A stretch of DNA of 64,000 nucleotides from Eledone cirrhosa. Its lineage: Eukaryota. Positions 1 through 64,000 of the stretch are shown here, piece by piece (position 1 is the stretch's first letter; each line of letters starts with the position of its first letter). The position numbers and the translations under genes are program-made. The stretch spans positions 434,001 through 498,000 of the forward strand of contig OZ024760.1 in NCBI GenBank assembly GCA_964016885.1, in the 5' to 3' direction. The notes below the pieces were generated by a model. That model was given only the letters and a program-made list of their open reading frames with translations. It was not told where the DNA came from and searched no databases.

Positions 1-7
1 TATATAT

Positions 8-205
8 ATAGGAACAAGTAGGACCCCGACGGCTGAGCTCAAGCCGTTTCGTCGACTAATTCTGGACTAAAATTTTAGTCCAGAATTAGACGTCTAAACG
101 GCTTGAGCACAGCCGTCGGGGTCCTACTTGTTCCTATTACCCACTCTACTACTCTAAGTATTGAGTACTTTGGTGCGTTATGGTCCATCTGGTTCCTTAC
201 CACAT
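8..205. mobile_element. Short (TA)n-inserted element, family A, head-to-head inversion carrying the 3' half of a hammerhead motif
   Basis: 8-70 is the reverse complement of about 75-136. The arms read GAAACGGC-loop-GCCGTC^GGGGTC (stem III plus GUC site). Flanked by (TA)n. Same family at 541-686, 8010-8112, 22361-22470, 30069-30120, 41481-41596, 44690-44752. Confidence 0.75.
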
Positions 206-213
206 TTCCTTCG

Positions 214-307
<94 letters not shown>

Positions 308-402
308 TTATCCTCCCCTACTTTTGCTCTTTACTCTCTTTACTCTTTGTTCTTGAATGTTTGGTTGGTAGAGTCCATAACACCAATCAAACCCCTTTTA
401 TA

Positions 403-447
403 GCTCTGACGAATCCTACAGTTACGTAAGGAAGAAACATTGTAAGC
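403..447 (+). ncRNA. Type I hammerhead ribozyme motif
   Basis: GCT-CTGACGA-A-TCCT..AGGA-A-GAAA-CATTG-TA^AGC: stem I GCU/AGC, core CUGACGA, stem II, GAAA, near-palindromic ACAUUGU, GUA triplet. Lies in a ~190-bp insert between (TA)n tracts. Confidence 0.7.
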
Positions 448-540
448 CAATAAAAATCTTTTGATGTTGTAGACGCTCTTGTGTTCTTTATCATATATAT
501 ATATATATATTTATATATATACATATATATATATATATAT

Positions 541-686
541 AACAAAGAATTGTGGTAAGGAACCAAATGGACCATAACGCACCAGAGTACTCAATACTTA
601 GGGTAGTAGAGTGGGAAATAGGACTAGTCCAGAAATAGCCGTCGAAACGGCTTAAGTTCTGCCGTCGGGGTCATACTTCTTCCTAT
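541..686. mobile_element. Family A element copy (inverted junction, hammerhead 3' half)
   Basis: 541-622 is the reverse complement of 131-205, followed by CGAAACGGCTTAAGTTCTGCCGTCGGGGTC, between (TA)n tracts. Confidence 0.7.
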
Positions 687-759
687 ATATATATAGAACA
701 TGCACTCTCTACTATTGAAGATCGATGCAAGCCATAATTGTTTATGTACGTGTGTATGT

Positions 760-1075
760 AAATATATATATATATATATGAATGTATGTATATATGTATG
801 TATATATGTATGTATATATGTATCTATTTGTATATATTTATGTATATGTATGTATTTATATATATGTATATATATATATAGGTGTGTGTGTATATATATG
901 TATATGTTTATATATATGTATATATATCTATATAAGTATATATATATTTATGTGTATATCTATGCATATATTAATATATATGTATATATATATATGTATC
1001 TATATATATATGTATATATATATATTTTTGTGCAGAAATATATGTATGTGTAGATATATATGTATATATGTATGA

Positions 1076-1147
<72 letters not shown>

Positions 1148-1839
1148 CATACACATACAAACATTCTACATCTAAAAATATTGAGCCCTTTAATTCCGTA
1201 TTATGGGGAAAATACACAAGAATATCTGTGTGTGTATGTATATTTGAGGATATGCTTAAGTTTGCTTATGTGTGTGTATGCATGTGTTTGTGTATGTGTA
1301 TGTATGTATTTGTGTATGTGCATGTTTTTGTGGATATGCTTAACTTTCCTTGTGTGTGTATGTATATATGGATGTGTCTCTCTGTGTGTGTGTCTGTATA
1401 TATCTGTGTGTTTGTGGATATGCTTAACTTTGGTTGTGTATGTGTATGTGTATGTGTATGTATGTGTATGTGTATGTATGTCTGTGTGTCTGTGTGTGTG
1501 TGTGAGTCTGTGTGTGTGTAACTTAAGAAATTTTAGAATTTCCTGTCTTCTGACAAAGATGGCGTAATCCGGATACAGCAAATGCATATAGATATATTGT
1601 TACCGTTCCAGCTACTATTGTTGTTGTTGTTATTGTTGTTGCTGCTGGTGTTGTTGTTGTTGTTGTTGTTGTTGTTGAACTTATTGTTCTTCATGTTGTT
1701 GTTGGAGCTTTTCAGTTTGTTATTGTTGGTGTCGTTTCTATATTTAATATTGGTACTCCTGTGTGTTCCAGTGTGCACAAAAAAGTTGTTTATACGCCCG
1801 TGCGTGTACAAGTGTATATGTATGTATATATGTGTGTAG

Positions 1840-1908
<69 letters not shown>

Positions 1909-2142
1909 TCTGTGTGTATATATATATATGCATATCTTTATATATCTATATATATATTTATATACTTTCATATATATATATATGCACATATATATATATA
2001 AATATATAGATATATATGCACATATATATGTAAATATATATATATATATATATATATAAATATATAAATGCACATATATATGTAAATATATATGTGCATT
2101 TATATGTGCATTTATATATATATATAAATGCTCATATATATG

Positions 2143-2189
<47 letters not shown>

Positions 2190-2261
2190 GCACATATATA
2201 TATATGCACATATATATGCATATATATATAAATGCACATATATATATGCACATATATATGC

Positions 2262-2292
<31 letters not shown>

Positions 2293-2343
2293 CATATATG
2301 CATATCTCTCTCTCTATATATATATACACACACGCTATACAGA

Positions 2344-2389
<46 letters not shown>

Positions 2390-2834
2390 CAACAAGAGCG
2401 GAACTATGAATATTTCTCAACAGGAAGAAACACCGGCAACAACAACAACAACAACACTGGGGCAAAACAACAGTTACAGCAACAACACATTCACGCCCAT
2501 TACCACCACCACCTCCACCTCCACCTCCACCACCTCCACCACCACCACCAGCACCTCCACCAGCACCTACACCACCACCACCACCACCACCAGCACCTAC
2601 ACCACCACCTCATACACTATCACCACCACCTACACTACTACTACTACCATCACCACCACCACCTAACCCACCACCGTTACCACCTCCACCATCACCAGCA
2701 CCACCACCACCACCTACACCACCACCTCCACCTCCACCAGCACCTACACCACCATCACCACCACAACCAGCACCTACCCACCACCACCTACACCATCACC
2801 GTTACCACCACCACCATCACCACCACTCCAACCC

Positions 2835-2900
<66 letters not shown>
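760..2900. repeat. Compound microsatellite field: (TA)n, (TG)n, (TTG)n, (CCA)n, (CTA)n
   Basis: Seen directly; explains the YI/CV/T-rich ORFs in the track. Confidence 0.95.
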
Positions 2901-2901
<1 letters not shown>

Positions 2902-3160
2902 GACTATAACTTACATTTGTGGAATGCAGTATCATTAAGATACAAATTTCCCATCGGGACTATTAGAAAATGAGAAAAAAATAATAATAAACTTTAGTAA
3001 TAACAACAATAACGACAGCAATAACAATAACAATAACATCAGCAACAACAGCAACAGTAGCAACAATATATTAATATGTAGAACGATATTTCTACAGCAG
3101 TTGCTGATACCTTTTTTTTTTATGTATGTATGTATGTGTGTATGTATGTGCGTATGTGTG

Positions 3161-3196
<36 letters not shown>

Positions 3197-3222
3197 TGTA
3201 TGTATGAATGTATGTATGTATG

Positions 3223-6200
3223 TTGTTATTTCTTTCTCTTAATTTCGAGTATTTTTTTTTTTGACCGGCCACCTTCCTGGTGGCAAGGTTGTAAAAGAAA
3301 AGAAATTGTCATCCCTTGAATCGCAAGAATGTTTTGCAACTTTTGAAGGTGCCAGCTATCGCAGCCATTTGCAGACTATGAATTAGGGAGCTGCGCTTTT
3401 TGACCGCAAATCCAAGTTCAGTCATACTTTGGTCCAAGCGGGTTGGTATATAACCCGTAGCACCAATAATGATGGGTATGAAGCTAAAGGTGTATCTTGG
3501 ATACTGGATTTGTAAACTCCTCATCAATGGTCCGTAGATGTCCTCCTTCTCCTGTATTTTTCTGACAACGTTTACATCAAGTGGGCAGCTGATCTCCACA
3601 ACAGAACACGTTTTCAATGTGTGGTCCCAAACTACAATATCAGGCCGGTTGTGCTTTAAGTTGGTGGCAGTTTTTATTTTCAGGTTCCACCAGTATTCCT
3701 TAGTGCCATCTGTCTCAATATATTCTTCCTCGTTTGTTGTTAATTTTGTTTTCCGAAGTGCATTCCAGATGGTTCTAGCTATCCCATCGTGTCTCATGGG
3801 GAGGTAGTAGCGAGATGACATTCTTTCGCAGCTGGCAACAATGTGGCTTACATCCTCGATCTTTGTTTTACATAGCCTACATTTATTGTCAGCTGCTGGC
3901 CCTCCTCTTTTGTGCAGCAGATATTTGGTAGGGAGTTCTTGTTCCTGTATTGCATAGAGATATCCCTCAAGGTGTGATGTGATAAACTTGTCGGAACTCC
4001 ATGCCAGGCTTTTGAGTGGTTTATCCCCTCTATGGTCTGTGTTTTACGTCTCAAGTATCCATGCACAACTTTTTCTGTAAATTGGTCAATTTTTTTATCT
4101 TGTTTGAACATTGAATAGGATCTTCTGATTTCTCTGGGTGAGAGATTTATATCAGGCTTTATTCCATATCTCTCCTCCAGATCAGTCGCTATTTTAATGA
4201 TATTTTTTTTTCATGCTCATAAACCTGGGCAAGATGGTTGCCAACCTTTTTCCTCTGTTGAAGGTGTTGCTTCAGTGTTACTATCCGGGTCTCATATGTT
4301 GTTAATATTGATTTTAGATCCCGGCCACCTTCCTTGCGTGAGAAGTATAGCCTATCCACATCACCATTGATGTTAAAGTTCCCAGTAACACTGAGAAGTT
4401 TTCGAGTTCTAACATCCATCTCACTTAGTTCTTGCAATGACCAGTTCAGCAGGCCAAATGTTGGTGTTAGAATTGGCACAGCATAAGTATTGTGGGCAAT
4501 GTATTTGTTGTACGCTGACAGTTCTGATGACCATATTTTCTTTACTCTTCTGAGGTATTCAGTTCTGGTTCTCTCTTATTTATGGGTCCATCATATCTGA
4601 CATTCTCATCCTGTCCAAGATATCTGTAGTTGTCACCTGACTGTAGAGGTTGTATTGTCTGGCCGTTCATCTCTAGATTTCTAGAGGAGGGCACAGCTTT
4701 TCCACGTTTTACTGCCAAATATGCACACTTGGACTCACCAAATTTCATGTTGATGTCGGTTGAAAATTGTGTAATGAGATCATTGATGTCATTGATATTT
4801 GGCCCATACAACTTCAGGTCATCAACAAAGAAAGATACTTCTGGACCCACTTCTTTGTCCACCTTGTTTCCTGAGTAGGTAAGATAGTGGATTCAGTGAG
4901 AGAACGAAGAGTAACACTGACAAGCTATCACCCTGAAAGATGCCCTTCTGGTAATGTATCTTATCAGTCTTAACTTGCTCCTTCTCACCTCTAAGGATCA
5001 AATTGGTGTACCAGTTCTTGGTCAGGCGTTCAACAGCAGCTACCAATGTTTGTGGGACTTTGGCTAACTGTAAAGCCTTCATAATCCACCTATGAGGTAC
5101 ACTATCAAATGCTTTTTGATAGTCTAGCCACACCACAGTCATGTTTCTGCGATTCTTTGTTGTTTTTTCCTGAATCATTTTATTAGTTATTAGATCTATG
5201 CAACCCCACACCTCCCTCTTTCCACCAGCTTGCTCAGGTGTTATGATGTTGTTGGTAGCACAGTGATCCTGTAAGAACAGGTTAAGGCACCCAGTATATA
5301 ATTTATACATGATGTTTTGGCAGGCTATTGGGCGGTAATTTTTAGCAAGGGTGGTTTGGCTATTTTGGGGAATGAGGAGAGTAGTGGCAGTTGATAACCA
5401 TCTGGGCAGTTCTTGTGTGCCTTTAATGGTTTCTGTAAACAGCCGTATGAGATATTGCCGATAGAAAGTGAAATTCTTCAACCAGTATCCTGTAATGAGG
5501 TCTGGGCCTGGCGATTTCCTATTCGACATTTTCTGTAGAGCTGTTTCCAGTATTGACCCATCTATGTCATATTGTTTTGTCTGGACATGTTCGCAGTAGT
5601 CCTGTTCCAGTTCTTTTAGTCAATTAGTTTGTCTGTTGAATCCGTCATCCGTTTCCCATACATATCTCCAGTAGCTCTCAACCTGTTCTTTTGAAGGGGT
5701 GTCATTTACAGGGATTGAGATTTTGCCACCGAAGCTGCGATAAACTGATTTAGGATCTCTGGCAAACAATCTATTTAGCACTTGTCGTTTATGTGCTGTT
5801 GACTTATATTTTAGTCTTTCTGTTGTAGCTGTGCGTTGTTGTTTCAACTGGTGTAATTTGGAGTTCATAGTTTTAAATTTTGTATCTCCAAATCGTCTCT
5901 CTAACTTTTATTTTTAGGTCTTCCTGGTGTCGTGTGAAGTTGCTCTCTATGTTGCATTTCATAACGACTGCGATGTGTGAGATACTTCGTCTCAGGGACA
6001 AAATTATGGTTTTTAAATTTCGCATCCACGCTGGTTCAGGCTTTCTGTTTGTATCTTGATTGCGTGGTTTTAGATGTGTGTTATATGATAGCAATGTGAC
6101 AGCTGAAACATATAACAAAATATTAAGTGTTTCAAATGTCGTTTCTACACCTTTAGATCGTATAGCCTTCAGATAATTGCCAGCTATTTCGTTCACCGCT

Positions 6201-6282
6201 TCCAATTCCAATTTAGTGGGTTCTTTACTGATTCTGGTATTGTATGGTCTGTCGCTCACATTAAGGCTGTGTATCTCTTGAG
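3223..6282 (-). mobile_element. R4/Dong-like non-LTR retrotransposon (RT + CCHC + restriction-like endonuclease), 5'-truncated and decayed
   Basis: Minus-strand fragments contain KSPGPD, NYRPIAC, WLDYQKAFDSVPH, GIFQGDSLS, FFVDDLKLY (RT), CRLC..H...C-RHD (zinc knuckle) and KHNRPDIVVWD..VVEISCP (RLE). (CATA)n on both sides. Confidence 0.9.
3309..6259 (-). pseudogene. Frameshifted RT-RLE polyprotein of the R4/Dong-like element
   Basis: Collinear ORF pieces 5873-6259, 5620-5868, 4822-5529, 4542-4862, 4189-4479, 3848-4111 and 3309-3821 in changing frames. Confidence 0.9.
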
Positions 6283-6357
6283 ATGTATGTATGTATGTAT
6301 GTATGTATGTATGTATGTATGTATGTATGTATGTATGTATGTATGTATGTATGTATG

Positions 6358-7400
6358 TTCTTCTGGTTTTATCATTTTATAAATTTTTACCAATAGAGAG
6401 AGAGTCGGTTTTTAACAGATACAAGACTTGCTCATAGGGATTTATACAACATCAACTAGGTAGATATGTATGCATGTCTACATGCATGTGTATGTGTGTA
6501 GGTATGGATGTTAATGTATGTGTGGATGTGGATATTTTGAGTTATGTATGTGTGCATGTGTATATGCTTTGTATTTGTACATGTGTACATGCAGTTATTA
6601 CATGAAGAATATTAAGAATGTTTTACATATTTTTTACTGTTCCGTTAATGGATTGGACTTGTAATTTCCTAACTAGTCGTGTTCTTTCTGTTTCTGTGAA
6701 GCCCGGCTTCTCAAGATTTGTACCGGGGCAGTTACTGACATAGCTTAGTGCCCCAATAATCACAGGCCTAAATCTGAAGGTTTATTCAGTGTGGAGTATC
6801 TGCAGATTTGTCGTTAGTTCTGTATAGATAGTCTCCTTTTCGCTAATATTATATTGACATCTGCTACGGGGTCGATAAAATAAAGTACCAGTAATGCACT
6901 GGGTAATTGCTGGCCTTGTGCCTAAAGTAGAAACAATTATATTGGCATCTGCTAGGCAGCTAACTTCCACTACTGTGCATGCCTTCTTTTCCTTGTCCCA
7001 TATCATTATATCTGGTCTGTTATGCTTACATTTTATTGAGGTTTTGACTGGAACATTCCACCAGTACTCTTTTATATTATGTGTGTGTATATCTTCCACA
7101 TTGCTGTAGCTTTTAATGTGTTTATCATCGGGGCTATCTTTTCTACGGATTGCATTATACAGTGTTTTCGCCACTACATCATGCCTCATAGGTAGATAGT
7201 ACCGTGATGACATCTTTGAACAGCTGCTTATGACATGGGTGACATCTTTAATGTTAATTCTGCAGAGTCTGTATCTGTTGTCACATCTAGGTGGTTTGCT
7301 TGCATCCCTACCTCTTTTGTATTGATTTCTTGTTCTTGTATTGCAAAGGCATATCCTTCAAAGTGGGATCCAATATAGCGGTTGTTGGTCCAAGATAGAC
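6358..7400 (-). mobile_element. Second R4/Dong-like family, 3' fragment (CCHC + RLE + 3' UTR), interrupted by a SINE
   Basis: MSSRYYLPMRHD..KEYWWN..KHNRPDIMIWD..VVEVSC is homologous to 3309-3821. The 3' end abuts (CATA)n at 6283-6357. Confidence 0.85.
6867..6935 (+). mobile_element. 5'-truncated Nin-type SINE with a 19-bp target site duplication
   Basis: GGGGTCGATAAAATAAAGTACCAG..GGCCTTGTGCCT..TAGAAAC flanked by ATTATATTG(A/G)CATCTGCTA at 6848-6866 and 6936-6954. Confidence 0.85.
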
Positions 7401-7539
7401 TACTTTGCTTATCTATATTATCTCACTCTATGTATGTATGTATTATTATTATTGTTGTTTATTATTTTTATTTATTTTTTTCATTCAATGGCCATACTCG
7501 ATAACGATGGGGCAGCCATCATGTATGTATGTATGTCAG

Positions 7540-7860
7540 GTCTCTCTTCGACGCTAGTGGTAACATGTAACCAAGTACAACCTGTGCATGGTCGGGTCGT
7601 CGGCAACTAAACTGGCAACCCTACCAAGCTTGCTTGGTGAGGAGGATGAATTTGGGCGCCCTGCGGGATGAAAAACAAAACCCGTCAAAGGGCGGGGGAA
7701 CGCAAGAGAGTCAATTGCAATCCAATTAAGTTTTTTTTTTTTTGTGGAGCGAGAGACTCCTAGTCTTCATTAAGACATCTCTCTGGGAGAAGGCCACTCT
7801 GAAACAAAACCTGCGACTTCGTTTGTTTCCAATGATATAAACCAGTTCTAATTTTGGGCG
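7540..7860 (+). repeat. Dispersed repeat, probably a LINE 5' region
   Basis: Similar sequence (CTTGGTGAGGAGG..AAAAACAAAACC..AAAGGG.GG.GAAC) recurs at ~18420-18560 (+) and ~45640-45915 (-). Confidence 0.6.
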
Positions 7861-8230
7861 ACTAAACTAAAACTAACTCACAGCCACTTTTCTACGAAGA
7901 AAATAAATATTTTCATTTTCTATTAATTAGTATTGAATGGCCATTCAATTAATGTTTGAATGCTTTAAAAGTACAGTATTTGATACATACACTTTATATA
8001 TATATATATAACGAAGGAAATGTGGTAAGGAACCAGGTGGACCATAACGCACCAAAGTACTCAATACTTAGGGAAGTAGAGTGGGTAATAGGAACAAGTA
8101 AGACCCCGACGGGGAAGCAAACATATCTATATATATATATACTGAAGTAAAAGTTAAGTGTAAATATCCAAGAGTAAGAGTACTCAATCCATAGGACGAG
8201 TTTAGTATAAATAATTACAACAGTGACATA

Positions 8231-8282
8231 AACAGGTACTTAAGTTTCGTTGGGTTCTGGGCCCCAATCCATTCAGCCTGTC
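8231..8282 (-). ncRNA. Hammerhead motif, family B (expanded core), inverted arm
   Basis: Reverse complement: GACAGG-CTGAATGG-ATTGGG..CCCAAC-GAAA-CTTAAG-TA^CCTGTT, with palindromic ACUUAAGU stem III. Confidence 0.6.
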
Positions 8283-8294
8283 ATGAGAAAAATA

Positions 8295-8346
8295 GACAGG
8301 CTGAATGAATTGAGGCCCAGAATCCAACGAAACTTGAGTACCTGTT
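8295..8346 (+). ncRNA. Hammerhead motif, family B (core CUGAAUGA)
   Basis: GACAGG-CTGAATGA-ATTG..CAAC-GAAA-CTTGAG-TA^CCTGTT; 6-bp stem I; head-to-head with 8231-8282. Confidence 0.65.
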
Positions 8347-8403
8347 TATGTCACTGTTGTATTTATATATATATGATATGTATAAATATAGATATAATTT
8401 GTA

Positions 8404-8449
<46 letters not shown>

Positions 8450-9809
8450 AATTATATATATATATATATATACAAATTATATATATATATATATATATAT
8501 AGTGCGTGTGAAGGCAGTTGGCGTGTTAATGCACCCTGCATTAAGTAAGTTAACACCTAACTCGATATAAGGGAAGTGTTGACTCTCAGCAGACTAACTC
8601 GACAAGCTATAGCGAAGAAACGACGACGAGCAATTGAGACAGATATGTGTCTGGTGGTATGTGATGATGGTGGTGGTGGTGGTGGTGTGTAATGGTGTGT
8701 ATAGGGTGAGGTGACATGAATGAGGCGGCGGCGGAGGAGGGGGGGGGTGCTGGTGGAGGAAATATTCGAAAACAAATAAATAAATAAATCTGCAGTGTTA
8801 GCATAAAAAAGTATATATAAAATATTACAAAAATAAAAAATAATAATAATAATAATGATAATAAATAAAGGAATAAAAGAAAAGAAACAAAGTAAAAAAG
8901 CACAGCTTGATAACGCCATATTGACTAAAGTGAAGACGGAAGTGGCCGAGTAGCAACAACAAACGTTGAAGATGTGCGTAAACCGATGAAGCATTTCTTG
9001 CTGGTTCAAAATGGCGCCCAACTGTTTGGTGGCGTCTGAAAACTTTGTGTTGAGAAGAAGGCTGCACACATCGGCTGCTTTAGAATGCCAGACGTTCAAT
9101 GGCCGTCATTTCATTTCGCTATTTCTCTATATCATATCATATCATTTCGTTGATTTGCCACAGGGGTAGCGGATGAAAGGGACATTACTTTAGAAAGGCA
9201 GGTTACAACATAAAGTGTTCGTAGACATTAGGGAAAAAATGGATGAAGTTGGTTCGTTCTGTGTTGGCTTGTAGCAGTCTTCGTCTGTAGTTTCATGTCG
9301 CTTAATGGGCTTCATTAAGAAACATTTTTTTCTTTCAGGTCGGATTTAATTGCTTCTCTCTGTTGTTTGTTCCCTTTATTCCAATGGTTACCAAACCTTT
9401 TTTTTTCTCACGGCGCAATTTTGAAAAAGTTAAAATATGCTGACGCACTTTGTACCATGAATTTGAAAATTTGCACAAAAGAGTTTTTCATACATATTAA
9501 CATAACATAGACTTAGGCCCATTCCCCCTGGCCAACTCTCCCACCCATGCCTAGACTTTTTACAAATTAATATAAATTCTTAAGAAATTTAAAACACAAA
9601 ATTTAACAACGCATCTAACATAATTAACCAAAATAAACTCACAAACCACCTCTCATTCTTAACAGAGTTGACAGATTGTGCTATTTTTTCACAAATCTTA
9701 CTAAACTTTACTTGTTTGCCACTTTGAGAGTTATATATCAGATGACCGTGTCTTGTTCATACAGAACTGTTTTATGTTTCTACGGCCCGATGAGCCTTTC
9801 TAATGCCAA

Positions 9810-10025
9810 CCACATTTACAGTGTGGACTGAGTGCCTTTTATCGTGGCACCTAAACGACCACTTTACTGTGTGGACTGGGCACTGTTTGCCTTATTACCA
9901 ACACGACCCCTCCACAGTGTGGACTATGCACTTTTTACTATGGCACTAACACGCCCACTTTGCAGTGTGGACCAGGCGCTTTATGTCCTGGCAACAAAAC
10001 GACCACTTTACACTGTAGAATGGGG
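9810..10025. repeat. Degenerate ~40-bp tandem repeat
   Basis: About five copies of CCAC(T/C)TT(A/G)CAGTGTGGAC-like units. Confidence 0.75.
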
Positions 10026-10348
10026 TTGTTTTGGTATGTAGTCATATTAACTCGGCTATTTATTGGCTTGGCATATGACTTCACTTCTTTCTTTCTCAGG
10101 TTTGTCGGTTTGTAGGTTTATTAAGCGGGTATAAGTTTCGCATAAATTAATGGCCGGTTGTAGGTAGGGTCTCGGTTGGGTTGTGTCTGTTCAGGTTCTG
10201 ATTGTTGAGCGTGGGGCTAGTGTCAGTGTGTGTCTATATGCCGGGTCAGGTTTGTAATGGAACTTTTGGTCGATGGTAGTTCCTAAAGGTTGTACTGGTT
10301 ATGCGAAAGCTCCATAACATTTACGTAATGTGGTCATAGTCACTGACG

Positions 10349-10384
<36 letters not shown>

Positions 10385-10385
<1 letters not shown>

Positions 10386-10445
10386 GGGCGGCGGATTGGC
10401 AGTATCGGTAGAGCGTCAGACACCATGCTTTGCAGTATAAAGTTA
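10385..10445 (+). mobile_element. SINE tRNA-like head fragment
   Basis: GGCGGCGGATTGGCAGTATCGGTAGAGCGTCAGACACCATGCTTTGCAG matches the heads at 31655 and 52030; preceded by (TTA)n. Confidence 0.75.
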
Positions 10446-10658
10446 AAGCACTTTTCACACACATTACACACACACACACACACACACACATTACACACAC
10501 ACACACACATACATACACATTACACACACACACACACATTCTTCAAGATGGCTGACTGAATACACATGTGTATGTGCTCCCCAATTCTTTTCTCATTTTC
10601 CCCGTTCCTTCCTCTCATCACTCTTTACTTTCTATTTATCTTCTATTCCTAACTCTAC

Positions 10659-10692
10659 CTTCTGATGAAGGACTAGTGTTCGAAACATTAAG
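10659..10692 (+). ncRNA. Minimal Penelope-type hammerhead motif, family D (degenerate stem III)
   Basis: CTT-CTGATGA-A-GGAC-TAGT-GTTC-GAAAC-ATT^AAG, within a (CA)n-flanked insert (10540-10780) homologous to 33765-33990. Confidence 0.7.
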
Positions 10693-11140
10693 ACTCTCTT
10701 CCTGCTATTTCAAGTGTTAAACTAATATATTTCTTCCATGTACTGTGTTGTTTGTTTTATTATATTTGTTATTCCTTTTCCATACACGCACACACATACA
10801 CACACACACACATATATATATATACATACATATATATATATATATATACATACATTTATATAGATATAAATAGATATATATATATAGATATATATATACA
10901 TATATATAGATATATATACATATACATACATATAAATATATATACATATATATACATATAAATATATATACATATATATACATATAAATATATATACATA
11001 TATATATACATACATATATATATATACATATATATATAGGTGTGGATATACCCCAATCACAGACATTTTATCAGGTATAAATCAATGCTATAATCTAACC
11101 ACTTGCCTACTCTTGGATGAAAAAGATTTATTTTAATACC

Positions 11141-11374
11141 TTCTTCTTCTTCTTCTTCTTCTTCTTCTTCTTCTTCTTCTTCTTCTTCTTCTTCTTCTTC
11201 TTCTTCTTCTTCTTCTTCTTCTTCTTCTTCTTCTTCTTCTTCTTCTTCTTCTTTTTCTTTTTCTTCTTCTTCGTCTTCTTCTTCTTCTTCTTCTTCTTCT
11301 TCTTCTTCTTCTTCTTCTTCTTCTTCTTCTTCTTCTTCTTCTTCTTCTTCTTCTTCTTCTTCTTCTTCTTCTTC
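11141..11374. repeat. (TTC)n microsatellite, ~78 units
   Basis: Seen directly; nearly pure. Confidence 0.98.
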
Positions 11375-11435
11375 TACGACACCTTTATCTCAACCTTCTA
11401 AACATAGACTGCAATGTACTGTAAGAATTTAGGTT

Positions 11436-11502
11436 GGTATGGTGGCTGAGTGGTTAAGAGGTTCGCTAGCCACCATGACGTTGTGGGTTCGATCTCACTA
11501 AG
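11436..11502 (+). mobile_element. tRNA-derived SINE head (second family)
   Basis: A box TGGCTGAGTGG and B box GGTTCGATCTC; no complete cloverleaf. Confidence 0.55.
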
Positions 11503-11739
11503 TGTCAAAGTATGTATATGCCAATAGATTTAACCTTGGGTAGATGGGGAACTACATAACTTTATTCTCTTATTCTTTCATTGCTTAGCATGGCCGCGGC
11601 CAGTCGCCTGGAACACGTAATAGAGTACTAGAGTAACTATGTTGGGTACCATCCACAACTTCGGTTGGTTTCGCTTGGATATCAAGCCAGACCCTTCTTA
11701 TAGGATCCTCTGCTCCCATGTTTCTCGTAAGAGTAGTAA

Positions 11740-12250
11740 TGGCGGTTTCTACTATAGGCACAAGGCACAATTTGGGGAGAGGGGAAAGTCGATTAGATCG
11801 ACCCCAGTTCATTACTGGTGTTTTATTCTATCGACCCCGTAAAGCTGAAAGGCAAAAGTAATAATGGTTTCTAATTTAGGCACAAGGCGTGCAGAGAGTT
11901 CTCAGTACTTGAATAATACTTTATTGTATCGACCCCAGAAGAATGAAAAGCAAAGTTGAACTCAGGGAGATTTGAATTTCGTCTGACGTTCTAAGGATTC
12001 TGCCACTGCCCTCACCGTAAAAACAAAATAATGGTTTCTGATTTGGGCACAAATCCAACAATATTAGGGGAGGGTAAAGTCAATTAACTCGACCCCAGTG
12101 CGTTACTGGTGCTTTATTTTATCGACCCCGTAAGGATGAAAGGCAAAGTTAACCTCGACAGGATTTGAACTCAGAGCGTAAAGGGCTATAACTATATGTC
12201 GCAAAGCATGTTATCCGACGCTCTACAGAACTGTCAATCCGCTGTCCTGA
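11740..12250 (-). mobile_element. Three tandem Nin-domain tRNA-SINE copies
   Basis: Repeated TTTTATCGACCCC..GAAAGGCAAAG..GATTTGAAC (B box) with (TAA)n tails. Confidence 0.85.
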
Positions 12251-12956
12251 TTTCTACTACTAGAAGACTTTGTATTTTGAAGACTCACTGTTATATATTG
12301 GAGGTGCATCACACCACTCTATCCATTGAGTACTCACATCAGCACTACGTGGAATTCTAAGCCTGTTACATACCCTGCCAGAATAGATTACTCATAAAGA
12401 CATAGATGTTATTTTAAAAGCAGCTCTATTTTTACAGAATTCCTTTGATATTTGATGATGTTGAGCACTCTGTGACCTCTGTAAATAGCTGCTAGACTTC
12501 TTCTGAAATGTATAAATAACACATATATAAACCCACTCACAAATACGTCTACACACAGATACACAAACACACACACAGATTATATATTCACACACACACA
12601 CATATATATGTATATATATATATAGAGAGAGAGAGACCTTTTCTTGCGTGTATTGCGCGCTTCCATTTATAATTCACACACATTTTGGACCAGAAAATGT
12701 CTGGAAAAAGCCTGGTGAGGGTGTATAGCGCGCACACCCAAATCAAACAAAGAAAAACGTGAAAAGAAACTGCTCGGTATACACGGAAGAATAAGGTATG
12801 TATATTGTCTGATGACTCTCAGAAGACACAGGTGGCACTCCAGACTATGACGAGACTACATGATAGCATGTGTTCAACAGAAGCTCTCAAGTCTGCAATG
12901 CAGCGACACTGAGTTATTGCATGGAGAACGGTTTCGTCGCACTGAATGCATCTCGG

Positions 12957-15056
12957 ACTGGTAGTGCATCACTGTAGTGCATCACTGTAGTGCATAACTG
13001 TAGTGCATCACTGTAGTGCCTCACTGTAGTGCATCACTGCAGTGCATAACTGTAGTGCATAACTGTAGTGCATCACTGTAGTGCCTCACTGTAGTGCATC
13101 ACTGTAGTGCATCACTGTAGTGCATCACTATAGTGCATCACTGTAGTGCCGCACTGTAGTGCATCACTGTAGTGCCTCACTGTAGTGCATCACTATAGTG
13201 CATCACTGTAGTGCATCACTGTAGTGCATCACTGTAGTGCATAACTGTAGTGCATCACTGTAGTGCCTCACTGTAGTGCATCACTGTAGTGCATAACTGT
13301 AGTGCATAACTGTAGTGCATCACTGTAGTGCCTCACTGTAGTGCATCACTGTAGTGCATCACTGTAGTGCATCACTATAGTGCATCACTGTAGTGCCGCA
13401 CTGTAGTGCATCACTGTAGTGCCTCACTGTAGTGCATCACTATAGTGCATCACTGTAGTGCATCACTGTAGTGCATCACTGTAGTGCCTCACTGTAGTGC
13501 ATCACTGTAGTGCATCACTGTAGTGCATCACTATAGTGCATCACTGTAGTGCCGCACTGTAGTGCATCACTGTAGTGCCTCACTGTAGTGCATCACTGTA
13601 GTGCCTCACTGTAGTGCATCACTGTAGTGCATAACTGTAGTGCATCACTGTACTGCCTCACTGTAGTGCATCACTGTAGTGCATCACTGTAGTGCATCAC
13701 TATAGTGCATCACTGTAGTGCCGCACTGTAGTGCATCACTGTAGTGCCTCACTGTAGTGCATCACTATAGTGCATCACTGTAGTGCATCACTGTAGTGCC
13801 TCACTGTAGTGCATCACTATAGTGCATCACTGTAGTGCCTCACTGTAGTGCATCACTGTAGTGCATAACTGTAGTGCATCACTGTACTGCCTCACTGTAG
13901 TGCATCACTGTAGTGCATCACTGTAGTGCATCACTATAGTGCATCACTGTAGTGCCTCACTGTAGTGCCTCACTGTAGTGCATCACTGTAGTGCATCACT
14001 GTAGTGCATCACTGTAGTGCATCACTGTAGTGCCTCACTGTAGTGCCTCACTGTAGTGCATCACTGTAGTGCCACACTGTAGTGTCTCACTGTAGTGTCT
14101 CACTGTAGTGCATCACTGTAGTGCATCACTGTAGTGCCTCAATGTAGTTCATCACTGTAGTGCATCACTGTAGTGCATCACTATAGTGCATCACTGTAGT
14201 GCATCACTGTAGTGCATCACTGTAGTGCCTCACTGTAGTGCATCACTGTAGTGCCTCACTGTAGTGCATCACTGTAGTGCCTCACTGTAGTGCATCACTG
14301 TAGTGCATCACTGTAGTGCCTCACTGTAGTGCCTCACTGTAGTGCATCACTGTAGTGCATCACTGTAGTGCATCACTGTAGTGCCACGCTGTAGTGCATC
14401 ACTGTAGTGCATCACTGTAGTGCCACACTGTAGTGCCTCAATGTAGTTCATCACTGTAGTGCATCACTGTAGTGCATCACTGTAGTGCATCACTGTAGTG
14501 CATCACTGTAGTGCATCACTGTAGTGCATCAATGTAGTGCATCACTGTAGTGCATCACTGTAGTGTCTCACTGTAGTGTCTCACTGTAGTGCATCACTAT
14601 AGTGCATCACTGTAGTGCATCAATGTAGTGCATCACTGTAGTGCATCACTGTAGTGTCTCACTGTAGTGCATCACTATAGTGCATCACTGTAGTGCATCA
14701 CTGTAGTGCATCACTGTAGTGCATCAATGTAGTGCATCACTGTAGTGCCTCACTGTAGTGCATCACTATAGTGCATCACTGTAGTGCATCACTGTAGTGC
14801 ATCACTATAGTGCATCACTGTAGTGCATCACTGTAGTGCATCACTGTAGTGCATCACTGTAGTACATCACTGTAGTGCCTCACTGTAGTGCATCACTGTA
14901 GTGTCTCACTGTAGTGCATCACTGTAGTGCATCACTGTAGTGCATCAATGTAGTGCATCACTATAGTGCATCACTGTAGTGCATCACTGTAGTGTCTCAC
15001 TGTAGTGCATCACTGTAGTGCATCAATGTAGTGCCTCACTATAGTGCATCACTGTA
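12957..15056. repeat. 13-bp minisatellite (ACTGTAGTGCATC)n, ~160 copies
   Basis: Uninterrupted 13-bp period over 2.1 kb with recurring variant units. Confidence 0.98.
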
Positions 15057-15072
15057 ACACTGCCATGCCAGA

Positions 15073-15870
15073 TAATAATAATGGTTTCTACTTTTAGCAC
15101 AAGGCCAGCAATTACCCCAACGTATTACTGGTACTTTATTTTATCGACCCCGTTTTGATGAAAGGCAAAGCTAACGTTGTCGGGATTTGAACAAGATCAT
15201 AAAGGGCCGTAACTCTGTGCTGCAAAGCATGGCGTCCGACCCTCTACCGATACTGCCAATCCACCGCAATCCATGCCATATAATAATAATAATTTTTAAA
15301 ATGTGTGAATGTGAACGTCCAAATCAGAGAAAATAACTGCAATCACTGTCGATCTCAATTGATACTAGTTGAGAAAATTGGATAGATTACCTTTAGAGGC
15401 GGAAACAAGTGGACAGAGATACTTTCTCTGTGACTAACGGTTATTTACCCAATTTTATCAAATTTTATCTGTAGTGGTTGACCATTGTTGCAGTCGTTTT
15501 CTGTTTGGGACGCTCCCATTTGCAATAATAATTGTTTCTACTTTAGGCACAAGGCCAGCAATTAACCAGTACATTACTGGTACTTTATTTTATCGGCCCC
15601 GTAAGGATGAAAGGCAAAGTTAACCTTAGCGGGATTTGAACTCAGAATGGCAAGCGCCGTAACTCTATGCGTCAAAGCATGGCGTCCGACCCTCTACCGA
15701 TACTGCCAATCTACCATTCAATAATAATTGTTTCTAGTATAGGCTCAAGGCCACCAATTTTGGGGGAGAGGAAAGTCAATTAAATTGACACCAGTTAGTT
15801 ACTGGTATTTTATCGATCCGATAAGGATAAAAAGCAAAGCTAGCCCTGGCGAGATTTGAACTCGACCTCG
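15073..15870 (-). mobile_element. Three Nin-domain SINE copies (15073-15270, 15525-15715, 15720-15870)
   Basis: Same Nin core, B box and head as the other copies. Confidence 0.85.
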
Positions 15871-15929
15871 CAGTTATAATAATAACTGTAGTAGTAGTAG
15901 TAATATTAGAAGTAATGGTAGTAATAGTG

Positions 15930-15977
<48 letters not shown>

Positions 15978-16451
15978 GCAGTAGTAGTAGTAGTAGTAGT
16001 AGTAAAATAAATAGAACAGCTACAACAAACTGTATTTTGGGGGTTTTGTTTTGTTTAAAAAAAAAAACTGTTGCATTTAATACGCTGTTGGGTGTGTTGG
16101 AGGGGTTGGGGCGATTGGGACGGAAAGAACAAGCGGGGGAGGGTTAGCAGGAGGGTGGGGGTGGAGTTGGGAATGGACAGGCAGACGACACGTCTGCTGA
16201 AATAGCCGTGGGTGTGTATAGTGTTTTGGGATATCAGAAGTTGAAGGGAAATGTTTCCTGTAAAGTGCTTATTTATTCTAAGTTTCATTTTAGAGGAGTT
16301 TGTAAGATGTGTGTGTGTGTGTATATATACATGCTTACATATATACATAAGTGTACGCACACACACATATATACATCTGTATGTATGTATATATATATAT
16401 ATATACACACACATATATATGCACAGATACACATTTATGCACGTATATATG

Positions 16452-16500
<49 letters not shown>

Positions 16501-16581
16501 GTACACACACACAGACACACACAGGGAAACAGATAGGAAAAATTGAAACAAGGTATCAAATATATACATTAACACGATCAT

Positions 16582-16651
<70 letters not shown>

Positions 16652-16918
16652 GTATACACACCTACTTTTAAATATGTTAATGGCTGTTCTTTGAAACAAG
16701 TAACCGCAACTTAAATAAACAACTCCTAATACTATATAAGAACGAAGCATGGTGTTGTATAATATATTTATTACAGTTGGAAATATTTCATGTTCTCACA
16801 CTGACTCAAGGTTTCCTTTCGGGGCCTGACCACAATGTTCACCGTGGTAAAGGTTAAATTGAATAAAACTGCCCTTGTAAATGTCATATATATATATATA
16901 TATATTTATATATAGATG

Positions 16919-16969
16919 AGATTCTACAGGACTAGAACTGTTTCATTCATTAGAAATCATCAGGAATCT
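16919..16969 (-). ncRNA. Type I hammerhead ribozyme motif, family C
   Basis: Reverse complement: AGATTC-CTGATGA-TTTC-TAAT-GAAT-GAA-ACAG-TTCTAGTC-CTGT-A^GAATCT. An inverted partial arm follows; the element (16911-17085) is in (TA)n. Confidence 0.8.
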
Positions 16970-17128
16970 AATGAATGAAACAGTTCTAGTCCTGTAGAAT
17001 CTCATCTATATTAAAACTGTTATACTCTGCTATGTATTGAGTACCTTACTTACTGTGGTTACCTCCGATTCAACCCGGAATAACGTATATATATATATTT
17101 ATATATATTTATATATATACAGTATATG

Positions 17129-17165
<37 letters not shown>

Positions 17166-17291
17166 ATGTAGAAGTTCTATTTAAATTGTTGGGATACAAT
17201 ATTTTTATAACTGATATAAAGCACTCAACAAATTATTGGAGTAAAAATACGATATATTAACAAATGTAAACTATATTTATAAAACCATATT

Positions 17292-17356
17292 TATTTCATT
17301 ATACATATTTCAAGGACACCAAGTCAAATTATGGTGCGCTTTCATCAGATAAAATA
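17292..17356 (-). ncRNA. Type I hammerhead motif, family E (inverted arm)
   Basis: Near-perfect reverse complement of 17466-17530. Confidence 0.8.
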
Positions 17357-17465
17357 TAATATAGATCAGTTTTATAAATAAATATTGACATACCCTTAAA
17401 CAATGCGACCATTTCGCATTTTTTAAGGGTATGTCAATATTTATTTATAAAACTGATCTATATTA

Positions 17466-17530
17466 TATTTTATCTGATGAAAGCGCACCATAATTTGACT
17501 TGGTGTCTTTGAAATATGTATAATGAAATA
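17466..17530 (+). ncRNA. Type I hammerhead motif, family E
   Basis: TATTTTAT-CTGATGA-AAG.GCACCA..TGGTGT.CTTT-GAA-ATATGTAT-A^ATGAAATA: 8-bp stem I and self-complementary AUAUGUAU stem III (G-U allowed). Confidence 0.8.
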
Positions 17531-17619
17531 AATATGGTTTTATATATATATATATGTTAATATATATATATAAATATATATATATATGTTTATATATATC
17601 TATTTATGTATATATATAT

Positions 17620-17668
<49 letters not shown>

Positions 17669-17704
17669 AATATATATATGTATATATATGTTTATATATA
17701 TATG

Positions 17705-17785
<81 letters not shown>

Positions 17786-18984
17786 CAATCGATTTTTAAT
17801 TGAATGTTAATAAATGCTCGGATTTATCCCTTAGAATCTTTGAACTTATTCTACAGAGGGTATGCGCATGTTTCTCAGACATGACATCCTTAATTTAATT
17901 TTGGTTATATATATATGGTAATAATAATTCTGAGTATCAGAAGATCCCGTAATAGGTGAAAGGAACGATTCTTTGCTTAAACTGTAAATTGAACTGGCAA
18001 TCGCTCTGTTTAATCAGCTGCTGATTATTACTGGAATTCTATAAGAATCCAGCCTCTATAATTCTCGGCAAAGGCAACTGAATGTGTGGTCTTGATAAAC
18101 GCTAACAAGCGATAAACAGACTGCCTGTCGGCCGCTCTCTGCTCTTTTTGCCGAGGATAAGTAAGTGACCTTTAAAACTCATAGCGAATGGTCTTCTAAA
18201 TGTTTTAAATTAAACATACAGTGTATAACCAAATATACTATACATACATTCATATATATATATATATTCAAATTAAAAGGAAGAATTAGAAATAGGACTA
18301 TCCATCACCAGTGATCTACTAGCCATCATAGGTATTTTTTCGCATTAAAGACCAGGTACCTCAGGCTAGCGCGAACAATAACTAAAATAAGTTATTGGGA
18401 TAAAAAGAATTGGGTGGAGAAAGAGTTTACTTGGTGAGGAGGGTGATTTTAGACACCCTGCTGGATAAAAACAAAACCTGACAAAGGGTGGAAGAACTCA
18501 TAAGAGTCAACAGCCATCTAAAAAAAAATCCTGCCAAATCAATAGGTGGCAGTAGTTCCAGCTGCACACATCAAAAGACTGGTGTAGTGGTTCTGAGGAC
18601 AATGCGGCTTTGCAGACGATCAATGCAAATTGACAATGGAAAGGCACTCCCGCTCGAATAGAAGAGAACTACTGACCTTCAGGAGAAGCAGTGACCCCCT
18701 GATTGTATTCAGCAACCGAAACAAATATGAAGTACACCAAATCCAATGCTCCTAGGGGCGGCTCTGGTTCTTCTTATTTGCGAGTGAAAACTCGGCCAGA
18801 TTAAATTAGATTAGAATATAATACTTGAATTACGCGAATTTGCTTTATGCGCTGCGTTCACGAACGCATCTTAGTGTAAAAAGCGAACAGAGTCTATATA
18901 TGGGAAACAGTTGATGATCTTGTCGATGAACCCAAGTAGTTTACTTGTAATTTATTTCATAGATATCCCCTTCTTTTACCAAGG

Positions 18985-19290
18985 ATGAAAGCCACAATGA
19001 ATGAGAGACCTTCCTCCCCTTCCACAAAGAATGAAAGACCCTGTCACCAAGAGTGAAACCCCTCCCACTGCTGCTAAGGATAAAAGCCTTTCCTTCCGGT
19101 CACAAAGATTGAAAGTCCTTCCTCCCCTTCCACAAAGAATGAAAGACCCTCCTCCCTGTCATCATGAGTGAAACCCCTCCCACTGCTGCCAAGGAAGAAA
19201 GCCTTTCCTCCCTGCCAGCCAGAATGAAAGATCTTCCTCCCTCCCACGAAGAATGAAACCCCTCCCACTGCTACGAAGGATAAAAGCCAG
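18985..19290. repeat. ~120-bp tandem repeat with GAATGAAAGACC subunits
   Basis: About 2.5 copies visible; part of the unit recurs inverted at ~22470-22545. Confidence 0.75.
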
Positions 19291-19773
19291 AGTTTACCTC
19301 GGCGAAGTAAAAATAAAATGCTATCGAGTGTTACAGAAGATATCGTAAATTATTTTTAACGTCTGCCCAAAGTTCGGAATGCTACAAGTTATAGAAAACA
19401 AAACCCTACTGAAACTCCCATGAAATCATTCAACTGTAGCTTGGTGCTCTCTTTTGTATTATTTTTTTTATATTTCGGTCTCATCTGCCCTTCTTCATTC
19501 ATCTTTAATATTCTAGACTGACTTTACACTTCATTGATCAACATTTAGTATTTAAACATCGTGTAACATTCCCCGACAGTTAACAACAGCTAACAACTGG
19601 GCTTGTTATTGTTGTTGGCATTGTTGTGGTTGTTGTTGATGTTGGCATTGTGTTGTGGTTGTTGTTGTCTTGTTGTTTCTCTTTTTTCGTTTTACACAAA
19701 CACTTTCACCGAACCATTTAATGATTTGAACGTATTGTAAAAGAATACCTTTTTCAGTCAGCCAAATGTTTGC

Positions 19774-21395
<1,622 letters not shown>

Positions 21396-21442
21396 AGAGA
21401 GAGAAAGCGAGTGACACAAAGAGACATAGGTAGAGAGATCTG

Positions 21443-21462
21443 GTTAGGGTTAGGGTTAGGGT
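21443..21462 (+). repeat. Interstitial (TTAGGG)3
   Basis: GTTAGGGTTAGGGTTAGGGTT. Confidence 0.6.
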
Positions 21463-21989
21463 TCTGGTTATAGTTATAGTAGCAATAGATGTTGTGTAGC
21501 TGCTTTATCTGTAGTTGTCACTACCTTTTATAACCATATATATATATAATATGATGTAGGGGCTTTTTTTATGCTAATCTTTTATGTTGTATTAGTCTTC
21601 TTGTTGATTTTTTCCCCTTTTAGCTGGGAAAAGAATGACTTTAAAAGCATTTCATCAAGTGATGCTGACATATTTAAGAAACTTCATTCTTCATATTTTT
21701 CGTATCTTCCAAATATTTTCGCCATGGTACATCGTTTAGTTTAGAGAAACATATTTTTTTCTATTATTTATTTATTAAAAAGTTTCCTTGTATGACTGTG
21801 TATGTTAGTGTGTGTGAGTATGTATACAGCTATGTATGTATGTATGTATGTATGTATGTATGTATGTATGTATGTATGTATGTATGTATGTATGTATGTA
21901 TGTATGTATGAATGTATGCATGCATGCATGTATGTGTATATGGGAGTAATTAGATTGATATATAGATACATACACTCACACACACAGGA

Positions 21990-22082
<93 letters not shown>

Positions 22083-22171
22083 TATATATATATATATATA
22101 TAAAATAGATAGATGCACACACACACACACATATATATATATAAGTATATAGAGAGATGTACATATATAGA

Positions 22172-22329
22172 TTGGACGCCATGCTTTCTAGCATAGTTAC
22201 GTCCCTTTATATTCTGAGTTCAAATCCCGCCGAGGTTAACTTTGCCTTTCATCCTTACGGGGTCGATAAAATAAAGTACCAGTAATGTACTGGCTGGATA
22301 ATTGCTGGCCTTGTGCCTAAAGTAGAAAC

Positions 22330-22333
<4 letters not shown>
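22172..22333 (+). mobile_element. Nin-domain SINE
   Basis: GAGTTCAAATCCC (B box), GCCTTTCATCCTTACGGGGTCGATAAA (Nin core) and 3' tail. Confidence 0.85.
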
Positions 22334-22365
<32 letters not shown>

Positions 22366-22566
22366 GATTCGGGACCCCGACGGCTGAGTTCCGGCCGTTT
22401 TAATAGCTAGATTCGAACTGGCAGTTTCGGATCTAGCTATTGAAACGGTCAGAGCTCAGCCGTCGGGGTCATTGTGGCAGGAATGAAAGGCTTTCATCCT
22501 TCTTAGCAGAGGAGGGGGGTTCACTCTTTGTTGCAGGAAATGAAAAGACTAATTATTGTCTTTCCC

Positions 22567-22617
<51 letters not shown>

Positions 22618-22836
22618 CTGATGGACACATGTGCTGAGCTCGCTCGGTAAGTTTTTGTTTAAATTCATACGGAAATTGTAAACTGTAAACTTTCATTTTT
22701 GTATCATTTTGTAGAGGGACTGCCAGGTCAAATTTTGATCTGGTCGGTCTCTCAAAATATTCTGCGCCTTTGGGCGAAATAGTATTGTGAACATTTTATC
22801 TTTCGAAAAACTTCGAAAAACCCTATTTTGAGAAAA

Positions 22837-23013
22837 ATGGCTGAATCATCTTCACCATCAATCAAAGAAGGAAAGGGGAAGTCATACTCACAGCTTCCCC
22901 CTGCCACTGTCACAGCAGCAGATGCCAAAGGCAGAGGTCAGAGAGAGGAAGAATTGTCTTCACCTGTTGACCGACCACTAGATGTAGCCACAACTACACA
23001 AGAATTTGAAAAC

Positions 23014-23044
<31 letters not shown>

Positions 23045-24690
23045 GCAACAATAAAGACAACAAAAACAACAACAACACAAACGTCACAAGTATCCACACA
23101 CGAAACGAGAAAGACAACAACAACAACAAAGATGAAAACAACTCAAACGACGAGAAACAAAACAATACTAATATCCAAAACGAAAACAAAATATCTTTTG
23201 CACAAACGGCTAAATTATCAGTCGCTTATGTGCTGGAAGATATTTCAAAAGCAAAAGAAATGCTGGAAAAAGCCAAGAAATATGTGTCTTTTGGCGAAAA
23301 CGGATCGTTTTCTATACATTCACCTCCGGAGCTAAAAAGACAGACGGAATTACGAACTGTCGTATTCCGAACAATTTTAAATAAAACAAAGAAACCAGCG
23401 CAACCATCTCAAGCGGAAACTCAGTTAGTCTTGAAAGACGCGATGAGAGACATCACTTTCATACAAAAGGATAAACTCTATGGGAGTTTATCCATATTGA
23501 TGAAAGACGAATTGGCGGCAAAAAAATACTCTGTGTCGCCAATTCGGTCCACACACTACACCTTCTTCCCTACCTACATGGGTAAAAAAACCCAGAGGAT
23601 ATGGATAACCACCATCACCCCAAACATAAACTACTGGTGGTTACTAACCGGTTTCCTCAATTTAGACGAGGACAACCTCATCTCAATAGGGAAGGCATCC
23701 GGCGACGCGTTCAGTGGAACGAGCATCGAAGTTCTGACCCAAATAAGGCCAGAACGCATCGCCCAAATCCCTGAGCGCGTCATGCTGGATGACCGTACCC
23801 ACCTCAACATTATTGTGGAGGGTAGGCGTCCCTCCTGTTACCTCTGTGGCAATAGAGGTCACCTGAGGGCTGCCTGTCCCCAGCTCACACAGAAAAAAAC
23901 ACTGCTACCAACACCAACACCACCCCAACTACAACAACAAAAACAACCACAACAACAACAAAAACCAACAACCCCACCACCACCACCACCACAACAACAA
24001 CAACAACAAACACGTGAAAAAATAACACAGAATACTGTCCCACCCAATCCCTCCCCACCCAAAACAAATACAAAAACACGCACACCGCAAACACTACCAG
24101 AAAACATACCCCTCCCACCCAACAAGGAAGACGAACCTCTTTCGTCGCAAGACGAAAAAGATCCCTTCCAACAAGTAAAAAGAAAGAAGAGGAGACGCAC
24201 CACAGACACACATGTTAACTTTAATCCCCCCCAAGAGAACACAAACTACACACAAACCACCCCTCCCTGTCACACAACACTAACTGCTACACAAAAAAAG
24301 ACATTACAATACACATACATGAACACAGACAACAAAGAATTACGGAAAACAATTTCAGCAAACCCTTCGGTCCAAACCGAAGGGCCAAACTTTATAACTG
24401 CTGTGGGACTACCTCATTTGAAAATGATAAAAGTCCCAATGCACTTGTACAAAACACTGAAAATAAATTTCACGGAGGACGTGGGCCCCCCCTGCGCCAA
24501 ACCAATCAACCGCGTCCTCCTAAAAAATTTCACCCCCCCACCTCACCCAGACACCCACTCAACGACAAACACCCCAACCCCACAACACACCGATGCCCCT
24601 TCACTTCCACAAACCACAACCCCACCCAACAACCCATCCCCAACCAGCATGGAAATTGAGCGGCCCGTTTCCCGGGACGCAGAGAGGTAA
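22837..24690 (+). CDS. ORF1 gag-like nucleic-acid-binding protein with one CCHC zinc knuckle
   Basis: First ATG at 22837; CYLCGNRGHLRAAC (CX2CX4HX4C); N- and P/Q/T-rich low-complexity tracts; basic KRKKRRR motif. Confidence 0.88.
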
Positions 24691-24714
24691 GTGCCTCTTC
24701 TCTTTACCACCAAC

Positions 24715-27700
24715 ATGGCTGTGCTAAGAGTAGGGTGTCTAAATGCGCGTGGCCTGGGCTCGTCTTGGAAGCAAGCAATGCTTCTAAATGACCTCGGGTC
24801 ACAATCTATAAATGTGATGGTTATCTGCGAGGCCCGGATCAGCAGCATGCGACAGCTAGCCCCCACCTTTGACGACTTTGAGATGCACGCATCTCTCTGT
24901 CAGCCCGGAGGTGGGGGTGGGGTTGTCGTTCTGCTGCAAAAACATATGGGCCTTGCAACACAGATAGTTCACTTGGACCCAGGGGGTCGACTGGTGGTGC
25001 TGGACCTTGGCAGTGGTGAAGGTAGAGCCTTTAGGCTGATAGCCGCATATGCCCCTTTTGGGACAGAGCGGCCCGACTTTTTCCAGCGTCTGGAGTCTTT
25101 TCTAGGGACGTCCCGTTCCCTGCTTTTAGTGGGGGATTGGAATGGTATCCTGGATGCACGTTGGGACTATGCAGGGGCATGTCCCGATAGAGAGGGGTGC
25201 AACAGCCTCAAGGGGTTACTCGGCCGATTTGACCTGGCCGATAGATTTCGACTAGATTTTCCGACGGTGCCAACCTGGTCTTGGTCAAATCGCAGCGGAT
25301 CATCTAGATCGTACCTAGATAGATTTTTAGTTAGAAATAAGGACAGGGACTTTTTAAGTTGTCCAGAAATGCTCATGGTTGGCTATTCAGACCACAAGTT
25401 GGTGACCTGCATGGTCAACCTTGATAGAACGCATAGACAGGGCCCCGGTTACTGGAAGCTCAACTTGTCCTTGCCGGCAAGTAGAGCCTACAGGAATCGG
25501 ATTAGTACGTTAGTTAAGGAACGGTTGACTGGAGCGATCGTCAACAGCAGGTGGTGGGTATCTCTAAAGAGAGAGATTAGAGTAGTCTCGATTGAATTTA
25601 GTAAGGTTCTAGCTGCGGATAGGAATAGGAAGGAAAGGGAGCTAATAGATAGAGTAGAAGAGGCAATTAGAAGCGGCGACGTGGCCAGAGTGCTAGCGTC
25701 GAGAACGGCTTTGAGCCAGTTTTTCGACGCGAAGCACGAAGGCTGCGTTGTCCGAAGTAAAATACGTGCTCTAGGGAACGAGGGGGCCAAAGCTGTTAGC
25801 TGGGCCCGCGTGACAGAGGCCAACAGTGGAACTAAATCCACCATCCGGTCTTTGCGAGACCTGGATGGACGGGCGATTCTTGAGCCTAAGCAGATGTGTG
25901 AGGCCTTTCAAAGGCACTTTGCCCGACTGTTCGGGAGGCGCGGGGAGCCGGTTGGAAACGTGGACTTCGGTCCATACCTCGACGGCCTGCCGCGCCTCTC
26001 GGACAGGGAGGCGAAGTCTTGCGAGGAGCCGATTTCGGCCGCTGAGATAGAGGACGTGCTGGGCCAATGCGGCAAACGCAAATCCCCGGGTCTCGATGGT
26101 CTTCCTTACGAATTATATCTAGCTATGCCGGACTTGTTCCCCGATCTCCTCGAGGCGGTCTACTGCAACTGGCAACAGAACGGGAGAATTCCCTGTACTG
26201 TGACCAAGGGCGTAGTCACGCTAGTGAGGAAGGACGAGAACAAGGGGGACGAAATAAGTAACTTCAGGCCCATAACTCTGCTAAATACAGAGTTACAGAT
26301 TTTGGCCAAGGTGCTAGCAAAGAGGTTGGCGCTTGTCGTGGGCAACCTGGTGGGAGATGCGCAGACATGCGCTATCCCGTCCAGGTCCATCCATGACAAC
26401 CTCCACCTCATGCGATACATCATAGAGAGGGTTGGGAACGAACCCGGCTTTGGTGGGGCTCTGATCAACTTGGATCAATCTAAGGCGTTCGATAGGGTCG
26501 ACCATGGTTACCTGGATGCGGTGCTAGCGGCGGCAGGCTTCGGACCCGTTTTCAGGGGCTGGATCACTGCTATGCACAGCAGCCGCATCTGCTCTAGGGT
26601 CAAGGTGAACGGCTACCTCTCGGAGCCGTTCAAAATCGCGCGGTCCATCCGACAAGGGTGCCCTCTCTCCTCCCTTCTGTATGTGTTGACTCTCGAGCCA
26701 CTACTGCGGAAGTTGGAGTTGTTGCAGGGCATCCCTTTGGAACCGGGATTGCGGAAAGCGGTGTCAGCCTACGCCGATGATGTGACAGTAATGGTGTCGA
26801 CGGCCTCCGAAATCGAGGCGGTCGGCACCTTACTGGAGGAGTACGAAAAGTTCACAGGGGCTAAGCTGAACCGGGACAAGTCGATCGGTTTGCAACTCGG
26901 CACGTGGAGGGGCAGACCGATGCCCTCCGATGGCGTCGTCGGACGCTGGACGGAGGGCCCGGTGAAGTTGCTCGGGGTCTGGTTCGGACCGGAGCTCCAG
27001 GTGGAGAAAAACTGGGCGGAGGTTACGAACAGGGTGTTTGCACTGACCCAGAAGTGGGCCAGTTGCAATCTATCCCTGAAAGGTCGGGCGGAGGTGGCGA
27101 ACACTTATATAGCGTCCGTCATCTACTACCGCCTGACCGTAGTGCCCTGCCCAAGGGAAACCCTCACCAAGATGGAGCGCGCGCTCTTCCAATTCCTTTG
27201 GAAGGGGCGGGCTCCTATGGTGAGGAGATCCATCTGCTGTCAACACCCTTCGAAAGGAGGGCTGGGGATGCCGTGGCTAATGATGCGTAAACACGCATTA
27301 AGGCTACGGCACCTCTACGTATTCCTCACCGGACAACCGGTGTGGGCCCCGTTTGTGAGACGAACCTTTCCCAGACTCGTCTCACTCACCGAACTGCAAT
27401 CCTGGGTCAAGCAGAGACCGAGAAAACTGGGCGCCTGGCACACTGAGTGTGCCCAGGCGCTCACCGCCCTCTGGCAGGCGGATCCGGTTATCAGTGGAGA
27501 CTCCACCGCAACATTCTATAGAGGGCTGGTACGCAGCAGGTGCGACGACGCCCTCGGAGAAGCCCTAGACATGGAGGAGGACGAACTGGCCAGCCTGTTC
27601 GGTAGGACATTCAGCCCGGGACCTATGGACAACTTCCAGAAGTCCCTGGCCTGGCAGTGCTACCGAGGGGCTTTACCCGTTCGAGAAAGGCTCTACAGAC

Positions 27701-28152
27701 ACGGGCGCCCGGGTAGGGACCCCGCCAAAAAGATCTGTCCCAGATGCGTGTGCGACGAGGAAACCGTTGCACACGCATTGGTACACTGCTCGGGCGTAGC
27801 CGATCTGTGGGGCTATGTCGAACAACTGCTGTCAAGGGTGGGACCGATCCGGTTGACCACCGAGTCTATTGTAATGATCAAGCCGCCTCCCCCCTTCAAA
27901 GATGAAGCAGAGGCGGTGTTTCTGTGCGTAATAGCCATGGCGAAAGAGGTTGTATGGTGGACGCGTCTGAAAGGACTGAGGTCGGGCACCTTTCTCTCTG
28001 GCCAACAACTGGTCCGTTTCTTCCGATATCATTTCGGAAGAAGGATCAGGATGGAGAGAGAGGTGCAGCACCCCAGTCGTTTTTATGAAAGGTGGGTGAA
28101 AGTGGCGAGAATGGCCCGTGTGAATGGGCCTTCTCTTTACATAAGCCTGTAG
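24715..28152 (+). CDS. ORF2: APE endonuclease + reverse transcriptase + C-terminal zinc motif
   Basis: LNARGL, GDWN, YLDRF, SDH (APE); KSPGLDG, FRPITLLN, DQSKAFDRV, QGCPLS, YADD (RT); CPRC..ETVAHALVHC. First ATG at 24715. Confidence 0.96.
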   Translation: MAVLRVGCLNARGLGSSWKQAMLLNDLGSQSINVMVICEARISSMRQLAPTFDDFEMHASLCQPGGGGGVVVLLQKHMGLATQIVHLDPGGRLVVLDLGSGEGRAFRLIAAYAPFGTERPDFFQRLESFLGTSRSLLLVGDWNGILDARWDYAGACPDREGCNSLKGLLGRFDLADRFRLDFPTVPTWSWSNRSGSSRSYLDRFLVRNKDRDFLSCPEMLMVGYSDHKLVTCMVNLDRTHRQGPGYWKLNLSLPASRAYRNRISTLVKERLTGAIVNSRWWVSLKREIRVVSIEFSKVLAADRNRKERELIDRVEEAIRSGDVARVLASRTALSQFFDAKHEGCVVRSKIRALGNEGAKAVSWARVTEANSGTKSTIRSLRDLDGRAILEPKQMCEAFQRHFARLFGRRGEPVGNVDFGPYLDGLPRLSDREAKSCEEPISAAEIEDVLGQCGKRKSPGLDGLPYELYLAMPDLFPDLLEAVYCNWQQNGRIPCTVTKGVVTLVRKDENKGDEISNFRPITLLNTELQILAKVLAKRLALVVGNLVGDAQTCAIPSRSIHDNLHLMRYIIERVGNEPGFGGALINLDQSKAFDRVDHGYLDAVLAAAGFGPVFRGWITAMHSSRICSRVKVNGYLSEPFKIARSIRQGCPLSSLLYVLTLEPLLRKLELLQGIPLEPGLRKAVSAYADDVTVMVSTASEIEAVGTLLEEYEKFTGAKLNRDKSIGLQLGTWRGRPMPSDGVVGRWTEGPVKLLGVWFGPELQVEKNWAEVTNRVFALTQKWASCNLSLKGRAEVANTYIASVIYYRLTVVPCPRETLTKMERALFQFLWKGRAPMVRRSICCQHPSKGGLGMPWLMMRKHALRLRHLYVFLTGQPVWAPFVRRTFPRLVSLTELQSWVKQRPRKLGAWHTECAQALTALWQADPVISGDSTATFYRGLVRSRCDDALGEALDMEEDELASLFGRTFSPGPMDNFQKSLAWQCYRGALPVRERLYRHGRPGRDPAKKICPRCVCDEETVAHALVHCSGVADLWGYVEQLLSRVGPIRLTTESIVMIKPPPPFKDEAEAVFLCVIAMAKEVVWWTRLKGLRSGTFLSGQQLVRFFRYHFGRRIRMEREVQHPSRFYERWVKVARMARVNGPSLYISL

Positions 28153-28415
28153 GTGGAAAAGAGGAAGGAACCAGGGAGCACCCCTCTCTGTGCTCCTGAG
28201 GAAAAGGGTTGCACACTTTTTTCGGGGGTGTGTGCGACCCCCCAAGGCGCCTCCTCTCTATTGAGGATTTTGTTAAAAATTTTATTTTTTGTTATATCTT
28301 ATTTTATTTTTATATTTTGTTATTGCCTCCTCCTTATTGAGGACGCCTTTTTGTGTAAACTCCCCCCTTTGTACTTGTCCCACTTTTGATGCCCTAGTGG
28401 CAAATAAAAGAAACT

Positions 28416-28457
<42 letters not shown>

Positions 28458-28463
28458 GTCCGA

Positions 28464-28901
28464 GTGGTGGACAAGGTTGAAAGGGCTGAGGTCAGAGACC
28501 TTTCTCTCCGGCCAACAACTGATTCTTTTTTTCAAATACCACTTTGGAAGAAGAATCAGGATGGAGAGAGAGGTGCTGTACCCCAGCAAGTTTTATGAAA
28601 GGTGGGTGAAAGTGGCGAGAATGGCCCGAGTGAATGGGCCTTCTCTCTATATCAGCCTGTAGGTTGAGGAAAAGGAGGAGGAGAGGAAAGGAGTACAAAC
28701 TCTTCGTACTCCTGGAGATGAGGGCTGCACATTTTTTTTCGGGGGTATGTGTTACCCATATAAACTGTCTCCCTCTATTGGGGAAAATCGACTAACTTTT
28801 TTAATTCCATTTGTGATAACATTTTACACGTTTTTATTGTATGTAAACTTCCCCCTTTGTATTTGTCCCCTTCTTTTGTGCCCCCGTGGCTAATAAAGAA
28901 A
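28464..28901 (+). mobile_element. 5'-truncated 3' fragment of a related Tx1 subfamily
   Basis: Encodes WWTRLKGLRSETFLSGQQL..GPSLYISL, matching the ORF2 C-terminus; different 3' UTR; (TCTA)n on both sides. Confidence 0.92.
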
Positions 28902-29148
28902 TATATCTATCTATCTGTATTACCTAAATTCTATTATGACCTCTCTGCAATTCTCAGCATCTTTGCGCTTGCTTATTTGAATGTATTCCTGTGTATACAT
29001 GTTTTCAATTTTTGTGGTTTGAGCTCAGCTATGTATGTGTGTGTATGTGTATCAGTGAATATATAACCACTCTCGTGGAAATGTGTATATAGTAACATTG
29101 TATGTATACACACATGTATACACACGCTCATATCTCTCTCTCTCTCTC

Positions 29149-29229
<81 letters not shown>

Positions 29230-29240
29230 TTATATACATT

Positions 29241-29339
<99 letters not shown>

Positions 29340-29347
29340 TTATATAC

Positions 29348-29395
<48 letters not shown>

Positions 29396-30261
29396 TTATA
29401 TACATACATACATTGTATATATATATATACATATTTACATTTGTATATATATATATATATATATACATACATTTGTATATATATGTAATTATACATATAC
29501 ATACAGTATCTCAGGCCTACCTATAACACATGTATGTACGTTTGTATGTATGTATGTATGCATGTATGTATGCATGTACGTATGTATGTATGGATGTATG
29601 TTTGTATGTATGTATGTATGTATGTATGTATGTATGTATGTATGTATGGATGTATGTATGTATGTATGTATGCATGTACGTATGTATGTATGAGTTCACT
29701 CTCCTATGTACACGAAGAGGAAAAAGAAGAAACGGTCGAATGCAATAAAGTCCCGTCTCAATAAACAGCCCAGGATATTAAACAGCCATAAAACATTGAA
29801 GAGATTACAACGTCCTATTTCATTGGCTGTTTATGAAGCGGTATTTGTTTTCATGACTCTCCCCACCCTTGTTCTTTCCTCTTTCCTTCTTATCTGAAGA
29901 GGTGTGTGTGTGTGTCTGTGTGTGTGTTGGATCTGTAGCTAGTTGTCTACACCGGGGCAGCTAGTTAGCTTGGCTTGCTATTTAGCTAGCAATCTGGCTA
30001 CCTTGCTCCCTAAGTAGGTAGCTACCATGCTGTGTATATATATATACATGTATATATATATATATATATGAAAAGATTCAGGACCCCGACGGCTGATCTC
30101 CGTTTCGAGAGCAAGATCCACTCTACAACCCCAAGTAACGAGTAGTCAGATCCACCTGGTACTTTACCACACCCTTTCTGATATCCCCCACTCTCCTGAG
30201 CGTGAAATTAATAAACATTTATTGTACTGCCTCTCTGTTTTGTCCCTGTTCAAATTTTTCC

Positions 30262-30317
<56 letters not shown>

Positions 30318-30319
30318 AG

Positions 30320-30522
30320 AAAAACCACATACCCTCCATCTCAACTCTACTTTTGAAAAGCAGAAGAACTGCAAAACCCGTAAAGGAACCAAATAAATAT
30401 ATATATTTTTTTAAAAATAAGACTCCAGTTGCATTTTCGATTTCATCTTTTTTTCTTTATACTTTCACTCGTGTAGGACACCTCGGTTATTTTTCATTTT
30501 GTAAAAAAAACCTCACTTTCTA
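30320..30522 (+). mobile_element. Family J fragment (putative Penelope pLTR 3' end) in (TA)n
   Basis: Near-identical to 39452-40266 and 60123-60430. Confidence 0.75.
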
Positions 30523-30580
30523 ATATATATATATAATCCTTATCGAGCCCTCTTCGGATTTTAGACTTCACATTTATTAT

Positions 30581-30641
<61 letters not shown>

Positions 30642-30644
<3 letters not shown>

Positions 30645-30770
30645 TTAAAAAAAACGGGAGGTTATATCCATAGTAAGTAAAGTACTCAGTCCATTGGACG
30701 AGTTCGGTATAGAGTTAGTTCCGCAACAAATTAGCAAACCATACTCGAGGACACGTGTTTCACCCAACAG
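30642..30770 (-). mobile_element. (TA)n-inserted fragment with a hammerhead 3' half
   Basis: Reverse complement GAA-ACACGTGT-C^CTCGAG (palindromic stem III, GUC). The tail GGACTGAGTACT resembles family B (8143-8220). Confidence 0.55.
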
Positions 30771-30841
30771 AGAGAGAGAGAGAGACCATCTGAGAAACAG
30801 GTAAACAAAGACATAGATAGGTAGATAGATAAGTAGATATA

Positions 30842-31092
30842 TTTCTTTATTTGCCACAAGGGCGCACAAGAAAAGGGGTCAAAACAAAGACATATGGCGG
30901 GGATTTTACATACAATCGTGTAAAATAATTTTAACATAAAAATTTAACTATCCAAATCCCTAATAGGAGCAGGCGTTACAAATGGGTTGTTTTTCAGTAA
31001 ATTTACTGGGGTGCAGTACCTCTCTCTCTACTCTGATTCTCCTTCTGAAGTGGTATCTAAAGAAGGGAATGAGCTGTTGTCCGGAGAGAAAG
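30842..31092 (-). mobile_element. Degenerate Tx1 3' fragment
   Basis: FLSGQQLIPFFRYHFRRRIRVEREVLHPSKF; 3' GTGGCAAATAAAGAAA followed by TCTA-type repeats; GATA-type repeats on the other side. Confidence 0.88.
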
Positions 31093-31544
31093 ATAGATAA
31101 ATAGATAGGTAAGTAGTTAGATGGATAAAGGGAGGGATAGAAAGATAAAGAGAGAGATTGCCACTTCAACATTCATAATCTTGAACATACATAAGTTTTG
31201 TATAACGCGGTAGGCTTGAGTGGTGGTGGCGCGTAAGATTGGGGCCCACAGTATTCGATTTTGTAGTGCAGATAACCTCGTATAATTTGTTTACTGTAGG
31301 GTGTGGTCTATATTTGTGTGCGATATAATCAATTTGATATTGATGTTTTCCGTTCAAGGTTCATAGATTTAATCTATCATCTGCTCTTAACATCACCTGG
31401 TCACGTAAGTGTGGTTTTAACCCTTTCATTAACATATTTCCAATGAAAGATACAACCTATATTTGGTTTTTAAGTTATTTTGGAAATAATTACGAATTTG
31501 AAGGAGTTTTATAATAAAACTTTCTTATTATTAATTTGGGGTTT

Positions 31545-31850
31545 TACGGGGTCGATAAAATAAAGTACCAGTCACGCACTGGGGTCGATTTAATCGATTT
31601 TCCCCTCTCCCAAAATTGCTGGCCTTGTGCCTATATAAGAAACCATTATTTTAAGGGCGGTGGGTTGGCAGTATCGGTAGAGGATCGGACGTCATGCTTT
31701 ATGATCTGAGTTCAAATCCTGCCTAGGTTAACTTTGCCTTTCATTCTTGCGGGGTCGATAAAATAAAGTACCAGTCCCGTACTAGGGTCGATCTAATCGA
31801 CGCTTCCTGCCCCCAATTGCTGGCCTTGTGCCTAAATCAGAAACTATTAC
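31545..31850 (+). mobile_element. Two tandem Nin-domain SINEs
   Basis: Nin core, B box and tail as in the other copies. Confidence 0.85.
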
Positions 31851-32476
31851 CATATTTCTAATGAAAGACAAATAATTTTGAAAATAATCAAGAATTTGGA
31901 AGAGTTTAGTAATATAAGTTTCTCTAAGTTGGTGTTTGGAGCATAATTTGACAGTGGTTCTCGTAATAAAAGTATGATGGAAGGGTTTTAAATAAATATA
32001 TACTCTTTAAAACAGTTTTATATCGTCGAACTAGGTGGGGGGGGGGGGGTCTCGGGTGGTTTGGTATCGAAAGAAATAATGTCGTAAAAAGAAGAATGAC
32101 ACGTTGACAAAGTAACTCTGTATAAATAGGACGGCATGATACACAATGTAGGGGCAGCTTTTGATGAGAGGATCTGCTGGTTCAGAGGTGACTTTTATAT
32201 CTAGAATGACAACGACAAACAACAGTAGCACCGCCTACAAGAGGAACAAGAAGAAGAAGAAAGCAAAGAAGAAGGCGGTGGTGATGAGGAGAAGGATGAG
32301 GAGGCAGAAATAAGAGGAAGAAGAAGAAAAACAAGAGAAGAAGCAGCAATATCACCATCACTATCAACAACACCAACAACAGCAATAACGAAAAACGACG
32401 ACTAACAAGAACAACTGCAACAACAACAACAACATCTAAAACAGCAGAGGCAGTGTACAGAGCCTGAACAACGAAA

Positions 32477-32968
32477 ATGACGACGACGACGACCACCACC
32501 ACCACTGCCACCACCACCACCATACCACCACCATCACCATACCACCACCATACCACCACCACCACCACCATACCACCACCACCACCATACCACCATCACC
32601 ACCATACCACCACCACCACCATACCACCACCACCACCACCACATCACCATCATCACCACCATACCACCACCACCATACCACTACCACCACCACCATACCA
32701 CTACCACCACCACCATACCACCACCACCATACCACTACCACCACCACCACCATACCACTACCACCACCACCATACCACCACCACCACCATACCACTACCA
32801 CCAATACCACCACCACCACCACCACCACCTTACCACCACCACCATACCACCACCACCACACCACTACCACCACCACCATACCACTACCACCACCACCACC
32901 ACCACCACCACCTTACCACTACCACCACCACCTTACCACTACCACCACCACCATACCACCACCACGAC
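32477..32968. repeat. (CCA)n-based repeat with CCATA/CTA interruptions
   Basis: Seen directly. Confidence 0.92.
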
Positions 32969-33609
32969 CAATATCAGTTTTGGATGCTCTAAAAAGGGTC
33001 GTGGAACCTTCCCTAGTTTCCCTTGTAAACCTCTCTTCAATGCCAGTCAGAGGACGGGGGAAGGGCTGTAAAGAGCAATGGCCCTGAAAAGGTTCATGGA
33101 AACTGCCCTTCTCTCACTGGCAAACCTCTCTTCAATATCACAAGTCTTAAGCTCTTTGAAAAGGGCCACGGACACTGCCTTTCACTCTTCAACAGAGCAG
33201 TAAGAGAATGAAAACGAAAAAATAACTATAAATCAAACAACATAAATAAAACCAAAGGACCAAGACCACTGGAACATTTGTTGACTGACTGATTCGTTGT
33301 GTGCGGCTGTCTTAGGTTACTGTGTGTTGTGTGACAGGATATAAGATTAGAAACCAATAGTTAAATAAAAAGAGGGGAATAAGAGTCACCTTTGACCCCA
33401 CCTCCTTGCTCAGCACGTCTAGACAATATTCAACAGGTGGGGCAAGGGTGGGGAGAGGGCATGACAGATATATATATATGAACATTCCTCTATATTAGGT
33501 TTTCCACATGGTTGACTCAGTGGAATTGCAGCAACTCCTCTATCACGCAAGACTGATTCAGTTTCACCTTTCTGTTCATCCCACAAACCCCTCTCCCTTT
33601 CCATTTTCT

Positions 33610-33767
<158 letters not shown>

Positions 33768-33848
33768 GGTAAATAGAAATAACAACACAATCGGTACAGT
33801 ATATGGCAGGAATATATTAGGTTAACGCTTGAAATAGCAGGAAGAGGG

Positions 33849-33884
33849 TCTTAACGTTTCGGACGCTAGTTTTTCATCAGAAGA
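33849..33884 (-). ncRNA. Minimal hammerhead, family D (stem II decayed)
   Basis: Reverse complement TCTT-CTGATGA-AAAAC-TAGC-GTCC-GAAAC-GTT^AAGA. Confidence 0.65.
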
Positions 33885-34191
33885 AAAAATGAGAAATTAG
33901 AGAGATGGAAGGGACGGGCGGAGTGGAATTGGAAAAAAATGCCTTTAGATAAAAATGACATGTCCATTCATGTCGCCATCTCTTGGAAAGCTATATATAA
34001 ATATAGGAGGGGGGCGCTGAAAAGTTGTTGGCTTTAAGGGCATCACGAAAGGGTAGAGCTGTTACCTTTAAGGACCGCTGCAATAAGTACGTGAATGTAT
34101 GTATGTAAAAGGTAAACAGAAATAACAACACAATCGGTACAGTATATGGAAAGGATATATTAGGTTAACGCTTGATATAGCAGGAAGAGGG

Positions 34192-34227
34192 TCTTAACGT
34201 TTCGGACGCTAGTCCTTCATCAGAAGA
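34192..34227 (-). ncRNA. Minimal Penelope-type hammerhead, family D (intact)
   Basis: Reverse complement TCTT-CTGATGA-A-GGAC-TAGC-GTCC-GAA-ACGT-T^AAGA; palindromic ACGU stem III; 343 nt from the previous copy. Confidence 0.85.
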
Positions 34228-34509
34228 AAAAATGAGGAATAAGATAGATTGAGGGGTCGGGCGGGTTGGAATTGGAAAAAAAATGTCTTCAGATAAAAAT
34301 AACAGGTCCCTTCATGTTGACATATATATATTTAGGTATATTTAAAATTTCATGCACGACCTTAGGTTTCGGGATCCAGTTATGGCCACCAATATAGAGT
34401 GGAGGAGCCGTTTTAAAACTGTGAGTGAGCTATATCTAAAAATATAAACGCACACAACTCACACATCTCTCCCTCCCTCTCTCTCTTTCTACCTCTGTCT
34501 CTCTCTTTC

Positions 34510-34578
<69 letters not shown>

Positions 34579-35232
34579 ACCTCTGTCTTTCTCTTTCTGT
34601 TTATTTCTCTTCGTGTGAATGTTTAAAGTTATCATCTATCCTTCATCGCAAACAAACAGTTGTCTGGCAGCCAATCAACCAATCAAATTTCAGCAACGGA
34701 ACAGTTGAACCAACCAATCAGCAGCCGATAACAAAAGAGCTCGTTCGCCTTTCAGAACAGCCATATATTATTCTAGAAGGGCTTGCTTGGTCCCTTCTAC
34801 ACGCCATTACCAGGGTATATCTCTGTCGTCTGCTAAATGGAAGAAGGAAGAACTGAAATGGGTAACTACCTTTCATCTTATAATCTCAATGGCGCCATTG
34901 GCTTCCAATCTGATAAAGAGGAAAAACAAAGAAATAAAAGGCAAATTGCCAGGGGTGATTGACTGGAGTTAAGATTTTGGGGTTTCAAGTTTGTCTCACA
35001 CTCTCTCAGACAAACACATAATCAAATAGAACAAGCAAGTATACATATCATATCATATCAATCACACACACACACACACATACACACACACACACACACA
35101 TATATATACACATACATATGTATGCGTGTGTAATTTTGAAATATGGGCGAGGACATTGGTTTGTAAGCTCACATAAAGCCATACACACATACATAATATA
35201 CATATATATATCATATCATATTATATATCATT

Positions 35233-35291
<59 letters not shown>

Positions 35292-35615
35292 ATATATATT
35301 CTATTCTATTCTATCTTCTATCTTATTATATTCTATCTTATTATATTATATTATATATATATATATATATATAACAATATATTTAGAAACACACAGATAC
35401 ATGCGGACACACACATATATACATGAATGCATCCGCACCCAACTGTGAGTTAAGGGTGCCAACTTCACCGATGTTGCTCAATGAATGACTGGGACAGACC
35501 AATTCAGTTGAACTAGACTGAACCAGTATCAGAGTTAAAAATACATTATGAAGAGAGAAGAAACATTTAGATATAATTAGTAATAAAATGTATCATACCT
35601 AAACTGCTCCTAAAT

Positions 35616-35705
35616 TCCTCGACTACGTAGTTTCGTGGCATAAACAAAAACAATATATCATAAAGATATAGAGTCCTTGCGAGGTCTGCCGACTTATCAA
35701 GAGGA
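35616..35705 (-). ncRNA. Hammerhead with U3-A8 variant core, family H
   Basis: Reverse complement of 36663-36752. Confidence 0.75.
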
Positions 35706-36662
35706 TACCTCATTTTACTAGTCTCAAGAACGCGTCTACACGACGTGAGAAAGAATCCCAAAAGGCGGAGGGGGAGATAGTCACGCGATATAACGGTCGA
35801 GAAACAGAGCTAAGCCTCTTATAACCCCGAAGAAAATACCACGGAGGCGGAGGGGGTATTTATATCGAGGCCGTAGAAGAGGTGGTGAAGAAGGCGAGAA
35901 GTATGAGTAATGGAAGCCTTCCAGCTGTCCCCACACTTCAAAGATTGCTCGACCAGAGGGAGTTATTAACAATATAATTAGAAACACACAGATACATGCG
36001 GACACACACATATATACATGAATGCATCCGCACCCAACTGTGAGTTAAGGGTGCCAACTTCACCGATGTTGCTCAATGAATGACTGGGACAGACCAATTC
36101 AGTTGAACTAGACTGAACCAGTATCAGAGTTAAAAATACATTATGAAGAGAGAAGAAACATTTAGATATAATTAGTAATAAAATGTATCATACCTAAACT
36201 GCTCCTAAATTCCTTCTCTCTTCATAATGTATTTTTAACTCTGATACTGGTTCAGTCTAGTTCAACTGAATTGGTCTGTCCCAGTCATTCATTGAGCAAC
36301 ATCGGTGAAGTTGGCACCCTTAACTCACAGTTGGGTGCGGATGCATTCATGTATATATGTGTGTGTCCGCATGTATCTGTGTGTTTCTAATTATATTGTT
36401 AATAACTCCCTCTGGTCGAGCAATCTTTGAAGTGCGGGGACAGCTGGAAGGCTTCCATTACTCATACTTCTCGCCTTCTTCACCACCTCTTCTACGGCCT
36501 CGATATAAATACCTCCTCCGCCTCCGTGGTATTTTCTTCGGGGTTATAGGAGGCTTAGCTCTGTTTCTCGACCGTTATATCGCGTGACTATCTCCCCCTC
36601 CGCCTTTTGGGATTCTTTCTCACGTCGTGTAGACGCGTTCTTGAGACTAGTAAAATGAGGTA

Positions 36663-36752
36663 TCCTCTTGATAAGTCGGCAGACCTCGCAAGGACTCTAT
36701 ATCTTTATGATATATTGTTTTTGTTTATGCCACGAAACTACGTAGTCGAGGA
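36663..36752 (+). ncRNA. Hammerhead with U3-A8 variant core, family H
   Basis: TCCTC-TTGATAA-GTcGGCA..TGCCAC-GAA-ACTACGTAGT-C^GAGGA: stem I UCCUC/GAGGA, 10-nt palindromic stem III, GUC triplet. Confidence 0.78.
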
Positions 36753-36821
36753 ATTTAGGAGCAGTTTAGGTATGATACATTTTATTACTAATTATATCTA
36801 AATGTTTCTTCTCTCTTCATA

Positions 36822-36859
<38 letters not shown>

Positions 36860-36892
36860 AAGAAATTAAAAGATGGTTAAAAAAGTTCCATA

Positions 36893-36962
36893 TATTTTAT
36901 TATGCGCATTTCGAAAACAACATCATCCTAGGACAAAAATTGTGTTCTCATCAGATAGAATA
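36893..36962 (-). ncRNA. Type I hammerhead motif, family F
   Basis: Reverse complement TATTCTAT-CTGATGA-GAACAC..GTTTTC-GAA-ATGCGCAT-A^ATAAAATA. Confidence 0.8.
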
Positions 36963-37090
36963 AGGTAACATGATATGAGGCCTAAAAACACTAGTGAACA
37001 AGAAAGTGTGCAGTCTACATATCATGTTACCTTATTTTATTGGACACTTTCTTGTTCACAAATGTTTTTATGCCTCCTATCATGTTACCT

Positions 37091-37160
37091 TATTTTATCT
37101 GATGAGAACACAATTTTTGTCCCAGGATGATGTTGTTTTCGAAATGCGCTTAGTAAAATA
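37091..37160 (+). ncRNA. Type I hammerhead motif, family F (inverted partner)
   Basis: TATTTTAT-CTGATGA-GAACAC..GTTTTC-GAA-ATGCGCTT-A^GTAAAATA. Confidence 0.72.
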
Positions 37161-37294
37161 TATGGAACTTTTTTAACCATCTTTTAATTTCTTCTTTATA
37201 TATACTCCAGTTCTACCTACCAACTGTTGACTGCTACTTATCTGATATATGCATATTTTTAATGTTCTACAATATTACTCACCTCCTACACACG

Positions 37295-37429
<135 letters not shown>

Positions 37430-37715
37430 GAGGTGAGTAATATTGTAGAACAATAAAACTATATATATATATATATATTTCGTTTCTGAATTTGTTTAGC
37501 AAGATTCTTTATCTGAAATCGTGTGTTGAAACCGATATTGTTATACTTTGGGAGGGTCATGTTGCCAATAAGAAACACACGCACCAGTGCGTGTGTTTCT
37601 TATTGGCAACATGACCCTCCCAAAGTATAACAATATATATATATATATATATATATATTTAATATAGATGAGATTCTACAGGACTAGAACTGTTTCATTC
37701 TTTAGAAATCATCAG

Positions 37716-37768
37716 GAGATTCCTGATGATTTCTAAAGAATGAAACAGTTCTAGTCCTGTAGAATCTC
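37716..37768 (+). ncRNA. Complete type I hammerhead, family C
   Basis: GAGATTC-CTGATGA-TTTC-TAAA-GAAT-GAA-ACAG-TTCTAGTC-CTGT-A^GAATCTC; 7-bp stem I. Inverted arm at 37670-37717 lacks most of the 5' stem I. Confidence 0.87.
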
Positions 37769-38312
37769 ATCTATATTAAAACTGTTATACTCTGCTATGT
37801 ATTGAGTACCTTACTTACTGTGGTTACCTCTGATTCAACCCGGAATAACTTACCTATATATATATATATATATATTGGTTTTAAATATATCTGGGACTAT
37901 ATTATCTAATATACTATTACAGTATTACATTTTTATAGATATTTGGGTGTTTAATATGAGGGTGGTGTGGCTATTGTTTCTAACAGGTCTACTAACCACT
38001 TCTATCAACATCATCATAACCCTGCTAGCACCACTAGCAATGATATTACCATTACAAAGGTTATTATCAACAACATCATCACAGCCATCACTATTTCTAT
38101 CACCATTATGAGGGTCGACCGAAAAATTCATAGGCTGACTAGGAAATAATGATGTTAGAGCTGTGAAATTTTCCATGCATTAGTTTAAACTCTTTTTATT
38201 AATAACTGCATCGTTTCTTTACGGGGACTATGTAGATAAATAAACCTCGTTTGGTCATTCCATGAGAGTATCTTGGTCAGTCAATGAACTTTTCATACGA
38301 TCCTCGTACATA

Positions 38313-38360
<48 letters not shown>

Positions 38361-38601
38361 CGCAAAGACAAGCAGACACATGGTTATATATATATATGCA
38401 TACACACGCACACATACAGAGGTGCTGTTGTGTATGTGTGTGTGTCCCCTAATTCTGTTTCAATTTTAACGAAATACATCCACAAAAGATATATAATGAG
38501 TTTCGGGTTAATTAAGTAACCAATCAAATTAATAAGCAATTGTAAACACATATCGCAAATCTCTTCAGGAAACCAGTATTATATATTTTGAATGCATGTC
38601 C

Positions 38602-38659
<58 letters not shown>

Positions 38660-38941
38660 CATATAACTATATATATATATAAACGGAAAAAATGAAACGA
38701 AATTTCAGTTCCCACTCTTAGTACGGCTGTTACTTAAATATAAGTATGTACACGTATATATATGTATACAGACGTACAGTAGTATGTATATATATATACA
38801 TACATGCACACATATATATATGTACGTATGGATTCACCGAACATTTATTATAATGCTCGGTGTGTTTGTAAACAAACATCCCGTATTAAGCCGTAGTGTC
38901 CAGCAACCATCGTCGCTCGTTTGTTCAACACTGACAAAGGA

Positions 38942-38984
38942 ACGCTGTACTAGTTTCAAGCTTATTAGCTATCGTCAGCAACGT
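38942..38984 (-). ncRNA. Type I hammerhead, family I
   Basis: Reverse complement ACGTTG-CTGACGA-T-AGCT-AATA-AGCT-T-GAA-ACTAGT-A^CAGCGT. Confidence 0.85.
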
Positions 38985-39046
38985 ATACCTTCCTGCCAGA
39001 TTGTTTAACGTATATACTTACCTTATGCATATTAACGGCTGAGCTA

Positions 39047-39093
<47 letters not shown>

Positions 39094-39300
39094 TATGTAC
39101 ACGCACATACATATATGTATACAGACGTACAGTAGTATGTATGTATATATATATATATACATACATGCACACATATATATGTACGTATGGATTCACCGAA
39201 CATTTATCATAATGCTCGGTGTGTTTGTAAACAAACATCCCGTATTAAGCCGTAGTGTCCAGCAACCATCGTTGCTCGTTTGTTCAACACTGACAAAGGA

Positions 39301-39343
39301 ACGCTGTACTAGTTTCAAGCTTATTAGCTATCGTCAGCAACGT
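39301..39343 (-). ncRNA. Type I hammerhead, family I (359 nt from the previous copy)
   Basis: Identical motif. Confidence 0.85.
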
Positions 39344-39403
39344 ATACCTTCCTGCCAGATTGTTGAACGTATATACTTACCTTATGCATATTAACGGCTG
39401 AGC

Positions 39404-39451
<48 letters not shown>

Positions 39452-39459
<8 letters not shown>

Positions 39460-40261
39460 GTGAGCTTTTTTTTACAAAATGAAAAATAACCGAGGTGTCC
39501 TACACGAGTGAAAGTATAAAGAAAAAGAGATGAAATCGAAAATGCAACTGGAGACTTATTTAAAAAAAAAATATATATATTTATTTGGTTCCTTTACCGG
39601 TTTCGCAGTTCTTCTGCTTTTCAAAAGGTGAGTTGAGATGGAGGGTCTGTGGTTTTTCTCACATCTGGTTGGTCTCTGAATGTTACTTGTTTTTTATGGA
39701 AAAAGTGGCTCGAAATGCCAGGTTTTTCGAGAAGTAATTTGATTGGTTTGTCAATAATTATAATAAATTTCGCGCCAGTTCGCGTTACAATAGTTCTTCA
39801 AATAAGAGGGGGGGGGGGGTTGTCACAGGTTGTTTTTTATATATGAGTGTTTGAATTTCTTTTTACTTGAAAAAAGGAGGCTCACGAAGGCTTTTATTGG
39901 TTGGTTTTTTTAAGTAAAAAGAAATTCAAACACTCATATATGAAAAAACAACCTGTGACAACCCCCCCCCCTCTCTTATTTGAAGAACTATTGTAACGCG
40001 AACTGGCGCGAAATTTATTATAATTATTGACAAACCAATCAAATTACTTCTCGAAAAACCTGGCATTTCGAGCCCCACTTTTTCCATATAAAACAAGTAA
40101 CATTCAGAGACCAACCAGATGTGAGAAAAACCACAGACCCTCCATCTCAACTCACCTTTTGAAAAGCAGAAGAACTGCGAAACCGGTAAAGGAACAAAAT
40201 AAATATATATATTTAAAAAAAAAATAAGACTCCAGTTGCATTTTCGATTTCATCTCTTTTT

Positions 40262-40266
<5 letters not shown>
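39452..40266. mobile_element. Family J head-to-head inversion with promoter-like motifs
   Basis: ~39515-39870 is the reverse complement of ~39910-40266; contains TTTCGCGCC, CCAAT and TATAAAA; similar to the PLE 3' flank at 57400-57640. Confidence 0.8.
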
Positions 40267-40298
<32 letters not shown>

Positions 40299-40497
40299 TA
40301 TGTACACGCACATACATATATGTATACAGACGTACAGTAGTATGTATATATATATACATACATGCACACATATATATGTACGTATGGATTCACCGAACAT
40401 TTATCATAATGCTCGGTGTGTTTGTAAACAAACATCCCGTATTAAGCCGTAGTGTCCAGCAACCATCGTTGCTAGTTTGTTCAACACTGACAAAGGA

Positions 40498-40540
40498 ACG
40501 CTGGACTAGTTTCAAGCTTATTAGCTATCGTCAGCAACGT
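40498..40540 (-). ncRNA. Type I hammerhead, family I (GUC triplet variant)
   Basis: Same motif with ACTAGT-C^CAGCG. A fourth, 5'-truncated copy is at 40918-40948. Confidence 0.85.
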
Positions 40541-41425
40541 ATACCTTCCTGCCAGATTGTTGAACGTATATACTTACCTTATGCATATTAACGGCTGAGT
40601 AGCCCAATTTGCATCTCGAGTGGGTTAATCGGCCGGGTTCACCGAAAACGATAAACGGAAAAAATGAAACGAAATTTCATTTCCCACTCTTAGTACGGCT
40701 GTTACTTAAATATAAGTATGTACACGTACATACATATATGTATACAGACGTACAGTAGTATGTATATATATATACATACATGCACACATATATATATGTA
40801 CGTATGGATTCACCAAACATTTATCATAATGCTCGATGTGTTTGTAAACAAACCTCCCGTATTAAGCCGTAGTGTCCAGCAACCATCGTTGCTAGTTTGT
40901 TCAACACTGACAAAGGAACGCTGTACTAGTTTCAAGCTTATTAGCTATGTATACATATATGTATGTACGTGTAGATACTTATATTTAAGTAACAGCCGTA
41001 CTAAGAGTGGGAAATGAAATTTCGTTTCATGTTTTCCGTTTATATATATATATATATATATATATTTCGTTTCTGAATTTGTTTAGCAAGATTCTTTATC
41101 TGAAATCGTGTGTTGAAACCGATATTGTTATACTTTGGGAGGGTCATGTTGCCAATAAGAAACACACGCGCCAGTTGCTTTCACTTCAATTTATTATATA
41201 TTTATAAATTTACAAATTCATAAATTTATAAATTTCTGGTTGGTTGGTTGGTTCCACAACCAGGTAGTTGTTTATATATAGTCATAGTCCTTTCGTCACA
41301 CACTCTGTGACCTCTTCAGAAATTTATAAATTTATGAATTTGTAAATTTATAAATATATAATAAATTGAAGTGAAAGCAACTGGTGCGTGTGTTTCTTAT
41401 TGGCAACATGACCCTCCCAAAGTAT

Positions 41426-41482
<57 letters not shown>

Positions 41483-41592
41483 AAAAGAGTCAGGATCCCG
41501 ACGGCTGAGATCCGGCCGTTTTGACAGCTAGATCCGAACTAACCCACCAGTTTTAGAACCGGAGTTCAGTCGTCGGGGTCGTGACTCTTTTC

Positions 41593-41629
<37 letters not shown>

Positions 41630-41780
41630 ATACTTTGGGAGGGTCATGTTGCCAATAAGAAACACACGCACCAGTTGCTTTCACTTCAATTTAATTTATT
41701 ATATATTTATAAATTTACAAATTTATAAATTTCTGGTTGGTTGGTTGGTTCCACAACCAGATAGTTGTTTATATATATAT

Positions 41781-41825
41781 AGTCATAGTTCTTTCGTCAC
41801 ACACTCTGTGACCTCTTCAGTGACT
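41781..41825 (-). ncRNA. Type I hammerhead, family G (inverted arm)
   Basis: Reverse complement of 41955-41999. Confidence 0.82.
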
Positions 41826-41954
41826 GGGAATTTCTTTCTTCGTTTCTGTGCCTTTCCTTTCTTCTATCCTACGCCATTTTGTTTGTGTGTCACACAAACA
41901 AAATGGCGTAGGATAGAAGAAAGGAAAGGCACAGAAACGAAGAAAGAAATTCCC

Positions 41955-41999
41955 AGTCACTGAAGAGGTCACAGAGTGTGTGACGAAAGAACTATGACT
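41955..41999 (+). ncRNA. Type I hammerhead, family G
   Basis: AGTCA-CTGAAGA-G-GTCAC..GTGAC-GAA-AGAACT-A^TGACT. Confidence 0.83.
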
Positions 42000-42196
42000 A
42001 TATATATATAAACAACTATCTGGTTGTGGAACCAACCAACCAACCAGAAATTTATAAATTTGTAAATTTATAAATATATAATAAATTAAATTGAAGTGAA
42101 AGCAACTGGTGCGTGTGTTTCTTATTGGCAACATGACCCTCCCAAAGTATAACAATATCGGTTTCAACACACGATTTCAGATAAAGAATCTTGCTA

Positions 42197-42246
<50 letters not shown>

Positions 42247-42318
42247 TGTTTATATATTATTTATTTATTTATTTATTTATTTATCTATTTATTTATTTAT
42301 AAAACTGTTTATATATTG

Positions 42319-42384
42319 TATTTTATCTGACGAAGGCATGCCATATTTTTAATATGGTATCCCTGAAATATGTATAATGAAATA
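42319..42384 (+). ncRNA. Type I hammerhead, family E (diverged stem II)
   Basis: TATTTTAT-CTGACGA-AGG.ATGCCATA..TATGGTAT.CCT-GAA-ATATGTAT-A^ATGAAATA. Confidence 0.82.
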
Positions 42385-42424
42385 AATATGGTTTTATAAA
42401 TATAGTTTCCATTTGTTTAATATC

Positions 42425-42522
<98 letters not shown>

Positions 42523-42608
42523 TAATAAGAGGAATTCCAACTTTGTCTGATTTACTCGTTTTATTTACAATCCTTTAAAATATATATAATGGTATTATAA
42601 TGAAATAG

Positions 42609-42749
<141 letters not shown>

Positions 42750-42845
42750 AGTCTGAATGAGAGAGAAAATGATTTACTCTATATTTTGTACCGTCTAATG
42801 TCTCTCTCTTTCTCACATTCAAACACAAACACATGAGTTTGTGTT

Positions 42846-42887
<42 letters not shown>

Positions 42888-43419
42888 GTGTGTGTGAACG
42901 TTAGGTTGTGATTAAAATGTCCGCCGTATGCTCACCAGATGGAATCTATAAATTCATTATGTTTTGACAGTTTACAATGATAGTTAACCACGTAACGATG
43001 CTAGAGGAAGGGAGTCGGCGGTGGCGTAGTGTTGGTGGTATGGGTATGGGGGTAAATGTATCACAGAGGGGGCAGACAAGGGCCCTGGGACTCTGAATAG
43101 TTTAACAGAATGGCGTGAGGGGAAGAAGCCGACAGGGACCCTCAGGGTTGGGGATGGGGCAATCGTGTCAAATATTTAGCTGTTTTTCTGTGTGCTGTTT
43201 CATTAATGGCTGTCGATTCTGGCTTAAAGTTTTTGTTAGTCTCTCTCTTGGTTTGACTTTTGGTCTTCACTATAAGTCGTTGCTATGTTTGTTGTTGTTA
43301 TTGCTGTTTTTGTTGTTGTTGTTGGTGGTGGTGTTGGTGGTGTTGTTGGTGTTGTTGCTTTTGTTGTCGTTGTCGTGGCGATGCTGTTGTGGTTTTTTTT
43401 CTCTCGTTGTGTTGTTGCT

Positions 43420-43850
43420 ATCGTTGTTGTTGTTGCTGCTGTTGGGTTTCGTGGTGGTGGTGGTGGTGGCGTTGTTGTTGCTGTTGGTGTTGTTGTTGCT
43501 GCTGTTGTGTTTCGTGGTGGTGGTGGTGGCGTTGTTGTTGATGTTGATGTTGTTGTTGCTGCTGTTGGGTTTCGTGGTGGTGGTGGTGGTGGCGTTGTTG
43601 TTGCTGTTGATGTTGTTGTTGCTGCTGTTGGGTTTCGTGGTGGTGGTGGTAGCGTTGTTGTTGCTGTTGATGTTGTTGTTGCTGTTGGGTTTCGTGGTGG
43701 TGGTGGTGGTGGCGTTGTTGTTGCTGTTGTTGTTGTTGTTGCTGCTGTTGGGTTTCGTGGTGGTGGTGGTGGTGGCGTTGTTGTTGCTGTTGTGGTTGTT
43801 GTTGCTGCTGTTGGGTTTCGTGGTGGTGGTGGTGGTGGTGGCGTTGTTGA
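43420..43850. repeat. ~60-bp tandem repeat built from GTT/GGT triplets
   Basis: About seven copies of GCTGCTGTTGGGTTTCGTGGTGGTGGTGGTGGCGTTGTTGTT... Confidence 0.9.
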
Positions 43851-44329
43851 TGCGCTGTTGTTATAGCTGTTGTTGTTGCTGTTGTTGTTGCTTGTGGTCG
43901 TTGTCACCGTGATCGTCGTGATGATGATAATGATGATGATGGTGAATATAATGAGGTCGACTATGATGATGACGACGTTGATGATGATGGTGGTGGTGAT
44001 GGTGGGGGTGTAGATGATGATGGGGTTGATGATGTTGACGAAGTTTATAATGATGAATATAATGATGTCGACTTTGATGACGATGGTGGTGGTGGTGGTG
44101 GTGGTGGCGATAATGATGACGATGATGATAACGATGACAATGATGAATTTAAGGACGTCGACTATGATGATGATGATGATGATGATGAAGAGAAGGAGGA
44201 ACTTTTATTGTCATTGTTGATTTATGGTTGATGATGTTGTTGAACTTTGCTAATGTCTGATGTGTTGTTTGATTTTGTTTTTTGCCGTCTTTTTATTATT
44301 TTCGTTTCATCTATTTGCTCTTACTCAGC

Positions 44330-44682
44330 AATAATAATAACCGTTTCTACTTTTGACACAAGACCAGCAATTATACCAGTGTATTACTGGTACTTTATTT
44401 TATCGACTCCGTAAAGATGAAAGGCAAAGCTTAACCTCGATAAATAAATGATGAATATAACTGTTTCTACTTGTTGCACAAAGCCAGCAATTACCTCAGT
44501 GAATTACTGGTGCTTTATTTTATCGACCCCGTAAGGATGAAAGAGCAAAGTTAACCTCAGCGGGATTTAAACTCAGAGCGTAAAGGGCCATAACTCTATG
44601 GTGTCTGACGCTCTACCGATACTGAGCGTCAGACACCATGCTTTGCAGCAATAAAAACAGTTTCTGATTTAGACACAAGGCC
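44330..44682 (-). mobile_element. Cluster of Nin-domain SINE copies and fragments
   Basis: Two Nin cores plus a partial tail. Confidence 0.82.
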
Positions 44683-44781
44683 GACTCTTTTCAACGTATA
44701 TAGCTGTCGAAACGGCCGGAGCTCAGCCGTCGGGGTCCTGACTATTTCCCTATATATATCGTTGCAGCCATCATGTATATA

Positions 44782-44888
<107 letters not shown>

Positions 44889-45105
44889 TGCAACTCGATT
44901 TCTAGTAATACCATCGCTTGATACATCGCATGACCACCATGGACGTGGTTTTGTGGTCTTGCTAGGGACTTGCCTATATCCAGCCACATAAAAAATGTCA
45001 CATATCAAGCGATGCCTGTGCTTGAAACATTTTTAAGTGAGGAAAGGCTTTGGACGGGGCCAATCCCACTCTCTGAATATCGAATGCATTTACTCATTAG
45101 ATGTA

Positions 45106-45591
45106 CAGGGTGGTCCAAAAGTCTTGTCGCCCCTACCAAAAAATAATGAAAAACAGTTTATGTTCCCATCGCAGTGTCGTCCTCTTCGGAGGAGCCGGTT
45201 TGTCGAATCTTACAGTGAAGTCATGTCGCACATCCTCCATGCTCTTACCAGAATGCACACGATCATGTGTCCATACACTTGCAAGCCGCCTCACTTCCAA
45301 ACTGTAGGAGCCCTGAAATAGAAAATTATATTATTATTATATATTATAATTAATGATATTATATATTATATTATTAAAACAAAAAATAATTGTTTCTACT
45401 TTTGGCACAAGGCCAGCAATTATTTCAGTGTATTACTGGTACTTTATTTTATCGACTCCGTAAGGATGAAAGGCAAAGTTAACCACGGCGGGATTTGAAC
45501 TCAGACCATAAAGGACCGTAACTCTTTGCTGCAAAGCATGGCGTCGGACTCTCTGCAGATACTGGGGTGACAAGACTTTCTGACCACCCTG
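45106..45591 (-). mobile_element. Internally deleted Tc1/mariner element with a nested SINE
   Basis: TIRs CAGGGTGGTC..AAAGTCTTGTC.CCC flanked by TA. Minus strand ~45152-45312 encodes YSLEVRRLASVWTHDR..KSMEDVRHDFTVRFDKPAPPKRTTLRWEHKLF (transposase N-terminal HTH-like). SINE at 45385-45565. Confidence 0.85.
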
Positions 45592-45919
45592 TAGAACTGG
45601 TGTATATCGTTGGATGCAAACGAAGTCGCAGGTTTTATACCAGAGTGACCTTTTAGGGAGATGTCTTAATAAAGACTAGGAATCTCTCGCTCCATAAAAA
45701 AACATTTTTTTTTATTGGATTTGACTTTCCTGAGTTTCTCCGTTGAATCTCCTGAGTTCCCCCGCCCTTTGACGGGTCTTGTTTTTCATTCCCACGAGAT
45801 GTCCAAAATCACCCTCCTCACCAAGCAAACTTGATGGGGTTGTCGCTTTAGTTGCTGATGACCCGACAATGCACAGGATGTACTGGGTTACATGTTTCCA
45901 GTAGCGCTGAAGAGTGGCC

Positions 45920-46007
<88 letters not shown>

Positions 46008-46310
46008 GTATATATCTATATAGTGTGTGTGTCAGTATATATATATATATATATGTATGTATATGTATATATCTATATAGTGTGTGTCAGTATTTATGTA
46101 TGTATATATATATACACACATATATTATCACTGGATAGATAATATATACATACATAGAATGACACACACACACACACACAATTACATATATACACGCGAA
46201 TATACATACATAAGCAGGTCGGGCTGTTTGTTTGTTTATTGGACCATGACAAAAGAAAATGGGTGTGTAGAGGTGGTGGTGGTGATGAGATGAGAGAAGG
46301 AGGGGTATGG

Positions 46311-46353
<43 letters not shown>

Positions 46354-46432
46354 GAGTATATATATACATATATATATATGTGTATATGTATATATACACA
46401 TATATATGTGTATATGTATATATACATATATA

Positions 46433-46472
<40 letters not shown>

Positions 46473-46939
46473 TGTACGAGTATATATATACATATATATA
46501 TGTGTATATGTATATATACATATATATCTATATATATATACACATGTATATATATATATATATAGATATATATGTATATATGTATATATATATATATGTA
46601 TATATATGTATGTATATATATATATGTATATATATATATGTATATATATATGTATATATATATGTATTCATACATGTCGATTTTAACATCTGACGTCGTG
46701 ATGGGCGAGGATGGATCGATTGGACACAGAGTTAGTTGTTTACTCAAGCATTTTACTTATTTATTTATTCTCCATTTAACTAACCTACCTGTATATATCG
46801 TCATACCACCACCCTGTCATACCTGTAATTCGATACGGTCATTGTTGTTGTTGTTGTTGTTGTCAATGGAAACAGCTTTTTCAGGATGAAGGGTTGGGGG
46901 TGGTTGAAGGTGGCTGAAAAGGTGGTTGGTGGGCTGGTG

Positions 46940-48200
46940 GTGTGGTGTGGTATGGTGTGGTGTGGTGTGGTGTGGTATGGTGTGGTGTGGTAGGAGAGTT
47001 GTTGGTGTGGAGGCTGGTTTGTGGTGTTGAGGCGGGGTTGTGACGTGGAGGTGTGTTTGTGGGGGTCGGGTTTGTGGTGTGGTTTCGGGTTTGTGGTGTG
47101 GAGGCAGGTTTAGTGTTCTGCAGGAGGGTTTGTGGTGCGGAGGAGTATTGGTGGTGTGGGGGAGAGCTTGTAGTGTGGGGGGGGTTGTGGCGTGGAGGTG
47201 TGTTTTTGGTGTGGAGGAGAGTTTGTGGCGTGGGGGAGGGTTGTGACGTGGAGGTGAGTTTGTGGAGGCGGGTTTGTGGTGTGGAGGCAGGTTTAGTGTT
47301 CTGGAGGAGGGTTTGTGGTGTAGAGGAGGATTGGTGGTGTGGGGGAGAGCTTGTAGTCTGGGGGAGGGTTTGTGGCGTGGAGGTGTGTTTTTGGTGTGGG
47401 GGAGAGCTTGTAGTGTGGGGGAGGGTTTGTGGCGTGGAGGTGTGTTTTTGGTGTGGGGGAGAGTTTGTGGTGTGGGGGAGGGTTTGTGGCCTGGCGGTGT
47501 TTTTTTTGGTGTGGGGGAGAGTTTATGGTGTGTGGGAGGGTTTGTGGCGTAGAGGAGTGTTGGTGGTGTGGGGGAGGGTTTGTGGCGTGGAGGCAGGTTT
47601 AGTGTTCTGGAGGAGGGTTTGTGGTGTGGAGGAGGATTTGTGGTGTGGGGGAGAGCTTGTAGTGTGGGGGAGGGTTTGTGGCGTGGAGGTGTGATTTTGG
47701 TGTGGGGGAGAGTTTGTGGCGTGGGGGAGGGTTTGTGGCGTGGCGGTGTTTTCTTTGGTGTGGGGGAGAGTTTGTGGTGTGGGGGAGGGTTTGTTGCGTG
47801 GAGGAGTGTTGGTGGTGTGGGGGAGTGTTTGTGGCGTGGAGGAGTGTTTGTGGTGTGGGGGAGTGTTTGTGGTGTGGGGGAGTGTTGGTGGTGTGGAAGA
47901 GAGTTGGTACCGTGGTTGGAGGGTTGAAGGATGCCTTGGAAAGTTGGAGGTATGGAGGGTTCGTGGTGTGGAGGAAGTTTAGTGTTCTGGAGGAAGGTTT
48001 GGGCTGTGGGGGAGGGTTGGTGGTGTGCTTGGAGGGTTCAGAGGTACTTGGAGGTTTGAGGGGCGCTTGGAAAGTTGGAGGTGTGGAGAAGGGTTTATGT
48101 TGTGGAGGAAGTTTTGGTGGTGTGCAGGAGGGTTTGTGGTGGGGAGGAAAGTTGGAGGTGTGGTGAAGGGTTGGTGTTGTGGTTGGAAGATGGAGGGCTG
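46940..48200. repeat. G/T-rich degenerate minisatellite
   Basis: Recurrent TTTGTGG(C/T)GTGGGGGAG(A/G)G units of ~18-20 bp. Confidence 0.9.
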
Positions 48201-48831
48201 GAGGAGGACTGGAAGAAAGATGGGGGGGGGGGGGTCAGATGAGATATTTATGTGATTTTTGTGAATTTTCTATATTTGTTATTTTTCTATCTTATAATTG
48301 TTCGTAGTTGTTGATGTTGTTGATGTTGATGGTGGTGGTGGTGGTGGTGATGGTGGTGGTGGTGGTGATGCTATTATTGATGTGGTGGTGGTGGTGATGA
48401 TGCTATTGTTGTTGTTGGTGGTGGTATTATTGTTGTTAGTGTTGTTTGTGGTGTCGTTGTTTTTATTGTTGCTTTCGTTGTTGTTGTTGTTGGCGGTGGT
48501 GGCATTGTTCTTCTTGTTAGTGGTGTTGTTGGCAGTGGAGGTGGCCTTGGTATTAGTGGTGATGATGGTGGTGGTGACGGTGTTTGTTGTTGTCGTTATT
48601 GATGTTATAACCTCTCTAGTAAGCTAAGCTCTGATCAAAAGGTGTTGCTACATTGTGTGTCTTGCCGTTTTATTTCCACACAATGAGTCACTTTGTCACC
48701 GTATCATTTCTCTTTTTACGACATTAACTCCTTTCATACCAAACCACGCCTGTTTATAAGATTTATTTGGAAATATTAGGCATAGTCTTTTATTAAAACT
48801 ATAGTAACGAAAGAGTAATGGGTATTATTTG

Positions 48832-48992
48832 AAGGCGGCGAATTGTCAAAGTTGTTAGAACGTCGGATAGAATGTTTTATGGTATTTGTTCCGGCTTTCT
48901 GCTTTCTGATTTCACACCCCACCGAGGTCAGCTTTGCCTTTCATCCTTTCGAGGTCAATAAAAAAAGTACCAGTCTAGTACTGGAGTCGATT
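48832..48992 (+). mobile_element. Old Nin-domain SINE
   Basis: GGCGGCGAATTGTCA..CTTTGCCTTTCATCCTTTCGAGGTC..AAGTACCAG. Confidence 0.78.
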
Positions 48993-50280
48993 CTTCCTCT
49001 CTCTGGAAGAAATCTGCTGTACTCAGGCCTGGAGGGGGATGGGATCCGCCAGGCTTAAAATGCCCGAGAAGCACCGTATGTCAATACGGCACCCCTACAA
49101 CTCTATCAGGAATTACGGAACCTAGAAAAGAAGAAGATAGTAACGAAAGAGCTAAGGGTATTATTTGAAGGAGAGTCGAGTAAATTCATGTAGAATTCAG
49201 TGCCTGCTTATAAAAAGGGGCCCCGAAAGATTCAGTGAAGGGGATCGATGAGGGCGTCTAAGATTCCATGAGCGGAATCGATAATCTAAAATGTGTGGGA
49301 ATCGTTGGCCCAGAAGCTAAAGAAATAAGTGTATAGACTAATACGTATTTTATCAATGCCTTGTCAGTTACTTAGTGACTTAAAATATTATTCGTTTTTT
49401 CCTCTCCCGCGAGAAACCATGTATAGTCTTGAAGGAAGCTGACGATTCATATGACGCCAAAGTTCTTTTTCTTGTTAGTTTACTCTTTTCATCTTTCTAT
49501 CCCTTTCTGCGTTTTTCTCCATAAGTCCTGCTCCATCGTTTTCGTGGTCACTTTTCTCCTCTCCTCCTTTTCCCTTCTCTCTCTCTCTACAATCCTCTCA
49601 TTTCTCATCTCTTTCTTCCTCTCTCTCCCACTCTCCATTCGATTCGAGGTTATATCTTAAACCGAACATTTTTACTATACATATAGTATCCATCTATTTA
49701 CGGCGGTTTAAGGCTACCCTTCGCGCTGAGAATACTTCAATTTTACGAATACTTTCGTTTAATTAATCTAACTATTAATTATTCTATTTAAATGAAATAC
49801 TACACTTCCTTTCTCAACACGTTTGTTATTTTTGAATTTTTATTTTTTCATTTTCCTAATCAAAATGGCAGCTTTATTTCTCTAATTCTCGTTTTTTCTC
49901 TGCGACTTTATTTCCGTTAAAGATTGTTTGAGTCGCGAGGCGTGGTGGCGGCTCTACGGTGTACATCCTGGTGTCCAATTTTATCATTATTACAATTGTT
50001 ATTTTTAATTTAAGTTTAGTTATATCACTAGCTGTGAGGATCAGTGTGTTGTTGCTTTGTTGTTGTTGTAATGATGGTGAATACGATGGTGGTGTTGATA
50101 ATGGTGTTGTTGTTGTGGTGGTGGTATGTTGTTGTTGTTGTTGTTGTTGTGGTGGTGGTGAGTGGCTTCTCTATCTATCCTCGTTATAACATTTTCCAGA
50201 TGCTTCGACTTGAGAAAGAAAAAGTGCATTTAAGGAAAAAAAGGTGCAACACATATGCATGTACATATATGTTTGTATAC

Positions 50281-50324
<44 letters not shown>

Positions 50325-51098
50325 CATATGTCTCTCTCTCTGTATATATATATATACACACACATATATATATGTGTGAGTATATGTGTGTATATACTTA
50401 CATATATAAATATATATACTTACATACCACGCACACATATATATATATACTTACATACATACACACACATATACATACATACACACACACACATACACAC
50501 ACACACACACACATATACATACATACATACATATATACATACATACATGTGTGTGTGTGTGTTGGTTGCTACAGATGATAGAAGATTTAAAATGGAGGTG
50601 TGTGATCTGTTTGATCTTCAGTTAATGCTCGGCCAAATCATTAAACGGGCGCTTGAAATATGACCTTCCCTGTCTAGAAACAGAGTAGGTAGCAACATCT
50701 GGTGGTGGTGGTGTGGGTGGTGGTGTGGTGGTGTGGGTGGTGGTGTGGTGGTGTGGGTGGTGGTGGTGGTGTGGGTGGTGGTGGTGGTGGTGGTGTGGGT
50801 GATAATGGTGGTGGTGGTTGGTAGTGGTTGTGTTAGCAGTGGTGGTGATGTTAATAGTGGTGGTGGTTGTGGTGGTGTGGGGGATAGCGGTGGTAGTTGT
50901 GCTGGTGTTGGGGTTGTTCTAGTGGTGGTTGTGGCGGTGATGATGGTTGTATTGGTGGTGGTGGTAGTGATGGTGTGGTGGTAATGGTGGTGGTGGTGGT
51001 GGTGGAGATAGTGGTGGTGTAGAGGTGAAGGTGGTTATTGTGGTGATGGTGGCAATAGTAGTAATTGTTGTTATAGGGATAGCATAGTAGTCGTTATT

Positions 51099-51142
<44 letters not shown>

Positions 51143-51667
51143 TGTTGTTGTTGTTGTTGTTGTGTTTGTGACAGTAGGTGTTGTTGTAGAACCTCCACTT
51201 TCACCTCTATCACCGGTACGACCACCATCACCACATAACCACTACGACCACCCTCACCCTACCCCCATCACACCACCATCAATGACCCCCATCACCATCA
51301 ACCACCCCCATCACCACCAACCACTCCCATCATCGTCACCATCACTACTTTAGCCGGTGCCTTAGAGTTACAGAGTTCGATTCTTTGTAGCTGCCTCTGC
51401 CAACATTTTTCCGACTCTAAGGGTCTTACTTTGAATTTTTATAAGCTATTTTATAGCAACTGACTGTAGTTATTTTATACGTCTTCATATAAATTTACAT
51501 GTTTTATTTTTATATAAATGTATTCTCTCCCTAAGGCAATATTTGTTTTAATGTTAGAATTAGGGTGGAGAAGATTGTCCCTAAAAATAGATATGGGTTC
51601 CACGATTTTTTTTCATTTTTTTTTCTTTTTAAATCGTATTAATATTCTGAAACAATGTCTTTACACA

Positions 51668-51795
51668 TTCGGATAGAATGCTTTGCGGTATTCGTTTCGT
51701 CTCTCTGTGTTCTGAGTTCAAATCCTACCGAAGTCAACTTTGCTTATACCCCTTTCGAGGTTGATAAAATAAGCACCAGTTCAGTACTAGGGTTT
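51668..51795 (+). mobile_element. Nin-domain SINE fragment
   Basis: GAGTTCAAATCC B box and Nin-like core. Confidence 0.75.
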
Positions 51796-52029
51796 CCTTC
51801 CTTCTCTCTCTAGGCATCCCACTCTTTCTCTCGGTTGTCGGGAAAAACCCCTGAACACACCCGCGTAACTAAAAGTGGACTAGGCGAAAAGCCTATAAAT
51901 AAGAACTGAAGTGAATTGTCAGGGAGACTTTGTGTACGGAGTCTCGTAGTTTCTCGTCGGTAGTTCGGATGTTACCATCGTTTCGTACAGATATACAAAC
52001 AAGTGTGTCACACCATTATAATGCTCCAT

Positions 52030-52222
52030 AAGGTGGTGGATGGGCAGTATCGGTAGAGCGTCAGACACTATGCTTTGCAGCATAGAGTTATGGCCCTATA
52101 TATTCTGAGTTCAAATCCCGCCGAGGTTGACTTTGCCTTTCATCTTTACGGAGGTCGATAAAATAAAGTACCAGTAATACACTAGGGTAATTGCTGGTCT
52201 TGTGCCAAAAGTAGAAACAATT

Positions 52223-52224
<2 letters not shown>
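52030..52224 (+). mobile_element. Full-length Nin-domain tRNA-SINE
   Basis: Head with A/B boxes, Nin core and TAGAAACAATTAT tail. Confidence 0.88.
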
Positions 52225-52294
<70 letters not shown>

Positions 52295-53679
52295 CTCTTT
52301 CCTTCCCTTCCCCCTCTCTCTCTCGGCTGTGCTCAGATCTGGAGAGAGAGAGATGCGTTCCGCCATATTTAAATGCACAAGACGCCGTGTGTCATCATCA
52401 CGTCGCCCCCTTCGACACCATCAGGACAGGAGTTACGTGTCCAAGCCATGTCGTTCTGCAACAAAATAATTTTATGAAACACTGCTCTTAGTAGTAATTG
52501 TTTTATTAGTCCTAAGTTAACCCTGGTGGAGCAGACATTAATTATAAAAGATATTTCCTGCTGAGTTTTTAAAGGGTCTATCTAAAATTACATTCTTTAA
52601 TCTTTTCTTCCGTTTTACAAGACAATTATTTGTTGGGAGACAAGAAATATTTCGCTGCTGCTTTTAAAAGTACGACAATAGTATGTCTATATTATTATTT
52701 TTGTTTTCAATTTATTTATTTTCCTTCAGCTAACAAACTTTCTGAATGAACGGCCACCATATCATGGCTCTCCTTCCCTCTAATTGTTTTATAACTGTCT
52801 TCCGGTCAGTCAGCCAGTTCAGCATTGTATCGTCTGCTTTTTCGTTCACCTTTCGTTTTGTTTTGACACACGAATAAAGAAGAACAAGAATGTTACTCTT
52901 CTCAATAAAAATGTCGGTAGACATTTTGAAAGAAAATCATAGCGAACTCATTTAGTAAGCAGACGTAGGCATTCGTACATGCTCATATATCAACAACGAC
53001 AACAGCAACAACAACACTAAACGCCAGGAGACTGTATGAAACAAAATGAGTAATACAAAAGCGGAAGAAAATGGCTTTTATTTGAATGAAATAAAGGTTT
53101 CTAGTAACCCTGAATATATTTTATTCAATTGGGTTTGAATTCTTTCAGTTATTATCGTGTACTTTGGGATTGTTTTGTGTATGTGTGTGCGTGTATTGGT
53201 ATATATATATAAGAATGTGTGTATGTATGTGTGTATGTATGGATGTGTGTGTGTTTGTATGTAATGTATGTATGTATGCATACATATATGTAATTTATAT
53301 ATGTACGTATGCATGTATGTATATATGTGGGTATGCATATATGTATATATGTAAGTCTGTGTGTGTATATGTATATATATATGTGTATGTATGCATATAT
53401 GTATGTATTTATATATATATATATGTATGTATGTGTATGTATGTATATGTATATTATGAATGTTTATATGTATATATATGTGTGTATATATATATATGTA
53501 TGTATGAGTATATTATGAATGTACATATGTATATATGTAAGTGTGTGTATATATATGTGTATGTATTTATATATATGTATGTATATGTATAATATATATA
53601 TATATAATGTATGTATATATATGTATGTATGTATGTATTTATATATATGTATATATATATATATATGTATGTATGTATA

Positions 53680-53715
<36 letters not shown>

Positions 53716-53716
53716 T

Positions 53717-53748
<32 letters not shown>

Positions 53749-53851
53749 ATGTATGTATATATATATATATATGTGTGTGTGTGTTAGTTTATTTCATTGT
53801 CTTCCTCTCCGCTCTTCTTTCCAATCTGACAACAACGTTTGTGTTGTTTCA

Positions 53852-53969
<118 letters not shown>

Positions 53970-54031
53970 ATACCTACATACGCGTGCACTCATCTACAGC
54001 GGAACAAAAAGATTTTATATATACATACACG

Positions 54032-54074
<43 letters not shown>

Positions 54075-54183
54075 ATATGTGTGTAGGAGGTGAGTTTTAT
54101 TGTAGTACAATAAAGCAATGCAGATATGTTGATTTAAAACTGCACTATCCACAAGTGTTTTTAACCTTCATATCATGTCCTCA

Positions 54184-54254
54184 TATTTTATCTGATGAAA
54201 ACACAAATGTTATTGCATGATGATATTTGTTTTTGAAATGCGCATAATAAAATA
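54184..54254 (+). ncRNA. Type I hammerhead, family F (diverged stem II)
   Basis: TATTTTAT-CTGATGA-AAACACAAAT..ATTTGTTTTT-GAA-ATGCGCAT-A^ATAAAATA; perfect 8-bp stem I. Confidence 0.85.
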
Positions 54255-54500
54255 CATGGAACTCATTTAACCATCTTTTGATCTTATATATATATATATA
54301 TATTGTTATATTTGGGGAGGGTCATATTTGTGTAATATTGCCAGAATTAATAACAGAACACACTCACTGTTTGGTTGGTTTTCGCTTCTGTGTCTTTTAT
54401 ATCGGTTAATTTAATTTATTCGGTCCTCAACGTTACCATTGACTGACCGACGGTCAAAAATACAGATATAATATAGGCACAAACACATATATATAGTCTA

Positions 54501-54541
54501 ACAAAGTTCTTTCGTTGCACATCTGCAACATCGTCAGTGGT
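54501..54541 (-). ncRNA. Hammerhead, family G relative (weak stem I)
   Basis: Reverse complement CA-CTGACGA-T-GTTGCA-GATG-TGCAAC-GAA-AGAACT-T^TG. Confidence 0.68.
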
Positions 54542-54670
54542 GCTATTATGTTTCCTCCCGTTGCATTGTATGCCTACGCCATCTTTATTTAGTTTGTTTA
54601 TTTACGATTTCATATCAAAAACCTCGCAAAACTAATTCATCGCCGTTATATATATATATATATATACAAG

Positions 54671-54704
<34 letters not shown>

Positions 54705-54705
<1 letters not shown>

Positions 54706-56375
54706 AGGAATTCAGCTTCATCACAGACTTCACAAGTAAATCCAGCCTTTTCTACGGTATCCCTAAAGTACATAAAAGCGAATTAATAAGTAAGGCATGC
54801 AAGGAGGCCACAGCCATAGTCATCAATGTCCCCTCACCCAATGATCTCAAATTAAGACCTATAATAGCAGGCACCGCTTGCGAAACCCACCGCCTCAGCA
54901 ACTTCATTGATACCCTTCTCAAGCCTTTTCTCAAACACATCAAAAGCTATATATAGGAACGACCTAGATATGCTCAATCACCTCCCTAATATGCCACTTT
55001 CTGAACAAACCCTACTAGTGACGTTCGATGTAGTCAACCTATACTCCAACATCCCCCACAACCTAGGAATAGAAACTATCCAATTCTGGCTGGATAATTA
55101 CCACAATGAACTCCCACAACGCATCAAAAAAGAATTCGTGATAGAGGGACTCAAATTTATCTTGGAGAACAATTACTTCGTTTTCAATAACAAACCCTAC
55201 AGGCAGAAATCTGGGACCGCTATGGGAACGAAAACAGCCCCTACTTATGCCAACCTAGTCATGGGATACCTGGAAATCACCCTCTACACTAAAGTCCTAA
55301 CACATTTGGAAACACTCTCCACTTACACATAGAAAGGAACTGGAAGCGATATCTAGATGACTGCTTCATCCTTTGGCACGAAAACATCGAGAAACTTAAA
55401 GAATTTCACACCCTTATAAATGGGCTCAACACGAATATTAACTTCACGATGGAATACAGCCATCAATAACTCCCCTTCCTCGACATCCTCATTAAGATCC
55501 ATAACAAAAAAATAGAAACATATACTACAAGCCCACAGACTCCAAGCAATATCTTCCTTTCAACTCTTGCCACCCTAGACACGTTAAAATTAATATTCCC
55601 TACAACTTAGCCAAGAGAATCTGTACTATAGTCTCCAATAAAAACACCTGCAACTTACGGCTAAAAGAACTAAAGGACACACTCATAGGCAGGGACTACC
55701 CTGCATCACTAATTGACAATGGAATTCAACGTGCCCTAAAACTCAGTACCCAGGACCTTAGACACCCTAAAGTAAATCAACCGAAACTAAAAGCTCTTCC
55801 ATACATCTCCACACACAACCCCCTCAACAATGAGGCCTTTGACACCATCCTCCAGAACATCCCTGTGTTGAAAAAGGACCATAGAACGAACCAAATCGTA
55901 CGAACACACGATATCATAAAGAGCAAAAGACAATCTAAGTCAATGAAAAATATACTAACACATGCCAAAGTACTGCCAACCACAACAACGAAACCCACAG
56001 TAAAAAAAATGCGATAGACCCAACTGTGGCATCTGCATCAACCTAATAGAGGGTTCGGAATTCTATTTCAAAGAAGGACAACGTTTTATAGTAAAACACA
56101 ATTTCACATGCGCATCAGAAAATCTAATATATGTATTAACTTGCTCAGGTTGTCGAGAACAATACATAGGCCAGACCAAAAACAGCCTCCGCCAACGGGA
56201 ATACAGGAAAATACCACTGAGTGAACACATTGATACATGTGCCGCCCAAAATCATCCCAACTCCAGAATCTTTCCCCTCTACAAATTTAAAGATAATGCC
56301 ACCCACACCCAGCGCATCAGCAAGGAATCTTACTTTATTAACAAATACGGACTCCGTCTAAACACTTCTCCCTAA
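54705..56375 (+). pseudogene. Penelope-like element RT + GIY-YIG ORF (Naiad-like), 5'-truncated and frameshifted
   Basis: FYGIPKVHKS..DLKLRPIIAG, TFDVVNLYSNIPH, GTAMGTKTAPTYANLVMG, WKRYLDDCF, LPFLD, CDRPNCGIC linker, NLIYVLTCSGCREQYIGQT. Frameshifts near 54950, 55300, 55520 and 56005; apparent deletion near 56197. Confidence 0.93.
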
Positions 56376-56587
56376 GACGAACCCACAACATACACACATC
56401 AACATACATACCTACATCAGCATACATCTCTACCCACATATAAACACAATGACATACGTAAACACACATGTTCTATGGTGCAACACAAATATACACAAAT
56501 TTGCATACCTTTTGATGTCTATAGATATAAACGTGCTGACACACACACATACATAAACGCACACATGCATTGCACACTGATAGGCAC

Positions 56588-56862
56588 ATACATATTTGTG
56601 CACAGGTATTCCAATACGGCAAGGCCTAATGAATTCCCCTTGCAGTACGTACAATCTGGACACACTCCAGATACATATTTGTGCACAGGTATACAATTTC
56701 TGGACACACTCCAGATACATGTGTACAATTTGTGCACAGGTATACAATTTGTGCACATGTATACAATTTCTGGACACACTCCAGATACATATTTGTGCAC
56801 AGGTATTCCAATACGGCAAGGCCTAATGGATCCCCCTTGCAGTACGTACAATCTGGACACAC
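56588..56862. repeat. Complex tandem duplications in the PLE 3' flank
   Basis: TGTGCACAGGTAT..CTGGACACACTCCAGATACAT blocks are repeated; 56590-56668 recurs at 56787-56864. Confidence 0.85.
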
Positions 56863-57783
56863 TCACACACACCTTGGTATTATGCCAATACTATATATCA
56901 TTTCACACCTTTTATTATTACGGTTTTTGATGTTCTATTGAGAGAATCGATTTTACTGAAAATATCGAATAATGTACACCATTTTAACAGAAATAAATAC
57001 TAATCCACCCACACACACACACATTCTCTCTCACACACACACACACACACACACGCATATACACACACACACATACACACGCGTACATTAACATACAAAG
57101 ACACACACACACACACACACACACACACTTCTCCGTATAAGACAAGAGCTGAAAAAATATCTTTTAACATGTTAAAATATCCCCCACACACTTACAGACA
57201 CATTCCTACTGACCATCCCTCTACCACGAATTACTCTGCTACACACACACACACACTTGTCTTAGTAGGCATTTGAACTGTCAACAGGCTGCGGTTCGCA
57301 CACACATCCCTGCTGACCATTATCACAAAAACGAACCTCTTTACTACTACTACACACACACACATATTTGTTGTGAAATACTTATTTCTCAATCAGCCAA
57401 CACAAACCTACATTTGGCGCAAAATCAATTTTTTACATTCACATGACCTCTACCGACCAATCAAGAATGTTTGCAACATGAATTGGCGCAAAACTTATTT
57501 TAATACCGCTGGAGCCACTTTTTTAACATAAAAACAGGTAGAATTCCAAAAACTAATCAGATCAGAGCAAACATCACGGACGCTCTATCTCAAAATTATT
57601 TTTGAAAAGCATTAGAAATGCGCAACCGGTAAAACTTAAAACCAAAACTCAATACTAACCAATACTATTACTAATTATCACTTATTCCTAATTAAACTAT
57701 TTTTCACTGTGAACAATTTGTCAGAATTTTCTATTCCGTTTACCAATATATCATAACTTGTGTGTTACACCTATATTCTTTTA

Positions 57784-57864
<81 letters not shown>

Positions 57865-57916
57865 GCTTTCCTGATGATTTCCATCGAGTGAAATAGTTTT
57901 AGTCTTGTAGAAGTCA
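57865..57916 (+). ncRNA. Degenerate hammerhead, family C
   Basis: TTC-CTGATGA-TTTC-CATC-GAGT-GAA-ATAG..TTGT-A^GAA; most changes keep G-U pairing. Confidence 0.6.
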
Positions 57917-58095
57917 TTTGTATATTAAAAATTTATACTCTGCTATGTATTGTGTACCTTACTTACTGTAACCCCTATTGAACTCGCCCCCCCCCCCCCA
58001 TATATATATAGATATATACACACACACATATATATATATATACATATATATATATGCTATATACATACATACGCACGCATATATATATATATGTA

Positions 58096-58159
<64 letters not shown>

Positions 58160-58226
58160 AACATATATATATATATATATATATGCTATATACATACACA
58201 CACACACACACACGCATATATATATA

Positions 58227-58304
58227 TAAGGTGTCCCTCCAAAAATGTATACGCATTTGAGTTATCTGCTGTTGAAGCATGTATACATTTTTTGGAACAC
58301 CCTA
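58227..58304. mobile_element. Small Tc1/mariner-type MITE
   Basis: TAAGGTGTCCCTCCAAAAATGTATAC ... GTATACATTTTTTGGAACACCCTA inverted ends within TA. Confidence 0.62.
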
Positions 58305-58845
58305 TATATATGCTATATATATATATATATACATAACTGTTGACACACACACGTATATGTATATATGTAATTATATATACATACATATATATATATGTAT
58401 AAACATGCCTACAGTGACACACACATGCATACACATACATCCACGTACTTACAGATACACATACACACGTGCTGACTCGGATTCGCTGTGTGATGTGTCA
58501 GGAGTTGTTGAACGAATGAAAGAACACGTTTCATTATTTATTCTTCCTCATCAACCTAAAGCTCTCCAAGCATATCTAATCCAAACAAACCATAGTCGGC
58601 GGCGTTGTGTCGGTTATGGTGCGTTACGGTACGTTATAATGTGTGTTCTGCTTGTGATACGGGTCGGTGGTTAGGGCTTGTCACAAACACACACACACAC
58701 ACATTTTCAAGATGGCTGACGAACTGACGAACAGCAACGCGTGCCTTCTTGTCTATGCGCCGCCTCCACGTTTACTATTTCGCTGGCCTAACTTCTATTT
58801 TCTTCTGCTTCTCTTCACTTCACTCTCCCTCTCTCTTCTTTCTGT

Positions 58846-58881
58846 GTTTCGACGAAGGAGGAACCTCCGAAACGTTAAGAC
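58846..58881 (+). ncRNA. Minimal hammerhead, family D relative (damaged core)
   Basis: GTTT-C.GACGA-A-GGAG-GAAC-CTCC-GAA-ACGT-T^AAGAC; stem II differs from 34192 but stays paired; (CA)n-flanked. Confidence 0.58.
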
Positions 58882-58996
58882 TCCTTTTCAGTTATATCAA
58901 ATGTGAAAGTAATATACTTGTCACTGCATTCTATTGTTCTCCAGTGTTCTTTTCATTTGTTGACTTTTCTTACACAAATAAAACTAAGCACTCATG

Positions 58997-59046
<50 letters not shown>

Positions 59047-59164
59047 CATACATACATATATATACATGGACGAACATATACATATAGGGAAACAAGCACG
59101 CGACGCTGTTGTAGTAGTATAGTTTTTGTTATTAGTAGTAGTGGTAGTAGCAGCGGTAGTAGTG

Positions 59165-59208
<44 letters not shown>

Positions 59209-59230
59209 AGTAGTAGTAGTAATAGTAGTT

Positions 59231-59269
<39 letters not shown>

Positions 59270-59489
59270 CTTCACGTAGTAAACATAATCCTCCATCAAG
59301 TGTGGTTGTATAAATACTTAATTGAGGTCCGATGAATAATTTAACGTACGGAAATATCGAATGTGTCTGATATGAGTCCTATATTTCCGATTTTTACGTA
59401 TGTATGCATGGATATATGTATGTATGAGTGTGTGTGAGTGTGTGTATGTATACATACATACATATATATTCGATTGACTTTCGTCAAAT

Positions 59490-59681
59490 CGGACCGAGGA
59501 AACAATGTTTCCATTGGTCCTTCCTATTGCTAATACTATCTATCGGTCGCAACTCCAGGTAGAAGGAGCAACGTGAAATAAAGTGTCTTGCTCAAGGATA
59601 TAACGCATCGCCCGGTCCGTGAATGGAACTCACAACCTCACGGTTGCGAATCCAATTCTCTACCCACTCAGCCACGCACCT
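59490..59681 (-). mobile_element. tRNA-derived SINE (CORE-like)
   Basis: Reverse-complement head GGTGCGTGGCTGAGTGG..GAGTTCCATTC, then TCCTTGAGCAAGACACTTTATTTCAC. Confidence 0.72.
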
Positions 59682-59715
59682 ATCTATATATAAATGTTTA
59701 TATGTAAACAGACAA

Positions 59716-59759
<44 letters not shown>

Positions 59760-60122
59760 TGGTGACCTCTGAATGTTGTGTATGTGCGTGTGTGAGTGTA
59801 TATATATATAATCTATTGAAATAAATGTGGTGTGGGAGAAGAGGTAACACGTTCGTCACGTTAGTATAGATAAACTTAACAAAATTAACAAAGACAGGAA
59901 AAGACAACGAACGGACACAAGGCAGACAAAATGAAAAACAATTTATAAAAAGGGAAAACGTTAAAAATTTTTTTTTTTTTAAATTAAAGATACAAACGAA
60001 GGACACCGAACTCCAGGTCATCAGCCGTTAAGATGGACTTTGGCAGTTTCGACCCCTTCCAACGGTACTGTTGGTACACCTGGAGTCCTGAATTTTTTCA
60101 TATATATATATATATATATATA

Positions 60123-60430
60123 TAAAGATGAAATCGAAAATGCAACTGGAGTCTTATTTTAAAAAAAATATATATATATTTATTTGGTTCCCTTACCGGT
60201 TTCGCAGTTCTTCTGCTTTTCAAAAGTAGAGTTGAGTTGAGATGGAGGGTCTGTGGTTTTTCTCACATCAGAAGAACTGCGAAACCCGTAAAGGAACCAA
60301 ATAAATATATATATTTAAAAAAAAATAAGACTCCAGTTGCATTTTCAATTTCATCTTTTTTTCTTTATACTTTCACTCGTGTAGGACACCTCGGTTATTT
60401 TTCCTTTTGTAAAAAAACCTCACTTTCTAA
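60123..60430. mobile_element. Family J head-to-head inversion in (TA)n
   Basis: Both arms match 39452-39665 and 40120-40266. Confidence 0.8.
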
Positions 60431-60493
60431 TATATACATATATATATATATTTATTAAAATAACAGATTAAAGTTTAAGCAAAGAATCGCTGC

Positions 60494-60525
<32 letters not shown>

Positions 60526-60739
60526 TGAATGCCATGGTTGACGGAGGCTCGGCTCTGTAAGGTATAGTAATTTTTAACCGTTAAAACAATTGTAAATTGT
60601 TTAAAACTTGAACCAAATTGTTGATAAAGACACCCTCCTCCTCGTGAGAGGGGTCTTTCTGTCCGTTATTTGGCCCTTCGGGGTTAAATAACCAGTTATT
60701 GGGGTTTTGTACCCAAAATTTCATTTTAAACAAAAAAAC

Positions 60740-62837
60740 ATGGCTACCAAAAAGAAATTTCATACGTCACTCCCACTCATTCCGTCTTCTTCTTCCTCAA
60801 TCATCACTACAGCAGAGAGAAGATTGTCTCTCTCCCTCCCTTCTTTAAATGTGTCTCTCTCCCTCCCTTCTCTTTCGCAAGTGACGAAAGAAAAGAAAAG
60901 TCTCGTGCAAAGCGTGCAAGGTTTCTCCACGACGACGACGACAGCGACGAAACAGGTGTGCGGGAAATACGAAAACCCAGTTCATTCGTCTGACGTCAGG
61001 AATAATAGCAGTAGCAGCCGTAATAACAACAGCAACAGTGACAATGAAAACAACAGTAGCAGCCGCAACAGCATCACCAGCAGCATAAACAACAACAGCA
61101 TTAGCAGCAGCAACACCAACAACAACCACAGCAACAGCGGCGGAGGCAGTAGTCGTAGTACCTGCAGCAACAACAAAAGTACCAGCAGCTCTGACGACAA
61201 CAACAACAGCAGAGAAAAACCAATCTCATTTGCAGGTATTGCGAAAAATTTGGAAACAATCCTCATAACAAATGAGGAATTAGAGGAAGCGAAGAAGATG
61301 GTGACAAAGAACGGACACCGAGCAATCTGCAAGGCAGCGAAAAATTTTTTCGAAACCCAAGAGCACTGTACGGTCACGTACCGTACAGTAAGTACAAAAT
61401 CCCGTAGGGTGGAAAGAGCCACAGAGGCCCAAATACAAAAAGCCTTGGGGTCTGTGTGGCAGAGGAAAACGCACATCACCCGAGGCAAAAAAATACGCCA
61501 CCGTAGACGTACTTTTTGCCACACCCCAGGAGGCAAAGGCCCAATCAGTAGTGACCCTAAGGAGCGAGGAAATGGTGTTGGTGCCCTCCTACTGCGGGCA
61601 AAAAATTGTGAGGGTCAAACTGACCCACGTCCCCCCCGGAATGACCCCTTCTTGGCTGGCCGCGTCTGTCCTCGTCGGAATCGAGGACAAAACAACTGTA
61701 CTGCAAGTACAGAAAAAAGTAAGAGAAGATTGGGTCGGCTCCTCCATTGAGATGCTAATCCAAACCAACCAGGAGTGCATCGAAGCTATCCCGGATGTGA
61801 TAGACTTCGATAACGGCACTCAACTGCCCATAAGTGTTGAGGGCAAACGCCCGAAATGCTTTCGCTGTGGATCGAAGACTCACCTCAGGGCCTTCTGCAA
61901 CGAGAAGACCCTGAGAAAGGAGAAAACCCCCCTCCTCCCGAATCCGGTTCCACGGCTACCAGCAACAGGACAAGCGGCAACCAGGAACGATAGGTCCGTG
62001 GCACCCATACCCACTCCACGGAAATCAAAGACAGCAGCAGCAGTGGAAATATTAACAACAACAACAGCAATACCAAATGCAGCTGCAACAGAGACTCCAG
62101 TGCAAACATCACCAACAACAACAAGTGAAAGAGTGGAGCTGGTACCCCTCCCCGACCTTACAGAATCAGACATGGAGTGTGAGGTGGGAGAGGGATGGCA
62201 AAAGGTCTCAAGAAGGCACAAACGCAGAAGCAGCGCATCGTCGCCTTTGAAAAGGGAGGAAAGAAATGAGAAAAGGGTAAAGTCTACTGCAAAGAGACCC
62301 ACAGCAGCAACACCACCAACACCATCACCACCCACACCAGCACCACCATCACCACCGGCGACAACCCCACCGCCAACAACACCTTCAACACCACCACCAC
62401 AAGCACCAACATCGCAAACACAACAACAAAACACACACACCCAGCAACAACGACAAGAAAATAGCAGAACCACACCCCACCCCCAGAAAAACAAATGCAC
62501 GGCAATAAACACACACAACAAGAAACTAATGACTTACATAATTGAACACACAGACATTTCACAACAGGACTACATAATACCAGCACCAATCAAAACGCCA
62601 ACTAACATAAGACTGCTAAAAATAGCACAGAAACAATACACAAACATTAAAACGAAATTCCCCAACGCAGTTGGTGATTTCAGGGACCTAGGAGGAACCA
62701 TTAATCGAAGAGTATATTCAGACATTCTCTTAGAAGAGCCGACGACCAGCCGAAGGGACGATTCAACGGTCCCTTCACCAGACGATCAAGTGAAAAGGGA
62801 TGTAAAAACCATCCCTCCTCTACCAAAAATACGGTAA
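60740..62837 (+). CDS. ORF1 (CCHC knuckle) with one +1 frameshift in an A7 run near 61490
   Basis: CFRCGSKTHLRAFC. Removing one A from GGCAAAAAAATAC fuses ORFs 60707-61750 and 61551-62837 (..TRGKKYATVDV..). Confidence 0.8.
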
Positions 62838-62872
62838 GTGGTCTTTCCCATCTTTTCCACTCTATTTTAAAC

Positions 62873-64000
62873 ATGACCTCACTCAGAATAGGCAGCATAA
62901 ATGCGCGTGGCTTGGGGTCGTCATGGAAGCAGGGTCACCTGCTCAACGACCTCAGGTCACTAAACATAGATGTAGTGGCCATCAGCGAGACCAGAATCTC
63001 CGAAGCACGGGCCTTCGCACCGATCTTCGGCGGCTACGATGTGTACGCATCTCCCAGCCGTCCTGGATCGGGTGGAGGAGTTGCTGTGCTTTTTCGGAGA
63101 GGTTTGGATCTCGCCATACGGGCCATCTTCCTGGACCCAGAGGGTAAGCTGGTGGTGCTGGACGTGACCAGCGGAGACGGGCAAGCTTTCAGGCTAGTGG
63201 CCGTCTATGCCCCGACAGGAGCAGGGCGGCCTGATTTCTTCCGGCGTCTGGAGACCTTTCTTGGAACGTCGCGCTCTTTAGTGTTAGTGGGCGACTGGAA
63301 CGGGATCTTAGATGCACGCTGGGACTGTGTGGGATTAGCGGATAGGGGTGGAGGGTGCAAGAGCCTCACCAACCTGCTCAGGCGTTTTGAACTGTCTGAC
63401 AGGTACCGATTGGATTTCCCGAATGTGCCAATGTGGACTTGGACAAACCGCATAGGGTCATCCAGATCATATCTAGATAGAGTATTTTGTAGGGAAATAG
63501 ATAGGTCTAGCATAGGCTGTCCACAATTCAAGATAGTCAGCTACACGGACCACAAATTCGTGATCTGTGTGCTTGACTTAGATAGGCTTCATAGACGAGG
63601 ACCCGGCTACTGGAAGCTAAACGCGTCCTTACCAGCGCGCAAGGCCTACAGAGACCGGATTAGCGAACTAGTTAAGCGGGCGTTGACGGGGGCCATCGTC
63701 AACAACAAGTGGTGGTTTGCTCTGAAAAGAGCGATTAGAATAGAATCGATTAGGTTTAGTAAGGCTTTAGCAATAGAGAAAAATAGAGCAGAGGGAGAAC
63801 TAGTTAGAAAATTAGACGAGGCGCTTAGCAAAGGCATTGCGACCGACGTGCTTGCGGCGAAATTGGCCCTTGACCAATTCTTCAATGCAAAGCACGAAGG
63901 CTGCGTTGTCAGAGCTAGGGTGCGTGCTCTCAGACACGAGGGGACGAAAGCCGTTCAATGGGCCCGAGTGGCGGAGGCGCGTCGTGGCAACAAAGCCACG
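62873..64000 (+). CDS. ORF2 N-terminus (APE endonuclease), incomplete at the window edge
   Basis: MTSLRIGSINARGLGSSWKQ..ISETR..YAPTG..GDWNGILD..YLDRVF..TDH; not in the ORF track because there is no stop before 64000. Confidence 0.92.
   Translation, partial: MTSLRIGSINARGLGSSWKQGHLLNDLRSLNIDVVAISETRISEARAFAPIFGGYDVYASPSRPGSGGGVAVLFRRGLDLAIRAIFLDPEGKLVVLDVTSGDGQAFRLVAVYAPTGAGRPDFFRRLETFLGTSRSLVLVGDWNGILDARWDCVGLADRGGGCKSLTNLLRRFELSDRYRLDFPNVPMWTWTNRIGSSRSYLDRVFCREIDRSSIGCPQFKIVSYTDHKFVICVLDLDRLHRRGPGYWKLNASLPARKAYRDRISELVKRALTGAIVNNKWWFALKRAIRIESIRFSKALAIEKNRAEGELVRKLDEALSKGIATDVLAAKLALDQFFNAKHEGCVVRARVRALRHEGTKAVQWARVAEARRGNKAT

What the first reader, a model, noticed from the sequence alone, without database searches (positions are those of the whole stretch)
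35372..36827. 595-nt circularly permuted, retrozyme-like unit with one copy starting at the predicted ribozyme cut site
The minus arm is 1.42 units and the plus arm is one unit plus ~19 nt in a different permutation, both with period 595 and no real ORF. The 5' end of the minus arm (36214, AGGAATTTAGG) is 1 nt short of the predicted cleavage product (GUC^GAGGAAUUUAGG) and joins the inverted arm through a 2-nt microhomology. This is what reverse transcription of a self-cleaved multimeric or circular RNA to its 5' end would leave. A TATAAATA lies at 36504-36511, upstream of the ribozyme. Candidate non-autonomous ribozyme retroelement (retrozyme) mobilised by a Penelope-type RT.
Basis: partly seen in the sequence, partly recalled or inferred. 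Interest (0 to 1): 0.88.

Follow-up and report, generated by a model that had tools for sequence, protein, structure and literature searches.

The report
Circle-copied hammerhead retrozyme, Penelope-type insertions
This is one of thousands of copies of a protein-free jumping element with a predicted self-cutting RNA motif, a new family of a known kind (retrozyme), and its back-to-back insertions look as if a borrowed Penelope-type enzyme likely copied one small RNA circle round and round from two fixed start points.

Summary
The structure is real and is no assembly artefact: a 595-nt non-coding unit with a type I hammerhead motif (U3-A8 core), inserted head-to-head in (TA)n. The genome holds at least 2,587 such insertion ends and 7,679 ribozyme-core copies; subfamilies are 75-100% alike, and none examined is joined to an ORF. 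Arms end at two fixed sites 165 nt apart, each behind a predicted hairpin; 69 of 77 inverted insertions use one of each. This is the known Penelope 'tail', here four to five times longer. All units of one insertion, both arms included, share one haplotype (0.30% apart against 0.84% shuffled), and the cut site is read through cleanly (295 of 296). That fits double-primed rolling-circle reverse transcription of a monomer circle; uncut linear multimers are not excluded. No RNA, cleavage or partner enzyme is shown. The scan noted similar hammerhead families and the two-end rule elsewhere in this genome; this sequence had no earlier match. Verdict: new family of non-LTR retrozymes with an unusually informative insertion record.

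The parts
35372..36214 (-). Minus arm, 843 nt, from u536 through one full unit to u188; ends at priming site B in (TA)n
36213..36827 (+). Plus arm, one unit plus 19 nt; ends at priming site A (u19) in (TA)n
36205..36214 (.). Head-to-head inversion junction: 2-nt exact overlap inside a looser 10-nt overlap between the two arm 5' ends
36663..36752 (+). Type I hammerhead motif (5-bp stem I, U3-A8 core, bulged stem II with long inserted hairpin, palindromic stem III); predicted cut between 36747 and 36748
   Evidence: descriptor match; pair counts; fold; cleavage not tested
35616..35705 (-). Second copy of the hammerhead motif, read through by the minus arm; predicted cut between 35621 and 35620
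36757..36809 (+). Predicted hairpin A, ending 12-19 nt before end site A; its extension is predicted to pair with the ribozyme's 3' strand in the circle
   Evidence: z -3.1; 94% of cells paired
36326..36381 (+). Predicted hairpin B (internal copy), which precedes end site B
   Evidence: z -5.7; inner helix 98% paired
35372..35540 (-). The 'tail', u20-u188: the stretch between end sites A and B, terminal on this arm only
36504..36511 (+). TATAAATA, candidate internal promoter element; kept in most older subfamilies, changed in the 591-nt subfamily; untested
35349..35373 (.). Left (TA)n target remnant; no target duplication can be read
36825..36856 (.). Right (TA)n target remnant

Best explanation
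This is one insertion of a high-copy, non-coding hammerhead-motif element (a non-LTR retrozyme family) that lands in (TA)n head-to-head with one arm ending at each of two fixed sites, and it is likely copied by a borrowed Penelope-type RT-endonuclease that likely primes from both nicked target strands and rolls round a single circular monomer RNA. Steps: (1) a tandem genomic copy is transcribed (inferred); (2) the hammerheads cut out a monomer of about 595 nt that is ligated to a circle (inferred from the family's described biology and from the haplotype pattern); (3) the enzyme nicks (TA)n on both strands and starts one cDNA at site A (u13-20) and the other at site B (u183-188), each just 3' of a predicted hairpin (end positions shown; enzyme inferred); (4) both cDNAs run through the ligated cut site for a roughly exponential distance, mean about 600 nt, up to at least 4.9 units (lengths shown); (5) the two cDNA ends join by 0-14 nt of microhomology, or one cDNA joins the TA flank to give a single arm (junctions shown). 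Confidence: about 0.9 that it is a real PLE-dependent non-autonomous element, about 0.6 that the main template is a circle.
For: Copy number and spread: 5,045 and 7,679 core matches, 2,587 site-A/TA junctions. Fixed 3' ends: 56 of 60 arms in 39 consecutive loci end at A (28) or B (28). Pairing: 69 A+B, 1 A+A, 0 B+B, 7 other among 77 inverted insertions in 141 loci; among 60 loci picked for an A end, 32 of 34 inverted ones have a B partner and none an A partner. The same two sites are used in subfamilies 75-84% alike. Two separate primings: in 22 of 66 two-arm loci neither arm lies within the other, so fold-back copying is impossible there, and the 44 compatible cases match chance, 41.7 +/- 3.6. 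One template haplotype: arms of one insertion differ by 0.30% against 0.84% for shuffled partners of the same subfamily (0 of 2,000 shuffles, 33 loci); the 595- and 591-nt subfamilies have overlapping ages yet never mix in 18 loci typed on both arms; 39 long loci show 31 distinct, internally uniform haplotypes; 42 rare variants are fixed in every unit of their insertion. Continuous template: 295 of 296 read-throughs keep exact spacing at the cut site. A single linear RNA carrying both arms without overlap would need at least 1,190 nt in 45 of 66 cases, while only 5 of 59 sampled loci have an arm that long. No element-linked ORF: long frames near the loci belong to separate TA-bounded elements. 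A young PLE family with 775-aa open RT+GIY-YIG frames (73 scored copies, 98-100% identical), a U3-A8 hammerhead, TA targets and its own A/B ends is present. Literature: a PLE protein nicks and extends both strands, starts at two internal sites and is a predicted dimer (PMC11167929); animal retrozymes form circles and PLEs are the proposed movers (PMC7229834).
Against: No cleavage or circle was observed. The ribozyme fold is weak: stem I is predicted only for the isolated motif (P 0.64-0.86) and is lost with 30 nt of upstream sequence in 5 of 6 monomers. Covariation over 24 sequences does not exceed shuffles (28 of 500 reach the score; one compensatory pair in stem I). In the Li preprint 8 of 9 tested retrozyme dimers did not cleave, and the anole PLE uses uncut RNA in vitro. 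Of 12 examined arms that stop at u535/536, 6 do so after one or more read-throughs, this copy included, which is what a linear multimer with a cut 5' end would leave. This window's own insertion is not perfectly uniform: 2 of its 4 internal differences match family polymorphisms. 5' ends are also about twice as dense at u281-350, near the TATA motif, which could mark a linear transcript start. The unit has no sequence similarity to any of 50 PLE loci examined, so the partner is unidentified.
Confidence: 0.6

Rival explanations
1. Same element and enzyme, but the template is an uncut or partly cut linear multimeric transcript from tandem genomic copies (one RNA, or two RNAs from one locus on a dimer); circles are rare or not used.
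For: Stops at the cut site after earlier read-throughs in 6 of 12 cases. Weak predicted ribozyme fold. Uncut RNA is the dominant PLE substrate in vitro. 27 of 59 loci carry two tandem ribozymes and could be sources. Excess 5' ends at u281-350. Naiad PLEs form tandems without canonical hammerheads.
Against: Linear copying alone cannot lengthen arrays or fix a new variant in every unit, yet 31 uniform haplotypes occur in 39 loci and 42 rare variants are fixed across units. Only 5 of 91 partial variants recur in a second locus. Required template lengths exceed most genomic arrays.
Confidence: 0.27
2. The units are ordinary pLTR or end fragments of an autonomous PLE whose ORF-bearing copies were not sampled.
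For: The insertion grammar is exactly that of PLEs: inverted 5'-truncated arm, one-sided tail, TA targets. Only about 200 of some thousands of loci were read.
Against: Arms run unit-into-unit for up to 4.9 units with no ORF and no recurring breakpoint. The same closed unit of about 590 nt persists in subfamilies down to 75% identity. No nucleotide, protein or covariance-model match to 50 PLE loci apart from one independent insertion of the element itself.
Confidence: 0.06
3. Monomers insert and are then amplified or homogenised locally at the DNA level (unequal crossover, gene conversion), as proposed for retrozyme arrays in the Li preprint.
For: Proposed in the preprint. It would give uniform arrays.
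Against: Uniformity extends across inverted arms (11 locus-private variants on both arms). Arrays are dispersed, end at fixed priming sites, and arm lengths fall off smoothly rather than in whole units.
Confidence: 0.06
4. Assembly artefact or chance repeat.
For: Inverted repeats inside microsatellites are hard to assemble.
Against: The same end rule holds in 69 other inverted insertions, and the arms here differ at 3 positions.
Confidence: 0.01

Closest known systems
Metazoan non-LTR retrozymes (Cervera and de la Pena 2020, PMC7229834; Li et al. 2026, bioRxiv 10.64898/2026.07.22.740005)
   Same: Non-coding tandem units, one type I hammerhead per unit, GC under 50%, no LTR, co-occurrence with PLEs; unit size within the 51-972 bp range of the preprint.
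   Different: Larger than the 150-450 bp given in the 2020 paper. Dispersed short arrays in inverted pairs with two fixed ends, which the parts read do not describe. A PLE-like hammerhead (5-bp stem I, U3-A8) with a 59-nt stem II region. In the predicted circle stem I is not formed, unlike most animal circles described. No pLTR relative found.
Endonuclease-positive Penelope-like element insertions (Arkhipova 2013 PMC3846280; Craig 2021 PMC8557442; Frangieh 2024 PMC11167929)
   Same: Head-to-head inverted 5'-truncated arm, tail on one end only, (TA)n targets, two internal start sites, first site about 80 nt after the ribozyme cut.
   Different: No ORF. The tail is about 165 nt instead of 30-40 bp. 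Arms are multimers of a closed unit.
Minimal PLE hammerheads (Cervera and de la Pena 2014, PMC4209133)
   Same: Short stem I, palindromic stem III suited to dimer folding, U3-A8 covariation, bulge in stem II.
   Different: Stem III has four potential pairs around a 2-nt loop, and stem II carries a long hairpin.
Non-autonomous Chlamys PLEs such as MRC1 (Craig 2021, passages)
   Same: Non-coding, head-to-tail multicopy PLE-type insertions.
   Different: Those resemble autonomous families at the 3' end and their clade lacks canonical hammerheads; no such resemblance was found here.

Membership tests
Non-LTR retrozyme | Tandem non-coding units, each with a type I hammerhead motif | tested here: met
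Non-LTR retrozyme | No LTR and no ORF of its own; high copy number | tested here: met
   PBS and PPT were not searched for
Non-LTR retrozyme | Self-cleavage of the RNA | not testable with these tools
   Indirect only: small excess of 5' ends at u535/536; weak predicted fold in context
Non-LTR retrozyme | Monomer-length circular RNA in vivo | not testable with these tools
   Only genomic inference
Non-LTR retrozyme | Relatedness to a PLE pLTR (Li 2026) | tested here: inconclusive
   No match in 50 PLE loci out of 10,596 GIY-YIG candidates
Type I hammerhead ribozyme | Conserved core with 3-8 pair, GAAA, NUH and three stems | tested here: met
   stems I, II, III paired in 93, 97, 99% of cells over 24 sequences; no Rfam hit
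Type I hammerhead ribozyme | Covariation beyond chance | tested here: inconclusive
   One compensatory pair in stem I; whole structure not above shuffles
EN+ PLE (autonomous) | RT plus GIY-YIG ORF between pLTRs | tested here: not met
EN+ PLE insertion product | Inverted 5'-truncated arm, one-sided tail, AT-rich target | tested here: met
   tail about 165 nt rather than 30-40 bp
EN+ PLE insertion product | Target site duplication | tested here: inconclusive
   Both flanks are (TA)n

The most novel reading that the evidence does not exclude
The family is a genomic record of double-primed rolling-circle retrotransposition: a dimeric Penelope enzyme starts two cDNAs at two hairpin-marked sites 165 nt apart on one ribozyme-made RNA circle, each cDNA laps the circle, and their ends are joined. 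This would explain both the PLE inverted-arm-plus-tail structure and how animal retrozyme circles integrate as tandems. Some templates may carry A-to-I edits that were copied into every lap.
Probability: 0.4. Interest if true: 0.75.

Novelty: new member of a known kind. Interest (0 to 1): 0.5.

Why it matters
Integration of animal retrozyme circles by a PLE enzyme is a hypothesis in the papers read, and the origin of PLE inverted arms and tails is called undefined there. This family offers thousands of very young insertions in which template haplotype, start sites and read-through can be scored, a defined RNA of about 595 nt, and a young intact PLE family in the same genome as a candidate enzyme. 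Circle versus linear template, and one versus two RNAs per insertion, become direct in-vitro tests. As an object it is another retrozyme family in a genome full of them.

Tried and rejected
Rfam at gathering threshold: no hit. Sequencing runs: no RNA holder listed. Contigs of four runs of unrecorded kind were laid; two hold the unit as one 620-621-nt contig at depth 8, which a circle or a collapsed high-copy repeat would both give, so nothing is concluded. Partner search by nucleotide BLAST, tblastn and a covariance model over 50 GIY-YIG loci: nothing beyond one independent insertion. The 2,600 extra matches to the ribozyme's 3' half turned out, in 20 of 20 loci read, to be older subfamilies or variants of the same element, not a partner. 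The hairpins before the candidate PLE's own ends do not fold better than shuffles (z -0.6 and +1.4), so a shared structure with that PLE is not shown. A co-transcriptional on/off switch: rejected as unshown, because stem I is predicted absent in the nascent RNA as well as in the circle, and the blocking pairing is strong in young (0.94-0.99) but mixed in older monomers (0.10-0.94). End-to-end template jumping with added bases: no scar in 295 of 296 junctions. Non-displacing twin priming on one linear RNA: B-arm 5' ends lie near site A in 1 of 28. Fold-back self-priming as the general source of the inverted arm: impossible in 22 of 66. A-to-I editing: kept only as a weak lead. The bacterial promoter scan is irrelevant to an animal. 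Rows dropped before counts: L002, L004, L008, L016 (overlapping fetches), the second copies in L039 and L258 (segmental duplicates), L047 (dropped by mistake as a duplicate; it is A+B), two tandem duplicates among the 38 places read, and indel-prone or end-proximal positions in the variant counts. Literature searches listed no paper on haplotype evidence for circle copying or on this family; subscription papers, bioRxiv supplements (family lists of the Li preprint) and the supplements of the other papers were not seen.

Full report
Observation. Coordinates in the unit are u1-u595 = window 36214-36808. The minus arm (35372-36214) is 843 nt with period 595, the plus arm (36214-36827) is 595+19 nt, and they meet head-to-head with a 2-nt exact overlap. 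Both outer ends run into (TA)n. No frame exceeds 87 aa. Rfam gives no hit, but a descriptor finds a type I hammerhead: 5-bp stem I, a U3-A8 core, a bulged stem II holding a long hairpin, a palindromic stem III and a GUC site, with the cut predicted between u534 and u535. The minus arm starts at u536.

The family. The host is an animal with a 3.0-Gb, microsatellite-rich genome; I did not determine the group. The 31-nt core spanning the cut occurs 5,045 times and its 5' 20-mer 7,679 times. The surplus is older subfamilies, 75-97% alike. There are 2,587 exact junctions of site A with TA repeats. About 200 loci were read. Long frames in their flanks belong to other, TA-bounded elements, and no arm continues into an ORF. 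Over 24 sequences the ribozyme stems and two flanking hairpins stay 88-99% paired, mostly through G-U-tolerant changes, with one U-A to U-G to C-G series in stem I. Covariation does not exceed shuffles.

3' ends. In 39 consecutive loci on C1, 56 of 60 arms end at u13-20 (site A, 28) or u183-188 (site B, 28). Across 141 loci, inverted insertions are A+B in 69 of 77, A+A in 1, B+B in 0, other in 7. Sixty of those loci were chosen for an A end; there 32 of 34 inverted ones have a B partner. Old subfamilies use the same sites. Each site follows a predicted hairpin (z -3.1 and -5.7). This is the PLE 'tail present at only one end' (Craig 2021 and Arkhipova 2013, passages), which Frangieh 2024 ties to two internal start sites of a protein that nicks and extends both strands (main text). 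Here the tail is about 165 nt rather than 30-40. Arkhipova's fold-back model cannot give 22 of 66 two-arm insertions, and containment of one arm in the other is at chance level, so two independent primings are inferred.

5' ends. They are scattered, with roughly twofold excesses at u106-140 and u281-350 and none significant at u526-560. The count just 3' of the cut is 5,208 against 5,045 across it. In the set unbiased for the cut, 2 of 118 arrivals stop at u535/536 (0.4 expected, P = 0.06). Among TA-joined ends on C1-C4, 10 of 36 in u521-540 lie at u535/536 (p = 0.002 against flat; positions read by eye from the first 100 of 219 rows). So a minor class of cut-site ends probably exists, which is weak indirect support for cleavage in vivo. 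Of 12 such arms examined, 6 stop there after earlier read-throughs. That fits a linear multimer with a cut 5' end, or a pause at a ligation scar or at the ribozyme's stems. This copy's end also coincides with complementarity between the two cDNA ends.

Template. Units within an arm differ by 0.31% and between arms by 0.28%, against 0.8-1.2% between insertions of one subfamily. Shuffling arm partners within subfamily gives 0.84% against 0.30% observed, 0 of 2,000. Two subfamilies of overlapping age never mix in 18 typed insertions, and 39 long loci carry 31 distinct uniform haplotypes. Forty-two rare variants are fixed in every unit of their insertion. Spacing across the cut site is intact in 295 of 296 read-throughs. 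A variant can reach every unit only through a one-unit bottleneck followed by re-multimerisation. A ligated monomer circle copied by a rolling RT does this, and it also lets two cDNAs overlap on one molecule. Linear multimers from tandem loci remain possible for part or all of the events.

A possible editing trace. Rare variants fixed in all units are A>G in 10 of 42, against 8 of 186 for variants in some units (p = 2e-4). But 4 of the 10 come from one locus, A>G versus T>C is not significant (p = 0.08), common polymorphisms show A>G 11 and G>A 10, and selection on RNA pairing also favours A>G. It is a lead only.

Enzyme. The genome has many PLE families (10,596 GIY-YIG candidates) with TA-abutting ends. 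One young family has RT and C-terminal GIY-YIG domains, 73 scored copies at 98-100% identity with mostly 775-aa open frames, a U3-A8 hammerhead, its first end site about 82 nt after the cut (79-80 here) and its own A/B pairing with a 62-nt tail. One locus, L042, joins a retrozyme arm to a short fold-back of that PLE's end with no TA run between; this could be co-mobilisation or two events at one site. No sequence or shared-hairpin link to this PLE was found, so it is a candidate only.

Ribozyme activity. Stem I is predicted for the isolated motif but not in its context or in the circle. That fits the weak, dimer- or protein-assisted PLE hammerheads (Cervera 2014, passages). It also means cleavage cannot be assumed; 8 of 9 Xenopus dimers did not cut in the Li preprint.

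Comparison. It works like a PLE insertion product and meets the sequence-level definition of a non-LTR retrozyme; the RNA-level features are untested. Papers seen: Li 2026 preprint, parts 1-3 of 5; Frangieh 2024, parts 1-2 of 4; Cervera 2020, parts 2 and 4 of 6 and passages; Cervera 2014, Craig 2021 and Arkhipova 2013, passages only. No supplements were read. ADAR preferences, L1 twin priming and RT stalling at ligation scars are recalled, not from a call. Earlier notes of this scan describe other hammerhead families in this genome, the two-end rule and twin hairpins; I had recorded the pairing rule before looking. A look-up by sequence found nothing, nor did two by words on circle or haplotype evidence.

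Verdict. Real; a new family of a known kind. The value lies in the insertion statistics, which favour double-primed rolling-circle copying at about 0.6. Interest 0.5.

Noticed in passing
L042:4800-4935 (G000:C1 near 23442100): A retrozyme arm is joined without a TA run to a short fold-back of the young PLE family's pLTR end, with mixed microhomology at the join; possible co-mobilisation, single case.
   Followed up: partly
L101:3279-9237 (G000:C1:145867500-145877400): Young PLE family with 987-nt pLTRs, a U3-A8 hammerhead, many 775-aa open RT+GIY-YIG frames, a 62-nt tail, and a 69-nt motif repeated about 186 nt apart at the ORF's 3' end.
   Followed up: partly
L058 (G000:C1:45635300-45644000): Four A>G changes, three within 16 nt in hairpin A, are present in both units of one insertion; looks like an edited template copied twice.
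   Followed up: partly
window 36849-37204: A 164-nt inverted pair right next to the insertion; the descriptor found a matching C3-G8 hammerhead family in other loci, so likely a fold-back end of another PLE family.
   Followed up: no
window 37448-37800: Further short fold-back pieces between TA runs whose ends match recurring TA-abutting end clusters seen in other loci.
   Followed up: no
window 38738-39450 and 33765-34282: Two-copy repeats of period 359 and 343 bounded by microsatellites; probably other PLE-type ends or retrozymes.
   Followed up: no
G000:C1:338974550-338982243: Several multi-unit arrays of this family lie close together on one strand; candidate long source locus.
   Followed up: no
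window 12961-15056: 161 copies of a 13-bp minisatellite.
   Followed up: no
runs X4 and X6: Runs labelled as two other organisms each hold the 591-nt subfamily unit as one contig at depth 8; trace DNA, a related species or a circle cannot be told apart.
   Followed up: no
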